Shown here piece after piece: positions 1-52,615 of a stretch of DNA of 52,615 nt. The translations under genes and the position numbers were made by a program. The stretch is from the sequence record NC_079181.1. One strand, 5' to 3'. The notes below the pieces were generated by a model, which ran no database searches, was not told where the DNA came from, and worked only from the letters and a program-made list of their open reading frames with translations. Origin of the DNA: Escherichia phage vB_EcoP_Bp7. How positions within the stretch are numbered: position 1 is the stretch's first letter; each line of letters opens with the position of its first letter.

Positions 1-1941
1 ATGACTACTATCACCACTCAAACTATCAAATCCGTTGTTCCTGCTATCACTGCTCTGGTATATCGTGCCAAAGAGAAACAGAACTATATGCAGCCTCAGA
101 CTTGTGCTATTGCTGCCTTAGCCATCTTCAAGATGATGACGTCTTTCACTCGTGATGACGTTGTTCCTGCCATCGCGATGGTTGAGCTGGCTTCTGCTTC
201 TATTGCTGATGCCAACCGTTATAACAACGATTTGAAAGCAATGCACTATGTTGACCCAGCTATCAACCTGATTGGTTTGGCTAAGCACTTTGGCTTCATC
301 ACCATGAACGAAGACAAGTCATTCCAACAAACTGATACATGGGTTGAACTGGTTACAACCAAAGACACAGCAGTGCCATTCACTGAGCGTGTTACATCTG
401 AATCTCGTCGCAAGCCTTTCGTTAAAGGTGGCAAAGTTAAGCCATCCAAAACTCTGAAAGCTGCAATCGAATTCCTGCAAGATACTGAGTACCATGTGGA
501 GACTGAGATGGTTCGCATCATCCAGTCCATGCTTGAACAACGTACCTACGGTGGTTTGCAGATGCCAGAAGCAATCCAGACTGAACTCCATGTTTGGAAC
601 AATGCTGTAGCAATGATGAATCAGGACACACTGTATTCTGATTACTTTGCTGATAACCGTGGTCGTCTGTATCACGTAGCATGTGCTGGTCCTAACCCAC
701 AATCATCTGACTTTGCTCGTTGCTTGTATTCTCACAATGTTGAGAACATCGTTAAGAAGTTTAACGAAGATGGTTCTACTACCATTGCATACAACATGTT
801 CATGGCAGAGCTGGAAGATATTTCTGGTGGTGAATGGTGCAGTGCTAAGCGTTTAACTTATGTTGCTCAGAATCCAGCTGGTTCACTTGCTCGCATGATG
901 AACATGCCTAAAGCTGAACGTCCTTCTAAGCCATTCACTTATGTTCGTCTGGCTCTGGATTGGTTCAAGTTTGAGACTACAGGTGAGTGCGATTCTCGTG
1001 TAGGCTTTGGCTTAGATGCTAAATGTTCTGGTACTCAATATCTGGCATTCATTGCTGGTAACATGGAAATGGCTCGTGCAACAGGTCTGGTTGATTCTGA
1101 GACTAAAGCATCTGACCCATACCAGTTGAGTCTTCGTGAACTGTTGAAGCTGCTGGACAAGTCTTCAATGAAGCCATCTCCTGAAATCATGGATGAATTC
1201 TTGAATCCGAAAGCTGGTCGTAAGTTTATCAAAACTCCGTACATGGCTATCCAATACGGTGGTGGTAAAGCTGCACTAACTGGTTCATCTGACTTCATCA
1301 GCTACATGACAGAAGCACTCCAGATTCCTATGGAGAAAGCAGAAGCATTTGCTGAACTGTGTGTGGAAGCAATCCATAACGCATTGGGTGCTAAGATTAA
1401 CATGTTCATTGAGAAAGCTGCTGAAGCTGCATACAACCGTTGTGTTGAACTTGGTAAAGAGTACATCACATATCGTCACACTGATGGTCAGGTTGTAATG
1501 AAGCCTTGCTTCCCATCTCGTGAAATCTGTGAGGCATTCAGCATTCGTGTTGATAGTCAAACTCGTGTTATCTTTGGTCAGATTCAGGAGAATAAGCCTT
1601 GGACCATTCGTGAATCCAATCCAACTAAAGAAGAATTCAAGCGTACTTTCGTTGTTAACTACATTCAGGGCATTGATGCACTTGTTGCTCGTACTGTTGC
1701 AGTTAAAGCTAAAGAAGCTGGTCTTCGTGGCTTCACTTCAATCCATGATTGTTTCCGTTGCTGTTTGGCAGACGCTCCACGTATGATGGAAGTTATTCGT
1801 GCAGCATATGTTGAAATCTTCGTAACCAACAATCAGTTCGAGAATCTGTCTAAGCAACTCGGTGGCATTCAGATGTATCATGAGAACATCGTAACTGAAG
1901 AGCTTCTGATGAGCGAACACGCTTACTACTTCTGTCAATAA
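1..1941 (+). CDS. T7-like single-subunit DNA-dependent RNA polymerase, compact (646 aa)
   Basis: Palm motifs in translation: motif A GFGLDAKCSGTQYLAF, motif B RKFIKTPYMAIQYGGGK, motif C SIHDCF. ATG at base 1; a GGAG lies 8 nt upstream across the window junction (52604-52607) if the sequence is circularly contiguous. Confidence 0.9.
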   Translation: MTTITTQTIKSVVPAITALVYRAKEKQNYMQPQTCAIAALAIFKMMTSFTRDDVVPAIAMVELASASIADANRYNNDLKAMHYVDPAINLIGLAKHFGFITMNEDKSFQQTDTWVELVTTKDTAVPFTERVTSESRRKPFVKGGKVKPSKTLKAAIEFLQDTEYHVETEMVRIIQSMLEQRTYGGLQMPEAIQTELHVWNNAVAMMNQDTLYSDYFADNRGRLYHVACAGPNPQSSDFARCLYSHNVENIVKKFNEDGSTTIAYNMFMAELEDISGGEWCSAKRLTYVAQNPAGSLARMMNMPKAERPSKPFTYVRLALDWFKFETTGECDSRVGFGLDAKCSGTQYLAFIAGNMEMARATGLVDSETKASDPYQLSLRELLKLLDKSSMKPSPEIMDEFLNPKAGRKFIKTPYMAIQYGGGKAALTGSSDFISYMTEALQIPMEKAEAFAELCVEAIHNALGAKINMFIEKAAEAAYNRCVELGKEYITYRHTDGQVVMKPCFPSREICEAFSIRVDSQTRVIFGQIQENKPWTIRESNPTKEEFKRTFVVNYIQGIDALVARTVAVKAKEAGLRGFTSIHDCFRCCLADAPRMMEVIRAAYVEIFVTNNQFENLSKQLGGIQMYHENIVTEELLMSEHAYYFCQ

Positions 1942-1990
1942 TCAGTAACACTAATTGGGTCAAGGATGACCACAAACTTGGAGACTTATA

Positions 1991-2191
1991 ATGAATACCA
2001 TGCAAATCAATCAAATCGAAAACTGTTTCAATCCTCATCACACCTGTGACATGAGCAACTTATCTCGTCCTACAGTGGAGGAGACTAAAGACTTCTTAGA
2101 ATTGTTAGCAGAATATAAGCAAGAATCGCATGTATTATTGCACGCATATTTGCACAATTCTGGATACTTTGATACAGAGATACCGTTCTGA
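1991..2191 (+). CDS. hypothetical protein (66 aa)
   Basis: ORF with GGAG 7 nt upstream; its initiation region cttggagacttataATG nearly repeats the one at the RNAP junction. Confidence 0.5.
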   Translation: MNTMQINQIENCFNPHHTCDMSNLSRPTVEETKDFLELLAEYKQESHVLLHAYLHNSGYFDTEIPF

Positions 2192-2196
2192 TACTT

Positions 2197-2222
2197 GGGA
2201 GCTTCGGCTCCCTTTTCTTATT
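2197..2222 (+). terminator. intrinsic terminator after the RNAP operon
   Basis: GGGAGC-TTCG-GCTCCC hairpin followed by TTTTCTTATTT. Confidence 0.8.
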
Positions 2223-2266
2223 TCAATTAATTTAAGAGCTGTCTTCAATATCGTCACACAACTCTT

Positions 2267-2285
2267 ACATTAGTTGGATGTGAAG
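2267..2285 (+). promoter_or_regulatory. phage promoter-like motif P1 (acattagttggatgtgaag)
   Basis: Member of a conserved motif family seen at 10 sites; no sigma70 -10/-35 pattern. Confidence 0.55.
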
Positions 2286-2299
2286 TAAAAGAATACGGA

Positions 2300-3135
2300 G
2301 AAATATTCCGCATGTCATGTTGAATCATTCTAGAAACATTCAGCATGTCAGCTTTGAGTTACAGTGTTGTAATGATGTGGCAATCATTGAACTCCCTAGG
2401 TAGGCCACCTACAGTTCCAGCAACCATGACTTAGAGTAGGAATATCTATCCGAAACTTGTACTTCACCTATAGCATGTTCAATTGCGACAATATTGCTCC
2501 ATCTCCTATTATAAAGGCCCACCCACAAGCCGGGAGATAACTTTGGTAATATTGGAACTTTTGGACATGCTTCTTTCTTTCTACAAGAATTCGAAAGAAG
2601 AGAAGAAGTCGGACAAAGCATCTCGTTTGCACGCAGAAGCCGCCCCGATTTTGAGCAACAAATATTGTGACAATTGCGTCGCAGTATGGCATGTAAATAT
2701 TGCTACAAATTGGCATGTTGGAATGTGGCAGAATTGTTAGAGGACTAATCACCTCGAAGATACAATCGTCTACCAATCTGGCATGTTAATTTTGTAACAG
2801 TATTTGTGCCAATTTCGCATGTAGTATTTAACCCAATATTCTTGCAACCCGCATGAATACTGGCTTCCAGCCAAGCGAAGGCTTTATCATCGCATGTAAT
2901 ATTGTGACAATATTGGGATAAAACCCTTTATTTAAATCATTTAGTTTATTAATTAAATGGTCGGTTTTCTGTACATAGGTATTCAGCTGTTTGTGCCAAA
3001 TACAAACAAGTTGGCTGCTTCTACAGAACTCCAGTGCTATAAATGTTCGTGCCAATCTGCTGCAATTTATCTCATTTGGCGGGGTAATATTGTATTAGAT
3101 TGGCATGTCATTCTTTCGATTAGTTGCATGTGAAT
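2300..3135. repeat. non-coding array of degenerate repeats (core GCATGT about 12 times, palindrome CAATATTG about 5 times) with an AT-rich stretch
   Basis: Read directly, e.g. tggcatgtaaat, tggcatgttgg, tggcatgttaat, tcgcatgtagta, tcgcatgtaat, tggcatgtcatt, ttgcatgtgaat; AT-rich 2925-2990; no credible ORF. Confidence 0.6.
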
Positions 3136-3316
3136 AAGACCAAATCTCTGTAAATTCTGTGACAGATTTTAGAGAGATTATGTCTCCAAGCTAATCATTG
3201 CAGTTCTTCGGCACTTGCTGTGTCACATACTCCCTACAACTTTAAGGTGGATTGAGGTAAGACAAGACCTCCACAATCGTTCTGTAGGGAGTTTTCTTTT
3301 AACTTAGGAGAATAAA

Positions 3317-3535
3317 ATGACTCGTTTTAAAGATTTGGAAGATGGTGCAATCTTCTTTACGCGTGGTGGAGAACATCTGCAAAAAGTTCTGGAAGATGAC
3401 GTTAATGTAAATGCCGTATTCGTTGGTGATTCTAACATTGGTGTTTTATTAAATGACAATGAGAGAACTTTTACCGAGGAGGAGTTTAAAGAAATCTCAG
3501 CCTCTGATTTAGTTCAAGAGCCAATTGAAGTTTAA
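3317..3535 (+). CDS. hypothetical protein (72 aa)
   Basis: ORF with AGGAG 6 nt upstream. Confidence 0.55.
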   Translation: MTRFKDLEDGAIFFTRGGEHLQKVLEDDVNVNAVFVGDSNIGVLLNDNERTFTEEEFKEISASDLVQEPIEV

Positions 3536-3550
3536 TACATAGGAGTAAAC

Positions 3551-3739
3551 ATGGACTTCATCGTCTACTTTAAGTTAAATGGTGTGGAGCAAAGATTGTA
3601 TTTCAATTCTTTACTTCGTTTGCAACAGTGGGCGGAGAAGTTTATTGGTTACGACTTTGAATACATCAACGCATGTACACCTGACGAACATGAGGAAATC
3701 GTGTTCAGTGGATTAAATCAGATTCTGGAGGCTAAGTGA
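3551..3739 (+). CDS. hypothetical protein (62 aa)
   Basis: ORF with AGGAG 5 nt upstream. Confidence 0.55.
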   Translation: MDFIVYFKLNGVEQRLYFNSLLRLQQWAEKFIGYDFEYINACTPDEHEEIVFSGLNQILEAK

Positions 3740-3930
3740 AGAGCAAATATGAAAATATATTGCTAAAGTCTTCAGTGGGAGTGTTGTATGTGTGCACTCC
3801 CGAATACAAATTTGCAGCAATGTACCTCACAAAGTTGAGAGGTTGGATTCCAGTAAATGTGAAAGTGAGTGTGCTGAAAGAATGTGCACTCATTGGTCGA
3901 AATCTGCAATCAAAGGTGGGTTGGGTATGA
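3736..3930 (+). CDS. hypothetical protein (64 aa, GTG start)
   Basis: GTG overlapping the upstream stop (GTGA), GGAGG 5 nt upstream. Confidence 0.4.
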   Translation: MKSKYENILLKSSVGVLYVCTPEYKFAAMYLTKLRGWIPVNVKVSVLKECALIGRNLQSKVGWV

Positions 3931-4193
3931 GTCAGTTTAAGTTAAAAGCAGATTTAATCGAATTGGCCTCTTATGAAGAAAAGATTGAATTCATCCAAGA
4001 GCGTTTGGTTGTCAACTACGGTGGTTGGATTGATGTTTCAACAAATGAGTTAGTGGTTCGTATCAAGGAGGAGTTTGGTATTGAAATCACTAACAAACAG
4101 TTTTATGAAGATGTTCTCACAGATAAAGTAATCCGAGGCATCACAAACAATTTCATGTCCAGCTTTATGGAAGGTGGGCCACACTTAAAATGA
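3927..4193 (+). CDS. hypothetical protein (88 aa)
   Basis: Internal ATG of the 3792..4193 ORF with AGGTGG upstream; ATGA overlap with the preceding gene. Confidence 0.5.
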   Translation: MSQFKLKADLIELASYEEKIEFIQERLVVNYGGWIDVSTNELVVRIKEEFGIEITNKQFYEDVLTDKVIRGITNNFMSSFMEGGPHLK

Positions 4194-4354
4194 AGAAATT
4201 AAAATATATGACCAAAACGGTCACGTATATGGCTATGTATGGTGCTTCAAAGCGTAAGGCTAAGAAATTGGCAAGAGCTGCAAATCCTCGTATGCCAGCA
4301 CGTAAGGTGGCCAAAATCGTTAATCTGGTATTTGGCAATTGGAGTGTTAAATGA
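4190..4354 (+). CDS. small basic protein (54 aa)
   Basis: Hand-translated; ATGA overlap with the upstream gene; K/R-rich. Below the ORF track cutoff. Confidence 0.4.
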   Translation: MKKLKYMTKTVTYMAMYGASKRKAKKLARAANPRMPARKVAKIVNLVFGNWSVK

Positions 4355-4518
4355 GCAAGATTCTAGAGTCAGCAATGTACAGCCTACATTTCGGATTTAG
4401 CTACGCTACAGTAAAGCGTCAGGAGAAACGATTTTCCCGACTACCTGCGCGAACTGTTGCCAAAGAAGTTAAGAAAGCGGGCGAAATCCTAAAGTTCTGT
4501 AGAAACGTGTTGTATTAA
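4351..4518 (+). CDS. hypothetical protein (55 aa)
   Basis: Hand-translated; GGAG 6 nt upstream; ATGA overlap. Confidence 0.4.
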   Translation: MSKILESAMYSLHFGFSYATVKRQEKRFSRLPARTVAKEVKKAGEILKFCRNVLY

Positions 4519-4531
4519 TTCCGGAGGCAAA

Positions 4532-4705
4532 ATGAACGACCAGCAATTCAACACATTCATGCAGCAGATTAATCATCAAGAACTGATGGATGCCATCAAA
4601 GGCAAGAAGCCTGTAGAACGTCGATATCGCAAAATTGATAATTATATGCCAACAATCATTGCATGTGTTGGATTCCTGATTGCTCTCTACTTCCTGGTGA
4701 AATAA
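4532..4705 (+). CDS. small tail-anchored membrane protein (57 aa)
   Basis: Hand-translated; GGAGG upstream; C-terminal hydrophobic segment TIIACVGFLIALYFLVK. Confidence 0.45.
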   Translation: MNDQQFNTFMQQINHQELMDAIKGKKPVERRYRKIDNYMPTIIACVGFLIALYFLVK

Positions 4706-4785
4706 TGTCTATTATCAAGAAATTAGTATTCTGTGCTTTAATGTTCCCTTTGGTGCTGCTCGTTGTGGGCAGCTTCATAATCTAA
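4705..4785 (+). CDS. 26-aa hydrophobic peptide (speculative)
   Basis: Hand-translated MSIIKKLVFCALMFPLVLLVVGSFII; TAATG overlap with the upstream gene. Confidence 0.25.
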   Translation: MSIIKKLVFCALMFPLVLLVVGSFII

Positions 4786-4799
4786 ACTAAGGTAATTAA

Positions 4800-5108
4800 A
4801 TGGCTTCTTTACTCGAATTCTCAAATATTGCAAATGTTGCTAAGAATTCAATTCCTGCAAATACTGATGTAATTGCATATATGCGTGTTGATGTGAGTCT
4901 GTTGGCTTTTGTAATGGACCACATCAATCTTGTTGAAGAGCAGTTGTCTCAGGCTAATGAAACAATTGACACTCTTCGTAAACTTCGTGAGGCAGAACAA
5001 AACGCCTACGATGAATTGATGGAGCAGAAGAACAAGCTCCAAGAACAACTGGCAGACGCACTTCAACAAATTGAAGACATGAAGCCACCAGCAGAATCAA
5101 CCAAATAA
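4800..5108 (+). CDS. hypothetical coiled-coil protein (102 aa)
   Basis: ORF with AAGG-type SD; heptad-like C-terminal half. Confidence 0.55.
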   Translation: MASLLEFSNIANVAKNSIPANTDVIAYMRVDVSLLAFVMDHINLVEEQLSQANETIDTLRKLREAEQNAYDELMEQKNKLQEQLADALQQIEDMKPPAESTK

Positions 5109-5126
5109 TCAAACTTAGGAGTTATT

Positions 5127-5387
5127 ATGGCTACTAGAACAGGCATGATGATTGTCCCAAGCCGTAATAACTCTTTAAGCGGCTTTACACCATATAAAAT
5201 CTACGAAGTGATTTCTGGCACTGGTGAAGCAAACCTGTCAGAAGTTGCTTTGAAGTTGGGCCGTATGGTCCACTCCGAAATCTCCTGTAACGTAGTTGAT
5301 GATGAAGGTAAAATCCGTTTTGTAACAATGGATTTCTTTCGTGAATTTAACCTCAAATCTGAATTAGGAGTTCTGTACCATGAATGA
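5127..5387 (+). CDS. hypothetical protein (86 aa)
   Basis: ORF with AGGAG upstream. Confidence 0.55.
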   Translation: MATRTGMMIVPSRNNSLSGFTPYKIYEVISGTGEANLSEVALKLGRMVHSEISCNVVDDEGKIRFVTMDFFREFNLKSELGVLYHE

Positions 5388-5562
5388 GGATGATGTTGTC
5401 TGCCCAAAGTGTGGCAGCAATAACATAGACCATGTAGCATACGAAGCAGTGGGAATGTACGGTCCCGTAGTTCTGGACAGCGCATTCTGTGTAGACTGTG
5501 GTTTAAACATTTATCGTGGAAAACTTATAGACAATAGTGGGAATATCCCGCCAAAAGGATAA
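5380..5562 (+). CDS. zinc-ribbon protein (60 aa)
   Basis: CPKCGS...CVDCG pair of CxxC motifs. Confidence 0.5.
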   Translation: MNEDDVVCPKCGSNNIDHVAYEAVGMYGPVVLDSAFCVDCGLNIYRGKLIDNSGNIPPKG

Positions 5563-5564
5563 TC

Positions 5565-5792
5565 ATGAAATTTAAATGTGTTGCTTCAACCAAAGATTAT
5601 GTTCCAGTTGGCTTCATCGTTGAGGGTGAAGCTATCTCACCTTTGGAATTTAAAGTGACTAAATCTGCTGAGAATGTTTCTCCAGCATTTCGTAAAGGTG
5701 CTGTAGTTCCTATGAATGGTGCATTCTGGACATGGCAGCGTGACCATGAAGCAGAATTTGCAGATATTTGTGAACAAGGTTTATTGCAATGA
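5565..5792 (+). CDS. hypothetical protein, paralog A (75 aa)
   Basis: Starts MKFKCVASTKDY; shares N-terminal KFKCV.ST and a W.W motif with the next gene. Confidence 0.5.
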   Translation: MKFKCVASTKDYVPVGFIVEGEAISPLEFKVTKSAENVSPAFRKGAVVPMNGAFWTWQRDHEAEFADICEQGLLQ

Positions 5793-5995
5793 CAAAGTTT
5801 AAATGTGTGAAATCAACCTCTTCTTCCAAACATTCTCCGAAAGTTGGAGATGTGATTGAAGGAGAACTTGTCGGCAATTTAATAGTTATTTCGGGCATTG
5901 GCGACCGAACGTACGCAAACGGAAGGCCATACTGGAGAATTGGTGAAAAAGTTCCGTTAAAAGGCAGTATCTGGTCCTGGGAAGAAGTTAAATAA
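5789..5995 (+). CDS. hypothetical protein, paralog B (68 aa)
   Basis: Starts MTKFKCVKSTSS; tandem paralog of 5565..5792. Confidence 0.5.
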   Translation: MTKFKCVKSTSSSKHSPKVGDVIEGELVGNLIVISGIGDRTYANGRPYWRIGEKVPLKGSIWSWEEVK

Positions 5996-6058
5996 TTTCC
6001 TCAACCACTTTTGTAATGAGAGTGGTTGCTGAATATTATTAATTAACTTGGAGCATTT

Positions 6059-6349
6059 ATGAAACAACGTACTCGTTTACAACGTGACCCAGCCACAGGT
6101 CGCTTGTTGCCAGCATACTTAAAAGTTGGTGACTTAGTTTACACTCGTGACTTTGCTTTTGACATTTGCCCAAGCAAAGCATATGAAGTTCTTGCCACCA
6201 GCTTGTCTGGTCCTAAAGTGATATTCGGTGCACTTGAGCCAATTCAATTAACCGGAACTCAGTTTGTCATTAAAGACGAATCTGGTTGCAATCGTATCTT
6301 CAATCTCGAAGGTGGATTATCCAAATGGGAGAAGGTGAAGCGTGGGTAA
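6059..6349 (+). CDS. hypothetical protein (96 aa)
   Basis: ORF with GGAG upstream; preceded by an 8-bp stem hairpin at 6002-6028. Confidence 0.5.
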   Translation: MKQRTRLQRDPATGRLLPAYLKVGDLVYTRDFAFDICPSKAYEVLATSLSGPKVIFGALEPIQLTGTQFVIKDESGCNRIFNLEGGLSKWEKVKRG

Positions 6350-6575
6350 GAATTATATCGAAATGTTTAAGCAACTGTCCATCAATGGGCAGGAGTTCTT
6401 GCTAAACGATGCAAGGCAAGATATTGAGCTGTCTGATAAATACAGCTCATCATATCAGAGAACTATTGTAAAATGGACGTTCTCTTACATATCTTACAAT
6501 CTTCCAGGAGAAACGCTTGTAATTAGTGGTTCTGGCGACTCCGTATTATCCGCTTTGGAGAAACTAAAGCAATGA
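6342..6575 (+). CDS. hypothetical protein (77 aa)
   Basis: ORF overlapping the upstream gene end. Confidence 0.45.
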   Translation: MGKNYIEMFKQLSINGQEFLLNDARQDIELSDKYSSSYQRTIVKWTFSYISYNLPGETLVISGSGDSVLSALEKLKQ

Positions 6576-6859
6576 ACAAGAATTCAATCTTACGTTATGT
6601 TGGTAAAACAAATTACAGCTTTACCTACGGTAAGAAGTACAAAATCGTCGCAGGTCGTGGTGACGGGGTTCCTCGCAACAACGGTACACTCGGTGCGTAT
6701 ATTCAATCTCCTTTGGGTTTTGTCGTTAATGATGATAACCGCAATTTATGTTATCGTACATTCTCCGATAATTGGGAACTTGTAAAAGATTCTGGTGAAG
6801 TTAGTTGGTATAAACCTGAATCAAACATGGACCCAATTCCAATTTCAAAGGTGATGTAA
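6572..6859 (+). CDS. hypothetical protein (95 aa)
   Basis: ORF with ATGA overlap to the previous gene. Confidence 0.5.
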   Translation: MNKNSILRYVGKTNYSFTYGKKYKIVAGRGDGVPRNNGTLGAYIQSPLGFVVNDDNRNLCYRTFSDNWELVKDSGEVSWYKPESNMDPIPISKVM

Positions 6860-7059
6860 TGCTTGTAAATACACACCTATTCAGTCACAACAGTTTTGCA
6901 ACAGAGAACATTGATGCAGGTTGGACACTTTGGTTTGTGGAAGCTCGTGGTAATCCGTATTGGGATAATGTTCAATCTATGCGCTTTCCAGTGAAGCCAA
7001 CCAAAAAGCAAATACGCAAATTGCGTAGAAAGTTCATAAACGATTGCAAGTCCTGTTAA
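6859..7059 (+). CDS. hypothetical protein (66 aa)
   Basis: ORF overlapping the stop of the previous gene. Confidence 0.45.
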   Translation: MLVNTHLFSHNSFATENIDAGWTLWFVEARGNPYWDNVQSMRFPVKPTKKQIRKLRRKFINDCKSC

Positions 7060-7101
7060 ATTAACAATGGGCATCTCTTGCAGGTGTCCATGATTAATCT
7101 A

Positions 7102-7120
7102 ACATTAGTTGATTGTGAAT
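7102..7120 (+). promoter_or_regulatory. phage promoter-like motif P2 (acattagttgattgtgaat)
   Basis: Part of a ~65-bp intergenic module (7055-7120) duplicated at 7446-7509. Confidence 0.55.
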
Positions 7121-7138
7121 AATAATTGGAGAATAAAG

Positions 7139-7450
7139 ATGGCAAAAGTTCTGAACTATTCGAAAGTTAAAGGTGTTCACAACAACGCAGTGTATATCGG
7201 TCGAGATATGAAGGGAATTGCTGGAAACAAGAAATTCCACAATCCTTTTAAAATGTTTAAAGAAAGCCAGAGAGACTACGTGTGCGAAGAGTATCGCAAA
7301 TATTTGTGGAAACAAATTAAATCTGGTGAAGTAACAATAGATGATTTGCTGGCATTAGATGGCAAAGATTTAGTTTGTTGGTGTGCCCCAGCACGCTGTC
7401 ATGGCGATACAATAATGGCCGCAATAGAGTGGGCGAAGAAGCAACGTTAA
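7139..7450 (+). CDS. conserved phage protein, possibly DUF4326-like (103 aa)
   Basis: ATG at 7139 with GGAG 7 nt upstream; C-terminal LVCWCAPARCHGD motif. Family assignment is from memory, not a search. Confidence 0.5.
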   Translation: MAKVLNYSKVKGVHNNAVYIGRDMKGIAGNKKFHNPFKMFKESQRDYVCEEYRKYLWKQIKSGEVTIDDLLALDGKDLVCWCAPARCHGDTIMAAIEWAKKQR

Positions 7451-7490
7451 ATTAACAAGGAGCATTCATTGAGTGTTCCTGATTAATCTA

Positions 7491-7509
7491 ACATTAGTTG
7501 GATTTGAAG
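7491..7509 (+). promoter_or_regulatory. phage promoter-like motif P3 (acattagttggatttgaag)
   Basis: Conserved motif about 75 bp upstream of the 7583 gene. Confidence 0.55.
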
Positions 7510-7582
7510 AGGGACAAAGCTATTCCGTGGTTAGCAATGTCACTGAAACTTAAACTGTAATTAACTTAAGAGAATCTTAATC

Positions 7583-7960
7583 ATGGCACAATATTCAGAT
7601 GTAAACACTGGCATCATCGGTCCTAACGGCTTCAAGAAAGACCCAAAACATCCCGACATTCGTGGGCGTATTAACGTTGACGGAATCTGGTATTGGGTAT
7701 CTGGTTGGAACAAGCAAGCAAATGGTAATGAGTTTACCTCACTTGCATTAACCATCATGACTCAGGAACAGGTTGATGAAATGATGCGTAAGCGTGAGGA
7801 GAAAGCTAAAGCCAAAGCTCAACCTCAAGCTGCCGCTCAACAGCAACAGCAACGTCAACAGCCGACTCAGCAGCAACAAACTCAGGCACAACAGCCTCAG
7901 GGAAATTCTGCATACAACCCAAATGAGCCGAAAGACTTCGACGACGACATTCCGTTCTAA
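7583..7960 (+). CDS. small protein with Q-rich linker and SSB-type acidic C-terminal tail (125 aa)
   Basis: C-terminus ...DFDDDIPF matches the E. coli SSB tail; ~70-aa N-terminal domain then a QQQQ-rich linker. Confidence 0.6.
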   Translation: MAQYSDVNTGIIGPNGFKKDPKHPDIRGRINVDGIWYWVSGWNKQANGNEFTSLALTIMTQEQVDEMMRKREEKAKAKAQPQAAAQQQQQRQQPTQQQQTQAQQPQGNSAYNPNEPKDFDDDIPF

Positions 7961-8057
7961 TGGAGATGCCCTATGAAAATTTTATGTTTTATAGGGCTAC
8001 ATAATTGGGAAATTTCACACGAAAACGATTATGTAACCATTTGGGTGTGCAAACACT

Positions 8058-8987
8058 GTGCAGCAATGCGTGAGGAATATCATGGACAATAAGGTTATCG
8101 AAATACCTGCCAACTTGGTTAAAACTGGCGACATTGTATTTCATGATGGTAGAGGGTATCCGATTGTACACATCAACAGACTTAGTGGTGTAGTTCAGCT
8201 ACAATACTCTGGCGGATTCTTTAACTTTGAGTTGGGCCGTATAGTCAGAGTATTGGAAAAACGTCCCACTACAGAATCTTTTACAAAGCCTACCACAACC
8301 CGTGCAGTATTGGCGCATGAAGTACGACCTGGAAACATTTTATCTTACGGAATCAGATTCTTTGAGATAAAGGAAGTTAAAGACCTTGGAGAAATACCTG
8401 AAAATGTGGTTCGATTAACCCATGTAACAGGATACTTTGACTTTTCACCCAACCGCATAGTCCACATTGTTAATACGCCACCAGCACAGGAAACTCCTAC
8501 GGTGAAGTTCGATACTCAAATAAAGCCAGTGTTCCTTCCATATGAGGAAGCGGTGAAACCATTCTCAGATGAAGAGGATGTTCTTGGAAAAGATTTGGAA
8601 GTTGGTGATATTATTTGGGTCAATAATACTTGGGCCACTATAACAAATATGTATAAACATCCAAATTCACCATTTAATAAAGTGAATGTGGACTATGATG
8701 GCGTTAAAGGTTTACAAGTGCGCCTCACATTAACTGGAACATTTTCAAGAAAGGTAAGGGCAGTTATGGAAACATTATATATTCAAAATGCAATCGAAGC
8801 ACAACGTATTCTTCTGCAAAAGCTCGAGCAAATGCTGGAATTAGCGCAGCTCCTACCAACAAAAGATGGCAAGATTGCAATCAGCAACTGCAACATTCGC
8901 GTGGACAAGGCATCAATCACTAAAGCCGCACGCGATGAAATGAAAGTTGCTGCAAGCAAATCCGCAGAACTTATCAAGAAGCTGTAA
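8058..8987 (+). CDS. hypothetical protein with three internal repeats and a C-terminal coiled coil (309 aa)
   Basis: Repeated modules around TGDIVFHDGRGYPIV / PGNILSYGIRFF / VGDIIWVNNTW; alternative ATG at 8082. Confidence 0.55.
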   Translation: MQQCVRNIMDNKVIEIPANLVKTGDIVFHDGRGYPIVHINRLSGVVQLQYSGGFFNFELGRIVRVLEKRPTTESFTKPTTTRAVLAHEVRPGNILSYGIRFFEIKEVKDLGEIPENVVRLTHVTGYFDFSPNRIVHIVNTPPAQETPTVKFDTQIKPVFLPYEEAVKPFSDEEDVLGKDLEVGDIIWVNNTWATITNMYKHPNSPFNKVNVDYDGVKGLQVRLTLTGTFSRKVRAVMETLYIQNAIEAQRILLQKLEQMLELAQLLPTKDGKIAISNCNIRVDKASITKAARDEMKVAASKSAELIKKL

Positions 8988-9042
8988 TTAACAGAGGTCA
9001 TTCCACTTCGAGTGGCCTCGATTAATTATTACTGGAGTATTT

Positions 9043-9393
9043 ATGAAAACTTTATATATTGCACTGACAATACTGTTCGGAGTATTCGCATTTAAATCGG
9101 AAGCGTCTGTTCGCAACTTCCAGTGTGGCGGATACAAAATGTCCGTTGAAACAATTACAATGAGCCAGCCACTCATTGCAACAATTTCCTTGCACGAAGG
9201 TACTTGGATTGAGATTCCAGACAATGGGAATCCTAACCCAATGTCCACAGTGTTCTATAACACACAGAGCAGTAAGCTGGCTTTAGTTGGTGTTGACGCT
9301 GAGGAACGTTTAGTGCTACAGATTTATCGTGACATTGACTTCTTTCATGCCAAATTTCCACTTTTATCAACATATTGTAAGGAAGTTAAATGA
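9043..9393 (+). CDS. secreted protein (116 aa)
   Basis: N-terminal signal peptide MKTLYIALTILFGVFAFKSEA. Confidence 0.55.
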   Translation: MKTLYIALTILFGVFAFKSEASVRNFQCGGYKMSVETITMSQPLIATISLHEGTWIEIPDNGNPNPMSTVFYNTQSSKLALVGVDAEERLVLQIYRDIDFFHAKFPLLSTYCKEVK

Positions 9394-9623
9394 CGTCATC
9401 CGAATTTACCATTGATGGAGTACCGTACTTACTTGAATCCAGTTGCGAATATCGTCACTGGTCAGTAATTCGCGACCGAGTAGTCAAATTCTTGGAGCGA
9501 GTAGGGAAAGATGCGGCTATTCTGACTACAGCCACAGTAGAAGGAACAACCGAAATCAATCGGGAGCTTGTATCTTTTAAATTAACCATCAACCCAACAG
9601 GAAATCCATTCCGTGAAAGTTGA
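9390..9623 (+). CDS. hypothetical protein (77 aa)
   Basis: ORF with ATGA overlap. Confidence 0.45.
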   Translation: MTSSEFTIDGVPYLLESSCEYRHWSVIRDRVVKFLERVGKDAAILTTATVEGTTEINRELVSFKLTINPTGNPFRES

Positions 9624-9882
9624 AGAACTGGCTGACCATCTTGAGGCAGCAAAACGAGAGTCTGCAATTCAGTCAGGACGTATTGCAAAACTGAAAGGGC
9701 AAGACTCAACGTCCGAAGAAATCCAGCTGTTCACAGACAATATCTGGTTTTCAATGAATCGTGCACAGTTTATCGAGATTCAGGAAGAACGCCTTACTGA
9801 ACTGGAAAAGCGTGTAGAAACACTTGAGAGCTTGCTTGTAACACTGCAAGAAACTCTGGACCAGGAACTGAAAAATGTCTAA
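9613..9882 (+). CDS. hypothetical coiled-coil protein (89 aa, non-ATG start)
   Basis: ORF from the track; helical heptad-like sequence. Confidence 0.4.
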   Translation: MKVEELADHLEAAKRESAIQSGRIAKLKGQDSTSEEIQLFTDNIWFSMNRAQFIEIQEERLTELEKRVETLESLLVTLQETLDQELKNV

Positions 9883-10273
9883 CGTTAAGCTGGGCCAACG
9901 CTCCCTTGACCGACTCAAAGGTGTAAATCCTTCATTGGTGGCAGTTTTCAAGCGTGCATGTGAAACAATGCCGTTTGATGTAACTGTTCTTGAAGGTTTG
10001 CGTACTTATGAGCGTCAACAAGAGCTTTTAAAGCAAGGTGCAACCAAAGTTTCAGTTAGCCGACACATGTCAGGCAATGCTTTAGACATTGCACCATATC
10101 CGATTGACTGGAATGACCTTGAACGATTCCAAATTGTAGCTGAACACATGTTCAAAGCTGCAAAAGAGCTTGGAATTACCATTCGTTGGGGTGGAACATG
10201 GGAACGAACCTTCACTAAGCCAGTGAAATGGGCTAAGTTCCTGGATGCACCACACTTCGAACTTCCAGCATAA
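9875..10273 (+). CDS. peptidase M15-type peptidoglycan hydrolase (132 aa)
   Basis: Zinc-binding motifs SRHMSGNALD (H-x6-D) and DAPHFE, as in M15_3 / T5-type L-Ala-D-Glu endopeptidases. Confidence 0.75.
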   Translation: MSNVKLGQRSLDRLKGVNPSLVAVFKRACETMPFDVTVLEGLRTYERQQELLKQGATKVSVSRHMSGNALDIAPYPIDWNDLERFQIVAEHMFKAAKELGITIRWGGTWERTFTKPVKWAKFLDAPHFELPA

Positions 10274-10281
10274 CTTCATCA

Positions 10282-10572
10282 ATGGAGCATCCGATGAATT
10301 ACGAAGATATTCCAAGAGAGTTGAATGCACTAGAGTCAAGAACCATCCGTGCAGAGAATATTCTCCACCAGCACCTATCAATTAACGTGGGTGATGAAAA
10401 GAAGATGCAGTACACTATGGAACTTGACGATGTAGTCTACACTGTCAGTTACAACGAGAAGGCTGCTATCCTCAGTGCACTTATCAAAGGTGGGAATGAG
10501 CGAATCAATCAACTTAAGATTCTGGACAAAGAATTGAGAGGTACTTGGGAGAAACTAAATGCAAAACGATAA
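10282..10572 (+). CDS. hypothetical protein (96 aa)
   Basis: ORF from the track. Confidence 0.5.
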   Translation: MEHPMNYEDIPRELNALESRTIRAENILHQHLSINVGDEKKMQYTMELDDVVYTVSYNEKAAILSALIKGGNERINQLKILDKELRGTWEKLNAKR

Positions 10573-11107
10573 CATTACTCAAGCAGTAGAACAACTTAAG
10601 TCCTGGCGTAGAGATGAAACCTTATTGGTTCGTTTCTACACAGGCGAAACTAATTCTGAATTTGTAGATGCGTGGATTGATGGCCTGTCTTGGCGTCACT
10701 ATGATTTCGACATGCGGGAGTATTTGCATGAAGAATATGGCATTGAATATCCAGAAACCGGTACATACGACGTAATTGAATCAAATGAAGAGGATGTTAC
10801 CGAAGTTTGCTTTGCCAATGGCCTATTCAGTATTCGTAAATATGATAAGTTCAATGAGCTGCTTGTTGACACCGATTTGGATGTAATTCTTGCAGCATTC
10901 CGCAGCGGTGAGATTGATATTTTCACTGTGGATGATTTGAACGATATGTTCATCACACGTTGCGACTCAATTACAGAGTATTTGAAGCAAAGTGAGGCAC
11001 TGGATATTCCAGACCGCCTTGCACCATATATTGATTGGGATGCAATCACCAGAGATTATGGAAGTGACTACATTTTCTCTGAGGGAATACTGTTCTTAAA
11101 TGCGTGA
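10559..11107 (+). CDS. highly acidic protein (182 aa)
   Basis: Very D/E-rich throughout (e.g. EEDVTEV, DTDLDV, DIFTVDDLNDMF). Confidence 0.55.
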   Translation: MQNDNITQAVEQLKSWRRDETLLVRFYTGETNSEFVDAWIDGLSWRHYDFDMREYLHEEYGIEYPETGTYDVIESNEEDVTEVCFANGLFSIRKYDKFNELLVDTDLDVILAAFRSGEIDIFTVDDLNDMFITRCDSITEYLKQSEALDIPDRLAPYIDWDAITRDYGSDYIFSEGILFLNA

Positions 11108-11342
11108 TTTAAATATTGCTGAACTTGAGGCTGGATTGATTGTTCACCACCAGCCTCGAAACACTTTCTATCGTATTCTTGGGCCTACAAAGATTAAAAC
11201 TCACTGCGGAAGTTGGGTGGATGGGTTTGCTTACCAAGAAGTGAAGAAGTACGGGGACCATACTTTCTTGAGTATTGATTCTTCTACTATCTACACACGA
11301 CCGAAAGAGCTGTTTGATTCAGACTGGAAGGTTCTGGGATAG
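11100..11342 (+). CDS. hypothetical protein (80 aa)
   Basis: ORF from the track. Confidence 0.45.
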   Translation: MRDLNIAELEAGLIVHHQPRNTFYRILGPTKIKTHCGSWVDGFAYQEVKKYGDHTFLSIDSSTIYTRPKELFDSDWKVLG

Positions 11343-11410
11343 TTCCAAGCTGTTCCGTCGAAGTGCCAAGCGGGTTTTGTGCTCGCATTGGCCTTCGGCT
11401 TTAGTCTGAA

Positions 11411-11429
11411 ACATTAGTGGGATTTGATT
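11411..11429 (+). promoter_or_regulatory. phage promoter-like motif P4 (acattagtgggatttgatt)
   Basis: Conserved motif, preceded by tctgaa as in P5 and P6. Confidence 0.5.
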
Positions 11430-11551
11430 CGGACCACTTAGGGAAGAAAGGCATTATACACTTATCGCCAAATGGGTGTCAAGCACTTTCTTCATTTATT
11501 TTAACTTATTCTTATTATTCTTTTTGTTTGGAATATTGGAATAATTCTGAA

Positions 11552-11570
11552 ACATTAGTTGGAATTGAAG
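11552..11570 (+). promoter_or_regulatory. phage promoter-like motif P5 (acattagttggaattgaag)
   Basis: Conserved motif; followed at 11590-11660 by a structured element. Confidence 0.55.
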
Positions 11571-11589
11571 AGACAACATCAGATAAGAG

Positions 11590-11660
11590 CTTTGTAACTA
11601 GGTAGTCCGTCTGGTACCAGGGCGTGTGAGAACGTTCGATTCGTTCTACAAAGTTCTTTT
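11590..11660 (+). ncRNA. promoter-proximal structured RNA candidate with a tRNA T-arm-like hairpin
   Basis: CTTTGTA (11590-11596) pairs with TACAAAG (11647-11653); inner GAACG-TTCGATT-CGTTC hairpin and palindrome CTGGTACCAG; followed by TTCTTTTCG. Confidence 0.35.
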
Positions 11661-12204
11661 CGATGGAATGTTTCCATCAAATACATTTATCTTTTAACAT
11701 AGGCCAAAGGGCCGGAATACTTCTTCGCAGAAAGCTGTTCACTTGTTATAGCGATGTATTGGGATGAATTGGTACTAAATAAGCAAGCTGTTAGGGCTGA
11801 ATAATTAGAGGGTTATGCCTCATGCTTATGTTAGTCATTCGAAAATAGGTTTGTGCCACAAGCTGCTGGTGCTCTGAGGAAGTCGGACAAACAGGGCTTA
11901 GAGTGGCATAATCCGCACAAAACCGCGCCACCAGCTATGCCAAAGCGGGTGGATTGGGTGAATGTATTGGGAAGGGTTGCAAAGCCTCTGTGACACGCCT
12001 GAGCCGCAAGGCGACGACACTCATGTGATTAGCGTATCGCACCCTAACGGGAGTAACCCTTCGCCAATGCAGTTATCCAGAATTGACACAAACGGTAGGC
12101 AGTGGCCCGATTTTCGGCCTTCCTGCGCTACCCTGTGGCCTGTTCCTGGGCCAAAAGATGAGAAGAGAAGTCACAAACACTGAATCGAAAATTGGAGAGT
12201 TCCT

Positions 12205-12525
12205 ATGATTCGCAAGCATTCTGCTAAAGTTTTGACGTTAAGAAACGTACTAATGTTTCCGTCGAGTGGGGAAGGAGAGGAAGAAACAATCCACTTCGTT
12301 CTCGTTGGCGGGCGTTGGTACTATAACGGCACCAATTCTTTCCACGTAAGTTTGTCGGAGAAAGATGGATTCTGGAAGCACACCTTTAAGGAGTTGCTTG
12401 AAAGCAGTGCCAACTACACCCCTGCCGAAGTTAAGAAATATTTCTACTGCGGCCCAAACAAGTCCATGCAAATCGCAACTCGCAATTGGACAACAAACCA
12501 ACCGATTTACGGAGTTCCATTTTGA
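12205..12525 (+). CDS. hypothetical protein (106 aa)
   Basis: ORF with GGAGAG 6 nt upstream. Confidence 0.5.
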   Translation: MIRKHSAKVLTLRNVLMFPSSGEGEEETIHFVLVGGRWYYNGTNSFHVSLSEKDGFWKHTFKELLESSANYTPAEVKKYFYCGPNKSMQIATRNWTTNQPIYGVPF

Positions 12526-12812
12526 ACTTACAGGACAAATCTAAAGAAGAGTTGATTGAGATTATCCAGAAAGAGCACGAACTCGCTGGCATCACAATTA
12601 ACTTTGAACTCCAGGCAATGCAAGCTGTTGCTTTGGGGCACGGTCTGATGGCTACACTCATTCATGCCAAGAATGTGTTAGGCGTTGACAACGAAAAATA
12701 CCAAATTCTGGAGAAAGCTGCGCAAGAGCGGATTTCGCAGTGCTTGGTGACATTAGTTGATTTGGGAATCGACGCAGAAACTGCGAACAAACGTATCCTA
12801 CAAGGCCACTAA
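12486..12812 (+). CDS. hypothetical protein (start uncertain)
   Basis: ORF from the track; overlaps the upstream gene, so the true start may be internal. Confidence 0.4.
   Translation: MDNKPTDLRSSILNLQDKSKEELIEIIQKEHELAGITINFELQAMQAVALGHGLMATLIHAKNVLGVDNEKYQILEKAAQERISQCLVTLVDLGIDAETANKRILQGH
12750..12768 (+). promoter_or_regulatory. phage promoter-like motif P9 (acattagttgatttgggaa)
   Basis: Conserved motif inside the 3' end of the preceding ORF, upstream of the 12814 gene. Confidence 0.45.
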
Positions 12813-12813
12813 A

Positions 12814-13488
12814 ATGTCTTATCATGATGATGACAAAGAGATTGCACTATCAACGTGTAAGCAATGGCTCAATGATAATGATGCCGTCTATCTTGCCAAG
12901 GAAGATGTTATCATTATGTGGGTCCATTTTAATCCAGAATCGAAGCGCGGTGAGTGGCAACGCTACAAGATGAAAGAGGCTTGTCGCATAATTAAAGCCA
13001 CACGCGCTGGCTTCTCTGCTATGAAGTATATTAAGCCAGAGATGCTTATGCTTGCTGCACAGGAAGAAGAACGTGCGTATAAGCAAGCTGTTAAATCTCG
13101 TTCAACTGTTCCTCCAGAGTTCTTTAATTTGGAGCGCGCTGGACACTTCAACAATTTAGAAATGTTGACACTGTGCCTGTTGCAAGAATTAGTTGGAAGA
13201 GGACAAAACATTGAAGCTGTTTGTCTTGGAGAACTCATGAAAGAGTTGTTCTCGGCAAAGGGCTTTGCTGTGCCAAACCGAACTTTACGCTGGAAATTGT
13301 TGCGAGCAGTCGCGCAAGAAGCTGGTGTAGTTGTTCGTGACAGAACAAACCGACTCACTGTAACTGGAGTTGGGCGTTTTGTAGCAATCCAGATTGAGGG
13401 TTATGACGAATCAATCATCACTGAACTCACTGTCGCTGAGACAAAGGATTTAGTAAATAAAACACTAGAACGATTCAATAGATATTGA
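12814..13488 (+). CDS. hypothetical protein (224 aa)
   Basis: ATG at 12814 in frame with the 12757 track ORF, directly after the upstream stop. Confidence 0.55.
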   Translation: MSYHDDDKEIALSTCKQWLNDNDAVYLAKEDVIIMWVHFNPESKRGEWQRYKMKEACRIIKATRAGFSAMKYIKPEMLMLAAQEEERAYKQAVKSRSTVPPEFFNLERAGHFNNLEMLTLCLLQELVGRGQNIEAVCLGELMKELFSAKGFAVPNRTLRWKLLRAVAQEAGVVVRDRTNRLTVTGVGRFVAIQIEGYDESIITELTVAETKDLVNKTLERFNRY

Positions 13489-13517
13489 GTCGTTTGACGA
13501 ATCAGAGCAGTTCTGAA

Positions 13518-13536
13518 ACATTAGTTGGATGTGGAA
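13518..13536 (+). promoter_or_regulatory. phage promoter-like motif P6 (acattagttggatgtggaa)
   Basis: Conserved motif about 75 bp upstream of the 13612 gene. Confidence 0.55.
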
Positions 13537-13611
13537 AGAGAAAGGCTCTTTAATTTTATCTAAGTCACGTCACCGTGGCGTGCAAAACTATTCAATATAA
13601 GGTATATACAA

Positions 13612-13950
13612 ATGGCTAAGATTGTAACCGTAACTCAGTACGAAGCTAACGATGGTTCCCTGTTCCTGACCGAAGCAGAGTGTAATGCACATGACTTCAA
13701 ACTGGAAAACGGTGCTAAAATTGAGAAAGCTGCCGAAGCGTACCTGAACACCGTTGGCGCTATCGACCGTTCTCGCTCCATGCAGAAGAACACCATCGAG
13801 CAGTTCCTGGCATTCTACCTGCCGTGGGTTGAAGCTGGTGAGCCGGAAGTTGAGCGTACTAAGTTCGATACTCCGAAAGAAGCTAAAGTTGCTGACGCAA
13901 GTGTTGCCGAAGCTGCCGAAGCTGCTGTTGAAGAAGCTCCGGTATTCTAA
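13612..13950 (+). CDS. hypothetical protein with acidic C-terminal tail ending in Phe (112 aa)
   Basis: Strong SD (TAAGGT); E. coli-like high-expression codons; C-terminus AEAAEAAVEEAPVF. Confidence 0.65.
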   Translation: MAKIVTVTQYEANDGSLFLTEAECNAHDFKLENGAKIEKAAEAYLNTVGAIDRSRSMQKNTIEQFLAFYLPWVEAGEPEVERTKFDTPKEAKVADASVAEAAEAAVEEAPVF

Positions 13951-14319
13951 GTTGCCGATGGCAGACTTGAGAGACTAAGCTAAATCGATCTGGCATGCAC
14001 TGGAAGTTTTCCGGTGCTGCCTTGAACCCATTCCAGAGTGAGTGGGCTTCAATTTGTACATAATCCAAACACCATTGCATGAGCCTTCGACGGGAGGCAA
14101 TGTTGGGAAATTTGTTGTGTACAAATTGAAGTAGTTTTCTGAGTCTTACGACGGGCCTAAACTGCCTGAAGTTATTGCGACTGTTTTATTCATTTAAAAT
14201 AAATGCAAATGATTCTGAAATGCGAGTTGCGGCTTAATTAAATTTAAGTCTTCTCCGTGGTCTTCCAATCCCACGTAACCAAATTTGGCGCATTGTGGCT
14301 CCGAGATGTGATTAATAAA

Positions 14320-14527
14320 TCGGAGCAATAATTAATTTGTATTCTGCGATGCAATGCAGGCTTAAGTCCCTCAGTGCGCGTGGGGATGTGACAGAGTACA
14401 AACTTAATTATTAATTTGTATTCTGGTGTTGTTCGCCAAGATTGGTGCACTCATGATTGGTAGTGTTGGAGAGCGCGGAGCCTAAAATATTATCTGGCAT
14501 CTCCTACCAGAGTACAAACTTAATTAT
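14320..14527. repeat. cluster of direct and inverted repeats in a non-coding island
   Basis: cagagtacaaacttaatta occurs twice (around 14390 and 14505); aattaatttgtattctg occurs twice; together they form an imperfect palindrome at 14393-14426. Confidence 0.55.
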
Positions 14528-14968
14528 GCAGTTGGATATTTCTAGAGGACGGACGAGCACACTGGAATGTCTTCAATTGGTTTAGTGTGAGAAGCTATGC
14601 CAATATGAAACGTAACTCCTTGGGGAAGTGCTCCTCTGGATTTCCCTCCACACAGGAATCTCAAGCCTGTGGCAGCGACTTCGAAGCTGCACTGCGTAAC
14701 CTAAATTCACCCTAAAGTGAGTTGCCCTGAGTATGGAAATAAACTGCTCATAACCGATGGTATCTACAAAGGTAGATTAAATCAGGTTGCCTGTTGGTAC
14801 TTGGGTTCAACACCTGCTTGCACTCGCAAAGTAGTGCCTCGTACCTGAGATGAAGTGAGTCGGGACCATCAATCCCACGTTATGTCAAAACGCAGTAGGC
14901 GGCTCACAGATTCTACAAGCCTCGCAGTTCGGGAAAACCTGCGTTATCAAAACCCCCTCTTATTCTTT

Positions 14969-15061
14969 GGACGAGTAGCTCAGAAGGTCTGCTCCAGAGC
15001 TTAGTCAGGTAGAGCAATCTGTTAGGCAGATGTGTCGTTGGTTCGAATCCAACCTCGTCCA
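14969..15061 (+). tRNA. atypical 93-nt tRNA-like gene (isotype unresolved, possibly Leu)
   Basis: Perfect 7-bp acceptor stem (GGACGAG / CTCGTCC) and canonical T-arm (GTTGG-TTCGAAT-CCAAC), but about 20 extra nt in the D-arm region; candidate anticodons UAG or CAG depending on the fold. Confidence 0.45.
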
Positions 15062-15093
15062 CCCACTTTAATAACCGCAATACTGGAGTCCTT

Positions 15094-15234
15094 ATGGATT
15101 TTGATGCACTTGATAATTTAGACTTCGGTGCTGCCGAAGAAGCAATTGAAGAACTTAAGAAGAAGCAGGACGAAGAAGCAATCGTTCCTGGTGAGGGCGA
15201 TAACGACTGCTCAAGTGGTGCGTGCGCCATCTAA
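15094..15234 (+). CDS. small acidic protein (46 aa)
   Basis: Hand-translated MDFDALDNLDFGAAEEAIEEL...; GGAG 6 nt upstream. Below the ORF track cutoff. Confidence 0.35.
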   Translation: MDFDALDNLDFGAAEEAIEELKKKQDEEAIVPGEGDNDCSSGACAI

Positions 15235-15242
15235 GGTGATTT

Positions 15243-15479
15243 ATGCAACAGCTTAAATCAATAGTTCTTGGCGTCCTGACTGCATTTGGTATTCTTATTG
15301 CAGTGTTCCTCAAAGGCAAAAGCTCAGGCAAAGCCGAGGAGCGTCAGGAAGCCACAGAGAAGCAACTAGATTCATTAAAAGAATCTATCGAGATTAAATC
15401 GCATGTTCAGAAAGAAGTGTCTAGCAGTTCTGATAGCAATGTCGATAGTGAGTTGCTCTCAAAGTGGGTTCGTAAGTGA
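15243..15479 (+). CDS. i-spanin-like membrane protein (78 aa)
   Basis: N-terminal TM segment IVLGVLTAFGILIAVFL followed by a charged helical region; AGGTGA SD. Confidence 0.45.
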   Translation: MQQLKSIVLGVLTAFGILIAVFLKGKSSGKAEERQEATEKQLDSLKESIEIKSHVQKEVSSSSDSNVDSELLSKWVRK

Positions 15480-15612
15480 TTATTGCTTAATTGCACAACC
15501 AATCTATTTGGATGTTGCAGAAGTGAAAATACTATCACGCGAAACCAAAACACAGATTTTAGTCCACAATGAAACGTGGGCACAAAAGTGTTCGAAACTT
15601 ACCCGACAGTGA
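15403..15612 (+). CDS. o-spanin-like lipoprotein (69 aa), overlapping the previous gene in another frame
   Basis: Lipoprotein signal MFRKKCLAVLIAMSIVSC with lipobox IVSC; overlapped two-frame layout as in Rz/Rz1 pairs. Confidence 0.45.
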   Translation: MFRKKCLAVLIAMSIVSCSQSGFVSDYCLIAQPIYLDVAEVKILSRETKTQILVHNETWAQKCSKLTRQ

Positions 15613-16555
15613 GTGAACAAGACGGACGTCTATAACTTCCCACATGGCCTAGCTAGTTGGTGGTGTAAAAGACTGACCAAGGTGACGACAGCCAAAGTCG
15701 AGGGAGTGCGCGACTTTAAATAACGAGACTCTAGCAACTTGTTGCGATGATGGTGTAAGCCCATGCGTTTGGAAGCAGGACTCCAACTCAAACAAACCTG
15801 CAAGTTGCTCTGGGCATAACAATTAAAATTGCTGCCTCGCATTGAACGCGAGAAAGTTCAGGTAGTCACTTCCTAGAACAGTGGCCGGGAACACACCTAG
15901 ACAAAAGTGCTTGAGAACGTTAGCTCTGTCTTGCCAGCATTAATGGCACGTTGGCCGCGTAAAGGCCACAGCGTCTGACCAACGTATCGGTCGCCAAATT
16001 CAATGGATTCGTAGAGTTAATTAAACCTGCACGATGGGATGGGGATGTAGCATCCGAGGCCGACTGTGTAATTGTGAACTTCGCGTTCACCGAATCCGCC
16101 AAATCCATGGGCTAGTGCAAATGTCAGTCACTAGAAGATGTGTTGCAAAACGTCTTCCATGATGTGCAAAGTGTCAGTCACGTGCCCGCCACTTTACCTC
16201 CAACAGTTATGCCTCTGTTCAAAAGGCTCAAGAGAGCGTCTGGCATACCGTAGCGATACGGCTTAGTTGCGCTGATTGTGTTGTGCAGAAAGAAAGTTCA
16301 GGCTTTCGTTTGGGTTACTCCTCATCCCGAAGTTAGCTGGATTCAAAATCCAGACTATGTTCCTATACACATGAAATATGCAAGTCGAGGGTTCTTAATG
16401 TTCAAACATGATGCGAGCATTAAGCGGGTTTATACTTTTCCCCGATGGTCCCCATAAACAAGGCTGATTCACTTGGGCGGTTCGAATCAAATTTAATAAG
16501 TGTTTTGTAACAGTTCACGTCAGGACACTTACTTAAATTTTAACTGGAGAGAAAC

Positions 16556-16786
16556 ATGAAAACTGCTGAAATTGCCGAAGAGATTTATAAGGCCGTAATA
16601 GCCAACCAAATTACCAGTGAAGTCCTGCACATGGATATTGAAGAAGTTCGCAATGCCTTTGGTGGTTTTGCAATCTTGTCAATTGAAGCTGCGGAAGCAC
16701 TAACAAGCACGTACAATCAACGCGAATATGAAAAGCGTTCTGTACTAAATGCGTCGATGAAAGAAATTCAGGCGTCATTAAAATAA
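16556..16786 (+). CDS. hypothetical protein (76 aa)
   Basis: ORF with GGAGAG upstream. Confidence 0.5.
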   Translation: MKTAEIAEEIYKAVIANQITSEVLHMDIEEVRNAFGGFAILSIEAAEALTSTYNQREYEKRSVLNASMKEIQASLK

Positions 16787-16842
16787 TACCATTATCATGG
16801 TGCGGAGCTAATTAATCTCCCACCATATGAACCGGAGAGCAA

Positions 16843-17493
16843 ATGATTACTGCAACACTCGTTGACCACATGGGCAGCGACCTTACAACTGTTAATGCTG
16901 CACGAGTTTCCTATGGTGCAGAGTCGCATGAAATGTCCTTACGTGACGAGAAGCTGATTGAGTTTCTTGCAAAGCATAAGCACATTACGCCGTTTCGCCA
17001 CGCACAGGTAACATTGCGTTGTAAAGCTCCAATCTTCATTGCACGTCAGCTTGGCAAACATCAAACTGGCTTTAGTTGGAATGAAGTTAGCCGTCGTTAC
17101 AAAGATGGTGAAGCAATCTCGATTGAATGTTTTGTACCAGGTGTAGTATTCGGTCGTCCTGAAAAGTTGATGACTCAGACTGCACAACCGTTGCCACAAG
17201 ATTTTGCTGACGATATTCATTATCGCATGGAAAGCCATAACAAGGCTTGCATCGCAGAGTATGAAACGTTAATTGGTTTGGGGATTGCCCCAGAGCAAGC
17301 TCGCATGGTTCTTCCACAATCCATGATGACTGAATGGATTTGGACTGGCTCACTTTATGGCTGGGCATCTATGTATAATCAACGTTCCTCCGAACATGCG
17401 CAATATGAAGTTCGCTTGTTTGCGGAAGAAGTGAATAAAATCATGTCAGAACTGTTCCCAATTTGTTGGAAGGCTCTGACCAACCAGGAATAA
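16843..17493 (+). CDS. thyX: ThyX-like (flavin-dependent thymidylate synthase family) protein, divergent
   Basis: Matches remembered ThyX sequence (VNAARVSYG, KAPIFIARQ, SRRY), but the canonical RHR motif reads KHQ here. Confidence 0.7.
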   Translation: MITATLVDHMGSDLTTVNAARVSYGAESHEMSLRDEKLIEFLAKHKHITPFRHAQVTLRCKAPIFIARQLGKHQTGFSWNEVSRRYKDGEAISIECFVPGVVFGRPEKLMTQTAQPLPQDFADDIHYRMESHNKACIAEYETLIGLGIAPEQARMVLPQSMMTEWIWTGSLYGWASMYNQRSSEHAQYEVRLFAEEVNKIMSELFPICWKALTNQE

Positions 17494-17497
17494 ATAA

Positions 17498-19261
17498 ATG
17501 AACGTCAAGCAATGTGTGGCTAAGATTAAGCACGATGTACCAGACTGTAAATCCACATCTGGCAAGTCTTTACAGGTTTGGTTGAATGTCGATGAAGCTG
17601 GTAATAAGAACTTCTCTGGTTACTGCTTTGCGTGTGGCGTTCTAGTACCAAATCCTTATGGCAATAATCCAGAGAACATTCCAGAGATTAAAGTCAAAAC
17701 TCCAGAAGAAATTCAGGAAGAAGTTGATGAAATCACTGCTTGTCCTCCGTTTGATTTAACCCATCGCAGCATTGAGCCGGAGTTCTGGAAAGCTGCTGGT
17801 GTCCGACTTCTGTATTCAGAGTATGATGGGAAGACTCCAAATGCTCTGGCGCATGGCTACACCAAAAATGGTAAACTTGTTCGTTGGAAGATTAAACTTC
17901 TGAACAAGAAAGTCATGTGGTCAGTTGGCGACACCCAGGGTAACGACCCTTACAACTGGATGGCTGCAAAAGCAATTGGCGGTAAGACACTGTTCATCAC
18001 AGAAGGTGAAGAAGACTGTATCGCATTGCGTCAAATCCTCAAAACTATGAACCGTGGTGGTGCATACGAAGATTTGGATTTTGCTGTAATTAGTTTGAGT
18101 GACGGGAGTGATTCCGTACACAAATGTTTGTCACCAGTTGCAGAAGAAATTAAGCAACGTTGGGAGCAGGTTGTTATCGTATTTGATGATGATGAACCTG
18201 GACGTAAAGCTGCAAAAGAAGCGTGTCGATTGTTGCCTGGTGCAATGATTGCAACACTTCCAGCTAACGATGCCAACGACTGTTTGAAGCGTGGCTTGCT
18301 CAAAGCTACTCAATCTGCTGTTGTATTCCGTGCTGCTCGTCCTCTACCTACAGCACTTGTCAACAAAGAACTTCTTATGGAAGAACTTGATGATGAGGTT
18401 GAACAGGGTGTGGATTATCCTTGGCCCAAGTTAACCGACTTAATGTTTGGTCAACGTCGAGCCGAAGTTATCACAATCGGTGGTGCAGAAGGTGGTGGTA
18501 AAACTACGCTGTCCCGTCAGATTGTGCATCACAACATTACCAAGCATGATTGGGGAGTGTTTACTGCATACATGGAGGAAACTCCTACAGAAACATTGCG
18601 CCGAATGGCTGGCCTCAATGACAACTTGCCATATTGGGAACCTGCGTTTACTCGTGAAGACCCTCGATATGATGAAGCTAAGTTCCGTCAAACTGCTGCG
18701 AAGATGCTTCGTAACATGGAGATTTGGGACCGCAAGCAAGCTGGAGAAGACCCTTATGAAACTTGGGATGGGTTAAAGACGATTCTTCGTCAGATTGGTC
18801 CAGACATTGATATGTTTGTTCTCGATAACTTAACCTACTTATCGGAAGGGATTTCTGCGTCAGAGAAGAACGACTTTCTGGGCAAGCTGTATGCAGACAT
18901 TACAAAGTTAGCAGACCAGTACCAGTTCCACGTTAATATCCTGTCGCACCTTAACCCTGTTGCAAAAGGTCAGCGACCTCATGAAGATGGTGGACGTATT
19001 AAGAAGTCAGACTTTACTGGCTCCCGTGCTGCTGCCAAATATTCTCATGGTATGTTTGGCTTTGAGCGTAATAGCCAGGCAGTTGACCCAAACTGTTCTA
19101 TCATTCGTTCCATTAAGGCTCGTAAGAGTGGTAAAACAGAAGGCTTCAAGACATATTACGACACCGAATCTGGTCGAATCATTCAACGTTCTTGGGATGA
19201 CTCGCTGTTCGAAACCAAAGAGATTGTTCAACTCACCAGGAAGAACGGTCCACACCAATAA
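17498..19261 (+). CDS. T7 gp4-like primase-helicase
   Basis: N-terminal zinc motif (CKS...CFACG), TOPRIM-like FITEGEEDCIALRQ, Walker A GGAEGGGKTT. Confidence 0.85.
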   Translation: MNVKQCVAKIKHDVPDCKSTSGKSLQVWLNVDEAGNKNFSGYCFACGVLVPNPYGNNPENIPEIKVKTPEEIQEEVDEITACPPFDLTHRSIEPEFWKAAGVRLLYSEYDGKTPNALAHGYTKNGKLVRWKIKLLNKKVMWSVGDTQGNDPYNWMAAKAIGGKTLFITEGEEDCIALRQILKTMNRGGAYEDLDFAVISLSDGSDSVHKCLSPVAEEIKQRWEQVVIVFDDDEPGRKAAKEACRLLPGAMIATLPANDANDCLKRGLLKATQSAVVFRAARPLPTALVNKELLMEELDDEVEQGVDYPWPKLTDLMFGQRRAEVITIGGAEGGGKTTLSRQIVHHNITKHDWGVFTAYMEETPTETLRRMAGLNDNLPYWEPAFTREDPRYDEAKFRQTAAKMLRNMEIWDRKQAGEDPYETWDGLKTILRQIGPDIDMFVLDNLTYLSEGISASEKNDFLGKLYADITKLADQYQFHVNILSHLNPVAKGQRPHEDGGRIKKSDFTGSRAAAKYSHGMFGFERNSQAVDPNCSIIRSIKARKSGKTEGFKTYYDTESGRIIQRSWDDSLFETKEIVQLTRKNGPHQ

Positions 19262-19268
19262 CAGAGCT

Positions 19269-19300
19269 GCTACGCTGCATGGTTCGCCCACCAGCGTAGC
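19269..19300 (+). promoter_or_regulatory. stable hairpin between helicase and polymerase genes
   Basis: GCTACGCTG ... CAGCGTAGC 9-bp stem with a 14-nt loop; no U-tract. Confidence 0.4.
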
Positions 19301-19326
19301 CCTCACCAATCCATTGGAGCCATACT

Positions 19327-21261
19327 GTGTTGTATCCTTGGGAAAATATGTATGCCAGTGACATTGAAACAACTGGCCTGTTGGAGCAAATGCGCAAGCA
19401 AGCTGCACCACGTCTTCACAACATTGGATATATTGATGTTCTGACTCGTGAAGAAACTGTAATAGAATGGACCGACAGAAAGTCTATCCAGGCATTTCTG
19501 GATACAGGCCCGACACTAATCATGCACAACGGCGCAACCTTTGACTTTGAAGCACTGAGGTTCCTTGGTTACGACGTTTCAAAGTGTACACTGATTGATA
19601 CTTTGTTTATCAGTTGGTATCTGCAACCTCGTCGTGTTAAGCACGGCTTAGAAGGTTACGGTGAAGAGTTTGGTGTGCCAAAACCAGTCATTGAAGATTG
19701 GGAAAATCAAACTCAAGAAGAATACAACCATCGTGTGATGGAAGACTGCAAGATTCAGTTGAAGCTGTGGGAACAGCAATACATTCAACTCTTGAAGATT
19801 TATAAATCTCCTAGCGAAGTTAAGCGCTTCGTTGAATACCTGATGACAAAAGCTCGTCAGCAAGTTATTCAGCAACGCACTCGCTGGAAGCTGAACATTG
19901 AGAAGGCATTGGCATTTAAGGCCAAGCTGGAGCCAATGATTAAAGAGAAGACGGACGCATTGGAAGCATCAATGCCTCGTGTTCCAGAATATGTTATCAA
20001 AACCCGTCCAGCTAAATGCCACAAGATGAACGGGCAACTGTCTGCCACTGGAATTAAGTGGAAGGCTATTTGTGATGCGAACGGTTTGGACTGGAAAGAC
20101 CCAGACCTGGCTATCAAAGTTCTTAAAGGCTATAAGAAGCCTAATGCTGGTTCACATGTTCAAATCAAAGACTGGTTATTCAGTCTTGGTTGGGAGCCAG
20201 AAACTTTTAAATTTGACCGCAACAAGGAAACAGGTGAAACTCGCCAGATTCCACAAATCACTGTGAAGGATGAAGATGGCAATCCTGAAATATGTCCGAG
20301 CTTGCATAAGTTGGCGGAAAGAAACCCCGACTCTGGTATTCAACATCTTATTGGGATGGGCGTGTATAAACACCGTCTGTCTGTTGTTAATGGCTTCCTT
20401 CGCGACGTCGATGAGGATGGGTTCCTTACTGCACGATGTGGTGGCCTTACCAATACTTTACGCCTTAAACATCGCGAACTTGTTAACCTCCCTTCTATTC
20501 GTGTATTTGGCGGTGAAGAACTGCGTTCAATGCTGGAAGCGTGGCGTGAAGACTACGAACAGTTAGGCTCTGACTTGTGCTCTCTGGAAGACCGTTGTAA
20601 ACACCACTTCCAGTGGATGTATGACCCTGAGTACGTTAAGAAGCAGTTGGCACCAGACTATGATGCTCACCTTGCAATCGGCGTAATTGGCGGATTTATT
20701 ACAGAACAAGAATCTCAGGACCACAAGGACGGAATTAAGAAGTGTAAACAACGTCCAATGTTTAAGACCACGAACTATGCTTGTCAGTATGGTGCTGGTG
20801 TACCGACTGTAGCTCGTTCTGCTGGCTGTGACCAGACTACTGCTGCACGACTGCATAAAGCATATTGGGACTTGAACTGGTCTATTAAAGAGATTGCTGC
20901 AAACACTAAAGTTATCACAGTTGATGGTCAGATGTGGCAACAGAATCCAGTAAACAAATTCTGGTATTCGCTGCGTACAGAGAAAGACCGATTCTCCACA
21001 TTGTGTCAGGGTACTGGTGCATATGTGTTTGATGTATGGTGTAACAACATTATTGCAATTTGCAACGAACGTTGGGGCTGTGACCCGCTTCTGTCTGGAC
21101 AATTCCACGATGAATTGATTCTCCAGGTTAAGAAAGGCTTCCGTGATTTGTGGACGGACTTGCTTAATGAGGCAATGGACCGAACCAACAAAGAACTTAA
21201 ACTTAACCGTGATTGTGCATGTGATGTACAATTTGGCGATAACTACGCAGAGATTCACTAA
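19327..21261 (+). CDS. family A DNA polymerase with 3'-5' exonuclease domain
   Basis: Exo I DIETTGL; motif B RPMFKTTNYACQYGAG; motif C FHDELIL. GTG at 19327 with GGAG 7 nt upstream; alternative ATG at 19348. Confidence 0.9.
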   Translation: MLYPWENMYASDIETTGLLEQMRKQAAPRLHNIGYIDVLTREETVIEWTDRKSIQAFLDTGPTLIMHNGATFDFEALRFLGYDVSKCTLIDTLFISWYLQPRRVKHGLEGYGEEFGVPKPVIEDWENQTQEEYNHRVMEDCKIQLKLWEQQYIQLLKIYKSPSEVKRFVEYLMTKARQQVIQQRTRWKLNIEKALAFKAKLEPMIKEKTDALEASMPRVPEYVIKTRPAKCHKMNGQLSATGIKWKAICDANGLDWKDPDLAIKVLKGYKKPNAGSHVQIKDWLFSLGWEPETFKFDRNKETGETRQIPQITVKDEDGNPEICPSLHKLAERNPDSGIQHLIGMGVYKHRLSVVNGFLRDVDEDGFLTARCGGLTNTLRLKHRELVNLPSIRVFGGEELRSMLEAWREDYEQLGSDLCSLEDRCKHHFQWMYDPEYVKKQLAPDYDAHLAIGVIGGFITEQESQDHKDGIKKCKQRPMFKTTNYACQYGAGVPTVARSAGCDQTTAARLHKAYWDLNWSIKEIAANTKVITVDGQMWQQNPVNKFWYSLRTEKDRFSTLCQGTGAYVFDVWCNNIIAICNERWGCDPLLSGQFHDELILQVKKGFRDLWTDLLNEAMDRTNKELKLNRDCACDVQFGDNYAEIH

Positions 21262-21533
21262 TGAAAACTGTATATTCTATTTTCGATATGCAGGAATTAG
21301 AGCACCATATGTTTGCTACTGATTCCGAAGTTCCGGCAAAGGACGCTGTAATGGCGTTCCTTGAAAAGATTAAGGACGAAGTGTTCGCTTCTTCTGACCC
21401 ACAGTCTCAAGCATTCAACGATGAGACATTCAAAAACATCCAAACTTTAATCTCGGCAACTACTTCAATTGAAGAGCTGTCCGAAGCATTAGTTGGATAT
21501 GACTTCCGACTTGCTGTGTTGCAGGTCGACTAA
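21261..21533 (+). CDS. hypothetical protein (90 aa)
   Basis: ORF with ATGA overlap to the polymerase stop. Confidence 0.5.
   Translation: MKTVYSIFDMQELEHHMFATDSEVPAKDAVMAFLEKIKDEVFASSDPQSQAFNDETFKNIQTLISATTSIEELSEALVGYDFRLAVLQVD
21486..21504 (+). promoter_or_regulatory. phage promoter-like motif P10 (gcattagttggatatgact)
   Basis: Conserved motif inside the 3' end of the upstream ORF, 60 bp before the 21564 gene. Confidence 0.45.
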
Positions 21534-21563
21534 CTCCTAAACTGAAATTTAAAGGTACTCAAA

Positions 21564-22430
21564 ATGGCATTTGCTGCTCCTACACTGGCCTCGAACAAGA
21601 CTCCTTCTGCTGCACCATTACTGGAAGCGGGTGGTTATCCTGCTCGTGTTTGCCGTATTATCGACCTGGGCTTACAGCCTGGTTCTGCTAAATATCCTAC
21701 TCCGTCCCTGAAACTTCTGGTGACTTTCGAACTGCTCGACGAGTACATGAAAGAAGTTGACAGCGAAGGTAAAATGGTCATGGTCCAAGACCCAGACGAA
21801 GATGACGGCATCATGATGGCGAAGAATCTTGAAGACAAGCCGCGTTGGTTTGACTTTGAGTTTACCTATAATGCTGACGGCTTCATGGGTGAGAACTCCC
21901 ACATCTACAAATTCGCTAAAGCGATTGATGCACTGGAAGTTAAACCTAATCTGGAACAAGGCATTCAGGGCCATCCTGCCAAGAACCTGCCGGATTGGTT
22001 GGGCGAACCTCTGATTGTTGGCATTGTTCAGTATACCAAGCAGTCAGGTAAGAATGCTGGCCAGGTTGCAAACAAAGTTGCTACCTTCTCTCCGATGAAA
22101 TCTAAGGAGAAGAAAGAAGCTAAAGCTCTGGTTAACCCGACTGTCTTCTTTGACATGTCCGAGCCGGACTTAGAAGTATTCAACAAACTGCCAGGTGGCG
22201 AATCTCCGTATGCAATCAAGAACCGTATTACTTCCGGTGTTGATTTCTACAAGACTAAGCTGTCTGCAATGTTAGGCGGTAAACCTGCCGATGAAGGCGC
22301 TGTACCGAATCAGGCTTCTGATGAAGAAGTTGATGCAGCTATGAAAGCTGAACTGGAAGCACAGGCTGCTGCAAAAGCACAGCGTGAAGCGGAAGGTGGT
22401 GCTGCTGGCGGTACGGGTATGCCGTTCTAA
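21564..22430 (+). CDS. abundant hypothetical protein in the replication module (288 aa); ssDNA-binding role speculative
   Basis: E. coli-like high-expression codons; acidic and Ala-rich C-terminal region ending GMPF; followed by a strong terminator. Confidence 0.55.
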   Translation: MAFAAPTLASNKTPSAAPLLEAGGYPARVCRIIDLGLQPGSAKYPTPSLKLLVTFELLDEYMKEVDSEGKMVMVQDPDEDDGIMMAKNLEDKPRWFDFEFTYNADGFMGENSHIYKFAKAIDALEVKPNLEQGIQGHPAKNLPDWLGEPLIVGIVQYTKQSGKNAGQVANKVATFSPMKSKEKKEAKALVNPTVFFDMSEPDLEVFNKLPGGESPYAIKNRITSGVDFYKTKLSAMLGGKPADEGAVPNQASDEEVDAAMKAELEAQAAAKAQREAEGGAAGGTGMPF

Positions 22431-22440
22431 CTATAAATAT

Positions 22441-22465
22441 GGCTCCTTCGGGAGCCTTTAATTTT
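22441..22465 (+). terminator. intrinsic terminator
   Basis: GGCTCC-TTCG-GGAGCC hairpin followed by TTTAATTTT. Confidence 0.8.
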
Positions 22466-23501
22466 GGAGCTTACCAAAGTGAGTAAGAAACGGGTTTTGT
22501 TGCTGGTTGACGGCGACATGGTTGCATTCAGTCACTGTGCTGCTGAGGAATACGGCAAAGATTCAGAAGATATTAACTTTGCTAAGATTCAAATGTCAAT
22601 GGATTCCAAGATGGAATTCCTTGCGAAACGTGTAGGCGCTACAGAAGTAGTTACCTGCATTTCACCATCCAAAACATTCCGTAACGTCCTTGCCGAGAAT
22701 TACAAAGGCAATCGTGATGATGTTTGGCGACCAGAAAACTTGAAGAATGCGAAAGCACACCTTATGGTTGCCTGGAACGGTGTGTGGATGAAGGGTCTGG
22801 AAGCAGATGACCTCCTTGCTGTATTCGCACGTCATGAATACGAAATGACAATGGGCAAACGTAATGAGATTAAGAGCCTCAAGCGCATTGGTCCTTGCAC
22901 ATATGATGAAGTCTGGATTGCGTCGTTGGACAAAGACTTGCGACAAATCGGGCAGAATGGTGGTGCTGGTCCAGTAATTAAACATTACCAATGGGAACGA
23001 GAAACCCAGGGTATTGGTGAGAAGGTTGTAACTCCGAAGGATTACGGCGAACTCAAACTAATCATCAAGGACAATGGCAAGTCGAAGAAGAAAGAAGTTA
23101 AAGGCAATGGCCCTAAATTCTTCTTGCATCAATTGCTTATCGGCGACTCAACGGATAATGTTATGGGTTGCGGAGTTCTTGAAGAAAGAATCTACAAAAC
23201 TGGTGCCAAAGCTGGTGAAACTTATTTCCGTCGTGATGGCATTGGTGCAGTTGCTTCATTCGAAATGCTGGATGGTACAACCTCCTATGCAGAAGGTTTG
23301 AAGAAAGTTATTGGTGCATATATTATGCGCTTCGGGGATGGTTGGGAACAAGAGCTGCTCAAAGTGGGCCGTCTTGTTTACATGCACCATCAAATTGAAA
23401 AGGGTAATTGTGTTCGCTTGTGGCATTACAAAAACATTAACGAATACTTTGACCTTAAAGAGAATCGTATCCTTACTCAAGAAGAGTACCTCCAGAAATA
23501 A
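22464..23501 (+). CDS. 5'-3' exonuclease / flap endonuclease (T7 gp6-like)
   Basis: N-terminal KRVLLLVDGDMVAF resembles the PIN-like metal site of 5'-3' exonucleases; likely true start GTG 22479 (GGAG 9 nt upstream). Confidence 0.65.
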   Translation: MELTKVSKKRVLLLVDGDMVAFSHCAAEEYGKDSEDINFAKIQMSMDSKMEFLAKRVGATEVVTCISPSKTFRNVLAENYKGNRDDVWRPENLKNAKAHLMVAWNGVWMKGLEADDLLAVFARHEYEMTMGKRNEIKSLKRIGPCTYDEVWIASLDKDLRQIGQNGGAGPVIKHYQWERETQGIGEKVVTPKDYGELKLIIKDNGKSKKKEVKGNGPKFFLHQLLIGDSTDNVMGCGVLEERIYKTGAKAGETYFRRDGIGAVASFEMLDGTTSYAEGLKKVIGAYIMRFGDGWEQELLKVGRLVYMHHQIEKGNCVRLWHYKNINEYFDLKENRILTQEEYLQK

Positions 23502-23512
23502 TTGGAGTTGGA

Positions 23513-24037
23513 ATGGCTTACGGTTATTGTGGAACGGAAGCCAAGTTCGTGTCTTGGCTCCAATCTGCTATTCGAAGTGTTTGGTCTAAACACCCAAGCA
23601 AACTCGCGCTAATACAATCTCGACGCATTGCATTGAAGGTTGGTGACTCAAAGAAACCAATCTTCCACATTCAATGCTACCACTGCAAGAAGTTGTATAA
23701 GCTCAAAGAGATTGAAGTAAACCACAAAGTTCAGGTTGGTGGCCTCCTTAAATTGGAAGACCTGCACCGCTTTGTGGACAACCTTCTACTGGTTCAGCCA
23801 GAAGATTTGGAATTGCTGTGTAAAGATTGTCACGGCATTATTACATACATGGAGCGATATGGTGTATCACGTCGTGATGCAGTCATTGAGAAGAAGTGTA
23901 TTGCATTTTCCAAATTAACTGACGAAGAGCAAATTGCCAAGTGCAATCTTGCCAAAATAGAGCCAGTTCCTAAAACCAAAATCGGACGCAAGAATGCTGT
24001 TCGAGAATACCTGAGAAAGAATCTTAATGTCTATTAA
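23513..24037 (+). CDS. HNH endonuclease
   Basis: CYHCKK ... EVNHK ... N ... CKDCHG (CxxC, NH, CxxCH) pattern. Confidence 0.65.
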   Translation: MAYGYCGTEAKFVSWLQSAIRSVWSKHPSKLALIQSRRIALKVGDSKKPIFHIQCYHCKKLYKLKEIEVNHKVQVGGLLKLEDLHRFVDNLLLVQPEDLELLCKDCHGIITYMERYGVSRRDAVIEKKCIAFSKLTDEEQIAKCNLAKIEPVPKTKIGRKNAVREYLRKNLNVY

Positions 24038-24782
24038 GCTCCTCGCTGATGGTACAAGATATACAAAGGCTCACGCACATGACTGGGAAGACCCAAACTG
24101 TCTTATTCGTGGTCGATGCGAATTGTACATCAAAATTGACGGCATACGAGCGATTCGTAATGCTTCTGGTGAGGTATGGAGCCGCAACTCTAAACCTCTC
24201 CCTCACTGCGACCATCTCAAATTTAAAGATGCAGAAATCTTTCGCGGTTCCTGGAACGAGACTTCATCTATCCTTGGGCGTATCGACCCTCCGACCATAC
24301 CGTTATCGCAAGAAAACGTTTATGAGTTGAGTGATGGTGCTGTTGACCCACGCCTGTACATCGGCTGGTGCAAGGACCCAAGCAATGAAAACCTTAAGGC
24401 ATTGATGGATAAATATCTGGCGCTTGGTCATGAAGGTATCATTGTCCGCGATGCAAAAGGTAAATGGTGGAAGATTGTACCATATAAATATGCCGATGTG
24501 AAGATTACTGGTATGAAAGAAGGTACTGGTGCTCTTAAAGGTATGTGCGGTTCTATCTCCTCGAACTACGGCAGTGCCGGTTCAATGGTGAAAGATTGTC
24601 TGGCAGACCACGGTGTTCCAGAATCTAACACATTGATTCGTAAGTGGTTGTGGGAACATCGCCACGAGCTAGTTGGTTCGATTATGCAAGTTCGGTATCG
24701 TGAGAAGACAGAAGCTGGTAAGTTCCGGTTCCCGTCACTCGTTCGTTTACGTGCAGACAAAAGTGAGGAAAGTTTTGATTAA
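24027..24782 (+). CDS. ATP-dependent ligase-like nucleotidyltransferase (251 aa)
   Basis: Motif I KIDGIR, motif IV-like EGIIVRD, motif V-like KWWKIV; overlaps the HNH gene end by 11 nt. Confidence 0.65.
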   Translation: MSIKLLADGTRYTKAHAHDWEDPNCLIRGRCELYIKIDGIRAIRNASGEVWSRNSKPLPHCDHLKFKDAEIFRGSWNETSSILGRIDPPTIPLSQENVYELSDGAVDPRLYIGWCKDPSNENLKALMDKYLALGHEGIIVRDAKGKWWKIVPYKYADVKITGMKEGTGALKGMCGSISSNYGSAGSMVKDCLADHGVPESNTLIRKWLWEHRHELVGSIMQVRYREKTEAGKFRFPSLVRLRADKSEESFD

Positions 24783-25401
24783 GCGATTAGCTGTTATTCT
24801 CAATGGACCTCCTGGCTGCGGCAAAGACACCATTGCAAATAAGATTGTTGCTGCTGAGGAACCTTACTTCCTCGGCAGACGCAAATTCATTAAACACCAG
24901 TTTAAGGATGCACTGTATGAGCATACTGCCAAACACTTTCAAGTTGATGTGGACAAGTTTATTCACTACGCTTCGGACCGTGACCTCAAAGACTCTATCT
25001 CCCTTGCAGGTCTTGGTGGCAGAACACCTCGTCAGGCTCTTATTCACGTTAGCGAAGATGTGTATAAGCCTCGCCACGGACAAGACTACTTCGGTAAGGT
25101 TGAAGCTGCTCGTGTTAAAGAACTCGCGGGGCGTATGGGTGGCATTATTAATGTCATTTATCCCGATGGCGGTTTTGGTGATGAAGTCGTTGCCATTGAG
25201 TCTGCTTATGATTTTGTCCTCGTTGTGCGTTTGCATCGTGATGGTTTTGATTTCACGGGCGATTCTCGCAGATACATCAACCTCCCAGACACACCTACCC
25301 GCGTAACAGTGGACGAACATTTAGTTGATGGTAAAGTGGGTGATTCTGTATTCAAAGTGTTCAACTGGATTGAACGCGTAACCTATAAAGTAGAGAAATA
25401 A
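24775..25401 (+). CDS. P-loop nucleotide/polynucleotide kinase-like protein
   Basis: Walker A ILNGPPGCGKDT; probable TTG start at 24775 (GAGG 6 nt upstream) or GTG at 24763. Confidence 0.6.
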   Translation: MIKRLAVILNGPPGCGKDTIANKIVAAEEPYFLGRRKFIKHQFKDALYEHTAKHFQVDVDKFIHYASDRDLKDSISLAGLGGRTPRQALIHVSEDVYKPRHGQDYFGKVEAARVKELAGRMGGIINVIYPDGGFGDEVVAIESAYDFVLVVRLHRDGFDFTGDSRRYINLPDTPTRVTVDEHLVDGKVGDSVFKVFNWIERVTYKVEK

Positions 25402-25403
25402 TC

Positions 25404-25925
25404 ATGTCTTGTATGACTCAAGTTGTTGCTGTAAAGCGAGTGCATCCTAATGCGAAATTACCTGTGTACGCTACTGCTGGCGCTGCTGCTGCTGACGTTT
25501 GCACTATCTCCGATAGCACTGTTGTTATCAATCCCGGCTGCTCTGCTGTTTTCGATACTGGCCTCCAATTCGAGATTCCAGTTGGATACGAACTCAAAGT
25601 ACATAGCCGTTCTGGTCACGGCTTTAAGTCTGGTATTCGCCTGGCAAACTGTACAGGAATTCTGGACTCCGATTATCGTGGTAATCTTATGGTTAAGTTG
25701 CACAACGACTCGGACACAGCCTTTGTGGTTCAACCAGGTGAACGTATTTGTCAGGTGCAAGTTAGTAAAGCTACTCAACACCATTTCGTTGAAGTTGACC
25801 GCTTGAATGCAACTGGTCGTGGTGAAGGTGGCTTTGGCTCAACTGGTCGTGTGGAACTTGGTCAGCATGAAAGACCACATATTCCAGAAGGCTTGACAGT
25901 CCACAATCACAGCATTGCCAAGTAA
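25404..25925 (+). CDS. dut: dUTP diphosphatase (dUTPase)
   Basis: All five trimeric dUTPase motifs: ATAGAAAADV, SRSGHG, GILDSDYRGN, GERICQ, RGEGGFGSTGR. Confidence 0.85.
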   Translation: MSCMTQVVAVKRVHPNAKLPVYATAGAAAADVCTISDSTVVINPGCSAVFDTGLQFEIPVGYELKVHSRSGHGFKSGIRLANCTGILDSDYRGNLMVKLHNDSDTAFVVQPGERICQVQVSKATQHHFVEVDRLNATGRGEGGFGSTGRVELGQHERPHIPEGLTVHNHSIAK

Positions 25926-25964
25926 TATTCGACATTCTCAGTAACCAATTGGAACCTATCTGAA

Positions 25965-26294
25965 ATGAAACTGTCCTCACCTGTCGTAGTAAATAACCGC
26001 AAAGTTAAATTTGCATACCTCAAGTCTAATGTCACCTCCACTGGTGGCGGGACTTATCTCACCCGTGCACTTGCAGTTCGCAACGAAACAGGTGCGGATG
26101 TTATCGTTTTCATGCTTCCTCATGGTGAAAACACAATCAAGAACGTCGAACGTATCAAGCGTGGGCGCGAAGATTTAATGTCGGCTGTTAAGCCGCTGAT
26201 ACTGCCATTCAAGATTGTGGTGGTTGTTGGTTCTACCCAAGCATATCTGGAAGATTTCTATAAAGATATGGCCTGGAGCGATATTAAATATTAA
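25965..26294 (+). CDS. hypothetical protein (109 aa)
   Basis: ORF from the track; followed by a hairpin. Confidence 0.5.
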   Translation: MKLSSPVVVNNRKVKFAYLKSNVTSTGGGTYLTRALAVRNETGADVIVFMLPHGENTIKNVERIKRGREDLMSAVKPLILPFKIVVVVGSTQAYLEDFYKDMAWSDIKY

Positions 26295-26312
26295 GCGACA
26301 CGCGTAATTAGG

Positions 26313-26340
26313 GAGGCTATCTGGCCTCCTATCTTATTCG
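26313..26340 (+). terminator. terminator-like hairpin
   Basis: GGAGGC-TATCTG-GCCTCC followed by a T-rich stretch. Confidence 0.5.
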
Positions 26341-26349
26341 GAGTCGCTT

Positions 26350-26535
26350 ATGCGCACAATACAATGTCCTAACTGCCACTATGAAATTGCAGAAGATGAT
26401 TTCATAACGCAGCAATGTCCTATCTGTGATTCATATATGCCACTAAACCGCCTGTATTTAAAGGCCGATTCTGGTTTAGGCAGCATCATTCGCATCAATC
26501 CCGTGCAAACTCAGCCATTAGTGGATTGTGATTAA
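26350..26535 (+). CDS. zinc-ribbon protein (61 aa)
   Basis: CPNCHY ... CPICD pair of CxxC motifs. Confidence 0.45.
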   Translation: MRTIQCPNCHYEIAEDDFITQQCPICDSYMPLNRLYLKADSGLGSIIRINPVQTQPLVDCD

Positions 26536-28573
26536 AAACAAAGAGAACGAATCAATGTCAAAGACTGATGACCTCGGACCGGAGTTTAATGATACAGTAG
26601 CCTCGTATCTTGCCAAGCACTACGGTGACGTATTAAAAGTCTCAAGAGAAAGATTCTGTATTCTATCTTTGCCATTGCTCCGTCGATATATTTCAGAAAA
26701 TACTGCAATAGTTGACAGCTATGAAGAACAAATTCAAGCAGAGTTAGAAGGCCAGGGTCTTGAAAACGATGCTGTACTGCGTTCCGTTTTCAGAGCACAA
26801 CTTGAGCGTCTTCGCTCTGGCGACAAGAAAGACTCAACTGCCTATGCAGATGAGTTGAAGAAAGGTATTCAAGCAGGTGTTACTGACCGTGTTGCAGGTT
26901 CCACTTTGGAGGAACCAAACTCGGAACATGATAACACCGATGAACTTGTAGACAAGATTCTGCATGACCCACATAACGTGGACCCAACTGTAATCCCTGC
27001 CAAGGTTGCAGAACGTGTTCGCAAAATCTTGATGAAAAGTTTCGAAGCCTTTGGTAAATGGCAGTTCCATATCCAGATGGGATTTCCATTTCAAGCACAA
27101 GACTTTCACGATGTAATATTCAGTGTTGGTCAGAAGGTTGTTGATGGCGAGATTGACCGCTTAATAGTGACCATTCCTCCACGACACTCTAAGACACAGC
27201 TTATGAGTATTGCATTACCCTTGTATTCATTTTGCCACAATGAATCGAGCCATAACATTATCACCTCGTATGCAGAAGACGTTGTTCTTGAATCGAGTGG
27301 TTACATTCGTGCTGTAATGATGGACCCACTGTTCCAACGCATATTTCCGAAGGTGAGAATCGACCCCAACAAACGTTCACTTGAGCGCTGGGGTACAACC
27401 AAAGCTGGAGTTATGCACGCAGTACCTACTGGTGGTAAGCTAACTGGTAAAGGTGCTGGTCTTCTTGTTGCAAAATACTCCGGCTGTTTCGTGGTGGATG
27501 ACGTTATCAAACCGAAAGATGCCTACTCTGACACAGTTCGAGCAGAAATCAACGACCGATTTGATAACACCTTTATGTCCCGTCTTGCCAACGATGGTTG
27601 CATAACTGATTCGTACGGAAACCAAATTAAGTGCGCCCGTACACCAATGGTTATCATCATGCAGCGAGTTCATGACCAGGATTTAGTTGGTTACATACTC
27701 CGTGGTGGCTCTTCTGACAAATACCATTATCTCAATATCCCAGCGATTATTGAGAAAGGCGTTGGAAGTGCCGAATGGTATGATAAGTTAATCAAGAAGC
27801 AGAACTACACTCATGCCATTCCCATTCTGTACAATTTGAACAGGAAGGAAGAGAAGTCTGCATTATGGCCTTCACGTAAGAGCTTAGAATCTCTGGAGGC
27901 AATGAAAGAGTCTAACCCATACACATACAATTCACAGTATGCTGGCGACCCATCTGCACAAGGCCACGGCCTTATCAAAGAAGATTGGTGGCAAGAGTAT
28001 GAGCCAGACGTTTTCGACAGAAGTCGCATAGTCAGAAGTTTTATCACAGCGGATACGGCATCAACTGCCAAATCCTATTCTGATTATTCGGTCCTTAAGC
28101 ATTGGGGCGTGACTAAAGAGCGTGATGTTTATTGTTTAGATATTATGCTCGGTAAGTTTGAAACTCCAGAACTCAAGACTGCTATCATCGACTTCTGGAA
28201 CAAATGCAACAAGTTGGACTTGAAGTGTGTGGGTTGTATTCCTCGTGCATTGTACATGGAAGACAAGTCTGCCGGACAATTCTTGAACCAACAATTTATT
28301 AGAGATGGGAGTGTCCGAGTTTTACCGCTGCCTCGTGATGGCATCAATGGTAATGACAAGGTAACTCGATTCCTTAACGCAATCCCATATTTCTCGCAAA
28401 AGAGAATATTCTTCCCTGCTGGTCATGAACACATTGACCACGTTAGACGTGAAATACTTGGATTCACTTCTTTGGGTAGTGGTACTGGACACGACGATTG
28501 TGTCGATAACGTTTCAGATATGGTTGCAATCGAATTCTCAGGCCCAAGTGCCAACTACTCCGCATGGATGTAA
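26528..28573 (+). CDS. terL: terminase large subunit with ~190-aa N-terminal extension
   Basis: Walker A-like IPPRHSKT, Walker B-like CFVVDD, nuclease-domain motifs FITADTAS and GHDDCVDN; alternative ATG at 26555. Confidence 0.75.
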   Translation: MIKNKENESMSKTDDLGPEFNDTVASYLAKHYGDVLKVSRERFCILSLPLLRRYISENTAIVDSYEEQIQAELEGQGLENDAVLRSVFRAQLERLRSGDKKDSTAYADELKKGIQAGVTDRVAGSTLEEPNSEHDNTDELVDKILHDPHNVDPTVIPAKVAERVRKILMKSFEAFGKWQFHIQMGFPFQAQDFHDVIFSVGQKVVDGEIDRLIVTIPPRHSKTQLMSIALPLYSFCHNESSHNIITSYAEDVVLESSGYIRAVMMDPLFQRIFPKVRIDPNKRSLERWGTTKAGVMHAVPTGGKLTGKGAGLLVAKYSGCFVVDDVIKPKDAYSDTVRAEINDRFDNTFMSRLANDGCITDSYGNQIKCARTPMVIIMQRVHDQDLVGYILRGGSSDKYHYLNIPAIIEKGVGSAEWYDKLIKKQNYTHAIPILYNLNRKEEKSALWPSRKSLESLEAMKESNPYTYNSQYAGDPSAQGHGLIKEDWWQEYEPDVFDRSRIVRSFITADTASTAKSYSDYSVLKHWGVTKERDVYCLDIMLGKFETPELKTAIIDFWNKCNKLDLKCVGCIPRALYMEDKSAGQFLNQQFIRDGSVRVLPLPRDGINGNDKVTRFLNAIPYFSQKRIFFPAGHEHIDHVRREILGFTSLGSGTGHDDCVDNVSDMVAIEFSGPSANYSAWM

Positions 28574-28788
28574 ATATGGCGGTTATCACTCGTTTAGATG
28601 CCCGCTCACGCAAGAACAACTCCTTCCAGATTCAAGATTTGGAAGGAAACATTTTATGTGTGATTGAGGCAGTTTCTACCACAGAGAGCGACTGTGTTAA
28701 GTTAAAGCACGAGTCAAATCTGCGACTCCACACCTCCGACAACATTCAAATTGTTAAGGGTAATGGAACTATTCTAAGGAAGAAATAA
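28564..28788 (+). CDS. hypothetical protein (74 aa)
   Basis: ORF from the track, overlapping the terminase end. Confidence 0.35.
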   Translation: MDVNMAVITRLDARSRKNNSFQIQDLEGNILCVIEAVSTTESDCVKLKHESNLRLHTSDNIQIVKGNGTILRKK

Positions 28789-30104
28789 TGACTTCCAAGA
28801 AGAAAAATAATCTCTCTGTTAAAGTTGCAGATGGGTTAGAAAACCTTGTAACGGGGTTGGGCGGTCAGGCAGATAAGTCCACTTTTAACCAGTGGACTTT
28901 CTCAAACAAGAACGCGAACTATCGCGAACTTATGAACCGCTTCCGTGAGGATTGGGTGGCACAGAAAGTGTGTACCGTTATTCCTCAAGATATGACGCGT
29001 AAGTGGCGGCATATTGATACCGAAGAGGGACGCAAAGCGGATAAGAAACTTCGTATTCGTAAGCTGTTCCGTGAGGCGTATCAATGGGCCAGATTGTATG
29101 GGACTTCATTTGTTCTGCTCGACCTAAAAGGTACGGGCAAACTTGATACACCATTGCGACTGGATAACTTGAAGACTGGGTGTATTAAATCCATGAGAGT
29201 TATTGACCGCTCACGCTTATTCGCCGCAGGGACTATGGTTCTGGACCCTTTGAGTCCTCACTATGGTTTGCCAGAGTACTACACTTTGGCTGGGTATCCC
29301 GGCTATATCCATTACACTCGTTTCCTTCGGTTCGAGGGTACTGAACTGCCACTGTTCGAATTCCAACGTAACATGTGGTATTCCGATTCGGTACTTATTC
29401 CGCTGTTGAAAACGATTGACCAATTCTACACAACTGCCGCTGCTGCTGCCAGCCTTGCTCAAGAAGCCACAATTGATGTGGTAACTGTCGAAGGCTTACA
29501 ATCTTTGCTCACATCACCGGAAGGTGAGGCTGCTGTGATGAAGCGCTTCAAACTCATGAAGCTGGCAAAGAGTATTTATAACGTCTTAATTCTCGACAAT
29601 ACTGAGAAGTATGACACCAAGTCAATTGCACTGTCTGGTGTGAAAGATTTGATTTGGGAATACTTGAAGATAGTTGCTGCCGCAGTTGGTATTCCGGCTA
29701 CACGTTTCCTTTCTGCATCTCCAGACGGTATGAATGCTACGGGCGAATCTGACCTCGTAAACTATATCGACTTGTTGACTGGCTTGCAGACTTCTGTGTT
29801 TGACCCTCGTTTAGATGTGGTAGACAAGATTGTCCAGGCGCACTTTGGCATTGAAGAATATAACTACGAATGGTTAGACATCTTCCCTGAATCCAATGTT
29901 GAGAAAGCGAAGCGAGCTAAAGATTTGGCATTTGCTGTTGACCTGCTGGTTAACAACGGCACCATTACCACGGAAGTTGCAAACGAAGTCATGTTCCATT
30001 CGGGCGTGTTCGGAACTTGTGACCTTGGTAAGCCAAATCCTAATCCTCCTAACATCCAAAAGGGTAACGCAAGTGAAGCAAAACCAAAACCTGGTTCAGC
30101 TTAA
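28788..30104 (+). CDS. putative portal protein (438 aa)
   Basis: Position between terminase and head genes; AAGGA SD. No motif verified. Confidence 0.5.
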   Translation: MTSKKKNNLSVKVADGLENLVTGLGGQADKSTFNQWTFSNKNANYRELMNRFREDWVAQKVCTVIPQDMTRKWRHIDTEEGRKADKKLRIRKLFREAYQWARLYGTSFVLLDLKGTGKLDTPLRLDNLKTGCIKSMRVIDRSRLFAAGTMVLDPLSPHYGLPEYYTLAGYPGYIHYTRFLRFEGTELPLFEFQRNMWYSDSVLIPLLKTIDQFYTTAAAAASLAQEATIDVVTVEGLQSLLTSPEGEAAVMKRFKLMKLAKSIYNVLILDNTEKYDTKSIALSGVKDLIWEYLKIVAAAVGIPATRFLSASPDGMNATGESDLVNYIDLLTGLQTSVFDPRLDVVDKIVQAHFGIEEYNYEWLDIFPESNVEKAKRAKDLAFAVDLLVNNGTITTEVANEVMFHSGVFGTCDLGKPNPNPPNIQKGNASEAKPKPGSA

Positions 30105-31137
30105 CGACGAAGATACCGTGAATGAAGTAGTTTTGTTGAACGACAAGGCTACTTTGACGACCCGTCGTTTACGTGACTCTGGCGAAATGATTGCAGAATG
30201 CACCATCGCCCGTACTGGCATCATGCTGTACAAGGCGAAAGAACTTGGTGAAATTGCAAAACATCTGGACCCAGAATCTATTTGCCGTGTTCGTACCAAG
30301 CCGGAAGTATTATTTGACGAAGCAACCATCGAAGGCTGTCGTTCAATCCCGGTTACTATCGGCCATCCGAAAAATGATGTTAACATCAAGAACAACAAAG
30401 AACTCCAGAAAGGGTTCATCGAAGGGCGTCCAGTTGCAGACGGTTCTTTCTTAGCTGCATCAATCGTTTTGAATGACGAGCAAGCTATTCGATTAGTTGA
30501 TTCTGGTGTTGACCAAATCTCCTTGGGCCATAGTGCTGAACTGGCTGTATCAGAAGATGATGAAGCCGACTTCGATAAAGTTCGCATTATCCCTAACCAT
30601 GCTGCAATTGTTGTTCGTGGTCGTGCTCAGACTACTCGCATTGGTGACTCTGGTGAAGAGATTGCCATTGTTGATAAGGCAACCTTTGACGTTGTTGAAG
30701 CAGAGCGTGATGCAGCGCTTGACAAGATTAGTGTCCTTGAACAGAAACTTGCTGATGCAGAAACTGCACGACTATCCGATGAAGCTATTCAGGCTGAGGT
30801 AGACAAACGTGTAGTTGCTCGTACGGCATTGCTTGTTGATGTGGCCCGTCTTGGCGACGAGTTCTCCAACCTAGATTTCTCCGGCAAGACCGATGCAGAA
30901 ATTAAGTTGGCTGTAGTTAATAAATTGCATGACAAGGATTTCAGCGATAAGAGCGAAGACTATATCTCCGCCCGTTTCGATGCAGCTCTTGAAGATTGCG
31001 ATTCCATTACTTTGGGAGATGCCCTGAATCAGTCTATGCAATTCTCTGCTAAGAAAGATTCAGAAGCTCGTAAACCTAAAGTTTCTATTTCCGAAGAAGC
31101 TAACAAACGTCGTTTAGAACGCTTCAACTCTTTATAA
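30073..31137 (+). CDS. head morphogenesis protein (putative prohead protease/scaffold)
   Basis: Position upstream of capsid genes; acidic coiled-coil C-terminal half; probable GTG start at 30073 in frame with the 29896 track ORF. Confidence 0.45.
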   Translation: MKQNQNLVQLNDEDTVNEVVLLNDKATLTTRRLRDSGEMIAECTIARTGIMLYKAKELGEIAKHLDPESICRVRTKPEVLFDEATIEGCRSIPVTIGHPKNDVNIKNNKELQKGFIEGRPVADGSFLAASIVLNDEQAIRLVDSGVDQISLGHSAELAVSEDDEADFDKVRIIPNHAAIVVRGRAQTTRIGDSGEEIAIVDKATFDVVEAERDAALDKISVLEQKLADAETARLSDEAIQAEVDKRVVARTALLVDVARLGDEFSNLDFSGKTDAEIKLAVVNKLHDKDFSDKSEDYISARFDAALEDCDSITLGDALNQSMQFSAKKDSEARKPKVSISEEANKRRLERFNSL

Positions 31138-31146
31138 GGTAAGACA

Positions 31147-31620
31147 ATGCCAAAGCAAGATTGGTCTATTAATACTGGTGAAGCATATGCAGGTGAACAA
31201 TACGGCCTGGCTACCACCAACTCCCAGCGCCTGACTTACGTTGCCGAAGAAGAAATGGCAAACTTTGGTCTGGCTGTTGTTCAAGGCACGGCCTCTAATC
31301 AGGTTAAACCTGGTATTGAATCTGATGGCACTGTTCTGGGCATTACCATGCGCCAGATTAACATCGAATCTGCTACTCGTCCTGGTGACGGTACTGTTGC
31401 TATTAAAGTTGGCTGGCCTCTGGGCGTTATGCTGTCTGGCCCAATCATGGTCAAACTGAAAACCGCAATCACCGACAAGAACATCGGCGTATCCACTAAA
31501 GGTGAATTTGGTGGCGTTGGTGCTGGCTATACTAAGGCAACCAACCTGACTGCCCTGCGTTATCCGGCTTCCGCTGGTGATGTTGTCCCGGTCATGATTA
31601 ACGTAGTCCCAAAGCCGTAA
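31147..31620 (+). CDS. capsid-associated protein (decoration/cement-like), short form
   Basis: E. coli-like high-expression codons; lies just before the major capsid gene; ends 6 nt after the slippery heptamer. Confidence 0.6.
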   Translation: MPKQDWSINTGEAYAGEQYGLATTNSQRLTYVAEEEMANFGLAVVQGTASNQVKPGIESDGTVLGITMRQINIESATRPGDGTVAIKVGWPLGVMLSGPIMVKLKTAITDKNIGVSTKGEFGGVGAGYTKATNLTALRYPASAGDVVPVMINVVPKP

Positions 31621-31913
31621 CGCCACCTCCAGCTCCTACAGTATCTGCTGTAGCAGGAGTTGTAACTGCTGACGCATCTGTATCTGATGCCACTGTGACT
31701 GTGGACAAACTGTTTAAGTTTGAGAACTCCACAGCAACAGACTATCACTTCGCTGTTACACCTCCGGTGACTGGTGTTTCCGTGGCGGCAAACGGCACTG
31801 TGACTGTCCTGAATGAGACAACCACAGGTACTTCTGCGACAATCAAGGCAACAAATAAAACAGCATCTGGCGTAACTGCAACCAAAGAAATTACCATTAC
31901 GCCGAAGGCTTAA
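31602..31913 (+). CDS. -1 frame extension carrying a Pro-rich linker and Ig-like domain (frameshift product)
   Basis: Open -1 frame from 31602; slippery X_XXY_YYZ heptamer C_CCA_AAG at 31608-31614; extension encodes TPPPAPT linker plus a beta-rich Thr/Val domain; hairpin 31922-31942 follows its stop. Confidence 0.55.
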   Translation, partial: RSPKAVTPPPAPTVSAVAGVVTADASVSDATVTVDKLFKFENSTATDYHFAVTPPVTGVSVAANGTVTVLNETTTGTSATIKATNKTASGVTATKEITITPKA

Positions 31914-31935
31914 GTTGCACTGGCGCAATTAATAG

Positions 31936-32976
31936 TTGCGCCTAACCAAACAATATGGATTAAATTACATGCCTAAGATGATTAAACTGGCGGACGGTTC
32001 TGAATTCGAACTGAACGACGCTATCACCCGTATTCAGGATTCTGGCACTGTTGTCCTGAATGACGACGATGCAGTATTCTTTCAACGCCAGCTTGAGTAC
32101 ATTGAAGCTCAAACTTACGACACTCTGTATCCAGAACTGGAAGCTCGTGCTGCTTTCGGTGTGGACACTACTGGTGGTGCTGGCGTAAACACTCTGACCT
32201 ACCGTTCTTACAACCATGTTGGTAAAGCTCAGGTAATTAATGCCCGCGCAACCGACCTGCCGAAGTCCAGCATTTCTGGCAAAGAATACAGTATCCCTGT
32301 TAAATCTGTTGGTACTGCATTCGACTACGATATTGATGAAGTGGCATCCGCTGCTGTTACTGGCCTCCCGCTGGAAACTCGTAAAGCAAATGCTGCTATT
32401 CGTGGTTACGAACAGTATGTTAACTCTGCTGCATGGTACGGCGATAAAGCTAACGGCTTTGTTGGCTTCTTCGAAAACCCAGACATTACCAAAGCAACTG
32501 TTGCTGCTGGTGCTGGTGGTTCTACCAAGTGGGCTGAGAAGACCCCGACCGAAGTTATTGCTGACCTGACCACTGCTGTGTCTGCAATGTATGCTTCTAC
32601 TCTGAAAATCATGCGCCCAGACGAAATCTGGATGCCTGTTGAGCATGAGCAGTACATCTTCAACACTGCACGTTCTGAACAGTCTGACAAGACGATTGGT
32701 CAGTTCTTCATTGACAACAACCAGTTCATCAACTCCCGCGATAAAATCAAGGGTCTGAACGCAATCAAAGGTCACGGCGACGCTGGTTCTGATTGCTTCG
32801 TTGTTGTTTGCCGCAATGCAATGGGCAACCGTACTTTCCGTCTGCGTGAACCTCTGCCGCTGACCTGGCAACCGGTACAGCTTCATGGCCTGGTTTATGA
32901 AGTTCCTGGTCGTGGTCGTTTCGCTGGCTTCCAAGCGATGTATCCGGCAGCAATCTCCATCAACTCCGGCATCTGA
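31936..32976 (+). CDS. putative major capsid protein
   Basis: ~340 aa, E. coli-like high-expression codons, followed by a strong hairpin; start uncertain (31936 lies inside a hairpin; ATG 31969 or 31978 more likely). Confidence 0.6.
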   Translation: MRLTKQYGLNYMPKMIKLADGSEFELNDAITRIQDSGTVVLNDDDAVFFQRQLEYIEAQTYDTLYPELEARAAFGVDTTGGAGVNTLTYRSYNHVGKAQVINARATDLPKSSISGKEYSIPVKSVGTAFDYDIDEVASAAVTGLPLETRKANAAIRGYEQYVNSAAWYGDKANGFVGFFENPDITKATVAAGAGGSTKWAEKTPTEVIADLTTAVSAMYASTLKIMRPDEIWMPVEHEQYIFNTARSEQSDKTIGQFFIDNNQFINSRDKIKGLNAIKGHGDAGSDCFVVVCRNAMGNRTFRLREPLPLTWQPVQLHGLVYEVPGRGRFAGFQAMYPAAISINSGI

Positions 32977-32982
32977 TAAATA

Positions 32983-33002
32983 GGGCGGGACTGTTCTCGC
33001 CC
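32983..33002 (+). terminator. hairpin after the capsid gene
   Basis: GGGCGGGA-CTGT-TCTCGCCC 8-bp stem; no clear U-tract. Confidence 0.45.
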
Positions 33003-33022
33003 ATAACTTAAGAGAAATAGTA

Positions 33023-33463
33023 ATGCAGATTAAGAACAACGAATCACGCAACCTTCAATTCTTCTTCTACAAGAAGGGAAAGTCTGGCAAAGCTGAGCTG
33101 GACTTTGTTCACATTCCTGGTGGCGCAACTGTAGAAATCGACGATGAAATCTACAAATCTCTTACGGCATCTCTAACGGAAGTTGAAGAACTGCGCGAAG
33201 AAGTGGTTCCGCTTGATGACGAGAATATCGGTGCTTCTGTTAAGACCGGTAAAGAAGCTCTTGTCATTAAAGAGTATTACAGCACCGGCAAAACTCGCAA
33301 AGTCAACCTGGTTAAAGAGGCAATCAAAGCTGGCTCCCTTACCATTGTTGAACGTGTGAAAGTTGGTATGCCTGACATTGATGCCATCCTGACTAAGAAT
33401 GGTATTGATATTAAGGGCATGCCGGAAGACGTTAAACTGGCACTCTACGATAAGTTGGCGTAA
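33023..33463 (+). CDS. head/neck structural protein (146 aa)
   Basis: ORF with AGAG SD in the head-tail joining block. Confidence 0.5.
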   Translation: MQIKNNESRNLQFFFYKKGKSGKAELDFVHIPGGATVEIDDEIYKSLTASLTEVEELREEVVPLDDENIGASVKTGKEALVIKEYYSTGKTRKVNLVKEAIKAGSLTIVERVKVGMPDIDAILTKNGIDIKGMPEDVKLALYDKLA

Positions 33464-33853
33464 ATGATAACACTGACCGATTTGGTTAAACGTTATCCGG
33501 CAATGGCTGACATGACCCCAGAGCGTTTTGATATTTTAGTTGAAGATGCAAAACTTATCATGGGGACAATCGAATCGCGTTGGTGTGGGTTTTATGACCC
33601 AGCTATGGCATCACTCGTAGCGCATTGGTCTGCAACAATTGATGACTTAATGCCTGGTGATGCCGCAATGCCAGCTATGCCTGTTAGTCGTACCGATGTG
33701 GACGATGTTCAGGTAGAGTTCAGCGACCGAATCATCTCAACAATTCCTTATGTTGAGGCTGATTTCATGTCTACTGTGTACGGTCAACGTTACTTGCAAT
33801 GGCGGCGAATGGCATTTGCTGGGCCGAGGGTTAGCCCTGGGTCGCAGTTTTGA
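33464..33853 (+). CDS. head-tail connector/adaptor candidate (129 aa)
   Basis: Position; tightly packed with neighbours. Confidence 0.45.
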   Translation: MITLTDLVKRYPAMADMTPERFDILVEDAKLIMGTIESRWCGFYDPAMASLVAHWSATIDDLMPGDAAMPAMPVSRTDVDDVQVEFSDRIISTIPYVEADFMSTVYGQRYLQWRRMAFAGPRVSPGSQF

Positions 33854-34212
33854 TTAACCAGCGTCGAGCATTTAACCGCTACACAACCACTCGTATGTAT
33901 CTTGAGGTATATCAAGAAGGTTACTACGATGACAAAAATAATTGGGTTGGTGATTCATATGCTCCAAAGAAACCCATCCGATGTACTCCCATACCTTATG
34001 GTGACAGGGATTCTGGCGTAAGCGGCCAATCGCTTAAAGCCACAGAAGTCGGAGAGCGCCAACCTGCATTCATGCAAGTACATTCCCGAACTGAAATGCC
34101 GATGAAGTCTATCCTAACTATCTACGGCCTTCGTTATAAAGTCATTTCTGTTTCTGACTACAAGGCAGCTGGATTTTTCGAAGTCATTGCTGCTAAGGAG
34201 CTAGAGAAATGA
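33850..34212 (+). CDS. head closure / tail completion candidate (120 aa)
   Basis: Position; ATGA overlap. Confidence 0.45.
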   Translation: MINQRRAFNRYTTTRMYLEVYQEGYYDDKNNWVGDSYAPKKPIRCTPIPYGDRDSGVSGQSLKATEVGERQPAFMQVHSRTEMPMKSILTIYGLRYKVISVSDYKAAGFFEVIAAKELEK

Positions 34213-34721
34213 TTTACGATGAAGATATTCAGGCAATGAAGGATATTGTGGACGTCTGTGTTGGCGTCCCACGCTTCTCTTATGAGATGCAGATGAACGC
34301 ACCTCGACCATCTGATAACTATGCCGCAATAAAATGCGTGTCGTCAGTTAATCCAGGCTTTGATGAAACTCGAATCGAAGTACGCAATGGTGAGGAGGTA
34401 TTTGTTACGAGAGGGGTTCGAATCTTAACCTTCTATATTCTTTTCTCACGTCGTGGGAGTGAATATGTTAAGTTTGACAATTCCTTCTTCCGTCCAGATG
34501 TTCAGGCCATGCTCAAGAGTAAAGGCTTTGCAACACTTGACAAAAATCCACTGAATCTTGCCTCGTTAACTCTTGAGACTAATTGGGAATTCCGAGAAGG
34601 AATCCAAATCAAATTCAATGTTCTGCGTGAAGACGTAATGAGCATTGGAACAATGTCTGACGCCAGTGTTGGCGGCAAATTCTACGACGGTGGTGAACCC
34701 ATCCTAATTAAGGGAATCTAA
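34209..34721 (+). CDS. tail completion / neck candidate (170 aa)
   Basis: Position; ATGA overlap. Confidence 0.45.
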   Translation: MIYDEDIQAMKDIVDVCVGVPRFSYEMQMNAPRPSDNYAAIKCVSSVNPGFDETRIEVRNGEEVFVTRGVRILTFYILFSRRGSEYVKFDNSFFRPDVQAMLKSKGFATLDKNPLNLASLTLETNWEFREGIQIKFNVLREDVMSIGTMSDASVGGKFYDGGEPILIKGI

Positions 34722-36170
34722 ATGGCAATTCCAATTTCCGACATCATCCAGGTCAACATCGCGGTAAGTCCTAACGCTGTTGCCGTGGAAGGTTTTGGTC
34801 CTCTTCTGTTTCTGAGTAAAGAGTTTACTCCAACTCCGGGCGAAGCTGTTCCTGTTCGCCAGTATACTAGCATGGCTGCTGTATCTGCTGATTTCCCATC
34901 TGGTGAAATCTATCAAGCTGCATTAGCATGGTTCTCTCAGAAGCCAACTCCAAAGTATTTCCTCGTGGGTGCTATTACTCATGAAGATGTTACTCTGGCA
35001 ACTCCTGGTACTGTAACCGCATCTTCTGCTGCGACCCTGGAAACCATTAATGCAGTAACTAATGGTGTTCTGTCCATCAATATTAATGGCGTTGATAAGT
35101 CCACTGCACCTATCAACTTCTCGTCTGCAAAAGACTTTGCTGCTGCTGCATCAATGATTAATGCCGCATTTGTTGCTGCTGACATTCCTGCAACTGCTTC
35201 GCAGACCACAGGCACTTTCAAAATCACTACTAACGACACTGGTTCCACTGCTATCATTGGTAACGTGTATGGTTCTGCTGCTGAGGCATTTGAGTTAGAT
35301 TCTGCTTCAAGCCCTGTACATGTTCAAGGTACTGATGAAGTGTCTATCGGCACCGACCTGAATGCAATCTTGAACTCTGCGTTCGACTTCTTCTTTGTTG
35401 CTATTGACCGCAAATATCGTGGCAGTGCTGAGGGTAATAACCAGATGACTGTTGCTAAGTGGGCAGAAGCAAACGGCAAAGTGTTTGGTTGGGCCGATAG
35501 CGACCCGCAGATTCTGGTTCCTGGTGCTGAGTCTAGCTTTAAGCGTGCCAAAGAGCAGAACCTCCAACGTACTTTGTTGGTGTATGATGCGTCTGATAAT
35601 GGCGACGAATATCCAGAAGTTTCTATCCTGGGTCGTGCATCTACTGTTAACTTCAACGTTGCAAACTCCTCGCTCGTTCTGGCGTTTAAGCAAGGTCCAG
35701 CTATTAAGACTGCTGACTTGTCCCCGAACCAGCTTGCTGCACTTGAGCGTGTGAATGGTAACGCATTCATCAACGTTGGTGGGAACACCATGTTCTACAA
35801 CGGCAAGATGGCTGACGGTACTTGGTTCGATACCGTGCAGGGTGTTTCTTGGTTAACCTCCAAGATTCGTGCTAACGTGTTCAACCTGTTCTACACTTCC
35901 ACTACCAAGATTCCTTGGACAGACACTGGTGTTGCACTGGTGAACCAGCAAGTAACCCTGGCTCTGGAACTGGCAGTGACCAATGGTCTGATTGCCCCAG
36001 GTTACGACAATGAAGGCAACTTCTACCCTGATGGTTACAAAGTCTTGTCTACTGACTTGGCTCTTATGCAATCTCAGAAAGGTGCTCGTATCTGGGAAGG
36101 CACTTCCTTCATTGCAATTGGCTCTGGCGCATTGCAGGGTGCAGTTATCTCCGGCAACTTCGTTCAGTAA
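34722..36170 (+). CDS. putative tail sheath protein (482 aa)
   Basis: Size and position before a ~150-aa tube-like gene, chaperone-like gene and tape measure; high-expression codons. Confidence 0.5.
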   Translation: MAIPISDIIQVNIAVSPNAVAVEGFGPLLFLSKEFTPTPGEAVPVRQYTSMAAVSADFPSGEIYQAALAWFSQKPTPKYFLVGAITHEDVTLATPGTVTASSAATLETINAVTNGVLSININGVDKSTAPINFSSAKDFAAAASMINAAFVAADIPATASQTTGTFKITTNDTGSTAIIGNVYGSAAEAFELDSASSPVHVQGTDEVSIGTDLNAILNSAFDFFFVAIDRKYRGSAEGNNQMTVAKWAEANGKVFGWADSDPQILVPGAESSFKRAKEQNLQRTLLVYDASDNGDEYPEVSILGRASTVNFNVANSSLVLAFKQGPAIKTADLSPNQLAALERVNGNAFINVGGNTMFYNGKMADGTWFDTVQGVSWLTSKIRANVFNLFYTSTTKIPWTDTGVALVNQQVTLALELAVTNGLIAPGYDNEGNFYPDGYKVLSTDLALMQSQKGARIWEGTSFIAIGSGALQGAVISGNFVQ

Positions 36171-36180
36171 GGTGCGATAA

Positions 36181-36636
36181 GTGAAACAATATTCTTTCTA
36201 TAATACCGACCTCATTATCGACGGTGCTCGTGTAGATGGTTTTACTTCTGGTAACTCTATCATCACTGCTCGTCGTAACGCACCTCAACACCTGCCTGTT
36301 ATTGACGCGTATGGTAAGTTGGCTGTAGCTACTACGGCTGACTTGTCTGGTACTATTACTTTCCCGCTTCTGCAAACCGCAGACTGGAACGAAATCCTGT
36401 ACAGCCGTGCTCAGTTAACTCAGGCAACTGGTCTATCTGGCAACAAATCTCTGTGGCAACCGCTCCAGATTCAGATTGTTGACAAGATGGGTGATGTGCT
36501 GGTCAACGGTGTAAACGGCGCTATCTTGCAGCAACCTGCAATTCAGCGTGGTGTGTCCTTCACGTCTAACGTGTGGTCTATCTTTGTAGAACGCCTCCAG
36601 ATTAAGACTGGCTCTTATCCGGAGATTGGCGTTTAA
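36181..36636 (+). CDS. putative tail tube protein (151 aa)
   Basis: Size and position after the sheath-like gene. Confidence 0.5.
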   Translation: MKQYSFYNTDLIIDGARVDGFTSGNSIITARRNAPQHLPVIDAYGKLAVATTADLSGTITFPLLQTADWNEILYSRAQLTQATGLSGNKSLWQPLQIQIVDKMGDVLVNGVNGAILQQPAIQRGVSFTSNVWSIFVERLQIKTGSYPEIGV

Positions 36637-36647
36637 TTGGAGTAAGT

Positions 36648-37106
36648 ATGGCTTGTGAATTGCTTCAACGTGAATTCACAAACTCCAAAGGTGAAACAGT
36701 GTTAGTCGTTGTTCGACAATTGTCGGCTTCGGCTGCACTGTCTCTTCACGCGGAGTTGGTAAGCAAGCTAGGCTCACGAGTATTCCCATTCATCGAAGGC
36801 AAATATAACTTCGCTGATATTATATACTTGATGCAGCAAGTGGAGCATACCGTATTCACAGAATTGTTTAAGCGTGTTATCAGCATGCACTCGTCCATAG
36901 ATGGACAAGAAATCAAACCTGCATTATATGATATGCAGTTTAATGGCGAATTGATGTTGTCTTGCCATGTCTTTGCTTTCGTGCTCGAAGCAAACTTCCT
37001 TGATTTTTTCAAGCAAGGGCTCGAAATCAACGAACAGAGACGATTGGAGGCGGAGGAAGCATCCAAGCTGGCAGAGCAGAAGAATTCGAGTCCGGAGACA
37101 GTTTAG
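36648..37106 (+). CDS. putative tail assembly chaperone (152 aa)
   Basis: Position between tube and tape measure; acidic C-terminus. Confidence 0.4.
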   Translation: MACELLQREFTNSKGETVLVVVRQLSASAALSLHAELVSKLGSRVFPFIEGKYNFADIIYLMQQVEHTVFTELFKRVISMHSSIDGQEIKPALYDMQFNGELMLSCHVFAFVLEANFLDFFKQGLEINEQRRLEAEEASKLAEQKNSSPETV

Positions 37107-37265
37107 TATCCCTGTTCCCCGACATAAAATATTTTCTGCATCGTCCTATAATCGAAGACAGTTCTCTTTGCAAGTTACATGAATTGCAAGATGGAACCTA
37201 TTCGATTATGGACTTATTGCTATTCCACGACATTCTCGATTTGCGTAAGAAACTCGAACCAGTAG

Positions 37266-40200
37266 ATGAAGACAATGGCTAATCAAAAAGATTTAATGAA
37301 GTTGAGCGTTAATGAGTTAATTGCATTAGGCTCTCAAAGCGGTCTGACTTTCCACGCTGGTATGAAGAAGTCGCACATGGTTCAACAACTTAGTGCGAGC
37401 GCTGCTTCGGGATGGCTGGATACAAATGCAGAATTAATGGGTGGGTCGTTTGAAGACGACAGTTTAATTACTGAATCTCTGGGCGACTCTTCCATGATTT
37501 CAGACGCTGCCCACATTGCACAAGTGCTTTCAAGTGCAGGCTACACAGAAGCATTTCATGCAGCAATGAATGGCCCATCACACCATGTAGAAGCTGTTCA
37601 CGCATACATGGAAAGGCTTGGTGTCAACACAGACGATGTGTGGATGCACATGCCAAAGCCAAATCCGAACTTACCGCAAGGTAGTTTCAATATGCTTAAT
37701 GCCTATATGCGAGATACTTTGCAAGGGCATCAAGACATTATGCCGGAAATCCCAGGCCATTATGCTGGCGATATTATGGCAGAATACTCCACCAACCGTG
37801 GAAACATTGCTGACTCTTATAACTACATGGCCCACATGTATGTTGACCGAGAGCAATACAGCAATCATGAACAATACGCAAGAGACATTAGTCGAGTTGC
37901 CAAACGTCTGGAACGAGAGTTACCCTCAGCCTTTAAGGAAGTTGGGTATACATCTGCATCTAATGTAGGAAATAAATCGGCCCCACATATTTCTTACATG
38001 GACGCACTCCCTCAGATTGGCTCTCCTTCAATTGTTTCTGGCATTGCACATCCTCGTGCGCCCCTTAACGCATCTGGACTTCCTCTCGGTTCTTATGGTT
38101 CTGGCATAAATCCAGAATACTCCCTCACTGCATCACTAACTGGTGGCACAGGTTGGAGCGAACCAAGCAAGGCTTTGTATTCTTCTATTAGTGAAGCTGT
38201 TAAATCTGCTGCCAAAGTTTATTCTGGCTCCAAAGGGATGCTGAATACCCGTCACGAAGTATCTGACCGTGACATGATTATGGATAGTGCAACACGCTAC
38301 ACAGATTTGGAAGAAGCCAGGAGCGGGTACGAAAACCTTCGTTCTGAACTTGCAGATGAGCCAGCTTATTCTGCATCAAGTGTTCGAGCTATTCTCGAAA
38401 ACACTTATGATAAAATGGATGCCGAACCTGTTCGCATTCCAAAGATGAAGGGAGCTTCACAGCGAGTCGATAAAGATTCACTGTCAACATCTACAGATTT
38501 TACAGCACAACTTGGGGAGGCCACCAATTGGAACTCTGCAAGAATGCGTCGTGAGGAACTTGCGATTGCAAATATGGATAGTGCTGGATTCCGTGATGTA
38601 TCAGACTATGGTACAGGACGTTCCGAGTCCCCCGTCCGATTCCATGACTTAGAACAGGGCAGCCAAGAGTGGCTGGACTTCCGTAAAAATTATGACATAA
38701 CTGGTTCAACTGTTGGAACCTTCTTAGGAAACAACCCATATACCCGACCTTGGGCTGGGATGATTGATAAGATTGGCTTATCTCGTAGTAAAGAGCACAG
38801 CGATTTCACCAAGAAGATGTTCGCTGATGGTCACAGGACGGAAGAAGAAGCACGCGCTCGTGTTGGTAAGGAATTTGGATTCGATATCAAACAAACTGGC
38901 GCTATAACAAATGACAACTATCCCGCCTTCATGTATTCTCCTGATGGTCTTATTGGGGATGATGCCATTTGGGAGCACAAGAATCCGCAAAGGGCTGGTA
39001 AGTTTGCTGACCTTCTTAAAGGCGACCATCCAGATTACATGGACCAAATTCAATTTGGCTTGCACGTTTCTGGTCGTTCTCGTGCTCTGTTCTCACAAAC
39101 CATCAACGACGAAACACGTTCACAATGGATTGAGAAGGACGAAGGATGGTACGAAAGAAACCGAAATCGCCTTGATTCTGTGCTTGGCCGTCTTGATGCT
39201 GGGCGAGAGTTTGTTAGAAACAATGCTGGGCTAGGGCGAGAAGAGCTGATTGCTGGTGCAAGAAGTGCAATGACTGGTGATGGAATCTGGAAGGATATTC
39301 GTCAAAAGTCCACTCGTGGCTATTCTGCTGCTGCTGGTACTCCAGAAGACCCGTTTATTGGCTCACGCTCTTCGTACAACCCAGAAGCATCCTACTCTGA
39401 CTACAAGCCAAACTTTGTAATGCACGAGCAAAACTTTCCAGCAACCACAGGAAACGGTGATACTGGAAATGACTCGATGGCATTGTCTGTTAAGAAAGGT
39501 ATTCTTGCTGCCCAGGAAGAAAACAGGCAGAAGGGTATTAGTGCAGATGCAGACTTTGATGGCAAAGCCGACTCAATGGGCTGGAACCGTGAAAGATTTG
39601 ATGCTGCCAATGGCGGTGGATATTCTGGCGGTGGCGGTGGTCGTGGCGGCAACTTCACAAGTGGTGGCAACTACTATGATGACTACGGTCGCATGGGTGG
39701 TTCGTTAGCTGCTGGCATTGCTGGTGGCAGTATTGGTTCAGCAACCAACGGAGTTATGCAAGCATTGATGGCGACTCCTGCTGGGCGTATGGCTGCTGTA
39801 GGCATTGGTGCTATTCAGATTGGCAATGAAGCTGCTGAATACATGAATGACTTTATCGGCAACTCGCTTGATGCTGGTGTGATAAATCCTAATGAATATT
39901 CTTCCATGTCGCAAGGCTTGGAGATGTTAGGACTCAACTCACAACAAGCGGCACGTCTGAATCAAACCACACATAGTGCCTACAACACCATGCTTAACGG
40001 CGACCCCAGCGCCGCTGTGAACATCGTTCGCGGAAGTAGGGGATTGCTCACCATAGGTGATATTCGTGCGACAGGCGGCGACCCTGTGGCCCTAGCTCGC
40101 ATCATGCAGGAAAGGGGCAAGGAGCGTGGCTGGAGTCAGGCCCGTATCGCAGGTGCTGCCGAAATGGCTGGCCTGAATGGGATGGCCCGTGCCTACGACC

Positions 40201-40991
40201 GCACGGAATACAGCCATGAGCAAGCTGGTTCGGTGGTAGAAGCGGGTAGAAACTCTGACTTTGCCGAAGGCATGGCTCAGTCAGAAATGTTGCAGGGAAG
40301 CCGCGTACGGATGCTGCCGAGCTACAACGTGCCACAAAGTGTCTTATCTAACGGTGCTTCTGTATTCGAAGCTGGTAGCGATGCACTTGACGGTGTACGA
40401 ACTGGATTCAACAAAACACGAGAATTTGCTGGAAGTGTTTACGACTTTATCGCTCAAGAAGAATCTGGCGGTAGTGAATATAACAGGGATGGTTCTCGTG
40501 TAACAAGTCGTACTGGTGCTCGTGGAATAATGCAAATTCTTCCTTCAACTGCCCGTGACCCAGGATTTGGAATCAAGCCGTCTGATGGAACTCCAGAAGA
40601 TGATGCACGAGTTGGTCGTGAATACTATGACGCAATGTACAAGCGTTATGGCGACCACGAAAAGGCAATGGCTGCTTACACCGATGGTCCTGGCACTGTT
40701 GACAAAGCTATTGACAAGAATGGGCTGGATTGGCTAACTGCTGTTCCTGCACAAGCACAGAATCGCGTTAAAGCATTCCGTGAATGGTCCAAGTCTTCTC
40801 AGTCTTTGGAAGAAGGTGCTACAGGGTTTACCCGTAATGGAATGTCATACGGACAAACCCAAACTGTTGTTAATGTTAAGATTGATGCTAAGGTCAACAA
40901 CCAGACTGCTTCTGCTACAGTTGCAATTCCTGGTGGCCAGACTGTGACTCAACAAATGAACATGAACAACGGTGCGCAACAAAGAAGGTAA
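37266..40991 (+). CDS. tape-measure-like protein with embedded YqaJ-like PD-(D/E)XK nuclease domain and C-terminal lytic transglycosylase domain (1241 aa)
   Basis: Rho_N/SAP-like N-terminus; YqaJ-like EQGSQEWLDFRKNYDITGS with SPDG...IWEHK (D-x10-ExK) around 38630-39090; Gly-rich hydrophobic segment; SLT-like QEESGG...TGARGIMQILPSTA around 40450-40750. Confidence 0.7.
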   Translation: MKTMANQKDLMKLSVNELIALGSQSGLTFHAGMKKSHMVQQLSASAASGWLDTNAELMGGSFEDDSLITESLGDSSMISDAAHIAQVLSSAGYTEAFHAAMNGPSHHVEAVHAYMERLGVNTDDVWMHMPKPNPNLPQGSFNMLNAYMRDTLQGHQDIMPEIPGHYAGDIMAEYSTNRGNIADSYNYMAHMYVDREQYSNHEQYARDISRVAKRLERELPSAFKEVGYTSASNVGNKSAPHISYMDALPQIGSPSIVSGIAHPRAPLNASGLPLGSYGSGINPEYSLTASLTGGTGWSEPSKALYSSISEAVKSAAKVYSGSKGMLNTRHEVSDRDMIMDSATRYTDLEEARSGYENLRSELADEPAYSASSVRAILENTYDKMDAEPVRIPKMKGASQRVDKDSLSTSTDFTAQLGEATNWNSARMRREELAIANMDSAGFRDVSDYGTGRSESPVRFHDLEQGSQEWLDFRKNYDITGSTVGTFLGNNPYTRPWAGMIDKIGLSRSKEHSDFTKKMFADGHRTEEEARARVGKEFGFDIKQTGAITNDNYPAFMYSPDGLIGDDAIWEHKNPQRAGKFADLLKGDHPDYMDQIQFGLHVSGRSRALFSQTINDETRSQWIEKDEGWYERNRNRLDSVLGRLDAGREFVRNNAGLGREELIAGARSAMTGDGIWKDIRQKSTRGYSAAAGTPEDPFIGSRSSYNPEASYSDYKPNFVMHEQNFPATTGNGDTGNDSMALSVKKGILAAQEENRQKGISADADFDGKADSMGWNRERFDAANGGGYSGGGGGRGGNFTSGGNYYDDYGRMGGSLAAGIAGGSIGSATNGVMQALMATPAGRMAAVGIGAIQIGNEAAEYMNDFIGNSLDAGVINPNEYSSMSQGLEMLGLNSQQAARLNQTTHSAYNTMLNGDPSAAVNIVRGSRGLLTIGDIRATGGDPVALARIMQERGKERGWSQARIAGAAEMAGLNGMARAYDRTEYSHEQAGSVVEAGRNSDFAEGMAQSEMLQGSRVRMLPSYNVPQSVLSNGASVFEAGSDALDGVRTGFNKTREFAGSVYDFIAQEESGGSEYNRDGSRVTSRTGARGIMQILPSTARDPGFGIKPSDGTPEDDARVGREYYDAMYKRYGDHEKAMAAYTDGPGTVDKAIDKNGLDWLTAVPAQAQNRVKAFREWSKSSQSLEEGATGFTRNGMSYGQTQTVVNVKIDAKVNNQTASATVAIPGGQTVTQQMNMNNGAQQRR

Positions 40992-40997
40992 GGAGTT

Positions 40998-41022
40998 GGG
41001 GAGAAATCCCCAGCTTTCCTTT
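40998..41022 (+). terminator. terminator-like hairpin after the tape-measure gene
   Basis: GGGGA-GAAA-TCCCC followed by AGCTTTCCTTTT. Confidence 0.55.
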
Positions 41023-41023
41023 T

Positions 41024-41042
41024 ACATTAGTTGAATATGTAT
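41024..41042 (+). promoter_or_regulatory. phage promoter-like motif P7 (acattagttgaatatgtat)
   Basis: Conserved motif 23 bp upstream of the 41065 gene. Confidence 0.5.
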
Positions 41043-41064
41043 TAATTTCAATAGGTATATCGCA

Positions 41065-42174
41065 ATGCCGTGGCTACGCAGAGTTGAAGTAATAGTTTCA
41101 CGTAAAGAAGACCCAAGCATTCGAACAGTATTTAAATCACATCGTATTGATTTTGAAGTCCGTTCTACTGTTGGGTGGCCCGCCGATACAGCAAACATAA
41201 CTCTGTTTAACTTGTCGTTAGAAGAAGTTAAGTTCCTCCAGGACAAGTCCTACGGAGATATGTATATTGAAATTCGTGCAGGGTATGCAGAAGATGAACG
41301 TTCAGACTCTAGTGGCGGGACTTCTAGTGGCGGTGTTAAGAAGTTTGGCCAGAAGGCTGAACAGAGTGACCGCGTAACAGTGTCTACATCACTACCAACC
41401 ATCTTCTCCGGAATTATTACAAACGCAGTTGGCTATAGAAAGCCTCCTGAACATGTAACACAGTTGTTTTGTATTTCCAAGGCATATGGTGCATCCACTG
41501 ATTTCAAACAGTTGACCGCAATCAAGCCTGGAACCAAACTCATTGATGCAATGCGCTCAATGTGTTCCGACTATGGGTTCAATACCATCTCTACATTTGG
41601 TGTTGAAGATTCGGTCCTTGAAACAGTGATGCCTCGTGGGCGTGTGTTCCATGACACGTTCTTAAACGAATTTCGTAACATGCTTGGCGAATACAATTTG
41701 TTATACACTGTTACAACTGGTGAAGTGCAAATCTTCCCAGATACCTTTGGTGATAAAGATGCTGTAAACAGAATGTCTAAAGACAGAGAGCCAGTCCAGC
41801 TAGATGAAGACTCTGTTATTGGCAACCCTGTTGCTGGAATCTGCACCTACACTTTAAATACATTCCTAAACCCATCTTTCCAACCAGGTATGATTCTTGA
41901 TGTATCTCCTTTGCTCGGTAAGAAGTTGCTTGCTAACGGTGTAACTTCTGTCAATGGTGAAGGTATTGTTCTTAACACTGACCAGTCTGTATTCCGGTGG
42001 GCTGTTGAGGACAAATACTTTATCATGGAAGTTGTGCATAAAGGTTCGACTCACACAACCACTTATCAAACATCAATCACTGCAATCTTGGGTGGTAATA
42101 CGATGATGGGTGGTAAGGAAGCTGCGTGGCAGGAAATGTATGCTAACAGTGGAATGGCAATGGAGTCATTTTAA
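41065..42174 (+). CDS. baseplate hub / tail protein candidate (369 aa)
   Basis: Position directly after the tape measure. Confidence 0.45.
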   Translation: MPWLRRVEVIVSRKEDPSIRTVFKSHRIDFEVRSTVGWPADTANITLFNLSLEEVKFLQDKSYGDMYIEIRAGYAEDERSDSSGGTSSGGVKKFGQKAEQSDRVTVSTSLPTIFSGIITNAVGYRKPPEHVTQLFCISKAYGASTDFKQLTAIKPGTKLIDAMRSMCSDYGFNTISTFGVEDSVLETVMPRGRVFHDTFLNEFRNMLGEYNLLYTVTTGEVQIFPDTFGDKDAVNRMSKDREPVQLDEDSVIGNPVAGICTYTLNTFLNPSFQPGMILDVSPLLGKKLLANGVTSVNGEGIVLNTDQSVFRWAVEDKYFIMEVVHKGSTHTTTYQTSITAILGGNTMMGGKEAAWQEMYANSGMAMESF

Positions 42175-43061
42175 TGTCTATCTTTGATACCGACCTCATT
42201 GGTGGTGTGTCCTCTGGCTTGAAGAATTTCAGTTATGGGCATCATCCATCTATTGTTATGTGGTCCAATGGACCTGCATCTCAGAAGGAAGAAGAGTCAG
42301 GACTGTTTGGTGGGTTTGCGAAATCTCTTGAGAGCTTGCCTATTGTTGGTGAATCTGCCGTAGAAAGTTTTAACTCTTTTAAATTCGATGCTATGGTTAG
42401 TGAAGAGCACGCATCGGAAACAACTGTAACCAAGTTCCCTGTCAGTTCTGGGTTCCTGGTTAGCGACCATGTTATTAATCAGAACAGGGTACTTAAGTTA
42501 ACCGCTGTTGCTGTCAACATGCAGAACTCCTCCATGTGGACTGCATCTGTACAAGGTTTGTCCGTTGCTTCTGGTGCAATCTTCAATAGCCCGATTATCC
42601 CAATTCTTGGTGGCATTGCTGGTGGCGTTGCTTCTGCATTTGAAACAAGCAACCGAATCCAGTCTACCTACGATTTGTTTAACAGCTTCCGTGTTACGGG
42701 GCAGAAGTTATACATCTCCACCATTCTGGGGCCTTATTTGAATTGCGTAGTAACCTCAATCAAAACCAAACATGATAAAATGTCTTCTGCAATGTTGGCA
42801 GTTGAAATTATGTTTGAGGAATTGCAGACAGTTGATGAAGATGCTCTTGCCAGCGAAGCTCGTAAAGCAATGGAATCAATGTCCGACTACTCTGAATTTG
42901 CAAAGGTTGCTCAAAGTTTGGGGATGGGTGTTCTTGGAGGTGTTCCGCTTCCTGGACTTGGTGCTCTTGGCACTCTTCCGACCAAACAGTTATCTAACTT
43001 GAAAGGTAAGTTAAGTAAACTGGCTTCTCCACTTTCTTCCATCAAGGGGCGTATCCTATGA
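42174..43061 (+). CDS. tail/baseplate protein (295 aa)
   Basis: Position; ATGA overlap. Confidence 0.45.
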   Translation: MSIFDTDLIGGVSSGLKNFSYGHHPSIVMWSNGPASQKEEESGLFGGFAKSLESLPIVGESAVESFNSFKFDAMVSEEHASETTVTKFPVSSGFLVSDHVINQNRVLKLTAVAVNMQNSSMWTASVQGLSVASGAIFNSPIIPILGGIAGGVASAFETSNRIQSTYDLFNSFRVTGQKLYISTILGPYLNCVVTSIKTKHDKMSSAMLAVEIMFEELQTVDEDALASEARKAMESMSDYSEFAKVAQSLGMGVLGGVPLPGLGALGTLPTKQLSNLKGKLSKLASPLSSIKGRIL

Positions 43062-43420
43062 TTGAGCAGGAACATCAAGCTCTAAAGCAAATTGCCGAAC
43101 TTCTGCCAACCGGATATGTGAAGAGTGTGCCTTACAGCATAAGGAAGGATGTATCGTTTGAGTTTAATGGTGTGACGGTTAAAATGTCCGCACTGTACTT
43201 AAACGAACCTTTAAACTGTTACATGTTTGACTTGGCGTGGGGAGCTACGAATAAAATATTCGGAATCCCTATTCGATGCGGTATTGATATTCTTAAGCAA
43301 TACAAGACTCCGCTCCCAAACATGTATGCAGCTAACACAGTATTCCCTGGTGAAGAAATAACAAGCTACCGACAACTCTACCTGTTCATTATTGACGAGA
43401 GTGTACTCGAACGTGGCTAG
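43058..43420 (+). CDS. baseplate protein (120 aa)
   Basis: Position; overlap with neighbours. Confidence 0.4.
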   Translation: MIEQEHQALKQIAELLPTGYVKSVPYSIRKDVSFEFNGVTVKMSALYLNEPLNCYMFDLAWGATNKIFGIPIRCGIDILKQYKTPLPNMYAANTVFPGEEITSYRQLYLFIIDESVLERG

Positions 43421-44207
43421 TCATAACAATAACCAAAATGCCCCTGACATTAACACAAGTTATCCAGGGCATATTTACAACTTCGATGCAGCAACCCAAA
43501 CTTGTGAGGTCCAGCTTGCAATCGAAAACCTGTTTGTGGGTTATGCCGAAGCCTACACCTTGCAGCCAAAACAAAGGTTGCAGGGTGTCCCTGTTCAGTT
43601 TATTCAGGGAGGCGGTTGGAGTTTAACTCATCCGGTTCCAGACGGAACTCCATGCTACGTCCATTTCTCCCAGCGAGGAATAGACCATTGGTTGTCGGAG
43701 AACAAGAGTAGTGCTGGCTTAGTAAACGGGCGACCTGCCCCAGAGTTCAGCCAACTGTTCTCCCATAATGCTGCCGTATGTACTATCGGGACTCAACCTT
43801 TGACCAAAGTTATTCCAGGATTTAATGGTGGAGTAACAGAACTGCGCAACGCAGACAGGAGCCAAAGACTAACACTGCATGGTGATGGTTTAATTGAAAT
43901 CATTACTGGTGCTGCGAAGATTCAAATCACAAAAGATTCGGAGATTCTGGTTGAAGTTACGTCGCAAGCTACAGTTAAAGCGCCGCAGATTACATTGGAT
44001 GGCGATACGACCGTTACAAAATCTTTAACAGTGTTAGGTGGCATGGCTGTATCTGGGACCAAAGATGGCTCTACTGCAACGTTCACTGGTGACTTCAAGA
44101 TGGACGGCAACATGGTTCAAACTGGCTCCCTCACTCTTAATGGTATTAAGGTTGATGGTCATACTCACACTAACCCAGAAGGCGGCGATGTTGGGCCGAT
44201 GAAATAA
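43392..44207 (+). CDS. baseplate spike (gpV-like) candidate (271 aa)
   Basis: Position before a gp25/W-like gene; beta-rich C-terminal repeats. Confidence 0.45.
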   Translation: MTRVYSNVASHNNNQNAPDINTSYPGHIYNFDAATQTCEVQLAIENLFVGYAEAYTLQPKQRLQGVPVQFIQGGGWSLTHPVPDGTPCYVHFSQRGIDHWLSENKSSAGLVNGRPAPEFSQLFSHNAAVCTIGTQPLTKVIPGFNGGVTELRNADRSQRLTLHGDGLIEIITGAAKIQITKDSEILVEVTSQATVKAPQITLDGDTTVTKSLTVLGGMAVSGTKDGSTATFTGDFKMDGNMVQTGSLTLNGIKVDGHTHTNPEGGDVGPMK

Positions 44208-44578
44208 TGGCTGGAAATTTAGCTCTTGATTCAAACCACGACATTATTATCGGTCGTGGAACAACTCGTATTTCAGGTGCTGCTCAAGTCGCTCAATTGG
44301 TTAAGTGCAGATTGCTGACAATCTTCGGAGAATGGAAGCTCGACAATTCGTTGGGCTTACCGTGGTTCGAGGCAATCTTCACAAAGCAAGTGCGTCCCTC
44401 GGATATTGAGGCGGCAATAGCCAACATTATTCGTGGAACTGCTGGTGTTCAGCAACTTATATCCATAGATATTGATGCAGACTACCGAGCAAGAAGCCTT
44501 GGAATCTCCTTTACTGCATTGTCTGATTATGGCAACATCACGGAATTCTTAACATGGCAACAATCAAATACGGCGTAA
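44207..44578 (+). CDS. baseplate wedge protein, gpW/gp25-like (123 aa)
   Basis: Size and a ...Q.V...L.TIFGEW...G pattern recalled from gpW/gp25 proteins; precedes a J-like gene. Confidence 0.5.
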   Translation: MAGNLALDSNHDIIIGRGTTRISGAAQVAQLVKCRLLTIFGEWKLDNSLGLPWFEAIFTKQVRPSDIEAAIANIIRGTAGVQQLISIDIDADYRARSLGISFTALSDYGNITEFLTWQQSNTA

Positions 44579-45711
44579 CAGAGAACGGTTTTGTTCGCAA
44601 GCCTGTGGCCGACGTTGTATCAAATCTTAATAACAAATTCATTGCTGCATTTGGTTCCAACTTTGATATAAGTCCGGAATCTCCTGACGGGCAATATATT
44701 GGAATTATGGCCGATGAAATCGCCTCGTGCTGGGAACAGGCTGAACAAGTATTTAACGCATTCCGTCCAGGTGCTGTATCAGGAATTGGACTAGACAACG
44801 TTTGCGAACTAACAAATACTGTTCGATATGTTGACAAGCCTTCTCAAGCAACTGTCTTGTGCGATGGTGATATGGGAACTACTGTTCCTGCTGGTTCTAT
44901 CGTAACGGATGGCACCATGCGCTTTATTCTCGACACAGATGTAACACTTCCAGGTGACGTAACTGTTATTGCAGAAGAGCCTGGTGAGTATTATGTTGCA
45001 CCGAGAACAATCAACCAAATCGTAACTCCTGTTGCCGGATGGAATTCCGTAATTAACGAAACAGTTGGCGAGACTGGCATTAACTATGAATCAGACCCAC
45101 AACTCCGAGCACGTCGAGAAAAGACTACGGCAGTCAGCAGCACAGCCACAGTCGAAGCCATCTATGCTTCACTCGCTGACCTCGATATTGATTACATTCG
45201 TGTTCGTGATAATGATACCGGCTCTCCTATTGGCAATCAGCCTTCGGGCACTATATTTGTTGTAGTTGATGGCGGTACGAGCAATGATATTGCACGTCGA
45301 ATCTACAATGCCAAAACTGGCGGAGTTCCGACATATGGCGATATCACAATTACTGTAGCAGACTCGAAAGGCTACCCACACGATATTCATTTCAGCCGAC
45401 CAACTTACACTGACATTTATGTCAAAGGTACGTTCCGTCGTCGTGCAAATGCCAACATAAGTTCGAACGATGCTATTCGTCAGCTTACAGATGCAACCAT
45501 TGAATATCTCAACTCCCTGCAACCAGGGCAGAGTGTGGTATGGTCCAACATGTTCGCTCCCATTATGGCTGCAACACAGTATCTTGAAATTGATTCGCTG
45601 TTTATTGGTATTGCACCAAACCCAACTGGCATAGCAACGATAGAGTTGGATATCGACAAACGTGCTCGCGGGGTTGCTGCTAACATAACTTACACTGATG
45701 TGACGGTATAA
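44554..45711 (+). CDS. baseplate J-like protein (385 aa)
   Basis: Size and position in a W-J-I type arrangement. Confidence 0.5.
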   Translation: MATIKYGVTENGFVRKPVADVVSNLNNKFIAAFGSNFDISPESPDGQYIGIMADEIASCWEQAEQVFNAFRPGAVSGIGLDNVCELTNTVRYVDKPSQATVLCDGDMGTTVPAGSIVTDGTMRFILDTDVTLPGDVTVIAEEPGEYYVAPRTINQIVTPVAGWNSVINETVGETGINYESDPQLRARREKTTAVSSTATVEAIYASLADLDIDYIRVRDNDTGSPIGNQPSGTIFVVVDGGTSNDIARRIYNAKTGGVPTYGDITITVADSKGYPHDIHFSRPTYTDIYVKGTFRRRANANISSNDAIRQLTDATIEYLNSLQPGQSVVWSNMFAPIMAATQYLEIDSLFIGIAPNPTGIATIELDIDKRARGVAANITYTDVTV

Positions 45712-45712
45712 T

Positions 45713-46354
45713 ATGGCTGGTAAACATGGCTTAGATATGCTGCTTTCACAGTATGCACTATCGCCAAACCTTCGTAAGTATATTTCAATCTTCTTAGAAG
45801 AGTTTGCAGAAGTTAAACAGGCCATGACTGACTCAGTTAAGTACAGATACTTAGCAGATTCGTTCGGAGTCATGGTTGACGACCTTGCGTATATTGTGGG
45901 AGCTTCTCGTGTAATACAAGGTGCTGCGGCACTTGGGTACTTTGGCTTCTACGCCAACCCAGGTGCATTTCCTGCTGGTGATGACAACGACCCAGGTATT
46001 GGTGGTATTCTGAAATCAGATTACGACAAAGACTCTGGGGACTTTGTTCGAACAGACGGGCAGTTAAAGGATGCAATACGTGCCCGAATCACCAAGATAA
46101 CTGGCAACTGCACCATTGAACAGCTTATCATGTATATTGAATTGGTCGTAGGAAGGAAGCTGAAACTCCAAATCGTAGAAGGGTTTCAGACAATGGACTA
46201 CATTATTCATGAGGAGTTGTCTGTGGCCGAGAAAGTTCTCATGGCCTATATGCTCCCGAACTTTAAGCCTGTTGGAGTTAAGATTACCCTAAGAGATGCT
46301 AAAGGTAACATTGCTCTGGTTTATGGTTCCAAAGATTATCCTCCGGAGAAATAA
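45713..46354 (+). CDS. baseplate/tail protein, gpI-like (213 aa)
   Basis: Position after the J-like gene. Confidence 0.45.
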   Translation: MAGKHGLDMLLSQYALSPNLRKYISIFLEEFAEVKQAMTDSVKYRYLADSFGVMVDDLAYIVGASRVIQGAAALGYFGFYANPGAFPAGDDNDPGIGGILKSDYDKDSGDFVRTDGQLKDAIRARITKITGNCTIEQLIMYIELVVGRKLKLQIVEGFQTMDYIIHEELSVAEKVLMAYMLPNFKPVGVKITLRDAKGNIALVYGSKDYPPEK

Positions 46355-47502
46355 TGACTCAACGTCTTAAGTTTAATTTTCCCTGGGCGCAAGATGGTGA
46401 AGTTAAAGACCCGGACTTGGATACCACTGCGCCAAGTTTTATCGAAAACAGGTACGCCAATCTGGGCTGGGAAGCTGAAAAGCCTCCCAATGAGTGGCAG
46501 AACTTCTTATCTCAAATTAGCGATTTGAAGATTATATCCCTGCTGTTCAGTGGCATTGCTGAGTTTGATTCAAGTGTGACTTATCAAGTTGGTGCAGTAT
46601 CTTCCCTCAATGGTGTTGTTCGTGTATATACACCAACAGGTTGGGAAGAGGTGATGGACCTCAAGAGGGTTGACTATCTTAATGACGTCAGTAACTTGAA
46701 GTCCCTCTACGATAGTCACTTGGCTGCAACCAATCCACATAAAGAAACTGTGGACACCATCACAGACAAAACTTATAGCAAAACTGATATAGATGATGCC
46801 TTTGGAAGCGCCACAGACCCAAGGACCATAGTGTATCATAAGCTACAAACTGGCCGTGTACACCAAGAAACTCCACAACAACTTGGAACACTTCCAACAT
46901 CTGGTGGTAAGTTTTCCGGTCCTGTGTCGCTGTTGGCTGGGATGAAGTTTGGGACAAACGTCACAATTCGAATGAACCCCGAAAACGGGAGAATTGAGAT
47001 GCGTGCAGGTAACAGAGTTCTATCCATTGATGCACTTGGCAATGTTCTGTGGAGCATAGTTGGTGGCGAAGAGTATCCAGTTATGACGGAACTGAACTAC
47101 TCAGAGTTTCAGATTCGCTGGGGAAACAGGTTCGCACTTCCTGTGCCATACCTTGACATGAACATCACCAAAACCCTAAACGACGCATCCTCCGTAAATG
47201 GCTGGACTATCACAACATCTGCCCCTCCTGTTTTCCAGGCTGTAGACGGAGGACTCAGGGTAGATAATAACACAGTAACTTTCGAAGGCTTTCAGAACGC
47301 AGCACCAGGAACTTTTGTGGTTTATGCTATGGATGGTACAGGCAAGAAGTTGCGAGCTGTGGTAGACGCTCCTAGTGGAAACTACACATCAATGGGCACA
47401 CTTCTAACAAACCTGGGCTTGACAAATGCAACGTATGTATCAAGGATTACATACTACCCAAGACTGACAGCCTACAATAAATCAATGTTAGCGAGCGTAT
47501 AA
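46354..47502 (+). CDS. tail fibre protein (382 aa)
   Basis: Position after baseplate genes; contains a fibre-type NPHK motif. Confidence 0.5.
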   Translation: MTQRLKFNFPWAQDGEVKDPDLDTTAPSFIENRYANLGWEAEKPPNEWQNFLSQISDLKIISLLFSGIAEFDSSVTYQVGAVSSLNGVVRVYTPTGWEEVMDLKRVDYLNDVSNLKSLYDSHLAATNPHKETVDTITDKTYSKTDIDDAFGSATDPRTIVYHKLQTGRVHQETPQQLGTLPTSGGKFSGPVSLLAGMKFGTNVTIRMNPENGRIEMRAGNRVLSIDALGNVLWSIVGGEEYPVMTELNYSEFQIRWGNRFALPVPYLDMNITKTLNDASSVNGWTITTSAPPVFQAVDGGLRVDNNTVTFEGFQNAAPGTFVVYAMDGTGKKLRAVVDAPSGNYTSMGTLLTNLGLTNATYVSRITYYPRLTAYNKSMLASV

Positions 47503-48876
47503 ATGGCGATTCGTCCTAAACTGAACCGAGTCTGGACCTCAAACAACTCTGTCGCAAGACGTGACCCAGGGGATGAAAAATATCTCAAGGGTTGGGTTGC
47601 GGAGATTCCGACCTATCAGGTTCTTAACTACCTACAATACAAGATTGACACCACAATGCTTGCACAAGCAGAACGTGGAATCTTTGAGTGGGGCAGTGAT
47701 GTAAGTTATGGCGTTGGTAGTTTGGCTTGGGACGAAACAAACAAAACGATTTATGTTTGTACTGTCGCCAACCCCAACAAAACCTTACGCCCAAGTGCAA
47801 ACTCTGCACAGTGGAGTCCAAGCTCCATTCAAGTTTCTCGTGCGAATTACGACTCAATTGTTGCAGCAATCAATGCACACATTGCAGACGTAACCACAAA
47901 CCCGCACAAGGTAACTGCTGCACAAATTGGTGCATACAACAAGTCTGAACTTGATGCGATTGTGGCCAACTATCGTGCAATGGTTCAAGCGCACGTAACG
48001 GATTACAACAATCCACACAAACTTACTGCGGTCCAGGTTGGTGCTGTCCCTGTGGCTGGTGGTGCATACACTGGTGAAGTTACCTTCACAACCGTGTTTC
48101 TGAATGATTCTAAGACTGCCCAGATTGTTAACGACGGTGGATTGTATCTTCGCAATGGAAGCTACTATCTTGGAATCAACGGGGCCACAGGAAATGCAGA
48201 AGTCGGAACAGCTTCAAGCAAGTCCCCTGTCGTAACTGACTTAACATTCCCGACACTCAAAGTTGCAACTGAACCTGAGTATGCAGTGCCGGAACCAATT
48301 GTTAACATGCCCCTTATTGGCAGCATCAACCTGCGAGCCGGGATTGGTAAGGTCAACAGCAGTGCCAACGAGCCAGTATATGCACCGCAGTTTGGTAATG
48401 CACTATTGGTAAGACATGGTGCTGCTTTTGGGATACGCGGCACTGAAGAGGTGCTGGCAGGTGGTAGACAAGCGACACTTGCCATTGACACCATATTCTC
48501 CGGTACTCCGATTGGAGGTAATTGGTTGTGGGACTTTGGTCTTGGTTGGTTTACAATTCTTGTAACACCCAACAGGGATGTCCGGTGTGAGATTAAAGGG
48601 ACAGGAACTGTTGCAGTATCTAATAGTGTAACCTTGCCGATGAACGAGTGGGTTCGCATTGTTGCTACATACAATGCGGCAACAGGGAGGGTTTGTCTGT
48701 ACATCAATGGCGTAAAAGCATTCGACCTTACCCCAAGTAACCTCCCAACAACAGGATTTAGGGAGGGGACTATCTATAATTCGGTATCAGCATCATATCC
48801 TAATATCTCCACATACTTGCGAAACTTCCGAGTATGGTCTGACGAGTTAACAGACAAACAAGTTTCAACCTTATAG
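47503..48876 (+). CDS. tail fibre protein (457 aa)
   Basis: Repeated tail-fibre motifs TTNPHKVTAAQIGA and NNPHKLTAVQVGA. Confidence 0.55.
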   Translation: MAIRPKLNRVWTSNNSVARRDPGDEKYLKGWVAEIPTYQVLNYLQYKIDTTMLAQAERGIFEWGSDVSYGVGSLAWDETNKTIYVCTVANPNKTLRPSANSAQWSPSSIQVSRANYDSIVAAINAHIADVTTNPHKVTAAQIGAYNKSELDAIVANYRAMVQAHVTDYNNPHKLTAVQVGAVPVAGGAYTGEVTFTTVFLNDSKTAQIVNDGGLYLRNGSYYLGINGATGNAEVGTASSKSPVVTDLTFPTLKVATEPEYAVPEPIVNMPLIGSINLRAGIGKVNSSANEPVYAPQFGNALLVRHGAAFGIRGTEEVLAGGRQATLAIDTIFSGTPIGGNWLWDFGLGWFTILVTPNRDVRCEIKGTGTVAVSNSVTLPMNEWVRIVATYNAATGRVCLYINGVKAFDLTPSNLPTTGFREGTIYNSVSASYPNISTYLRNFRVWSDELTDKQVSTL

Positions 48877-48885
48877 GAATTAAAA

Positions 48886-49929
48886 ATGGCTAAAGGTTAT
48901 TCTTTAGATGCGTTGGTTAGTGAGCACTACATGAAGTCTCGAGTTGCACTAGGGACAACAAACTTAGACACATATACCGGTATGGACAATATCGGTGTGT
49001 TCTACCAATACTCAAATGCCAACGCAACAAGTGAAAATGGGTATCCGGCAGGTGCACAAGCAGGTTCCCTAGAAGTTCTTCCCCACAACGCCAACAAAGA
49101 TGGTCATGTGCTGCAAAGGTACACAAACTTTTCAAATAAACGTATGTGGGTAAGAAGCCAGTCTGGTGGCGCAAGTGATGATAACTTCTACGAGTGGACT
49201 GAGTTCGTTAACATGAACAACATCTACAATGCTATCTACCCAATAGGCATTGTGTTGCAGTTTGACAACGCCACCAACCCGAACAATATGTTCACCGGTA
49301 CTGTGTGGGAACAAATCACAGATGGTCGTTCTGCCCGTGCTGCATTCTATGCGACAGCTGGCACTATTGATGGTCAGATTGGTTCTGTGGGTGGCAGCGA
49401 CTCTGTATCTATTGCTGTAGATAACTTGCCGAGCCACACACACAACATGCGAGCGCATACCCACTCCATCGGTGCTCATACCCACACAATGGCCCATACC
49501 CACTCCATAAACCATGACCACGGTGCGGTTAACACAAGCTCCACTGGTGCTCATACTCACAGTGTGAGTGGCTCTGCTGCCTCCAATGGTGCACACACAC
49601 ATGGTGTGGGTGAAAATGTTACAACCAATGCCGGTAGTGGTAGAACCGTAAACATGAGCACTGGTAAAATAAACCTCTATACTGGCTCTTCTGGTGCCCA
49701 CACTCACACAGTAAGCGGAACTGCTGCATCTGCTGGCGCACACTATCACTCCGTGGACTTGCCAAACTTCACTGGTACAAGTGGTGGCTCAAGTGCTGCA
49801 GACACTGGTGGAACGGCCTTGACTACAGGTGGCCCAAGCAACAACACTTCTGATGCTACGGGCGGTGGCAGCAACCTCAATGTGCGTAACTCCTCACACT
49901 ACTATGCCTTCTGGAAACGGACGGCTTAA
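48886..49929 (+). CDS. tail fibre distal/tip protein with His-rich HxH repeats (347 aa)
   Basis: Repeats of GAHTH / HTHS / HYHS around 49430-49760, resembling metal-coordinating HxH motifs of T4 gp37-type fibre tips. Confidence 0.55.
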   Translation: MAKGYSLDALVSEHYMKSRVALGTTNLDTYTGMDNIGVFYQYSNANATSENGYPAGAQAGSLEVLPHNANKDGHVLQRYTNFSNKRMWVRSQSGGASDDNFYEWTEFVNMNNIYNAIYPIGIVLQFDNATNPNNMFTGTVWEQITDGRSARAAFYATAGTIDGQIGSVGGSDSVSIAVDNLPSHTHNMRAHTHSIGAHTHTMAHTHSINHDHGAVNTSSTGAHTHSVSGSAASNGAHTHGVGENVTTNAGSGRTVNMSTGKINLYTGSSGAHTHTVSGTAASAGAHYHSVDLPNFTGTSGGSSAADTGGTALTTGGPSNNTSDATGGGSNLNVRNSSHYYAFWKRTA

Positions 49930-49936
49930 GGAAACA

Positions 49937-50278
49937 ATGGAACGATTATCCATTCAAATGTTTGTGGACCTGATGCACCAATATGGCGTATGGCATGGAT
50001 TATTGGCTGGTCTTACGGCTTTAATTCGTGGGGCATATGAGAGTGAAGGCTTAAGCAAGGCGCTGCTGGATGCGGCGCTGTGCAGCTTAATCGGCCTGTT
50101 TGCCTTTCATGTTGCTGGCACATTTGAGACTTTCACGACTAACGTCACTATGCAGTTAGTATTGGCTATCGTTATTGGTGTCATTGGTGCAAACCTCATT
50201 ATCACAACTGTCAGGGAAAGTTTCTCTGGCGCAATCAAACAACTTAACCCTTTGACGTGGTTCAAGAAGGTACGATGA
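49937..50278 (+). CDS. putative holin (113 aa, three predicted TM segments)
   Basis: ATG at 49937 with AAGGAAA upstream; three hydrophobic stretches; directly upstream of the endolysin. Confidence 0.5.
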   Translation: MERLSIQMFVDLMHQYGVWHGLLAGLTALIRGAYESEGLSKALLDAALCSLIGLFAFHVAGTFETFTTNVTMQLVLAIVIGVIGANLIITTVRESFSGAIKQLNPLTWFKKVR

Positions 50279-50295
50279 AATGATAAGGAACTCGA

Positions 50296-50850
50296 ATGCT
50301 ATCATTCAAAGTCCTTGCAGTTCTGGCAGCTTTAGTTCACATCAACGCCCCAGCTTCGGTTGGGGCAGTGAATTCTGCTATTACAGATTTTGCAAGTCAT
50401 TCCTATTTAAATGGAAGTCTGAAACTATCTTCTTCACAACGCAAAGAGCTAGAATGCTATACTAAAGTTATTTGGTATGAAGCTCGCGGAGAAGACAAAC
50501 ATGGAAAGATTCTGGTAGCTAATGTCGTCCGTAATAGAACCAAGTTCGGGAAGCCATTCGCTAACACCGTTTGTGATGTTGTCTATCAACGCAATCAATT
50601 TGCATGGACACGAGAAGCAAAGAAGAAGAATGCTCAATGGAAGCATGTAGCAAAGATTAATTATGCCACGGAACAACAACAAGTTCTGGACACCATTAAT
50701 GTTGCAATCTCTTTTGTATTATTTAATCAACCCTCTGTCACCAAAGCAACCCACTTTTGTACAGCATCGGAGAAGTGCAACTTCAAGAATGTCAAAGGTT
50801 TGGGACGTTACGGTGGCCACAAATTCTATGAGTATCTAGGAAATCTGTAA
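50296..50850 (+). CDS. endolysin, SleB-like cell wall hydrolase with N-terminal signal/SAR-like segment
   Basis: Hydrolase_2/SleB signature [22 protein letters not shown] ... VVYQRNQF; N-terminal hydrophobic [19 protein letters not shown]. Confidence 0.7.
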
Positions 50851-51950
50851 TGGCTTACACTACCTTTTCACAAACCAAGAATAACCAACTACTAGAGCCA
50901 ATGTTCTTTGGTCAGAACGTTAACGTTGCTCGATATGACCAACAGAAGTATAGCATCTTCGAGAAGTTAATCGAAAAGCAGTTATCTTTCTTTTGGCGAC
51001 CTGAAGAGGTTGATGTTAGTCAAGACCGAATTGACTATGCTGGTCTTCCTGAATGCGAGAAGCACATCTTCACCAGCAATTTACGATACCAAATCCTGCT
51101 TGATTCCATTCAGGGACGTGGACCAACCACAGTTTTGCTACCAATTGTGAGCATTCCTGAGCTGGAAACCTGGATTGAAACTTGGTCATTCTCAGAGACA
51201 ATTCACTCCCGTTCTTACACGCATATTATTCGTAATATTGTCACAGACCCAAGTGTAATTTTCGACGAAATTGTGGAGAATGAGCACATTAAAATGCGTG
51301 CAATTGGCATCTCCCAATATTATGACGAGCTTCAACATCTAACTTCCATGTGGCATCTGCATGAAGATGAAGTAGACCTTCGTGAGCTTAAGAAGAAGCT
51401 GTATTTATGCCTCATGTCCATTAATGCACTAGAAGCAATCCGCTTTTATGTCAGTTTTGCTTGCTCATTTGCCTTCGCTGAACGCAAGTTGATGGAAGGG
51501 AATGCCAAGATTATTCGCTTAATTGCTCGTGATGAAGCACTCCATTTGACCGGAACTCAACACATGCTGAACCTTCTTGCAAGCGGTGTTGATGACCCAG
51601 AAATGGCAGAAATTGCTAAAGAATGCCGTCAAGAATGCCAACTAATGTTCGAAAATGTAGCCCAACAAGAGAAAGATTGGGCTGATTATTTGTTCAAAGA
51701 TGGCTCAATGATTGGCCTAAACAAGCAAATTCTGTGCGGATATGTGGAATATATCACGAATATTCGTATGCAAGCAGTTGGATTAGATGCTCCATTCAAA
51801 GGTGCTACTAACCCGATTCCTTGGATTAACGCATGGCTGAATTCGGATGCTGTACAGGTTGCTCCACAAGAAACGGAAATTAGTTCGTACCTTGTCGGGC
51901 AGATTGATTCCGAAGTGGACACCAATGCTCTGGGCGGATTTGAGCTGTAA
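50850..51950 (+). CDS. nrdB: class Ia ribonucleotide reductase beta subunit, host-like
   Basis: Near-identical over most of its length to remembered E. coli NrdB ([11 protein letters not shown]..., [40 protein letters not shown]-terminal [14 protein letters not shown]). Confidence 0.92.
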
Positions 51951-52092
51951 CGATTATATGTGAGAAGAGATTCGATGCGTTAGCGTCGTTTCTCTTTGAG
52001 CTAGAATAAGACAAGTAAATTAAATATTTATTTATTCCCAATATTGCTACAATATTAAGAGTAGTATTAGGAATGCGTAAAGTTAAATGGTA

Positions 52093-52149
52093 CATGGTCG
52101 GTCAACTGTATCTGGATAGTAATTCGTTCATGGTCGGTCAGCTGTATCT
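52093..52149. repeat. two 21-bp direct repeats (catggtcggtcaRctgtatct)
   Basis: Copies at 52093-52113 and 52129-52149. Confidence 0.7.
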
Positions 52150-52208
52150 CCTTCGGAGAAGTTATCTCGCCGAAATTTGTTCGAATGGAAAACCGACTAT
52201 TAAATAAA

Positions 52209-52233
52209 TTTTTTTTTTTTTTTTTTTTTTTTT
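52209..52233. repeat. 25-nt poly(T) homopolymer
   Basis: Uninterrupted T run preceded by TAAATAAA. Confidence 0.9.
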
Positions 52234-52330
52234 CAATATTGCTACAGAATTAATGAGACTCAAATTGTTTCAATATTATCGAGACTCGAATTGTTACGAT
52301 ATTAATGAGACTAGAATTGTGGCAATTGCT
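52234..52330. repeat. three tandem degenerate ~30-bp repeats (core atattaNNgagactNNaattgt)
   Basis: attaatgagactcaaattgtt / attatcgagactcgaattgtt / attaatgagactagaattgtg. Confidence 0.65.
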
Positions 52331-52531
52331 CACTTCGCTCGCTTTATATTATAATTTTATTTTTGGGCCAGCGGGGAGGGGAAGCCCAACGTCCTATCGG
52401 ACTTAAAATACGGTCCCTACTCCAACTTTTTCCTACAGCCTATCGGCTTTCAAACAACACCAAGTTAGGCGCTTCGCTTATGGGTCAAGGTCAAAGTCTC
52501 CGTGCTGTTGTAACAATGGCACAGGTTTGTG

Positions 52532-52550
52532 ATATTAGTTGGACGTGAAT
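52532..52550 (+). promoter_or_regulatory. phage promoter-like motif P8 (atattagttggacgtgaat), upstream of the RNAP gene if circular
   Basis: Conserved motif about 65 bp before the window end; RNAP ATG is at base 1. Confidence 0.5.
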
Positions 52551-52615
52551 TGTGTAATGGCTACGCTATTATAATCCGTTTCAGTTAAATCATACACAAT
52601 CTTGGAGACTTACAA

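What the first reader, a model, noticed from the sequence alone, without database searches (positions are those of the whole stretch)
26528..28573. Large terminase with ~190-aa N-terminal extension and no obvious separate small terminase
The Walker A-like motif (IPPRHSKT) lies about 200 residues into the protein, well beyond where it usually sits, and no convincing small-terminase gene is apparent upstream (only a 109-aa protein and a 61-aa zinc ribbon). The extension may supply the DNA-recognition function.
Basis: inference. Interest (0 to 1): 0.35.

Follow-up and report, generated by a model that had tools for sequence, protein, structure and literature searches.

The report
Phage terminase with fused small-subunit-like domain
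The DNA-packaging enzyme of this E. coli phage carries at its front end a small helical module that sister phages encode as a separate gene in the slot where the DNA-recognising "small terminase" normally sits, so two partner genes were probably welded into one protein.

Summary
The window is a phiEcoM-GJ1-like coliphage (Chaseviridae, Carltongylesvirus). The ORF is its large terminase (TerL). The likely start is ATG 26555 (672 aa), not GTG 26528. Walker A (IPPRHSKT) lies at residues 207-214, against 65-68 in the nearest unfused relatives.

The extra part is about 126-140 aa, not 190. It is a confident six-helix domain (aa 9-107) followed by a disordered linker (108-126). Residues 127-206 belong to the ordinary ATPase domain. 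All 114 full-length homologues keep the extension without gaps.

A profile of the domain finds a large unnamed family of standalone 135-220-aa proteins (at least 295 clusters; hhalign 98.6%, E 9e-16). In all 8 contigs examined, that gene lies upstream of an unfused 530-aa-type TerL that aligns to the window's TerL from residue ~130-155. In 7 of the 8 it abuts TerL. On an NJ tree the fused TerLs form one clade and the split forms are their sister.

So this is a gene fusion of a TerS-position partner with TerL. No other TerS was recognisable in the genome. TerS function itself is only inferred: there is no sequence or fold match to any known TerS, only a weak HTH-like resemblance.

The parts
26555..28573 (+). 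Large terminase (TerL) CDS, 672 aa plus stop. The likely start is ATG 26555. The maximal ORF starts at GTG 26528.
   Evidence: ORF list. RBS-like AAGAGAA upstream. ST32 ORF51 is annotated with this start, and GJ1 gp48 has the matching length. Homologue N-termini align at this Met. phrog_38 at 1e-96. Foldseek matches to solved TerLs.
26555..26875 (+). N-terminal all-alpha domain (aa 1-107; helices 9-21, 26-30, 39-48, 50-66, 73-88, 95-107). This is the fused module that is homologous to a standalone gene upstream of TerL in sister phages.
   Evidence: AF2 models: pLDDT ~90 in the full model; 91.4 with pTM 0.84 when folded alone. Profile search finds standalone 137-208-aa proteins. hhalign prob 98.6%, E 8.6e-16. 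Colinear alignment over all six helices.
26579..26698 (+). First three helices (aa 9-48), carrying the conserved motif YGDLLKVSRxR...LPxLRxY. Candidate helix-turn-helix-like DNA-binding element.
26876..26932 (+). Acidic, disordered linker (aa 108-126). It marks the junction of the two ancestral genes.
   Evidence: pLDDT 32-56. Lowest conservation in the protein. Unfused TerLs start at positions equivalent to residues ~130-155.
26933..27964 (+). TerL ATPase domain (aa ~127-470), including the N-terminal helices 127-196 that unfused relatives also have.
   Evidence: AF2 secondary structure. BLASTP alignments to split TerLs from residue 130-155 onward. tblastn to T1-like and Jedunavirus TerLs from residue ~155.
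27173..27196 (+). Walker A motif IPPRHSKT (aa 207-214), with Ser where Gly is usual.
   Evidence: Sequence. I207, P208, P209, R210, K213, T214 are invariant and H211, S212 nearly invariant. Motif position 199-213 in fused TerLs, 68 in split TerLs, 65 in Jedunavirus.
27485..27502 (+). Candidate Walker B strand CFVVDD (aa 311-316).
   Evidence: Strand 312-315 in the AF2 model. D315 and D316 invariant. The assignment as Walker B is an inference.
27992..28537 (+). RNase H-like nuclease domain (aa ~480-661).
   Evidence: Pfam PF17289 Terminase_6C, E 1.2e-5. Foldseek hits to the RB49 gp17, HSV pUL15 and HCMV nuclease domains. Invariant D500, D647, D648, D651, D655.
25965..26294 (+). 109-aa ORF of unknown function. 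Not a conserved partner of TerL.
   Evidence: phrog_18523, unknown function; no Pfam hit. Absent upstream of TerL in L004, L005, VPs20 and AS2.
26350..26535 (+). 61-aa zinc-ribbon ORF. It recurs in some relatives but not all.
   Evidence: CxxC...CxxC motif; only sub-threshold zinc-ribbon Pfam hits. phrog_21735, unknown function. Weakly similar 93-aa Zn-ribbon ORF in L005. Absent in L004, VPs20 and AS2.
28576..28788 (+). Small ORF (70 aa from ATG 28576; 74 aa from 28564) between TerL and portal. It is conserved in position in both fused and split lineages. Function unknown.
   Evidence: Alignment A2, 37% identity to L004 and L005. 33% identity to the L011 61-aa ORF. 60-aa ORFs occupy the same slot in VPs20 and AS2, but their sequences were not compared. 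phrog_12735, unknown function.
28788..30104 (+). Portal protein.
   Evidence: Pfam PF06381 Phage_portal_3, E 4e-75.

Best explanation
The gene is the phage's large terminase. Its first ~126 residues are a compact six-helix domain on a flexible acidic tether. This module is orthologous to a separate 135-220-aa gene that sister phages encode upstream of TerL, usually abutting it, in the slot where small terminases (TerS) sit. The Chaseviridae terminase is therefore a natural fusion of a TerS-position partner with TerL.

Proposed mechanism: the tethered domain, through its basic three-helix HTH-like face (K28, R31, R43), recognises or holds the concatemer at the packaging start. It then hands the DNA in cis to the ATPase/nuclease body, which makes the first cut, docks on the portal and packages by the headful. 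That would give the circularly permuted, terminally redundant genomes reported for this family.

Shown: the fusion itself, its conservation, the domain boundaries and the TerL fold.
Inferred: DNA binding, pac recognition, and the absence of any other TerS.

The confidence of 0.6 is for the whole statement. I put the fusion itself at about 0.9 and a TerS-like function at about 0.55-0.6.
For: Fusion and homology:
- A profile of aa 1-112 finds standalone 137-208-aa proteins.
- hhalign prob 98.6%, E 8.6e-16, with a colinear alignment over all six helices.
- 8 of 8 contigs examined (L006, L007, L008, L011, L013, L015, L016, L017) have the standalone gene upstream of an unfused TerL. In 7 it is separated by 4-20 nt or overlaps by 4 nt; own RBS-like motifs were read at the three junctions printed. 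In L013 two small ORFs intervene.
- The split TerLs are 46-50% identical to the window's TerL from residue ~155 and have Walker A at residue 68.
- On an NJ tree the fused TerLs are monophyletic and the split forms are their sister. The outgroups carry separate TerS genes in the same slot.

Structure:
- Independent domain with pLDDT 91 and pTM 0.84. The linker has pLDDT 32-56.

Conservation:
- 114 homologues keep the extension.

No alternative TerS found.

Headful-type genome ends are reported for the family (PMC8472413; PMC9699118).
Against: - No match of the domain or its standalone relatives to any TerS family in Pfam or PHROGs.
- No match to the sequence of any solved TerS.
- No match to the PF03592 TerS of Jedunavirus or to the Rtp TerS by hhalign (prob <1%).
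- The domain is acidic overall (pI 5.0), as are most standalone relatives (pI 4.7-5.6).
- It folds as a compact bundle rather than the long helical hairpin typical of ring-forming TerS.
- A 1:1 fusion would give five copies per motor, not an 8-12-mer ring.
- The standalone proteins carry a conserved C-terminal tail (SKEDAxEILxxFLxS) that the fusion lacks.
- In E217, a phage with similar structural genes, TerS lies far from TerL (PMC9611059). An unrecognised distal TerS therefore cannot be excluded.
Confidence: 0.6

Rival explanations
1. The fused module is a TerL accessory that does not recognise DNA. It could be a regulator or auto-inhibitor of the ATPase or nuclease, a portal/prohead docking adaptor, or a link to the phage RNA polymerase. 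The real TerS would then be an unrecognised small protein elsewhere in the genome, or would be dispensable.
For: - No sequence or fold similarity to any known TerS.
- The domain is acidic overall and compact.
- The standalone gene often follows the T7-like RNA polymerase gene.
- TerS can lie far from TerL, as in E217 (PMC9611059).
- About half the genes in this genome are of unknown function.
- A small ORF is conserved just downstream of TerL.
Against: - The fusion, taken as a Rosetta-stone argument, ties the module functionally to TerL. The only general small partner of phage TerL is TerS.
- The gene sits in the TerS slot, with overlapping or near-abutting stop and start.
- Outgroup phages carry true TerS genes in that slot.
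- In L011 it follows DNA ligase, not RNA polymerase, yet still precedes TerL.
- Conserved basic residues cluster on a three-helix HTH-like unit.
- No other TerS candidate was found.
Confidence: 0.3
2. The extension is simply a long N-terminal part of the ATPase domain, as in T4 gp17 (Walker A near residue 161, from memory), with no separate origin.
For: - Residues 127-206 are part of the ordinary ATPase domain and are shared with unfused TerLs.
- The phrog_38 profile aligns from residue 59 of the 681-aa ORF (residue ~50 of the 672-aa protein).
Against: - Residues 1-107 fold independently behind a disordered linker.
- They exist as a separate gene product in the sister clade.
- The closest unfused TerLs function without them in the same polypeptide.
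Confidence: 0.04
3. Artefact: a mis-called start codon or an assembly error joined two genes.
Against: - Moving the start to ATG 26555 removes only 9 residues.
- There is no Met between residues 1 and 159 and no stop codon.
- 114 independent full-length homologues from isolates and metagenomes have the same architecture.
Confidence: 0.01

Closest known systems
Two-gene terminases of the nearest cultured relatives: Jedunavirus (Klebsiella phage IME346: TerS PF03592 + TerL) and T1-like Rtp (TerS, HNH, TerL)
   Same: The TerL core is homologous (27-33% identity from residue ~155). The portal is of the same family (DUF1073 / PF06381). A small gene sits directly upstream of TerL. The Walker A variant PPRYSKT in IME346 resembles PPRHSKT here.
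   Different: In those phages TerS is a separate protein of a recognised family. Here the upstream partner is fused to TerL and shows no detectable relation to those TerS proteins (hhalign prob <1%).
Uncultured sister clade with the split arrangement (e.g. L011, L016, L017: 154-208-aa protein + 530-aa TerL)
   Same: The small protein is homologous to window TerL aa ~10-110. Its TerL is 46-50% identical to aa ~155-672. The small ORF after TerL is the same, and a T7-like RNA polymerase lies nearby.
   Different: There are two genes with their own start codons. The small protein has an extra conserved C-terminal tail (SKEDAxEILxxFLxS), which in the fusion is replaced by a disordered acidic linker. 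Walker A is the canonical PPRAGKT.
Pseudomonas phage E217 terminase (TerS decamer, PDB 7UXE, and TerL)
   Same: The myovirus structural module is related: Pfam E217_gp27, E217_gp31_N and Pa193_gp24 hit neighbouring genes in L004 and L005. TerS is hard to find by position.
   Different: E217 has a separate ring-forming TerS encoded ~58 kb from TerL (PMC9611059). Nothing in the window matches it by sequence.
Phage lambda terminase gpNu1-gpA
   Same: As I recall, lambda TerS has an N-terminal winged-HTH DNA-binding domain and attaches through its C-terminus to the N-terminus of TerL. The topology proposed here is the same, but covalent.
   Different: Lambda has two polypeptides, is a cos packager, and shows no sequence relationship. 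This comparison rests on memory and was not tested here.
T4 gp17
   Same: The Walker A motif lies well inside the protein (about residue 161, from memory). The ATPase-plus-RNase H nuclease architecture is the same (Foldseek hit 3ezk).
   Different: As I recall, the T4 N-terminal residues are an integral ATPase subdomain, and T4 has a separate TerS (gp16). Here the first ~107 residues are an independent domain with a free-standing orthologue.

Membership tests
Large terminase (TerL; ASCE ATPase + RNase H-like nuclease) | Overall two-domain TerL fold | tested here: met
   Foldseek of the AF2 model: PhiV-1 TerL E 2.7e-11, HK97 2.3e-8, then D6E, T4 gp17 and Sf6 gp2. phrog_38 at 1e-96.
Large terminase (TerL; ASCE ATPase + RNase H-like nuclease) | Walker A P-loop with conserved Arg and Lys-Thr | tested here: met
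   IPPRHSKT at 207-214; P208, P209, R210, K213 and T214 are invariant in 61 sequences. It deviates by having Ser212 in place of Gly.
Large terminase (TerL; ASCE ATPase + RNase H-like nuclease) | Walker B acidic residues at the end of a hydrophobic strand | tested here: met
   CFVVDD 311-316 lies on strand 312-315. D315 and D316 are invariant. The assignment is by position, not by superposition.
Large terminase (TerL; ASCE ATPase + RNase H-like nuclease) | C-terminal RNase H-like nuclease domain with conserved acidic residues | tested here: met
   Pfam PF17289, 25.8 bits against a cut-off of 22.6. Invariant D500, D647, D648, D651 and D655. Foldseek hits to terminase nuclease domains.
Small terminase (TerS) | Small protein (~100-200 aa) encoded next to, usually just upstream of, TerL | tested here: met
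   Met for the standalone homologues: 135-220 aa, and upstream of TerL in 8 of 8 contigs. In the window the module is fused, so it is not a separate protein.
Small terminase (TerS) | N-terminal helix-turn-helix DNA-binding domain | tested here: inconclusive
Small terminase (TerS) | Membership of a described TerS sequence family (e.g. Pfam Terminase_2 PF03592, TerS families in PHROGs) | tested here: not met
   No Pfam or PHROG TerS hit for the domain or for 9 standalone proteins. hhalign against a PF03592 alignment gives prob <1%, and against Rtp TerS 0.5%. Profile searches of PDB sequences found nothing.
Small terminase (TerS) | Protomer fold resembling solved TerS structures (HTH + long oligomerisation helices ± beta-barrel) | tested here: not met
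Small terminase (TerS) | Ring oligomer of 8-12 subunits that binds TerL | not testable with these tools
   No multimer prediction was available. In the window, association with TerL is covalent.
Chaseviridae / Carltongylesvirus (identity of the genome) | Nucleotide identity to type members | tested here: met
   100% identity to Bp10 and ~98% to phiEcoM-GJ1 and ST32 over 25900-28800. 91-98% identity to Bp10 genome-wide.

The most novel reading that the evidence does not exclude
Chaseviridae package DNA with a single-polypeptide terminase holoenzyme. A previously unrecognised TerS family is free-standing in hundreds of uncultured aquatic phage lineages and has been fused to TerL here. DNA recognition would then be done by tethered monomeric domains (five per motor) rather than by a separate 8-12-mer TerS ring.
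Probability: 0.5. Interest if true: 0.65.

Novelty: new variant of a known kind. Interest (0 to 1): 0.5.

Why it matters
Current reviews describe TerS as an essential, separate, ring-forming subunit, and how such rings achieve DNA recognition is unresolved (PMC9611059). A natural covalent fusion of a TerS-like module to TerL matters for several reasons:
- It fixes the stoichiometry at 1:1 and removes the need for a TerL-binding tail.
- It gives a cultivable E. coli phage system (GJ1, ST32, Bp10) in which to ask whether a TerS ring is needed at all.
- It assigns a probable role to a family of at least 295 unnamed protein clusters from environmental phage contigs.
- It explains why no TerS has been annotated in Chaseviridae genomes.
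- It would improve annotation: these TerLs could be labelled as fused, and the standalone family as a candidate TerS.

Tried and rejected
1. GTG 26528 as the start. Rejected in favour of ATG 26555.
2. The 109-aa and zinc-ribbon ORFs as TerS. They hit only PHROGs of unknown function, and neither is conserved upstream of TerL across the family. A weak zinc-ribbon counterpart exists in L005 only.
3. A distal TerS, as in E217.
   - 20 hypothetical ORFs against Pfam gave nothing.
   - 37 concatenated small ORFs against PDB sequences gave nothing.
   - A six-frame hmmsearch for a paralogue of the N-domain gave nothing.
   - The PHROG-based annotation of a close relative lists no TerS in the 50 kb read.
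4. By eye, the N-domain resembled the PF03592 TerS HTH (helix-GN/GD-helix ... NPxI). hhalign did not support this (prob <1%), so I dropped it.
5. phmmer and hmmsearch of TerL, the N-domain and the standalone profile against PDB sequences found no relatives.
6. pac-like repeats in 25900-27200: only short two-copy chance-level repeats.
7. Cultured phages with the split arrangement: tblastn of one standalone protein against 50,697 phage records hit only a fused Chaseviridae TerL.
8. Literature on TerS-TerL fusions or N-terminal extensions: four searches and two reviews returned nothing relevant. One search failed on syntax. The GJ1 genome paper and the E217 terminase paper are not held.
9. Terminal redundancy of the window: none. 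The window is a relative of Bp10, not the same record.
Full report
**Identity of the locus.** The region 25900-28800 is 100% identical to Escherichia phage vB_EcoM_Bp10 and about 98% identical to phiEcoM-GJ1 and ST32 (Chaseviridae, Carltongylesvirus). Genome-wide the window is a 91-98% relative of Bp10, not the same record. The gene order is dUTPase, a 109-aa ORF, a 61-aa zinc-ribbon ORF, the ORF in question, a ~70-aa ORF, then the portal (PF06381).

**The observation.** ORF 26528-28573 is real. It is a large terminase:
- phrog_38 at 1e-96 and Pfam Terminase_6C.
- An AlphaFold2 model (mean pLDDT 83) matches the solved TerLs of PhiV-1, HK97, D6E, T4 and Sf6.

The GTG start overlaps the zinc-ribbon ORF. 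ATG 26555, preceded by AAGAGAA, is the start annotated for ST32 ORF51 and matches the length of GJ1 gp48. It is also where all homologues begin. The protein is therefore 672 aa, and IPPRHSKT is residues 207-214.

114 full-length homologues (48-100% identity, 660-681 aa) keep the N-terminal region without gaps. Mean identity to the window is 31-69% over residues 1-160, against 80-90% in the ATPase core. The region is translated and under selection. It is not an artefact.

**Anatomy.** The model has four parts:
- A six-helix domain, residues 9-107, with pLDDT about 90.
- A disordered acidic linker, residues 108-126, with pLDDT 32-56.
- Helices 127-196, leading into beta-1 and Walker A.
- The ATPase and RNase H-like nuclease domains.

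Residues 1-112 folded alone give pLDDT 91.4 and pTM 0.84, so this is an independent domain. The conserved motif is YGDLLKVSRxR...LPxLRxY, with Y23, G24, L39, P40 and R43 invariant.

**What the extension is.** A profile of residues 1-112 was searched against 1.84 billion representative proteins. Besides TerL fragments, it returned a set of free-standing proteins of 137-208 aa. The homology is solid:
- hhalign probability 98.6%, E 8.6e-16.
- The alignment is colinear across all six helices.

A second search with the standalone profile shows at least 295 clusters. All are unnamed or 'hypothetical', none has a Pfam domain, and many lie on 50-57-kb environmental contigs.

I examined eight contigs that carry such a gene.
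- In seven, the next gene is a TerL that starts at the equivalent of residue ~130-155 of the window's TerL. The gap is 4-20 nt, or the genes overlap by 4 nt.
- RBS-like GGAG/GAGGAG motifs precede the TerL start at the three junctions I printed (L006, L007, L008).
- In the eighth (L013), two small ORFs intervene.
- Sources.

The complete split TerLs are 530 aa, 46-50% identical to the window's core, with Walker A (PPRAGKT) at residue 68.

A neighbour-joining tree of the TerL core puts all 21 sampled fused TerLs in one clade, with the split forms as sister. Jedunavirus and T1-like Rtp fall outside, and both have a bona fide TerS in the same upstream slot. The simplest reading is one fusion of the upstream partner gene to TerL at the base of the fused (Chaseviridae) clade. 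The junction is now the disordered linker.

The true extra piece is therefore about 126-140 residues. Residues 127-206 are ordinary TerL.

Every direct test of membership in a known TerS family failed:
- No Pfam or PHROG TerS hit.
- No relative among PDB sequences.
- No relation to the PF03592 TerS of Jedunavirus or to the Rtp TerS.
- Only a Chaseviridae TerL in BFVD.

The domain is acidic overall (pI 5.0) and compact, unlike the long hairpins of ring-forming TerS. So 'works like a TerS' is an inference with perhaps 55-60% confidence, and 'is a member of a known TerS family' is not supported. If it is a TerS, it is a new family.

**Other TerS candidates.**
- The 109-aa ORF is absent upstream of TerL in the more distant fused relatives L004, L005, VPs20 and AS2. 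There the upstream gene is an RNA polymerase or nrdB.
- The zinc-ribbon ORF is absent in L004, VPs20 and AS2. L005 has a weak 93-aa zinc-ribbon counterpart.
- A PHROG-annotated close relative lists no TerS in the 50 kb of its 53.7-kb record that I read.
- 20 hypothetical ORFs give no TerS Pfam hit.
- 37 concatenated small ORFs match no solved TerS, including E217's.
- The N-domain has no paralogue in the window.

One caveat remains. In phage E217, whose structural genes resemble those here, TerS lies ~58 kb from TerL (PMC9611059). An unrecognisable distal TerS therefore cannot be excluded. The only universally conserved small neighbour is the 60-74-aa ORF between TerL and the portal, of unknown function.

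[quoted passage not shown] The nearest cultured TerLs include those of T1-like phages, which as I recall package by the headful. I therefore propose the following sequence:
1. The tethered N-domain recognises or captures concatemeric DNA at the packaging start.
2. It presents the DNA in cis to the nuclease/ATPase body.
3. That body cuts, docks on the portal and fills the head.

The fusion, the domain boundaries and the TerL fold are shown. DNA binding, pac recognition and the stoichiometry are inferred.

**Novelty.** The phage, the gene and its TerL annotation are known. I found no paper in the held library describing the fused module, its free-standing relatives or a natural TerS-TerL fusion. 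From memory, some annotation guides use plain 'terminase' for single-gene cases, so the idea is not unheard of, but it is not documented for this family. I rate it a new variant of a known kind, of moderate interest.

Noticed in passing
window 28576-28788 (also L004 8013-8201, L005 8017-8202, L011 6129-6314, L016 12056-12244): A 60-74-aa ORF sits between TerL and the portal in both fused and split lineages. It is 33-37% identical to the L004, L005 and L011 ORFs (the L016 match is weak) and has no family assignment. It is the only small neighbour of TerL conserved throughout.
   Followed up: partly
L002 3610-4101 (phiEcoM-GJ1) versus window ~26536-26554; L010 1981-2457 (Rtp): GJ1 carries an HNH endonuclease gene inserted between the zinc-ribbon ORF and TerL. 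It is absent from the window. T1-like Rtp has an HNH gene at the equivalent place, between its TerS and TerL. It could be a homing endonuclease or a terminase-associated HNH; this is not resolved.
   Followed up: no
window 27173-27196: Walker A reads PPRHSKT, with Ser in place of the usual Gly before Lys. This holds in all sampled fused TerLs except the most distant one (P0117, PPRGAKT). The split sisters have the canonical PPRAGKT, and Jedunavirus has PPRYSKT.
   Followed up: partly
window 26311-26330: A terminator-like GC-rich hairpin (GGGAGGCTATCTGGCCTCCT) followed by a T-rich tail lies between the 109-aa ORF and the zinc-ribbon ORF. It may mark the boundary before the packaging and structural operon.
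   Followed up: no
window 26350-26535; L005 5720-6001: A small CxxC...CxxC zinc-ribbon ORF directly upstream of fused TerL recurs in a 62%-identical TerL lineage (93 aa, only 28% identity over 46 aa). It is missing in L004, Vibrio phage VPs20 and Aeromonas phage AS2.
   Followed up: partly
L005 (NCBI GCA_050434605.1, 240-kb contig of Pseudomonas laurylsulfatiphila): A complete Chaseviridae-like packaging and structural module, with a fused TerL, lies on a 240-kb bacterial contig. This may indicate a prophage, a carrier state or a chimeric assembly of a phage type regarded as strictly lytic.
   Followed up: no
window 1-22093 versus MN122072: The window is not the Bp10 record. It matches Bp10 in blocks of 91-98% identity, with several early-region segments lacking a match. 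It starts ~174 nt inside the RNA polymerase gene and has no terminal redundancy.
   Followed up: partly
L019 712-2607 (Vibrio phage VPs20): The 631-aa gene upstream of the fused TerL is annotated 'recombinase'. It occupies the position of the T7-like RNA polymerase in related contigs, so it is probably mis-annotated.
   Followed up: no

Follow-up and report, generated by a model that had tools for sequence, protein, structure and literature searches.

The window analysed here is the whole 52,615-nt sequence of Escherichia phage vB_EcoP_Bp7 (NC_079181.1), a Carltongylesvirus (family Chaseviridae) with 99.8% identity to Escherichia phage vB_EcoM_Bp10. A short gene with a long open −1 frame at its 3′ end is flanked by a DUF2213 protease/scaffold gene and by the gene for the major capsid protein (ATG at 31969); the features of the locus are listed in Table 1.

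The product of the 31147..31620 gene had been described in the original prediction as a head protein. Its structural nature is borne out, and the description can be refined to a cement/decoration protein of the beta-tulip type by a Pfam match and the predicted fold. The protein matches Pfam PF22758 Phage_cement (E=2.4e-17, 63.8 bits at a cutoff of 27, residues 4-152) and falls into PHROG 563 'virion structural protein'; the cement profile also matches the Pam3 'Cement' chain 8hdt_G (E=0.0035). The AlphaFold model of the protein (pLDDT 83) is similar to the same Pam3 structure (E=1.5e-6, TM 0.73) and resembles the decoration proteins of T1, FCWL1, HFTV1 and XM1 as well as the beta-tulip base of phi29 gp8.5. 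The base of the phi29 head fibre shares the cement/decoration fold, and the C-terminal part of that protein is the head fibre.

Three characterized cement proteins, E217 gp24, Pa193 gp25 and Pam3 gp6, have the HMM family and the fold in common with the N-terminal 157 aa of the Bp7 product. Those of E217 and Pa193 assemble as trimers that sit on the outside of the capsid at its three-fold and quasi-three-fold axes (PMC10329688; PMC11456595). E217 gp24 was modelled there as residues 1-211, while the Chaseviridae cement protein is shorter (157 aa). In the accessible portions of the accounts of all three proteins neither a frameshift nor an Ig extension is mentioned; among the cement proteins compared, the Chaseviridae protein alone has a predicted trans-frame extension.

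Table 1. Features at the 3′ end of the cement gene in the Bp7 genome (0 frame, frame of the cement gene)
Feature	Coordinates	Strand	Remarks
Capsid cement/decoration protein gene, 0 frame	31147..31620	+	157 aa, 16.4 kDa
TAA closing the −1 frame upstream	31599..31601	+	Read from sequence
Slippery heptamer C_CCA_AAG	31608..31614	+	In the X_XXY_YYZ register of the 0 frame
Predicted −1 frame extension	31614..31913	+	99 codons + stop; first codon after the predicted slip is GCC at 31614
Pro-rich interdomain linker AVTPPPAPT	31614..31640	+	Read from sequence
0-frame stop codon TAA	31618..31620	+	One sense codon (CCG) after the heptamer; heptamer 10 nt from the stop
Stretch called intergenic in GenBank records	31621..31694	+	Evolves as −1-frame coding sequence
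Hairpin 15 nt 3′ of the heptamer	31630..31662 (core 31633-31659)	+	Possible but unproven stimulator
Predicted Ig-like beta-sandwich domain	31638..31901	+	Extension residues 9-96; AlphaFold2 pLDDT 93.8, nine strands
72-aa ORF	31695..31913	+	Separate gene, 'hypothetical protein', in vB_EcoM_Bp10; GTG start
Stable hairpin after the extension stop	31922..31942	+	−13.2 kcal/mol, z=−3.84; no T-run

The slippery site and the predicted product of the −1 frame

The cement gene ends with AAC GTA GTC CCA AAG CCG TAA. The −1 frame is open from 31602 to a TAA at 31911-31913 and reads RSPK/AVTPPPAPTVSAVAG...ITITPKA; thus, both the heptamer near the gene end and the extent of the overlapping frame are as first proposed. 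Since the −1 frame is closed upstream of 31602 and the 0-frame stop lies downstream of this position, a shift into the Ig frame must fall within 31602-31619, and C_CCA_AAG is the sole slippery motif in this interval. Among 36 in-frame X_XXY_YYZ heptamers found in plus-strand ORFs of at least 100 aa in the window, the site in the cement gene combines proximity to the stop codon with a 97-codon −1 continuation that is not part of any independently started gene; a comparable case exists solely at 37004, which appears to be the frameshift site of the tail assembly chaperone. Two other routes into the Ig frame were excluded: stop codon readthrough (the 0 frame meets TAG 10 codons past the TAA) and a +1 shift (the +1 frame is open for just 17 codons).

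Of the −1 motifs measured in E. coli, C_CCA_AAG is the most efficient, with 54% frameshifting when combined with the IS3 pseudoknot; the motif alone gave ∼0.3% and, in favourable context, up to ∼3.7% in reporter assays (PMC4066793). It is also rated as highly shift-prone in a 2016 NAR review (PMC5009743). No tRNA gene is present in the phage genome, and so none able to modulate Lys decoding.

A trans-frame product could in principle arise as well by transcriptional slippage, with a T7-like RNA polymerase deleting a base and the ribosome not slipping. Chaseviruses do encode a T7-like RNA polymerase, as stated in a family description (PMC6872899), and slippage, discussed for runs of A7/U7 type, is known to yield trans-frame proteins in other cases (PMC5009743). 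However, the polymerase needs long homopolymers, while the site in question has runs of three C and three A only; moreover, the conserved X_XXY_YYZ register matters to tRNA re-pairing and is irrelevant to a polymerase. We therefore assign slippage a very low probability.

The fusion produced by a −1 shift at the heptamer would have 255 aa and 26.1 kDa as computed from sequence (a mass of ∼25 kDa had been proposed), whereas translation without a shift gives 157 aa (16.4 kDa); the junction would read ...NVVPK-AVTPPPAPT... and contain the Pro-rich linker noted earlier as TPPPAPT. A predicted tryptic peptide, AVTPPPAPTVSAVAGVVTADASVSDATVTVDK, corresponds to 31614-31709 and has its first 27 residues upstream of all candidate starts; digestion with Asp-N or chymotrypsin is predicted to release the junction peptide DVVPVMINVVPKAVTPPPAPTVSAVAGVVTA.

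The cement part and the extension were each modelled on their own. The extension is confidently modelled as an Ig-like domain, resembling those found as decorations on capsid and tail proteins of phages. It matches PHROG 13745, labelled 'Ig domain containing protein' (E=2.3e-7), and a Foldseek search with the model found the Ig-like domain of T5 pb6 (E=2e-4, TM 0.63), along with the Ig domain of a phi29 capsid protein, invasin and a Rib domain; similarity to viral 'Bacterial Ig-like domain' and BIG2 proteins was observed as well. Strands 1-3 of the AlphaFold model (residues 9-28) are situated upstream of the annotated GTG. The Pfam search suggested along with the original prediction was negative, although the modelled fold is Ig-like: neither Big_2 nor Ig models matched the extension, and the sole hit was SEF14_adhesin with E=0.21. 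The assignment to an Ig-like domain thus holds at the level of predicted structure and PHROG family, and not at the level of Pfam Ig families detected by sequence.

Conservation of the site and divergence of the extension in related phages

Phages carrying an extension were found in Carltongylesvirus, Faunusvirus, Suwonvirus, Sabourvirus and Loessnervirus, and include Aeromonas phage phiA050. The heptamer C_CCA_AAG is identical in 24 of these 25 phages, in which the identity of cement proteins falls to ∼60%; the exception is Myduc, with G_GCA_AAG. The codon that provides the first C of the heptamer is GTC, GGC, CTC, ATC or GCC (V, G, L, I and A, respectively), and its third base is invariably C; GTC and CTC each make just ∼10% of their own codon families in the Bp7 genome. 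The 0-frame stop is located zero or one codon past the heptamer in all lineages, directly abutting it in the lineage of Y2, Papaline, Orgeat and SNUABM27. In all the extension-bearing phages the −1 frame stays open for 94-191 codons beyond the stop. What is encoded there varies: at least five unrelated extension sequences were found behind the site, with two tandem domains in four phages, and all extension types have a Pro-rich linker encoded in the −1 frame after the shift site. For the two-domain phages flopper and DE15 the long form is predicted to be ∼35 kDa. Against Pfam, the other types gave sub-threshold matches to Ig_3, Ig_2, ig and GldM_3rd, and type 3 (SNUABM27/Papaline) gave none; these other types are likely to be Ig-like too.

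Nine relatives have no extension (the ∼330-nt spacer is missing), namely five Nefertitivirinae/Shantouvirus phages and four metagenomic contigs, one of which encodes a cement protein 83% identical to that of the window. The heptamer is present in none of the nine.

The stretch called intergenic in GenBank records (31621-31694) evolves as a coding sequence of the −1 frame. Its variable sites are distributed over the three codon positions as 8/6/21 (binomial p=0.001); of the codon differences, a share of 0.64 is synonymous when read in the −1 frame, versus 0.14 and 0.02 when read in the other two. The −1 frame contains no stop codon, and the other two contain 33 and 21.

These observations bear on the possibility that the extension is an untranslated or decaying remnant, for instance an originally in-frame domain severed by a frameshift mutation or a sequencing error, with CCCAAAG kept merely for a C-terminal Pro-Lys. 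Such a remnant would agree with the lack of any known in-frame fusion in the family: none was seen in 87 close homologues or 74 distant representatives of the cement protein, the few longer homologues having internal insertions and no C-terminal Ig domains, and hence there is no 'Rosetta stone' support for the fusion. It would also agree with the extension being a prediction from sequence. A remnant, however, is hard to reconcile with the same frame arrangement in 25 independently sequenced phages of several genera, with a −1 frame free of stops throughout, or with purifying selection over the whole extension (39/38/88 variable sites by codon position). Domains were swapped and duplicated, yet the −1 register was kept; the heptamer does not vary at its synonymous positions, and the codon before it ends in C regardless of the amino acid encoded. 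We consider a remnant very improbable.

Annotated start codons and RNA hairpins

Megablast matched 44 phage records. A frameshift is marked in 0 of ∼25 annotated records examined; some of these have a truncated product, named 'hypothetical protein' or 'Ig domain containing protein', and others leave 300 nt without any gene. In the ST32 record, for instance, the counterpart of the 72-aa ORF is a 70-aa 'Ig domain containing protein', while the records of PP101, phiA050, SNUABM27, Aioli, Orgeat and SKA49 have no annotation at the extension.

Many GenBank/RefSeq records thus present the Ig ORF as an independent small gene, translated from an internal GTG or TTG (31695 in Bp7) into a free protein of ∼70-90 aa, and versions of 72-90 aa have entered protein databases. 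The placement of such a start differs between records: annotated starts lie +33, +36, +54, +84, +87, +93, +159 and +171 nt from the heptamer, that is at no fewer than six different distances, and six records annotate nothing. The extension of Bp7 has no ATG, and its GTGs at 31695 and 31701 lack a Shine-Dalgarno sequence; the duplex for the GTG start has dG of +0.6 kcal/mol versus −2.9 to −8.3 for the adjoining genes. Furthermore, the sequence 5′ of every candidate start is stop-free and under purifying selection in the −1 frame, and a 72-aa product would miss three strands of the fold. An independent gene would also leave unaccounted for the invariance of CCCAAAG and its loss jointly with the extension. 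We find an independent gene improbable; the separate Ig ORF is most likely a mis-annotation repeated across the subfamily.

Both hairpins described in the original prediction (31633-31659 and 31922-31942) were confirmed by folding. The stem at 31630-31662 has an energy of −15.5 kcal/mol (z=−2.28; 3 of 200 shuffles fold equally well), its z-score being −0.78 in a longer window. In one of its pairs A-U is replaced by C-G, a compensatory change that involves two synonymous sites. No equivalent exists in Y2 or Orgeat; z-scores for structure in several lineages range from −2 to −4. Structures that stimulate frameshifting are usually found 5-9 nt downstream of the slippery site, and the Shine-Dalgarno-like element about 10 nt upstream. 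The existence of the hairpin stands; given its spacing of 15-18 nt and its lack of conservation, the proposed role as stimulator is unproven. The analysis revealed no stimulator that is both strong and conserved. As an upstream Shine-Dalgarno-like element, GGTGAT was rejected; it is ∼25 nt upstream, which is too far, and is due to conserved AGDV residues. No Rfam family matched within 31400-32000.

A possibility that we take seriously, at somewhat under even confidence, is that frameshifting occurs with an efficiency set solely by the heptamer and the close stop codon, and that the 31630-31662 hairpin is mainly a terminator/attenuator or an mRNA-stability element. The SA91KD record labels the hairpin as a rho-independent terminator, and its spacing beyond the usual stimulator distance, its absence from Y2 and Orgeat and the uniform closeness of the 0-frame stop to the heptamer all fit this division of roles. 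On the other hand, the hairpin has no T-run, so it was rejected as a canonical intrinsic terminator; termination at this point would sever the extension and the major capsid gene downstream; and the compensatory change, along with the z-scores in several lineages, hints at a selected structure.

Proposed mechanism, related systems and significance

We consider it highly probable that a programmed −1 frameshift at the 3′ end of the cement gene appends an Ig-like domain to a minority of the copies, as originally predicted. The invariance of the heptamer, its loss together with the extension, the coding signature of the −1 frame, the lack of a usable start and the modelled fold all argue for it.

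Under the proposed mechanism a ribosome at C_CCA_AAG would have its P-site tRNA-Pro paired to CCA and its A-site tRNA-Lys paired to AAG. The majority of ribosomes would go on to read CCG and stop at TAA, producing the 157-aa cement protein; a minority would slip one base back, re-pair on CCC and AAA, read GCC at 31614 and continue to 31913. The resulting protein of 255 aa (26 kDa) would consist of the cement domain, AVTPPPAPT and the Ig-like domain. As both forms keep the capsid-binding beta-tulip body, the long form should co-assemble with the short one; it would occupy a fraction of cement positions, with the Ig-like domain projecting from the head surface and presumably mediating weak adhesion to carbohydrate or mucus-like ligands. 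We infer the occurrence of the slip, its efficiency, the incorporation into virions, the outward orientation and the adhesive role. Given the efficiency of the motif unaided by a stimulator, ∼0.3% (up to ∼3.7%), the long form could be very rare. Neither virion proteomics nor a trans-frame protein was found for Chaseviridae in the literature searched, though an early proteomic observation may exist.

The same heptamer, C_CCA_AAG, is used by copA. The sites of copA, E. coli dnaX and IS3/IS911 share the X_XXA_AAG signal class, with weak pairing of tRNA-Lys with AAG (PMC5009743; PMC4066793). They differ in having defined stimulators: a Shine-Dalgarno-like sequence upstream, a stem-loop or pseudoknot 5-9 nt downstream, or both; a conserved element of this kind was looked for and not found in Bp7. 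That phage structural proteins gain C-terminal Ig-like domains by frameshifting is recognized (PMC5009743). In T3 gene 10 (10A/10B) and in Lactobacillus phage A2 the frameshift extension is Ig-like and the long form enters the capsid along with the major form; related coat-protein frameshifts are known in Listeria phage A118/A500 (PMC5009743). In all of these the frameshifted gene encodes the major capsid protein, whereas in Bp7 it encodes a separate beta-tulip cement protein. Ig-like domains on phage structural proteins (Fraser et al. 2006, cited in PMC5009743) also include those of T4 Hoc, T5 pb6 (C-terminal domain) and phi29 gp8, and the best Foldseek hits of the Bp7 model belong to this set. 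There they are modular, exchangeable C-terminal beta-sandwiches exposed at the surface, as predicted for Bp7, but they are encoded in frame, and the Bp7 extension matches no Pfam Ig family. Another conserved −1 frameshift in the phage structural module is that of the G/GT-type tail assembly chaperone, with a fixed ratio of short and long forms; the long form there is an assembly chaperone, while the long form of the cement protein is predicted to be a virion surface protein. Addition of Ig-like domains by −1 frameshifting is thus well known in phages; for the Chaseviridae cement gene we found no prior description in the literature searched, and the case is undescribed in the records examined.

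More tentatively, and with less than even confidence, we suggest that the invariant C_CCA_AAG serves as a fixed 'socket' behind which Cleopatravirinae have swapped, duplicated in tandem and deleted modules, every insertion having come to lie in the −1 register or been selected for it. Frameshifting would then go beyond an accident of domain placement and be selected as a dosage device. The modules may comprise at least five unrelated beta-rich types, Ig-like where tested. By keeping the share of cement positions that carry a bulky adhesin low and tuned to the lineage, such a device would let the lattice still close; the dosage would be tuned via the position of the stop codon and local hairpins.

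If the frameshift is real, the product is a 26-kDa capsid surface protein, unlike the current annotation, and a corrected annotation would alter the predicted virion composition of biocontrol phages of E. coli, Yersinia, Erwinia amylovora and Pectobacterium. The site would offer a natural sub-stoichiometric display position on a myovirus capsid, analogous to T7 10B display. The family would provide a natural series for −1 frameshifting efficiency in Enterobacterales, with the same heptamer, varied stop spacing, presence or absence of the hairpin and one variant with the tetramer only. Ig-like domains of capsids are thought to give weak adherence to mucus and cell-surface glycans; therefore, the type of module that a phage carries (one, two, a different one or none) may affect its persistence in the gut or on plants.

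The cement gene and its probable shift site

Megablast with 31100-32000 retrieved 44 phage records, the best being Escherichia phage vB_EcoM_Bp10 (99.8% identity), followed by TH53, EcoM1, ST32, phiEcoM-GJ1 and others. These phages belong to Carltongylesvirus, a myovirus genus of the subfamily Cleopatravirinae within the family Chaseviridae.

Features of the cement locus, the second candidate site and the two-domain relatives (relatives in their own coordinates)
Feature	Coordinates	Strand	Remark
Terminase			5′ of portal, first in local gene order
Portal	28788..30104
DUF2213 head protease/scaffold	about 30073..31137		between portal and cement gene
Cement gene	31147..31620	+	followed by gap of about 350 nt
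−1 frame, upstream closing TAA	31599-31601	+
C_CCA_AAG	31608-31614	+	X_XXY_YYZ register
0-frame stop	31618-31620	+
Stretch before annotated start	31621-31694	+	5′ of start annotated in Bp10 and ST32
−1 frame, stop of extension	31911-31913	+	frame open up to here
Major capsid protein	31969..32976		Pfam Major_capside
Sheath-like gene	34722..36170
Tube-like gene	36181..36636
Second −1 frameshift candidate	36648..37282
ORF of second candidate	36648..37106		152 aa
T_TTT_TTC	37004-37010		in frame within the 152-aa ORF
Tape-measure-like ORF	37266..40991		1241 aa
Two-domain extension, flopper (L003)	2009-2596		195 codons
Two-domain extension, DE15 (L028)	1962-2549		195 codons
Two-domain extension, SA91KD (L030)	1962-2549		195 codons
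Two-domain extension, JL1 (L031)	2009-2596		195 codons

The cement gene ends in ...AAC GTA GTC CCA AAG CCG TAA. The original prediction had placed a slippery heptamer just before this stop and a long open −1 frame behind it, and both are present; the two hairpins it named (31633-31659 and 31922-31942) were recovered by folding. Since the −1 frame is closed by the upstream TAA and open thereafter, a shift into the extension frame is possible only within 31602-31619, where the heptamer is the sole slippery motif. Re-pairing on CCC AAA would let reading resume at GCC (31614), giving a predicted long form of 255 aa (26.1 kDa; junction ...NVVPK-AVTPPPAPTVSAV...) besides the unshifted product of 157 aa (16.4 kDa). 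Among 36 in-frame X_XXY_YYZ heptamers in plus-strand ORFs of at least 100 aa in the window, only two are close to a stop codon and continue into a long −1 ORF that lacks a start: the cement site and a tail-chaperone site at 37004.

At the latter site, 3′ of the sheath-like and tube-like genes, the −1 frame opens exactly at 37004 and ends just inside the tape-measure-like ORF; this is probably a second −1 frameshift, in the classic tail-assembly-chaperone G/GT arrangement. Annotation of the DUF2213 gene start is inconsistent among relatives (340-, 354-, 393- and 413-aa versions; window 29896..31137 vs 30073..31137), the longest version overlapping the portal gene by about 200 nt. Record PP952070.1 (matches H19 and H54), ‘Staphylococcus phage Pel53’ with stated host Staphylococcus hyicus, has 88% DNA identity to the locus and a cement protein 90% identical to the window's; such similarity is unexpected if the host is Gram-positive, and points to a wrong host label or to contamination.

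Conservation of the site and turnover of extensions

A comparison by script covered four metagenomic contigs and 31 phage loci, among them a second copy each of ST32 and flopper. In each of the 25 phages that have a spacer between these two genes, cement and capsid (about 330 nt, or about 610 nt where there are two domains), the −1 frame runs on without interruption for 94-191 codons beyond the 0-frame stop; 24 of these phages carry the exact CCCAAAG, with cement proteins diverging down to about 60% identity. The first C comes from a codon for Val, Gly, Leu, Ile or Ala that ends in C throughout (GTC, GGC, CTC, ATC, GCC); GTC and CTC make up only about 10% each of their codon families in the window genome.

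Behind the site lie at least five unrelated extension sequences: the window type (TADAS...TVTVDKLF), also found in Faunus, 4HA13, phiA050 and Y2, and those of PP101/Aioli, SNUABM27/Papaline, Orgeat and Myduc. Some match Ig_3, Ig_2 or GldM_3rd weakly, and each has a Pro-rich linker after the site in the −1 frame. Two tandem domain copies separated by a second PPAPT linker (KPKPPAPT) in flopper, DE15, SA91KD and JL1 indicate that 282 nt behind the site were recently duplicated in register.

The heptamer is absent from all nine relatives with only 15-90 nt between cement and capsid genes (Spp001, pAh6-C, pAh6.2TG, VPs20, ZPAH14 and the four contigs); in one contig a cement protein 83% identical to the window's ends ...TTT TCC AAA GGT.... 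In these loci, loss of the site goes with loss of the extension. Among the 87 close and 74 distant cement homologues searched, none was a natural in-frame cement-Ig fusion. In several of the contigs (L032, 1501-2082, and L033-L035) the cement protein ends in a short in-frame Ala/Pro-rich tail, e.g. ...TAAPASASEQPTAAPAK, which may be a remnant linker.

In the Proteus phage Myduc (L014, 1935-2306) the cement gene ends ...CAG GCA AAG TAA, i.e. G_GCA_AAG, where only the A_AAG tetramer is slippery; behind it there is nevertheless a −1 ORF of 110 codons, which encodes a KPVPPDPPP linker and matches Ig_3/ig weakly. A_AA.G is the most efficient tetramer in E. coli, reaching 5.6% with a pseudoknot (PMC4066793), so a lower-efficiency shift is plausible but less certain in Myduc, which may use a tetramer-only frameshift or a different mechanism.

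Coding of the extension and folds of the two halves

Within 31621-31694 variable sites are distributed 8/6/21 over −1-frame codon positions 1/2/3 (binomial p = 0.001). Codon differences are synonymous in 64% of cases in the −1 frame vs 14% and 2% in the other two, and 16 distinct sequences contain no stops in the −1 frame vs 33 and 21 in the others. Judged by this pattern, the stretch is coding. A canonical, highly shift-prone signal stands in the correct register, and coding selection continues across the junction.

The 72-aa ORF at 31695..31913 of the window is annotated in Bp10 as a separate gene. Its independent translation is unlikely: the extension ORF has no ATG, and Shine-Dalgarno pairing is lacking before its first GTGs, at 31695 and 31701 (+0.6 kcal/mol vs −2.9 to −8.3 in ten neighbouring genes). 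Annotated starts lie at no fewer than six different distances from the heptamer, six of the relatives' records examined have nothing annotated at the extension, and every database version of the ORF lacks part of its N-terminus, cut at an arbitrary point. The 72-aa product would also miss strands 1-3 of the modelled fold (extension residues 9-28). No phage record examined annotates a frameshift.

The carrier was predicted to be a head protein and proved to be, specifically, a beta-tulip cement/decoration protein. It matches Pfam Phage_cement (E217 gp24/Pam3 gp6; 63.8 bits, cutoff 27), and a profile of its homologues matches the Pam3 ‘Cement’ chain 8hdt_G. The AlphaFold model (pLDDT 83) matches 8hdt_G at TM 0.73, and also the T1, FCWL1, HFTV1 and XM1 decoration proteins and the base of phi29 head fibre gp8.5. 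Two papers place cement protein trimers of E217 and Pa193 at three-fold and quasi-three-fold axes on the capsid exterior (PMC10329688; PMC11456595).

The Ig-like nature of the extension is upheld by PHROG 13745 (‘Ig domain containing protein’) and by the predicted fold, a nine-strand beta-sandwich (pLDDT 93.8); the Pfam search that had been suggested as a check gave no Ig model match. In structure searches the extension came closest to the Ig-like domains of T5 pb6, phi29 gp8 and invasin and to a Rib domain; the top viral models were ‘Bacterial Ig-like domain’ and BIG2 proteins, together with C-terminal domains of major head and tail proteins.

Efficiency, predicted products and relation to known systems

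No heptamer measured in E. coli shifts better than C_CC.A_AA.G: about 0.3% without stimulator, up to about 3.7% in favourable 3′ context and 54% with the IS3 pseudoknot (PMC4066793); a NAR 2016 review also ranks it highly shift-prone (PMC5009743). The downstream hairpin, with its stem extended to 31630-31662, folds at −15.5 kcal/mol; its z-score, −2.28 over 51 nt, weakens to −0.78 over 93 nt, and one pair is compensatory (A-U to C-G, two synonymous sites). Its stimulatory role is unproven: it starts 15 nt 3′ of the heptamer, stimulators usually being closer, and folding gave no hairpin near this position in Y2 and Orgeat. Several lineages have some hairpin there (Papaline z = −3.96). All lineages share just one context feature, a 0-frame stop that abuts the heptamer (Y2 group) or lies one codon on; we therefore treat the hairpin as a possible lineage-specific modulator outside the core signal. 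SA91KD labels it a terminator, which is unsupported as it has no T-run.

The hairpin at 31922..31942 (GGCGCAACU/AGUUGCGCC), between the extension end and the major capsid gene, is very stable (z = −3.84) and has no T-run; SA91KD has a terminator annotated at the equivalent position. It might be a T7-like polymerase terminator or pause site, or an RNA-processing/stability element before the highly expressed capsid gene. A Shine-Dalgarno-like GGTGAT occurs within the conserved GCTGGTGATGT motif (31577-31587 and equivalents in all relatives), about 25 nt 5′ of the heptamer, too far upstream for a dnaX-type stimulator; the same bases encode conserved AGDV residues. The locus has no Rfam match, and the window genome encodes no tRNA.

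Taken together, the signal, which is conserved and disappears along with the extension, coding selection, lack of an independent start and the folds make a programmed −1 frameshift appending an Ig-like domain, as originally predicted, very likely. Ribosomes would shift at the heptamer, and the 26-kDa and 16-kDa forms would co-assemble into cement trimers. The C-terminus of the long form would face outward, by analogy with phi29 gp8.5, whose base is followed by a C-terminal head-fibre part, and the Ig-like domain may act as a weak adhesin. A head diameter of 53-65 nm (PMC12842549) points to a T=7 capsid, in which cement protein would have roughly 400 sites; assuming T=7, shifting at 0.3-4% would give about 1-17 Ig-bearing copies per head, more if the 31630-31662 hairpin stimulates.

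Phage structural proteins that gain a C-terminal Ig-like domain by frameshifting are well known, examples being the major capsid protein of T3 and proteins of Lactobacillus phage A2 and of Listeria phages (PMC5009743), and the T7-family 10B frameshift is exploited for sub-stoichiometric display (PMC13370021). Here, in contrast, the carrier is a beta-tulip cement protein rather than a major capsid or tail protein, and the phage family (Chaseviridae) differs. The literature that could be searched yielded no mention of a frameshift at the cement gene; the recoding event is apparently undescribed, if unsurprising to a specialist. The gene is probably mis-annotated across the whole phage subfamily, and the way in which modules have been exchanged, duplicated and lost behind an unchanging site is informative.

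What the first reader, a model, noticed from the sequence alone, without database searches (positions are those of the whole stretch)
37266..40991. Tape-measure-like protein carrying a YqaJ/lambda-exonuclease-type nuclease domain plus a lytic transglycosylase
The 1241-aa protein sits where a tape measure is expected (after sheath, tube and chaperone-like genes, before baseplate genes). Its middle carries a complete PD-(D/E)XK signature of the YqaJ/lambda-exonuclease type: EQGSQEWLDFRKNYDITGS, then SPDG and, 10 residues later, EHK. It also has a Rho_N/SAP-like N-terminus, a Gly-rich hydrophobic segment and a C-terminal SLT-like domain. Peptidoglycan hydrolase domains in tape-measure proteins are well known; a DNA nuclease domain in a protein likely ejected into the host is not something I can place in a described family.
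Basis: partly seen in the sequence, partly recalled or inferred. Interest (0 to 1): 0.75.

Follow-up and report, generated by a model that had tools for sequence, protein, structure and literature searches.

The report
Phage tape-measure protein with built-in exonuclease
The protein that sets tail length in this E. coli phage, and is expelled from the tail at infection, carries a complete and strongly conserved lambda-exonuclease-type DNA-cutting domain plus a cell-wall-cutting domain, so the phage probably delivers a ready-made DNase with its genome, a combination no paper I found has described.

Summary
ORF 37266-40991 (+) encodes 1241 aa. It lies between a tail-assembly-chaperone gene, which has a canonical -1 frameshift site, and the baseplate hub gene. 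The window is a phiEcoM-GJ1-like myovirus (Chaseviridae), 100% identical here to phage vB_EcoM_Bp10.

Residues ~461-650 are a genuine YqaJ/lambda-exonuclease domain:
- Pfam E=4e-13 over the full profile.
- A profile of the embedded domains hits LHK-Exo at 3e-37 and lambda Exo at 1e-17.
- The AlphaFold model (pLDDT 91.7) matches 3syy at TM 0.72/0.81.

The catalytic residues E526, D560, E570 and K572 are invariant in all 22 long homologs, some only ~30% identical. dN/dS for the domain is 0.06-0.12. The SLT domain is also real. The claimed Rho_N/SAP N-terminus has no profile support.

The 4HA13 homolog was found in purified virions at 64-67% coverage. GenBank labels this gene tail fiber, tape measure, tail tube initiator or endonuclease, and I found no paper discussing the nuclease.

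New here: the nuclease module (aa ~401-688) is swapped as a cassette between lineages, and no Bet/RecT/Erf partner was found.

Likely role (inferred): a virion-delivered 5'-3' exonuclease acting on DNA ends at genome entry. Verdict: a new variant of a known kind; interest 0.62.

The parts
36648..37106 (+). Tail assembly chaperone gene (G-like product, 152 aa)
   Evidence: phrog_11820 'tail assembly chaperone', E=2.5e-75. Pfam Phage_TAC_15, E=2.9e-18.
37004..37282 (+). -1 programmed-frameshift extension of the chaperone. The slippery heptamer T TTT TTC is at 37004-37010, and the GT-like fusion product is 211 aa.
   Evidence: The heptamer is in the X XXY YYZ register. The -1 frame opens exactly at 37004 and stays open to the stop at 37282, overlapping the ATG at 37266. 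The heptamer is conserved in the same register in Mangalitsa.
37266..40991 (+). Tape-measure/ejection protein gene, 1241 aa (phrog_19855)
   Evidence: phrog_19855 matches over the full length at 1963 bits. The gene is 100% identical to the vB_EcoM_Bp10 gene. The homolog was detected in virions.
37266..38465 (+). Family-specific N-terminal region (aa 1-400), fold unknown
   Evidence: It is conserved (mean column identity 0.52). It has no Pfam, PDB or other PHROG match.
38466..39329 (+). Exchangeable nuclease cassette (aa ~401-688)
   Evidence: MLP1 and PYps23T are ~100% identical except in this interval, which holds 416 of their 479 mismatch columns. GJ1, MLP1 and Pel53 share an alternative allele.
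38646..39215 (+). YqaJ/lambda-exonuclease-type PD-(D/E)XK domain (aa 461-650)
   Evidence: Pfam PF09588, E=4.3e-13. Profile against PDB: 3syy 3.1e-37, 1avq 1.2e-17. AF2 pLDDT 91.7. Foldseek TM 0.72/0.81 to 3syy. dN/dS 0.06-0.12.
38934..38981 (+). Catalytic motif YSPDGLIGDDAIWEHK (aa 557-572; D560, E570, K572)
   Evidence: The motif is invariant in 11 Chaseviridae homologs. D560, E570 and K572 are 22/22 in the long homologs and 123/123 in the stand-alone exonucleases. In the profile alignment they align to lambda Exo D119, E129 and K131.
39606..39845 (+). Gly-rich segment plus Gly/Ala-rich hydrophobic stretch (aa 781-860; hydrophobic 813-853)
   Evidence: Composition and Kyte-Doolittle scan. 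G785, G791, G792, G817, G821, G829, G840 and G848 are invariant.
39846..40265 (+). Most conserved non-enzymatic core (aa 861-1000), function unknown
   Evidence: Mean column identity is 0.63 with no gaps. dN/dS is 0.08-0.15 in four of the six comparisons, 0.20 against PP101. There is no family match.
40431..40775 (+). SLT lytic transglycosylase domain (aa 1056-1170), with an invariant E1066-S1067
   Evidence: Pfam PF01464, E=3.1e-13, found in 11 of 11 homologs. Weak PDB hits to Slt70 and other SLTs. E1066 and S1067 are invariant.
41065..42174 (+). Baseplate hub gene
   Evidence: phrog_196 'baseplate hub', E=6.3e-52.
43392..44207 (+). Central spike (Gp138_N-type), the real T4-gp5 analogue
   Evidence: Pfam PF18352, E=2.2e-18.

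Best explanation
SHOWN. Gene 37266-40991 is the tape-measure-position virion protein of a Chaseviridae myophage. It is modular:
- a family-specific N-terminal region (aa 1-400);
- a nuclease cassette (aa ~401-688) holding a complete lambda-Exo/YqaJ-type domain, with the metal-binding and catalytic residues (E526, D560, E570, K572) and the Arg that aligns with the 5'-phosphate-binding R28 of lambda Exo (R473);
- a variable linker;
- a Gly-rich, mildly hydrophobic segment;
- a conserved core;
- a C-terminal SLT lytic transglycosylase.

INFERRED mechanism. On sheath contraction the protein is expelled from the tube C-terminus first. The SLT domain opens the peptidoglycan. The Gly/Ala-rich segment helps form the inner-membrane passage. 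The N-terminal half, which lies nearest the leading DNA end in the virion, enters with that end. There the nuclease domain, probably after refolding and possibly as a trimer like lambda Exo and like tape-measure proteins, digests the 5' strand at a double-stranded DNA end.

MOST LIKELY substrate: the phage's own incoming end, which lies inside a ~3.2-kb direct terminal repeat. Resection would give a 3' single-stranded tail. Such a tail is a poor RecBCD substrate and can anneal or recombine with the other repeat copy to make circles or concatemers. The redundancy of the repeat makes the loss harmless.
For: Domain identity and integrity:
- Pfam E=4.3e-13 over the full profile.
- The embedded-domain profile hits LHK-Exo at 3.1e-37, lambda Exo at 1.2e-17 and mimivirus R354 at 1.6e-13.
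- The AF2 model has pLDDT 91.7 and pTM 0.88.
- Foldseek gives 3syy E=4.9e-11 with TM 0.72/0.81, and 1avq TM 0.67.
- E526, D560, E570, K572, Y591, Q594 and Q596 are invariant in 22 of 22 long homologs down to ~30% identity. R473 is 21 of 22.
- dN/dS for the domain is 0.06-0.12.
- It is among the best conserved segments of the protein (column identity 0.60 against 0.24 for linkers).

The YqaJ+SLT architecture is kept in distant metagenomic relatives and in an Aeromonas phage.

Tape-measure role:
- Synteny.
- The G/GT -1 frameshift directly upstream.
- A separate spike gene.
- The homolog was present in purified virions at 64-67% coverage (PMC9699118).
- Tails are 110-130 nm (PMC8472413). At about 1.5 A per residue, 1241 aa would give ~186 nm. 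Subtracting the nuclease cassette (288 aa) and SLT (115 aa) leaves 838 aa, or ~126 nm. This is my inference from the established length-ruler rule.

Genome ends: a 3,234-bp terminal repeat is predicted in Mangalitsa and a 3,120-bp one in 4HA13.

No Bet/RecT/Erf partner was found. The closest stand-alone relatives sit next to such partners. This argues for a role different from a classical two-gene recombinase.
Against: - No experiment shows nuclease activity, ejection into the cytoplasm, or the substrate.
- No Pfam or PHROG tape-measure family matches any part of the protein.
- A folded trimeric lambda-Exo-like ring would not fit a ~4-nm tube lumen, so unfolding and refolding must be assumed.
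- The phage has its own FEN-type 5'-3' exonuclease, endonuclease VII and ligase for replication and recombination, so resection by a virion protein is not obviously needed.
- Cassette swapping between alleles only 54-58% identical fits an arms-race effector at least as well as a housekeeping end-processing role.
- The terminal repeat was not verified in this window.
- The orientation of the protein in the tube is assumed from other phages.
Confidence: 0.45

Rival explanations
1. Injected weapon. The nuclease is an early effector aimed at DNA that is not the phage's own, such as host chromosome ends or breaks, plasmids, resident prophages, DNA components of defence systems, or the DNA of co-infecting or superinfecting phages. 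This would follow the logic of the 'polyvalent proteins' delivered with invading DNA.
For: The nuclease module is exchanged as a discrete cassette between lineages, with alleles only 54-58% identical while the flanks are ~100% identical. That pattern is typical of conflict genes. The polyvalent-protein concept combines lysozyme-type and nuclease domains in proteins delivered with DNA (PMC5512222). There is no annealing-protein partner.
Against: Lambda-Exo-type enzymes need a free double-stranded end with a 5' phosphate, and R473 is conserved. An intact circular host chromosome offers none, whereas the phage's own end is right there. Only about 3-6 copies would be delivered per virion (established knowledge of tape-measure stoichiometry). 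No zincin-type processing peptidase or other effector domain is present. dN/dS is low, not elevated.
Confidence: 0.22
2. Producer-cell function. The domain works late in the infected cell before or during assembly, and its presence in the virion is incidental. It might act as the phage's recombination or DNA-maturation exonuclease (by analogy with herpesvirus alkaline nuclease), or trim or grip the packaged DNA end at head-tail joining.
For: The closest relatives are recombination exonucleases of Exo-annealase modules. The phage lacks any other lambda-Exo-type gene. In other phages the tape-measure N-terminus is near the DNA end in the neck (background knowledge).
Against: Newly made tape-measure protein is held by its chaperones and threaded into the tube. 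The phage already has a FEN-type exonuclease, endonuclease VII and ligase. A late, low-copy structural protein is an odd place for a replication enzyme. The fusion is stable across relatives down to ~25-30% full-length identity, which implies that the tether itself matters.
Confidence: 0.12
3. Non-catalytic co-option. The fold is kept as a DNA-end clamp, plug or assembly module, and catalysis is irrelevant.
For: Virions lack free Mg-dependent turnover, and a ring-shaped DNA-end binder at the tube entrance is conceivable. No activity data exist.
Against: All metal-binding and catalytic residues are invariant in 22 of 22 long homologs across ~30-100% identity, matching 123 of 123 stand-alone enzymes. 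Degenerate domains normally lose these residues. dN/dS is 0.06-0.12.
Confidence: 0.08
4. Not a tape measure at all. It is a tail fibre, a T4-gp5-like spike or a 'tail tube initiator', as several GenBank records say.
For: Depositor annotations read 'putative tail fiber', 'tail fiber protein', 'probable T4 gp5 analog' and 'tail tube initiator protein'. No tape-measure family matches.
Against: The gene lies between the frameshifting chaperone and the hub. A separate Gp138_N spike, a Dit-like protein and distal fibre genes exist. No other gene in the tail module could act as the ruler. Other annotators, and the 4HA13 proteomics paper, call it tape measure.
Confidence: 0.03

Closest known systems
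Lambda exonuclease / LHK-Exo / YqaJ family (Pfam PF09588; PDB 1avq, 3syy)
   Same: Same fold (TM 0.67-0.81). Full-length profile match. It has the same catalytic D-E-K triad, the additional Glu, the Y..Q.Q motif and the Arg aligned with the 5'-phosphate pocket. By analogy it should work as a Mg-dependent 5'-3' dsDNA-end exonuclease.
   Different: It is embedded at aa ~461-650 of a 1241-aa virion tail protein rather than being a ~200-300-aa free enzyme. No adjacent or detectable Bet/RecT/Erf partner was found, whereas stand-alone relatives have one. Oligomeric state and activity are untested.
Tape-measure proteins carrying cell-wall hydrolase domains (e.g. T5 Pb2, mycobacteriophage TM4 Tmp; from background knowledge)
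   Same: Same gene position after the frameshifting chaperone. A long protein with Gly-rich and hydrophobic segments. A muralytic domain (here SLT) near the C-terminus. Present in virions.
   Different: Those carry only envelope-directed enzymes. This one adds a DNA-directed enzyme. I found no report of a nuclease domain in a tape-measure protein.
T7 gp16 and P22-type ejection proteins (internal virion proteins with an SLT domain that form the trans-envelope conduit)
   Same: SLT-bearing proteins expelled ahead of the DNA. The SLT segment here hits podovirus 'internal virion protein D' and 'DNA transfer protein' genes. Chaseviridae share T7-like RNAP and replication genes.
   Different: Those are stored in the head, not in a contractile tail tube. 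They do not measure tail length and have no nuclease domain.
Polyvalent proteins of phages and conjugative elements (Iyer et al. 2017, PMC5512222)
   Same: The concept is the same: several enzymatic domains in one polypeptide delivered together with the invading DNA, often lysozyme-type plus nuclease domains.
   Different: That survey does not mention tape-measure proteins or YqaJ. Typical polyvalent proteins are linked to MuF/portal or relaxase contexts and carry zincin-type peptidases. None was detected here.
DNA-end-protecting injected proteins (Mu gpN, T4 gp2; from background knowledge)
   Same: Virion proteins that travel with the genome end and shield it from RecBCD. The proposed outcome is the same: protection and processing of the entering end.
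   Different: Those bind ends without cutting. Here the proposed mechanism is enzymatic resection. There is no sequence relationship.

Membership tests
YqaJ / lambda-exonuclease family (PF09588, PD-(D/E)XK superfamily) | Profile match above the curated threshold over the whole domain | tested here: met
   50.2 bits against a cutoff of 22, profile positions 1-149 of 150. 10 of 11 family members match. The distant long homologs also match.
YqaJ / lambda-exonuclease family (PF09588, PD-(D/E)XK superfamily) | Restriction-endonuclease-like core fold resembling lambda Exo | tested here: met
   AF2 pLDDT 91.7. Foldseek: 3syy E=4.9e-11 with TM 0.72/0.81, and 1avq E=1.5e-10 with TM 0.67.
YqaJ / lambda-exonuclease family (PF09588, PD-(D/E)XK superfamily) | Catalytic D...E-x-K plus an upstream Glu, and the Arg of the 5'-phosphate pocket | tested here: met
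   D560, E570, K572 and E526 are 22/22. R473 is 21/22. In the profile alignment they align with lambda Exo D119, E129, K131 and R28 (residue roles from background knowledge).
YqaJ / lambda-exonuclease family (PF09588, PD-(D/E)XK superfamily) | Mg-dependent processive 5'-3' exonuclease activity; toroidal trimer | not testable with these tools
   Needs enzyme assays and oligomer analysis.
Two-component phage recombinase (Exo + annealing protein) | A Bet/RecT/Erf/Sak-type annealing protein encoded alongside | tested here: not met
   None is annotated in Mangalitsa. None was found by PHROGs among 10 candidate early/middle proteins, which yielded only an SSB. Stand-alone relatives do have such neighbours. 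Not every small ORF was scanned.
Tail tape-measure protein | Gene located directly after a tail assembly chaperone with a programmed frameshift and before baseplate hub genes | tested here: met
   TAC by PHROG and Pfam. Slippery T TTT TTC at 37004 with the -1 frame open to 37282. Hub at 41065.
Tail tape-measure protein | Component of the mature virion | tested here: met
   From the literature, for a 63.5%-identical homolog: 4HA13 LC-MS/MS, 128,217 Da, 64-67% coverage (PMC9699118). Not shown for this phage itself.
Tail tape-measure protein | Length proportional to tail length (~1.5 A per residue) | tested here: inconclusive
   1241 aa predicts ~186 nm against the reported 110-130 nm. The figures agree (~126 nm) only after subtracting the nuclease cassette and SLT. 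This is inference, with no deletion data.
Tail tape-measure protein | Sequence membership in a described tape-measure family | tested here: not met
   No Pfam tape-measure family matches at E<=1 in 11 members. The only PHROG covering the non-enzymatic parts is phrog_19855, 'virion structural protein'.
SLT lytic transglycosylase (PF01464) | Profile match above threshold with the catalytic Glu-Ser motif | tested here: met
   49.7 bits against a cutoff of 21.3. 11 of 11 members match. E1066-S1067 is invariant. Its assignment as the catalytic Glu is by motif position, not by structure.
Polyvalent proteins (Iyer et al. 2017) | Multiple effector domains with a processing metallopeptidase and a MuF/portal/relaxase-type delivery context | tested here: not met
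   Two enzymatic domains are present, but no peptidase or other effector domain was detected. The context is the tail module, not the head or portal.
Rho_N / SAP (HeH) DNA-binding motif at the N-terminus | Profile match to Rho_N or SAP | tested here: not met
   No Pfam family matches at E<=10 for residues 1-60 scanned alone. There is only a weak phrog_2250 hit (E=0.11).

The most novel reading that the evidence does not exclude
The tape-measure protein doubles as a virion-delivered 'recombination starter'. Its lambda-Exo-like domains reassemble on the entering genome end as a ring, matching the trimeric state of both lambda Exo and tape-measure proteins. They then resect the 5' strand of the 3.2-kb terminal repeat as the first enzymatic act of infection. 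This makes the end invisible to RecBCD and primes repeat-to-repeat annealing before any phage gene is expressed. The cassette-like exchange of the module would reflect host factors that inhibit or sense it.
Probability: 0.2. Interest if true: 0.8.

Novelty: new variant of a known kind. Interest (0 to 1): 0.62.

Why it matters
Tape-measure proteins are known to carry cell-wall-degrading domains. A DNA-processing enzyme in one would mean that the tail delivers an activity aimed at nucleic acid, ahead of any gene expression.

That bears on an open question: how linear phage genomes survive RecBCD and become replication-competent in the first seconds of infection. It also makes the fate and topology of an expelled myophage tape-measure protein directly testable, because a cytoplasmic enzyme activity is a built-in reporter of where the protein ends up.

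Practically, about 80 phage records carry this gene under contradictory labels (tail fiber, tail tube initiator, endonuclease, tape measure). They could be annotated consistently. These phages are also candidates for biocontrol and phage therapy, where an injected DNase is worth knowing about.

Tried and rejected
- Single-sequence AlphaFold of aa 420-688 gave pLDDT 38 and was discarded. It was replaced by an alignment-backed model.
- The search for homologous proteins was nearly empty for all three segments: the nuclease gave 1 hit, aa 781-1055 gave 2 SLT-bearing fragments and aa 1-440 gave none. It therefore gave no architecture or context information. The exhaustive representative search was used instead.
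- Attempts to assign the N-terminal 440 aa, aa 681-1055 and the C-terminal tail failed with Pfam at E<=10, PHROGs and a PDB profile.
- The Rho_N/SAP N-terminus is not supported.
- A search for an annealing-protein partner was negative among annotated genes and 10 scanned candidates.
- I considered that Pseudomonas and Xanthomonas hits to distant long homologs might reveal tape-measure homology. They were ordinary stand-alone exonucleases next to Bet/Erf/RecT.
- I checked whether the window starts at the same left end as Mangalitsa's terminal repeat. It does not align and the window ends do not repeat, so the terminal repeat of this genome was not established.
- Literature searches found no prior description: Chaseviridae + tape measure, tape measure + YqaJ, tape measure + nuclease domain, polyvalent proteins, YqaJ + virion/tail, Chaseviridae + cryo-EM, and ejection protein + nuclease. 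The phiEcoM-GJ1 genome paper was not held.

Full report
**What is there.** The ORF at 37266-40991 (+) is real and encodes 1241 aa. The gene is 100% identical to a gene of Escherichia phage vB_EcoM_Bp10. It is 95-96% identical at the nucleotide level to ST32, flopper, SKA49, DE15 and SA91KD, which are phiEcoM-GJ1-like myoviruses of the family Chaseviridae. By tblastn, 78 phage records hold a homolog covering at least 80% of it, down to 46% identity in Erwinia, Pantoea, Pectobacterium and Proteus phages; an Aeromonas phage homolog is 53% identical. Depositors label the gene 'putative tail fiber', 'tail fiber protein', 'tape measure protein', 'tail tube initiator protein', 'putative endonuclease', 'virion structural protein' or 'hypothetical protein'.

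**Context.** PHROG and Pfam scans give the following order:
- portal (28788), protease (29896), major capsid protein (31936), tail completion (34209);
- sheath (34722), tube (36181), tail assembly chaperone (36648; Pfam Phage_TAC_15);
- this gene;
- baseplate hub (41065), Dit-like protein (42174), a weak Pam3-gp18-like plug (43058), a Gp138_N-type central spike (43392), and wedge proteins (44207, 44554).

Inside the chaperone gene there is a T TTT TTC heptamer at 37004 in the X XXY YYZ register. The -1 frame opens exactly there and stays open to 37282, overlapping the ATG of the big gene. The predicted products are 152 aa and 211 aa. The heptamer is conserved in the same register in Mangalitsa. 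This is the conserved G/GT-type arrangement that precedes tape-measure genes (established knowledge). No other gene in the module could act as the ruler. The true spike is a separate gene, so the GenBank note 'probable T4 gp5 analog' is not right.

**Virion association.** LC-MS/MS of CsCl-purified 4HA13 particles detected its 'tail tape measure protein' (128,217 Da, the full-length homolog, 63.5% identical to ours). Coverage was 64-67%, among the top proteins (PMC9699118).

**The nuclease domain.**
- Pfam YqaJ (PF09588) matches residues 468-604 over essentially the whole profile, E=4.3e-13.
- PHROGs place it with RecE-like recombination exonucleases.
- The single sequence hits LHK-Exo (3syy) at E=6e-6.
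- A profile built only from embedded domains of long homologs hits 3syy at 3.1e-37, lambda exonuclease at 1.2e-17 and mimivirus R354 at 1.6e-13.
- A single-sequence AlphaFold run was useless (pLDDT 38). With an 80-sequence alignment the model reached pLDDT 91.7 and pTM 0.88.
- Foldseek returned LHK-Exo (E=4.9e-11, TM 0.72/0.81) and lambda Exo (TM 0.67) on top, followed by R354, Cas4 and MGME1.

**Is it active?**
- In 11 Chaseviridae homologs (48-87% identical overall) the stretch YSPDGLIGDD-x-x-WEHK is invariant. So are E468, W469, R473, H523, E526, R530, Y591, D593, Q594 and Q596.
- The exhaustive search of 1.84 billion representatives found 1080 relatives. Of the 150 best hits listed, 21 are long proteins (962-1534 aa), and 19 of them carry the domain at about residues 350-700; in P0020 and P0064 it lies at 668-902 and 828-979.
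- In these 21 plus the window protein, E526, D560, E570, K572, Y591, Q594 and Q596 are 22 of 22 and R473 is 21 of 22. This matches 123 stand-alone exonucleases.
- These residues align with lambda Exo E85, D119, E129, K131 and the 5'-phosphate-binding R28 (alignment; residue roles from background knowledge).
- dN/dS for the domain is 0.06-0.12 against Mangalitsa, 4HA13, PYps23T and Faunus. That is as low as or lower than the rest of the protein.
- The domain is one of the best conserved segments (mean column identity 0.60 against 0.24 in the flanking linkers).
- Distant long homologs (33-40% identical in the domain) still combine YqaJ with a C-terminal SLT.

The fusion is old, stable and under selection for catalysis.

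**The rest of the protein.**
- SLT (PF01464) matches 1061-1152 at E=3.1e-13, with an invariant E1066-S1067.
- Residues 781-870 are 28% glycine and are followed by a mildly hydrophobic Gly/Ala stretch at 813-853.
- Residues 861-1000 form the most conserved block but match nothing known.
- The N-terminal 440 residues match nothing either.
- The proposed Rho_N/SAP motif has no profile support.
- No described tape-measure family matches, so that assignment rests on position, the frameshift, virion presence and composition.
- Chaseviridae tails are 110-130 nm (PMC8472413). At ~1.5 A per residue the whole protein would predict ~186 nm. Removing the nuclease cassette (288 aa) and SLT (115 aa) leaves 838 aa, about 126 nm. 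This is my inference. It suggests that the two enzymatic modules are passengers, not ruler.

**A new observation: the nuclease is a swappable cassette.**
- MLP1 and PYps23T are ~100% identical along the protein except aa ~401-688. That interval holds 416 of their 479 nucleotide mismatch columns.
- phiEcoM-GJ1 is window-like at both ends but carries MLP1's cassette (96.7-100% shared among GJ1, MLP1 and Pel53). That allele is only 54-58% identical to the window allele. Its nearest relatives are in Aeromonas and Pectobacterium phages at 60-62%.
- This explains why ST32 ORF66 is only 76% identical to GJ1 gp62 while neighbouring genes are 98-100% identical (PMC6266442).
- Both alleles keep the active site.

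**Genome biology.** Mangalitsa's record carries a PhageTerm-predicted 3,234-bp direct terminal repeat that includes the RNA polymerase gene. 4HA13 has one of 3,120 bp. The replication module is T7-like. It includes primase/helicase, DNA polymerase, a FEN-type 5'-3' exonuclease, endonuclease VII, ligase and an SSB. No Bet/RecT/Erf-type annealing protein is annotated or was found by PHROGs among ten candidates. In contrast, the closest stand-alone relatives of the domain sit beside Bet, Erf or RecT genes. I could not establish the termini of the window genome itself.

**Most likely mechanism.**

Shown: this is a virion tail protein at the tape-measure position, with an intact lambda-Exo-type domain and an SLT domain.

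Inferred:
- At contraction the protein leaves the tube C-terminus first.
- SLT opens the murein, and the Gly/Ala-rich segment helps form the membrane passage.
- The N-terminal half, adjacent to the leading DNA end, enters with it.
- The nuclease then attacks the 5' strand of a double-stranded end.

Because lambda-Exo-type enzymes need a free 5'-phosphorylated end, the nearest and earliest substrate is the phage's own entering terminal repeat. Resection would create a 3' tail that RecBCD handles poorly and that can pair with the other repeat copy. I put ~0.45 on this overall picture, and less on the specific substrate.

Rivals:
- An injected weapon against foreign or host DNA (0.22). The cassette swapping favours it; the need for DNA ends and the tiny copy number weigh against it.
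- A producer-cell or assembly role (0.12).
- A non-catalytic clamp (0.08). The invariant active site disfavours it.
- Not a tape measure at all (0.03).

**Comparison with the known.** The domain is a member of the YqaJ/lambda-Exo family by every feature testable here. The classical partnership with an annealing protein is not met. The whole protein works like a tape-measure/ejection protein with a muralytic domain (T5 Pb2, TM4 Tmp, T7 gp16 as analogues), but adds a DNA-directed enzyme. The 'polyvalent protein' concept (PMC5512222) is the nearest general idea. That survey mentions neither tape-measure proteins nor YqaJ, and its typical hallmarks (processing peptidase, MuF/portal context) are absent.

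**Novelty and verdict.** I found no paper describing a nuclease domain in a tape-measure protein. One GenBank depositor did call the SKA49 gene 'putative endonuclease', and any InterPro-type scan would flag the domain. So the sequences are known, the fusion is unrecognised in the literature I could search, and its function is untested. I classify it as a new variant of a known kind, interest 0.62.

Noticed in passing
window 37004-37282 (within and after the chaperone gene 36648-37106): There is a canonical -1 programmed frameshift site, T TTT TTC, at 37004. The -1 frame opens exactly there and runs to 37282, giving 152-aa and 211-aa chaperone products. Relatives annotate only small separate ORFs here (e.g. 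GJ1 gp61, ST32 ORF65).
   Followed up: yes
window 38466-39329 (aa ~401-688); L005 vs L009; L001: The nuclease module behaves as a recombination cassette. MLP1 and PYps23T are ~100% identical outside it and 25-81% identical inside it. GJ1, MLP1 and Pel53 share an alternative allele only 54-58% identical to the window's.
   Followed up: yes
window 43392-44207, 42174-43061 and 43058-43420: A Gp138_N-type central spike, a Dit-like protein and a weak Pam3-gp18-like plug lie downstream. So the GenBank note calling the big gene a 'T4 gp5 analog' and the labels 'tail fiber' and 'tail tube initiator' are misannotations.
   Followed up: partly
PP952070.1 'Staphylococcus phage Pel53' 2547-6244: A record labelled as a Staphylococcus hyicus phage carries this Chaseviridae coliphage-type gene at 89% nucleotide identity, with the GJ1-type cassette at 96.7%. 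The host label looks doubtful, or the sample was mixed.
   Followed up: no
4HA13 supplementary Table S2 (PMC9699118): The phage single-stranded DNA-binding protein was detected at 62% coverage in the purified-virion preparation, alongside structural proteins. It may be carry-over, or a DNA-bound or packaged protein that could cooperate with the nuclease.
   Followed up: no
PHROG phrog_149 versus P0141, P0071 and P0020: phrog_149 ('exonuclease', 1242 profile positions) aligns with distant long homologs for 300-350 positions beyond the nuclease domain. This hints that this PHROG contains further large virion-type proteins filed under DNA metabolism.
   Followed up: no
window 1-1941 and the window ends: The window begins exactly at the ATG of a 646-aa ORF. 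It does not align with Mangalitsa's left terminal-repeat end, and the two window ends do not repeat each other. The window is 327 bp longer than MN122072 and is rotated relative to it.
   Followed up: partly
Tools: the search for homologous proteins versus search of protein representatives: The 5.8-billion-protein word-indexed search returned almost nothing for any segment of this protein. The exhaustive representative library held 11 close (48-66% identical) and ~10 distant full-length relatives. The family seems to be missing from the first collection.
   Followed up: no

Follow-up and report, generated by a model that had tools for sequence, protein, structure and literature searches.

Nine HxH motifs in the tail fibre protein of Escherichia phage vB_EcoP_Bp7 point to a T4 gp37-type receptor-binding tip with an exchangeable head

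The tail fibre gene that precedes the holin gene of Escherichia phage vB_EcoP_Bp7 encodes a series of histidine-rich HxH motifs, which raises the question whether its product ends in a metal-stabilised receptor-binding tip like that of T4 gp37, and which part of such a tip would decide what the phage adsorbs to. The window analysed here is the whole 52,615-nucleotide stretch of record NC_079181.1, which represents all or nearly all of the genome of a phiEcoM-GJ1-type myovirus (Chaseviridae, Cleopatravirinae, Carltongylesvirus). The product of 48886-49929 is 100% identical to the 'putative tail fiber protein [Escherichia phage vB_EcoP_Bp7]' and matches PHROG 2097 'tail fiber protein' with E 2.8e-54. 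As detailed below, it is very probably a homotrimeric receptor-binding fibre whose C-terminal two thirds form a T4 gp37-type tip, with a metal-riveted needle and a swappable head. The features of the locus are compiled in Table 1.

Table 1. Features of the fibre locus of phage vB_EcoP_Bp7 (positions in the 52,615-nucleotide window).
Feature	Position	Strand	Residues or length	Basis or remark
First upstream fibre protein	46354-47502		382 aa	
Second upstream fibre protein	47503-48876		457 aa	C-terminal LamG/ConA-like lectin domain
Shine-Dalgarno sequence AGGA	48875-48878	+		7 nt 5' of ATG 48886; read from the sequence
Tail fibre / receptor-binding protein gene	48886-49929	+	347 aa plus stop	ORF
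N-terminal peptide MAKGYSLDALVSE, putative docking segment (baseplate or another fibre)	48886-48924	+	aa 1-13	
N-terminal globular domain, possibly pyocin-knob-like, optional in the family	48943-49215	+	aa ~20-110	
Collar domain, gp10/gp12/gp37 D10-like fold	49222-49434	+	aa ~113-183	Pfam PF21939 and gp10 motif
Outgoing needle strand	49435-49602	+	aa 184-239	Seven HxH: aa 184, 191, 198, 204, 210, 223, 237
Head/tip loop, hypervariable, putative receptor contact	49603-49698	+	aa 240-271	Alignment to gp37 tip subdomain 932-959
Returning needle strand	49699-49875	+	aa 272-330	HxH at aa 272 and 286, then conserved Gly/Ser/Thr-rich stretch
C-terminal strand ...NLNVRNSSHYYAFWKRTA	49876-49926	+	aa 331-347	Expected return into collar, by analogy
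Exchanged tip cassette relative to phage Bp10	49300-49899	+		55-75% DNA identity in 100-nt bins
Holin gene	49937-50278	+		RBS AGGAAA, ATG 49937, Pfam Phage_holin_3_1; directly 3' of fibre gene

The genes of the region encode, from 5' to 3', sheath, tube, tail assembly chaperone, a 1241-aa transglycosylase-domain protein and baseplate hub and wedge proteins, followed by a DUF2612 protein (45713-46354), two fibre paralogues, the protein of 48886-49929, a holin, a Hydrolase_2 endolysin and nrdB. The position of the gene is orthologous to that of the Chaseviridae/Carltongylesvirus fibre gene (phiEcoM-GJ1 gp72, ST32 ORF76; at least 57% identity), and the orthologues share the order baseplate, two fibre genes, this fibre gene, holin, endolysin, nrdB. 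The two upstream fibre proteins are 25% identical to each other over their N-terminal ~280 aa (E 9e-16); counted with the protein of 48886-49929, the phage therefore possesses three candidate receptor-binding proteins. None of the three matched an NCBIfam family. Papers on ST32 and PYps23T also apply the name 'tail fiber' to the 1241-aa virion protein encoded at 37266-40991. It has a lytic transglycosylase-like region near its C-terminus (aa ~1057-1170) and a central stretch matching RecE-like exonuclease PHROGs, and its place in the gene order would suit a tape-measure or ejection protein better than a fibre.

The database entry for the fibre protein (P0001, 332 aa) begins at Met16, 15 codons downstream of the start used here, and thus lacks the invariant MAKGYSLDALV. 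We favour the long start at ATG 48886 because an AGGA lies 7 nt upstream and because this start encodes the invariant peptide; the deposited start probably lies 15 codons too far downstream. At the other end of the gene, the holin start follows 8 nt after the fibre stop codon, with no chaperone gene in between; in the annotation of phage Bp10 a 113-aa holin comes 7 nt after the fibre stop. A mechanically called holin ORF (49829-50278) opens with GTG 49829 and reaches 108 nt into the fibre gene; the true start is most likely ATG 49937 after AGGAAA, giving the 113 aa annotated in Bp10.

Nine HxH motifs were found in the fibre protein, at aa 184, 191, 198, 204, 210, 223, 237, 272 and 286 (nt 49435-49749). 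The original prediction had claimed at least eight within 49430-49760; all eight of its quoted peptides were recovered, all nine motifs fall inside this range, and only NHDHG (aa 210-212) had been overlooked. Such a number is not reached by composition: none of 100,000 residue shuffles of the 347-aa protein contained nine HxH (maximum 7), and in the whole plus-strand frame 0 of the 52.6-kb window there are only 22, nine of them within these 103 codons. The first five motifs are spaced by 6-7 residues; the pairs 223/237 and 272/286 each lie 14 residues apart and bracket a 35-residue gap. The Gly/Ser/Ala-rich linkers that had been described are a property of the later motifs, with G/S/A-rich spacers of ~10 residues, and not of the first five, which are joined by just 3-4 residues (NMRA, SIGA, TMA, SIN).

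At the DNA level the description of the repeats as tandem did not hold. TRF detected only an 18-nt unit in 2.8 copies at 49456-49508, and five diverged 23-nt copies are present; the HxH repeat is a protein-level motif and not the product of a recent tandem duplication. An origin by DNA tandem repetition or slippage was rejected on the same grounds, the only array being short and diverged (18 nt x2.8). Short dinucleotide runs, (CA)5 at 49435-49444 and (CA)4 at 49592-49601, are created by His-Thr-His codons (CAC-ACA-CAY); located within essential motifs, they are too short to suggest slippage. An antisense ORF of 205 aa (49132-49749, minus strand) lies exactly over the HxH region. As the reverse complements of CAY-ACN-CAY contain no stops, we consider it most likely a by-product of His/Thr/Gly codon composition rather than a gene.

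The proposed resemblance to the T4 gp37 tip turned out to be true homology, significant by phmmer, profile and hhalign comparison and against shuffle controls. Searching PDB sequences with phmmer retrieved T4 gp37 (2XGF) with E 3.5e-6, a 37-sequence profile matched 2XGF with E 9.5e-9, and hhalign placed aa 187-299 on gp37 879-992 with 97.3% probability (E 2.2e-11; ~35% identity over 113 columns). Histidines H191, H223, H237, H272 and H286 align with gp37 H883, H915, H929, H966 and H980, and the variable loop aligns with the gp37 tip subdomain 932-959 (domain boundaries of gp37 taken from PMC6957217). Because both sequences are compositionally biased, three kinds of shuffle control were run. 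The real profile score of 38.2 bits was reached in none of 1000 shuffles of each kind, the maxima being 0.1 bits for shuffled residues, 18.2 bits for intact HxH blocks placed randomly and 33.5 bits for fixed HxH positions with shuffled spacers. All control scores being lower, the similarity covers the spacing and the spacer sequence and not just the His-rich repeats.

Since the hhalign match is limited to aa 187-299, the collar and the C-terminal strand are tied to gp37 by separate, weaker evidence. The collar matches PF21939 (Gp10_C; E 1.3e-7, 33 bits against a gathering cut-off of 27), in an alignment spanning aa 114-257, and its motif NIYNAIYPIG...NPNN (YPIG...NPNN) matches T4 gp10 (2FKK). 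The C-terminus follows a family-wide pattern, ...W-K/R-R-T-A, whose T4 counterpart is ...IVRLA. In gp37, residues 1010-1026 are part of the collar domain D10 (PMC6957217), and by analogy aa 331-347 would be expected to pack back into the collar. The 14-residue fibre repeat PF03335 (Phage_fiber), with 18.2 bits (E 0.0025, aa 218-231), fell just short of its 20-bit cut-off; a precomputed PF03335 match is on record for the close homologues P0004 and P0019.

With T4 gp37 the Bp7 fibre shares the collar, an out-and-back needle with G-x-H-x-H motifs, a C-terminus of the type ...R-x-A, a small head between two HxH pairs of 14-residue spacing, five HxH and the head in register, and an outgoing strand of similar length (119 residues in Bp7 and 117 in T4). 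It differs in size, having 347 aa and no long shaft ahead of the tip, whereas gp37 has 1026 aa with a shaft, and in its HxH count, with nine motifs (seven outgoing and two returning) against seven in gp37 (three and four). Because of this difference in strand split, not every site can be mapped to a solved iron site. Folding is a further point of difference. T4 gp37 requires gp38 and gp57A in order to fold, and neither these two proteins nor the fibre-assembly protein of PYps16N had a detectable homologue in the window by tblastn and phmmer (best E 0.2). Folding of the Bp7 fibre must therefore differ from that of T4 in this respect, and dependence on gp38 and gp57A is a T4-specific property rather than one that defines the family. 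In T4 as in the unrelated Bp7, the gene for the HxH-tipped fibre adjoins the lysis genes just before the holin gene, with gp38 in between in T4; this order may be a coincidence or a late-operon convention.

Conservation was evaluated in an alignment of 37 homologues with 56-85% identity. All 18 motif histidines are invariant, in contrast to the central residue of the motif, which can be T, S, D, Y, N, A, Q, K, G, H, I or F. Three regions have column entropies of 0.3-0.8 bits, namely collar, proximal needle and Gly/Ser/Thr-rich C-terminal third; the collar is the part of lowest entropy (0.3-0.8 bits), and the Gly/Ser/Thr-rich stretch of the returning strand is of low complexity but conserved (0.5-0.8 bits). 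The entropy peak, 2.0-2.4 bits with indels, lies at aa 241-270 between motifs 7 and 8, the most variable segment of the protein. At the N-terminus, aa 1-11 and 13 are invariant. The layout of seven plus two HxH is kept in 118 of 120 close homologues, among which the head loops, 30-44 aa long, form 17 types at 60% identity. Invariant histidines next to a hypervariable loop match what would be predicted for a metal-stabilised receptor-binding tip.

A structure model was informative for the N-terminal domain. The AF2 monomer, computed with the 37-sequence alignment, was confident for aa ~20-110 only (pLDDT 82-91), and pLDDT was below 50 over most of aa 117-341, needle included, as would be expected for an intertwined trimer. 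Because the monomer model failed on the needle, we infer rather than model the trimer geometry and the binding of metal. Foldseek comparison of the AF2 monomer with the PDB gave no match at E <= 0.001; weak matches of the N-domain were to the AS12 tailspike (E 2e-3) and the R2 pyocin fibre (E 0.012-0.033). A phmmer search with the N-domain alone against PDB sequences found no meaningful relative. The homologous 5' region of SKA49 ORF70 has been assigned as an R-type pyocin knob (PMC10282059), a call with which the weak R2 pyocin matches of our model fit.

Next we asked how general the needle layout is. A search with aa 105-347 retrieved 1,778 cluster representatives at E <= 1e-3 (136 at E <= 1e-10), in which the tip module is always C-terminal, in proteins of 154-1351 aa. 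Topology was analysed for 111 of the best 150 of these 1,778 representatives, with <50% mutual identity, selected for a recognisable collar motif, a C-terminal ending ...[WY]xRxx or VRLA and a clear head gap. In this set (n=111), proteins with a longer stretch between collar and last outgoing HxH also tended to have a longer one between first returning HxH and C-terminus (r = 0.84, p = 4e-31, slope 0.8). Proteins contained 3-17 HxH (median 7; nine in 19 of the 111), and this number tracked needle length (r = 0.91) irrespective of which strand carried the motifs; strand splits included 3+4 in T4-like proteins, 8+1, 5+4, 9+8 and others. A corresponding pair of insertions is seen in P0094, a close homologue with 13 additional residues (two extra HxH) in the outgoing strand and 22 in the returning strand. 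Such length co-variation and paired insertions are the pattern predicted for a needle built as a hairpin with a single axial site at each level. The out-and-back topology is thus supported, at the level of sequence comparison, by the head alignment, the matched strand lengths and the conserved ...R-x-A C-terminus.

In the model that we propose, the gene would encode a short homotrimeric receptor-binding fibre. Each chain would leave the gp10/gp12-like collar as one strand of a six-stranded needle, make a small head loop, run back and terminate inside the collar. At each HxH the three chains would together surround a single metal ion on the three-fold axis (iron in T4) with six imidazoles, and the nine motifs could thus hold up to nine ions that rivet the needle, at seven sites from the outgoing and two from the returning strand. 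The head of ~30 residues between motifs 7 and 8 would contact the host surface, probably LPS or O-antigen, and the fibre would be fixed to the virion by its invariant N-terminal peptide, alone or together with the optional knob domain. Recombination among related phages would exchange head and needle as a cassette, with a change in host range as the outcome. LPS or O-antigen structures are the receptors reported for Carltongylesvirus (PMC13340011), and the hypervariable head probably sets host range. The Chaseviridae literature that we searched contained no fibre-to-receptor assignment, metal determination or mapped receptor-binding determinant; there the annotation of the gene goes no further than 'tail fiber protein', variable or chimeric, and the HxH needle is not mentioned.

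The head is exchanged together with the needle. The closest record in the phage collection, vB_EcoM_Bp10, is 94.9% identical to Bp7 across 45700-51000. In 100-nt bins, identity is 90-100% over 45700-49299 and 93-100% over 49900-51099, with 98-100% over the larger part of the upstream fibre genes and over ~200 nt at the start of the 48886-49929 gene, and 90-97% at 46900-47499 and 49100-49299; the minimum of 55% is reached at 49600-49699, that is, in the head. As the marked drop is limited to 49300-49899, needle and head together constitute an exchanged cassette. Among the 120 close homologues, the loop type of the window is shared only by P0007, which is overall 77% identical to the window protein; a Bp7-type head on so distant a backbone likewise speaks for cassette exchange. 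The second, milder patch of divergence from Bp10, at 46900-47499 (99-100% around it), corresponds to the C-terminal part of the first fibre paralogue.

Modularity extends beyond the close family. In the 212-aa homologue of the Sabourvirus 4HA13, which is without an N-domain, the peptide MARGYSLGGL is fused straight to a collar, followed by six HxH, a head and the ending ...HYYARWKRTA. Conversely, gp79 of Yersinia phage PYps16N keeps the N-terminal peptide (MAKGWSFGGL) and the N-domain, an unrelated C-terminus replaces the needle, and a fibre-assembly chaperone gene follows. These two architectures indicate that the N-terminal peptide is constant, the N-domain optional and the tip interchangeable; a docking role is proposed for the peptide.

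The closest relatives outside Chaseviridae are the fibres of Felixounavirus (Bas63 gp26/gp27, Felix O1 gp76/gp77), which are 30-43% identical over aa 115-292 (tblastn E down to 1e-17). For both long and short fibres of Bas63, a gp37-like collar, an HxH needle with 6-7 motifs and a head have been reported (PMC12609058), and a gp37-type HxH needle has been described for Felix O1 gp76/gp77 (PMC3185647). Unlike the Bp7 fibre, these proteins are much longer, with beta-helix or coiled shafts before the tip, and have fewer HxH. Related Sf14 fibres are single-protein and chaperone-free with such a tip (PMC11821841), and gp37-type needles with seven to nine HxH motifs occur in T4-like phages (PMC6563267). 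Cyanophage A-1(L) gp34 (8KEC, 379 aa) is anchored directly to the baseplate wedge, and its arm binds host cells (PMC10966104). It shares with the Bp7 fibre the overall size and the two-part plan of an N-terminal baseplate-anchoring domain followed by a gp37-like arm (profile match E 0.0017, aa 164-271), but the sequences resemble each other only weakly, and only in the first HxH motifs, and its shoulder domain is unrelated to the Bp7 N-domain. T4 gp10 and gp12 (PF21939) have the collar in common with Bp7 but no HxH needle. The central spikes P2 gpV, phi92 gp138 and Mu gp45 are trimers in which HxH octahedrally coordinates an axial iron (cited in PMC12609058, PMC11821841); they differ from the Bp7 fibre in fold and role, with a single site at a beta-helical membrane-piercing apex, and are unrelated in sequence.

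Where the fibre sits in the virion is the subject of one alternative, in which a protein of the same fold serves as a short-fibre or baseplate adhesin in the manner of T4 gp12/gp10 or the Bas63 STF, and not at the end of a long fibre built from several proteins; its binding would be irreversible and would follow an initial contact through the two upstream fibre proteins. We regard this as a serious contender, if a slightly disfavoured one. The top Pfam match is the gp10 C-terminal collar domain, the protein has just 347 aa and an invariant N-terminal peptide of its own, two further, paralogous fibre genes precede it, one encoding a LamG lectin domain, both kinds of Bas63 fibre bear the tip (PMC12609058), and A-1(L) gp34, of comparable size (379 aa), anchors directly to the wedge (PMC10966104). 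Against this, the needle is about as long as that of T4 gp37; the present data fit a 'long' role as well as a 'short' one. The assignment would alter the place of the fibre in the virion and not the mechanism of the HxH needle. That the gene encodes a distal fibre, as originally proposed, is unsupported: with an invariant docking peptide of its own, the protein looks to be a short fibre complete in itself, and it resembles one-protein fibres such as A-1(L) gp34. With the exception of 'distal' and 'tandem', the interpretation given in the original prediction is supported.

Two other alternatives concern what the needle does. Specificity might reside mainly in the N-terminal knob (aa 20-110) or in the upstream LamG fibre, the needle being a rigid spacer. 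A second entropy peak at aa 91-100 (2.19 bits), the ConA-like lectin domain of the upstream 457-aa protein and the weak structural matches to the R2 pyocin fibre, whose knob binds LPS (pyocin knob per PMC10282059), would fit such a division of labour. We nevertheless consider it unlikely: Bp7 and Bp10 share an N-domain of about 100% identity but have exchanged needles and heads, 4HA13 retains needle and head without an N-domain, the head loop with its 17 types is by far the most variable segment, and in T4 the residues of the tip are the receptor contacts (PMC6957217). Less probable still is that the HxH motifs bind no metal, being conserved for instance for His stacking or pH sensing, or that they bind a metal other than iron. 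The nine motifs are packed more densely than in T4, in a needle of T4-like length, and related collar-domain proteins, such as T4 gp12, use zinc. However, both histidines of each motif are absolutely conserved in the 37 sequences around a variable middle residue, five motifs are in register with crystallographic iron sites, and HxH number scales with needle length across the family. T4 requires its iron-binding histidines and the residues on the tip surface in order to infect (PMC6957217). A metal-riveted needle carrying the specificity in its head thus continues to be the reading that we favour.

Within that reading, the Bp7 fibre might be a minimal, chaperone-independent version of the gp37 needle (347 aa, with a Sabourvirus relative of 212 aa), in which seven of nine sites are supplied by the outgoing strand and the returning strand acts as a Gly/Ser/Thr filler. 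We put this forward tentatively and consider it rather doubtful. The arrangement near the collar would then be the reverse of that in T4, either strand could supply the site at a given needle level, and the protein would offer a compact scaffold on which head loops of ~30 residues (17 natural types) could be swapped to reprogramme host range.

The fibre tip of Bp7 is an unexceptional member of the gp37-type family, which is very large and has been described before, its 7+2 split is a minor variant among many layouts, and existing knowledge of HxH metal needles is unchanged by this finding. What the analysis pinpoints are the likely determinants of host range, namely the head loop at 49603-49698, in which ~100 nt most likely decide the adsorption target of the phage, and the surrounding cassette at ~49300-49899. 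Knowing this loop, and that needle and head travel as a unit between Carltongylesvirus genomes which are nearly identical elsewhere, is of use in predicting host range and in engineering therapeutic coliphages of this group. Finally, the 'Staphylococcus phage Pel53' (PP952070.1, P0111), with Staphylococcus hyicus as its stated host, is 86% identical at the DNA level to this coliphage region and encodes the same fibre; its host assignment looks doubtful.

Follow-up and report, generated by a model that had tools for sequence, protein, structure and literature searches.

Genes and genome organisation

The window, that is, the whole stretch of DNA analysed here, comprises 52,615 nucleotides and corresponds to the sequence record NC_079181.1 of Escherichia phage vB_EcoP_Bp7. 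Towards its right end it harbours a gene for a ribonucleotide reductase (RNR) subunit, located directly after the lysis genes. The genes referred to below are the following:

1..1941, + strand: single-subunit RNA polymerase (RNAP) gene, with its ATG at base 1 (PF00940)
49937..50278, + strand: holin, 113-aa form starting MERLSIQMF (lambda-family holin match; a 342-nt holin is found in relatives)
50296..50850, + strand: endolysin, directly upstream of nrdB and overlapping it by 1 nt (open reading frame, annotation of relatives, weak SleB-like match)
50850..51950, + strand: nrdB, class Ia ribonucleotide reductase beta subunit, 366 aa (open reading frame, NF006576, PF00268)

The nrdB gene is the last one of the unique region of the genome, and the window continues for 665 nt beyond it. 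Over its final 2.6 kb the window shares 91-95% identity with Escherichia phages Bp10, JL1, flopper, Mangalitsa, ST32 and others, and the related phages are classified as Chaseviridae, Cleopatravirinae, Carltongylesvirus. Collinearity with flopper extends over 95.2% of the window, and the alignment is continuous across the junction from nrdB to the RNAP gene. Since the final base of the window aligns beside the start codon of the flopper RNAP, both window ends are contiguous in the phage. The same layout has been published for phiEcoM-GJ1 and ST32, with the RNAP as ORF1 and the RNR beta subunit as the last ORF (PMC6266442). The window is the complete, re-oriented genome of a Carltongylesvirus-like phage.

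Sequence similarity and predicted structure of NrdB

The protein encoded by nrdB matched the NCBIfam family NF006576 with 697.8 bits (cut-off 346), residues 1-366 aligning on profile positions 1-376, and Pfam PF00268 with 165 bits (cut-off 33.6). Its top sequence match in the PDB was E. coli NrdB (E = 6e-199). The BLASTP comparison with E. coli NrdB, for which the reference sequence was taken from the nrdA-nrdB-yfaE locus, gave 299 identities in 376 positions (80%; 81.7% of the aligned columns) and a single 10-residue gap, which lies in a surface hairpin. T4 NrdB is 51% identical to the window protein. The annotated NrdB proteins of phages Bp10, flopper, ST32 and Mangalitsa share 99.5% identity with it.

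The AlphaFold2 model of the window NrdB, of moderate overall confidence (mean pLDDT 66.8, pTM 0.73), shows the R2 ferritin-like helical fold, with TM scores of 0.74-0.80 against E. coli beta chains, and its closest fold match is also E. coli NrdB. The initial annotation, made from the sequence alone, had delimited the open reading frame correctly, with all the motifs that it quoted at the right places, and had rightly considered the protein closer to E. coli NrdB than to the T4 homologue. Its description of the protein as almost identical to E. coli NrdB was overstated, as identity amounts to 80% for the protein and about 71% for the DNA, the latter against all 5426 E. coli genomes. The NrdB proteins of other Enterobacterales are 88-95% identical to that of E. 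coli, compared with 82% for the phage protein, which is about as remote as Vibrio NrdB (80%). Taken together, these data identify the window gene as that of an authentic and intact class Ia beta subunit of the host type.

Absence of a large subunit gene

The search with tblastn, using E. coli NrdA against all six frames, could not detect NrdA in the window (best E = 1.1). Similarly, tblastn gave no NrdA match in phage flopper. The five open reading frames of at least 500 aa in the window encode the RNAP, a primase/helicase, a family-A DNA polymerase, the terminase and a tail structural protein. A complete phage-encoded class Ia RNR, consisting of nrdA and nrdB, is therefore not present, as the alpha gene is absent from the genome. 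This agrees with the initial annotation, which had reported no nrdA and had proposed that a copy just outside the window would overturn its reading; since the window is the whole genome, such a location is impossible. A YfaE-like ferredoxin was not found in the window either. The phage also encodes thymidylate synthase and dUTPase.

Functional residues and selection

The following elements of the phage NrdB are relevant for its function:

51195..51227, + strand: motif with the iron ligands E115 and H118 and the radical tyrosine Y122, aa 116-126 (alignment)
51354..51380, + strand: HLHEDEVDL, aa 169-177, site of a 10-residue deletion of the surface beta-hairpin of E. coli NrdB (BLASTP gap)
51705..51719, + strand: SMIGL, with the counterpart of E. 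coli beta I297 (conserved in the alignment)
51888..51947, + strand: C-terminal tail, with the Y356 equivalent and the alpha-binding peptide (alignment)

The functional residues are numbered as in mature E. coli NrdB. All functional residues checked in the alignment (16 out of 16) are conserved in the window NrdB and in every phage copy. These include the six di-iron ligands D84, E115, H118, E204, E238 and H241, the radical tyrosine Y122, and the radical-transfer residues W48, D237, Y356 and E350. F208, F212, S211, I234 and I297 are likewise conserved in all phage copies, and the RDEALH motif corresponds to aa 227-232 of the window protein. The roles of the residues checked are established in the E. 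coli literature. A further source for these roles is PMC11447812. The di-iron ligand and radical tyrosine context described in the initial annotation is thus present, with all ligands and Y122 conserved.

Among the sequenced phage nrdB copies dN/dS is 0.01-0.07 (0.011-0.067), and dS between the two main phage alleles reaches 0.85-0.89. The gene is a long-term resident of the phage lineage and is under strong purifying selection. Among 241 alignment columns that do not vary in 19 cellular NrdBs, twelve carry a replacement that is fixed in the phage clade: K78R, T81I, S90G, V93T, A94V, N131T, D139E, I161Q, V200I, R253A, Q306G and N343A. Any one of these replacements, or the D369A change in the tail, could weaken the pairing with host NrdA.

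C-terminal tail and contacts with the alpha subunit

The last ten residues of the window NrdB are aa 357-366, five of which differ from E. coli. Every phage copy, also in Yersinia phages, carries the pattern DT[N/D]AL[G/S]GFEL, and this fixed tail across the clade is a new observation. The hydrophobic L/F/L anchors and Y356 are retained. The GFEL ending is also found in the NrdB of Providencia, Xenorhabdus and Vibrio, where G at position -4 and E at position -2 are normal; cellular NrdBs thus share two of the five deviations from the E. coli tail. D369A and the S-to-G change are specific to the clade, and the N/D position varies within it. The initial annotation had called the tail altered, which holds for half of the residues, but the tail is less altered than it looks, given the cellular occurrence of GFEL and the retained anchors. 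The possibility that the tail tracks the host was rejected, as phages infecting Escherichia and Yersinia have an identical tail.

In the alpha4beta4 ring inhibited by dATP, beta I297 packs into the alpha cone domain; it is the one beta residue named for this contact, of which the beta hairpin is not mentioned as a part (PMC11447812). As I297 is conserved and the hairpin is not named in this contact, an escape of the phage enzyme from dATP feedback found no support.

Deletion of the surface hairpin

The shortened surface loop noticed in the initial annotation was borne out by the single 10-residue gap against E. coli NrdB. At the deletion, the AlphaFold2 model places a helix (145-174), a two-residue turn and a second helix (177-210), with no strand and a local pLDDT of 86-90. 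All 21 residues of the hairpin segment are kept in 80 out of 80 bacterial loci. The phage clade contains a nested series of deletions: four residues are missing (GEGSHAGH-EISL) in phiEcoM-GJ1, Pel53, MLP1 and the Yersinia phages, seven in FXie-2024a, and ten in the subgroup containing the window phage. This stepwise series within the genus is new.

Hairpin length is altered in 48 of the 80 viral NrdB loci, many of which have an adjacent nrdA; a rule by which an orphan beta subunit loses the hairpin was rejected on these grounds. A connection between the hairpin and yfaE had been prompted by three cases, namely Serratia phage PCH45 (no yfaE, eight residues missing), the window clade (no yfaE, four to ten residues missing) and Pantoea phage Survivor (yfaE present, hairpin complete). 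This rule was rejected as well, as loci with the full hairpin and no yfaE exist among the 80 viral loci. The hairpin looks like an element that is always retained by cells and often discarded by viruses. The variants lacking four, seven and ten residues represent a natural set for probing the function of this strictly conserved cellular element.

Expression context

Three elements around nrdB are related to its transcription and translation:

41024..41041, + strand: closest 18-nt promoter-like motif upstream of nrdB (motif count)
50838..50844, + strand: Shine-Dalgarno sequence AGGAAAT, 5 nt upstream of nrdB (read directly from the sequence)
51973..51998, + strand: terminator-like hairpin with T-rich tail, 23 nt after the nrdB stop (consensus scan)

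The same Shine-Dalgarno sequence is listed for ORF79 of ST32 (PMC6266442). The final A of the endolysin stop codon TAA (50848-50850) is also the first base of the nrdB ATG (GTAATG), and because of this overlap the translation of both genes is probably coupled. A consensus scan revealed no sigma-70 promoter above chance directly upstream of nrdB. The 18-nt motif ACATTAGTTGGAWKTGAA occurs ten times in the window, always on the + strand, compared with 0.31 copies expected by chance, and probably serves as promoter for the phage RNAP. The copy at 41024 would then probably be the start of a transcription unit comprising tail genes, lysis genes and nrdB, with nrdB as its predicted last cistron. The terminator-like hairpin at 51973 is a single match, not above chance expectation.

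The distal position of nrdB, with no promoter motif nearer than 41024, suggests late expression. Such a position in a late unit is odd for a gene supporting replication, and it is a point against a simple early boost of dNTPs.

Comparison with known NrdB proteins

The gp75 of phiEcoM-GJ1 and ORF79 of ST32, both Carltongylesvirus, are the same gene as the window nrdB, in the same slot after holin and endolysin and before the RNAP, with 91-99.5% protein identity. In phiEcoM-GJ1 the allele has 372 aa and lacks four residues of the hairpin, whereas that of the window phage has 366 aa and lacks ten. Dwivedi et al. 2013 reported two phages with nrdB alone, phiEcoM-GJ1 being given as nrdB only in their Table S1, and called it unknown whether incomplete RNR sets function (PMC3653736). 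The gene and its alpha-less state are therefore already known from phiEcoM-GJ1 gp75, ST32 ORF79 and Dwivedi et al. 2013.

Similar to E. coli NrdB (beta2, diferric-Y122), with which it is 80% identical, the window protein possesses the same fold, the catalytic and radical-transfer residues, I297 and the tail pattern. Unlike the E. coli gene, the window nrdB has neither nrdA nor yfaE adjacent to it, and its product differs by the deleted hairpin, the twelve replacements at invariant positions, the five changes in the last ten residues and phage codon usage in its gene. The T4-type RNR (nrdA and nrdB, often with nrdC/nrdH) also includes a phage class Ia beta subunit that boosts dNTP supply, but T4 NrdB has its own alpha alongside and is only half identical to the window protein. 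The T4 RNR works as a self-contained phage complex.

The search in whole genomes with tblastn revealed two further phages, Serratia phage PCH45 and Pantoea phage Survivor, that lack NrdA but possess a host-like NrdB, with 79-82% identity to that of E. coli. Both are jumbo phages, of 213 and 272 kb, respectively, and are unrelated. The PCH45 protein, 82% identical to that of E. coli, carries an independent 8-residue hairpin deletion; Survivor has the full hairpin, and a YfaE-like ferredoxin adjoins its nrdB. The presence of a host-like beta subunit and no alpha subunit in these two jumbo phages is new.

A host-like small subunit alone, with a host-compatible C-terminus, is likewise found in the R2-only RNR of chordopoxviruses (vaccinia F4 type). 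Most chordopoxviruses encode R2 alone, and in vaccinia the F4 protein combines with cellular R1 into functional hybrids via its C-terminal residues (PMC2900304). That case concerns a eukaryotic virus and enzyme and the hybrid was demonstrated, whereas for the phage NrdB the hybrid is a proposal. In summary, nrdB is a long-established, catalogued feature of the genus, for which a partnership with host NrdA is plausible, with a precedent in a eukaryotic virus.

Age and origin of nrdB

Forty-four phage records carry nrdB at a protein identity of at least 90%. In every locus examined, from isolates of Denmark, China, Chile, Germany, Pakistan, Czechia and others, the order is holin, endolysin, nrdB and then RNAP. 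Presence among close relatives is not patchy, as nrdB is missing only from Loessnervirus and Suwonvirus: in these sister genera, represented by Erwinia phage Y2 and Pectobacterium phage PM1, tblastn could detect neither NrdB nor NrdA. Behind the endolysin of Y2, the corresponding slot contains two tiny ORFs, followed by the terminal repeat. Most simply, nrdB would have entered once, in the common ancestor of the Carltongylesvirus-like phages, at the right end of the unique region. The evidence for an old acquisition shared across the genus is new.

In a scan of one genome per species, covering 185,579 species, the best cellular identity was 80% (Escherichia, Klebsiella), and all NrdB matches were full or near-full length. 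A search of 5.8 billion proteins found nothing between the phage clade (at least 91%) and the bacterial NrdBs (at most 78%, by the count of the tool itself). A 494-aa 'NrdB', P0004, turned out to be an artefact: it comes from a bacterial gene in which PVSYTHLDVYKRQ is repeated in frame, and we take this repeat to be a translated sequencing adapter.

The tree was constructed by NJ on Kimura distances only, with 300 bootstraps. It recovered the phage NrdBs as monophyletic (100%) and a crown of 16 Enterobacterales that excludes them (93%). Enterobacteriaceae have the top cellular identities by 2-4 points, whereas the NJ tree places the phage clade outside the crown, beside Survivor (76%). The grouping with Survivor could be due to long-branch attraction or to a phage-to-phage origin.

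It is possible, if unlikely, that nrdB came from another phage, for example from a jumbo-phage lineage with a host-like nrdB, so that its enterobacterial look would be second-hand. This is in agreement with the sister position of Survivor, with the beta subunit lacking an alpha in both Survivor and PCH45, and with the D-to-A change in the Survivor tail (DAF). However, Survivor NrdB shares only 79% identity with the window protein and is not closer to it than E. coli NrdB (82%); two long branches grouped in a distance tree may be an artefact; and Survivor possesses the hairpin and yfaE, both of which the window clade lacks.

The initial annotation had regarded nrdB as recently captured from the host, and had proposed BLAST searches for the degree of identity and the donor lineage. 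A recent capture from E. coli or a close relative among the Enterobacteriaceae is very improbable, even though E. coli, Klebsiella and Citrobacter give the top cellular identities (78-80%, against 75-77% for other Enterobacterales) and the N-terminal 11 residues are the same as in E. coli. The searches revealed no near-identical donor, with the DNA at 71% to the E. coli genomes and a gap between 80% and the phage clade in which neither cellular nor metagenomic proteins were found. Synonymous sites against E. coli nrdB are beyond saturation (pS 0.83; dN = 0.16), and the phage copies differ from each other by dS up to 0.89. The GC3 of the gene is 0.411, compared with 0.420 +/- 0.039 for 49 phage ORFs (z = -0.23) and 0.618 for E. 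coli nrdB, and its RSCU correlates with the rest of the phage (r = 0.67) better than with E. coli nrdB (0.26). A grouping of the phage clade with E. coli received 0% bootstrap, and the clade lies outside the Enterobacterales crown. An assembly chimera of host DNA and phage contig, which the initial annotation had named as a possible refutation and which the position of nrdB at the very end of the window might suggest, has a negligible probability, since 44 phage records carry the gene in the same endolysin-nrdB-(RNAP) order in every examined locus, with phage-like composition and only 71% identity to any E. coli genome.

Proposed function with host NrdA

The window phage lacks a large subunit and possesses a catalytically intact small subunit with a host-like C-terminus. 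A class Ia beta subunit is not known to have any activity without alpha. Because the beta subunit is intact and the phage encodes no alpha, dependence on host NrdA is the natural reading. We infer this pairing, by exclusion and by analogy, as the best explanation of the gene. Judging from the sequence comparisons, nrdB probably encodes a functional beta subunit, acquired once and long ago, which pairs with host NrdA to supply dNDPs for the phage. The literature search found no published test of the binding of a bacteriophage NrdB to host NrdA, or of its activity with it.

According to the proposed mechanism, an ancestor of the Carltongylesvirus-like phages would have taken nrdB once, from an enterobacterial-type lineage or another phage, and the gene would have come to lie behind the lysis cassette, at the right genome end. 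In the infected cell, NrdB would be made from the transcripts of the phage itself and would assemble its iron-radical cofactor. It may then dock by its conserved C-terminal tail on host NrdA (alpha2). The hybrid alpha2beta2 would sustain or raise dNDP synthesis for phage replication, alongside thymidylate synthase and dUTPase; both the timing and the benefit of this step are predicted from the gene content and order.

It is improbable that the protein is not a working subunit, i.e. that it is a decoy blocking host NrdA or a decaying remnant of an ancestral nrdAB operon. The absent alpha partner, the apparent expression with late genes and the stepwise erosion of a surface element would fit such a role. 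Nevertheless, it gives no reason for the retention of the six metal ligands, Y122, W48, D237, E350 and Y356 at a dN/dS of 0.01-0.07, with dS of about 0.9. Selection keeps the radical machinery, for which a pseudogene or a protein that only binds would have no need, and this argues for an active beta subunit. Neither nrdA nor nrdB has left a trace at the locus in the sister genera, which gives no indication of an ancestral operon, and hairpin loss is also common in viral NrdBs with their own alpha.

Beyond an active NrdB pairing with host NrdA, a wider reading can be offered tentatively, although we consider it doubtful. Carriage of beta alone would be a recurrent, selected strategy of phages in Enterobacterales, found in at least three unrelated lineages. 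The Carltongylesvirus NrdB would be tuned for it through the twelve replacements, the D369A and S-to-G changes of the tail and the stepwise removal of the hairpin, so that it out-competes host beta2 on alpha2 or escapes a host control or maintenance factor. If this is true, dNTP synthesis would be re-armed, and deregulated, once the host has been shut off.

Phages of the Chaseviridae are currently isolated as therapeutic agents against E. coli, Shigella and Yersinia, so that it would be useful in practice to know how they obtain their dNTPs and whether they are sensitive to hydroxyurea or depend on the growth state of the host. Should phage NrdB indeed form a hybrid with host NrdA, this would represent the equivalent, in a bacterial virus, of the R2-only strategy of poxviruses, and the radical-bearing beta subunit, not alpha, would be the limiting component worth carrying for a 52-kb phage.

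Host-like NrdB in other viruses

Genes encoding a host-like NrdB are also present in other viruses, including two jumbo phages in whose genomes the alpha subunit NrdA could not be detected. The genes considered here are the following.

Serratia phage PCH45 (MN334766; loci L177-L181), record 124783-125889, nrdB
Pantoea phage Survivor (PP885733; loci L182-L187), record 200502-201635, nrdB
Pantoea phage Survivor (PP885733), record 200251-200502, ferredoxin
Viral contig IMGVR_UViG_3300045988_117772 (L007, 77.7 kb), 6001-7131, nrdB

The NrdB of phage PCH45 is 82% identical to that of E. coli and lacks 8 residues of the surface hairpin, a deletion that represents an independent event. Neither NrdA nor the ferredoxin YfaE was found over the entire 212.8-kb genome of this phage. 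In phage Survivor the hairpin of the host-like NrdB is complete, and a ferredoxin resembling YfaE (64% identity to the E. coli protein) comes immediately after it; the search over its 271.6-kb genome did not reveal NrdA. Similarly, the host-like NrdB of contig L007 retains the full hairpin and shows 78% identity to E. coli. NrdA and YfaE had no match inside 6 kb on each side of this nrdB, and the contig may be a further case lacking the alpha subunit.

Possible exchange between phage nrdB alleles

Protein P0002, from the ENA metagenome collection, is 95% identical to the NrdB of the window and represents a mosaic allele. Its N-terminal half, including the hairpin shortened by 10 residues, is like the 366-aa form, and its segment ASGKDDPEMGEIAQECREECQKLFEDAA is like the 372-aa form of phage nrdB. 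This mosaic of the two forms suggests that phage nrdB alleles have recombined with each other.

Doubtful public records

Among the retrieved proteins, P0004 is a bacterial NrdB of 494 aa encoded in a normal nrdA-nrdB-ferredoxin locus (L094; GCA_054570795.1, JBBPFT010000007.1). Within it the sequence PVSYTHLDVYKRQ is repeated in frame; we take these repeats to be translated sequencing adapter, and the 494-aa NrdB was therefore rejected as an artefact of the assembly of this public genome. Locus L087 (PP952070) is labelled 'Staphylococcus phage Pel53', with Staphylococcus hyicus as host. Pel53 is a Cleopatravirinae phage whose DNA is 87% identical to that of the coliphages. Its nrdB is of enterobacterial type and its lysis cassette is in the style of Gram-negative hosts, and the assignment to Staphylococcus seems questionable.

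Structural protein, promoter-like motif and genome ends

Other features of the window were the following.

37266-40991, + strand, ORF of 1241 aa, virion structural protein by annotation of relatives
2267, 3117, 7102, 7491, 11411, 11552, 13518, 21486, 41024 and 52532, all + strand, 18-nt motif ACATTAGTTGGAWKTGAA
52094-52113 and 52130-52149, direct repeat ATGGTCGGTCA[A/G]CTGTATCT
52209-52233, T25 homopolymer
52255, 52281 and 52307, three copies of GAGACTnnAATTGT

In the 1241-aa ORF, aa 468-604 correspond to a viral recombinase/exonuclease domain of YqaJ type and the C-terminal aa 1061-1152 to an SLT lytic transglycosylase domain, a pairing that seems unusual in a tail protein.

The 18-nt motif, initially detected as repeat family D1, occurs in 10 copies, compared with 0.31 expected by chance (motif scan, up to 3 mismatches), and is probably a promoter for the phage single-subunit RNA polymerase (RNAP). 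One copy precedes the RNAP gene itself by 84 nt, on the other side of the circular junction.

Between nrdB and the RNAP gene lie 665 nt without coding sequence (51951-52615), a highly structured stretch that includes the direct repeat, the T25 homopolymer and the GAGACTnnAATTGT copies. Erwinia phage Y2 (L089/L091) and Pectobacterium phage PM1 (L090/L092), from the sister genera, have direct repeats at their termini, exact over 2608 and 2665 bp, respectively, and in both records the whole RNAP gene is inside them. No terminal repeat of this kind was found in the window, and its terminal redundancy was therefore probably collapsed in assembly. Since the 2.6-kb repeat of the sister genera starts approximately 224 nt before the start codon of the RNAP gene, the physical end of the phage genome probably lies within the 665-nt stretch.
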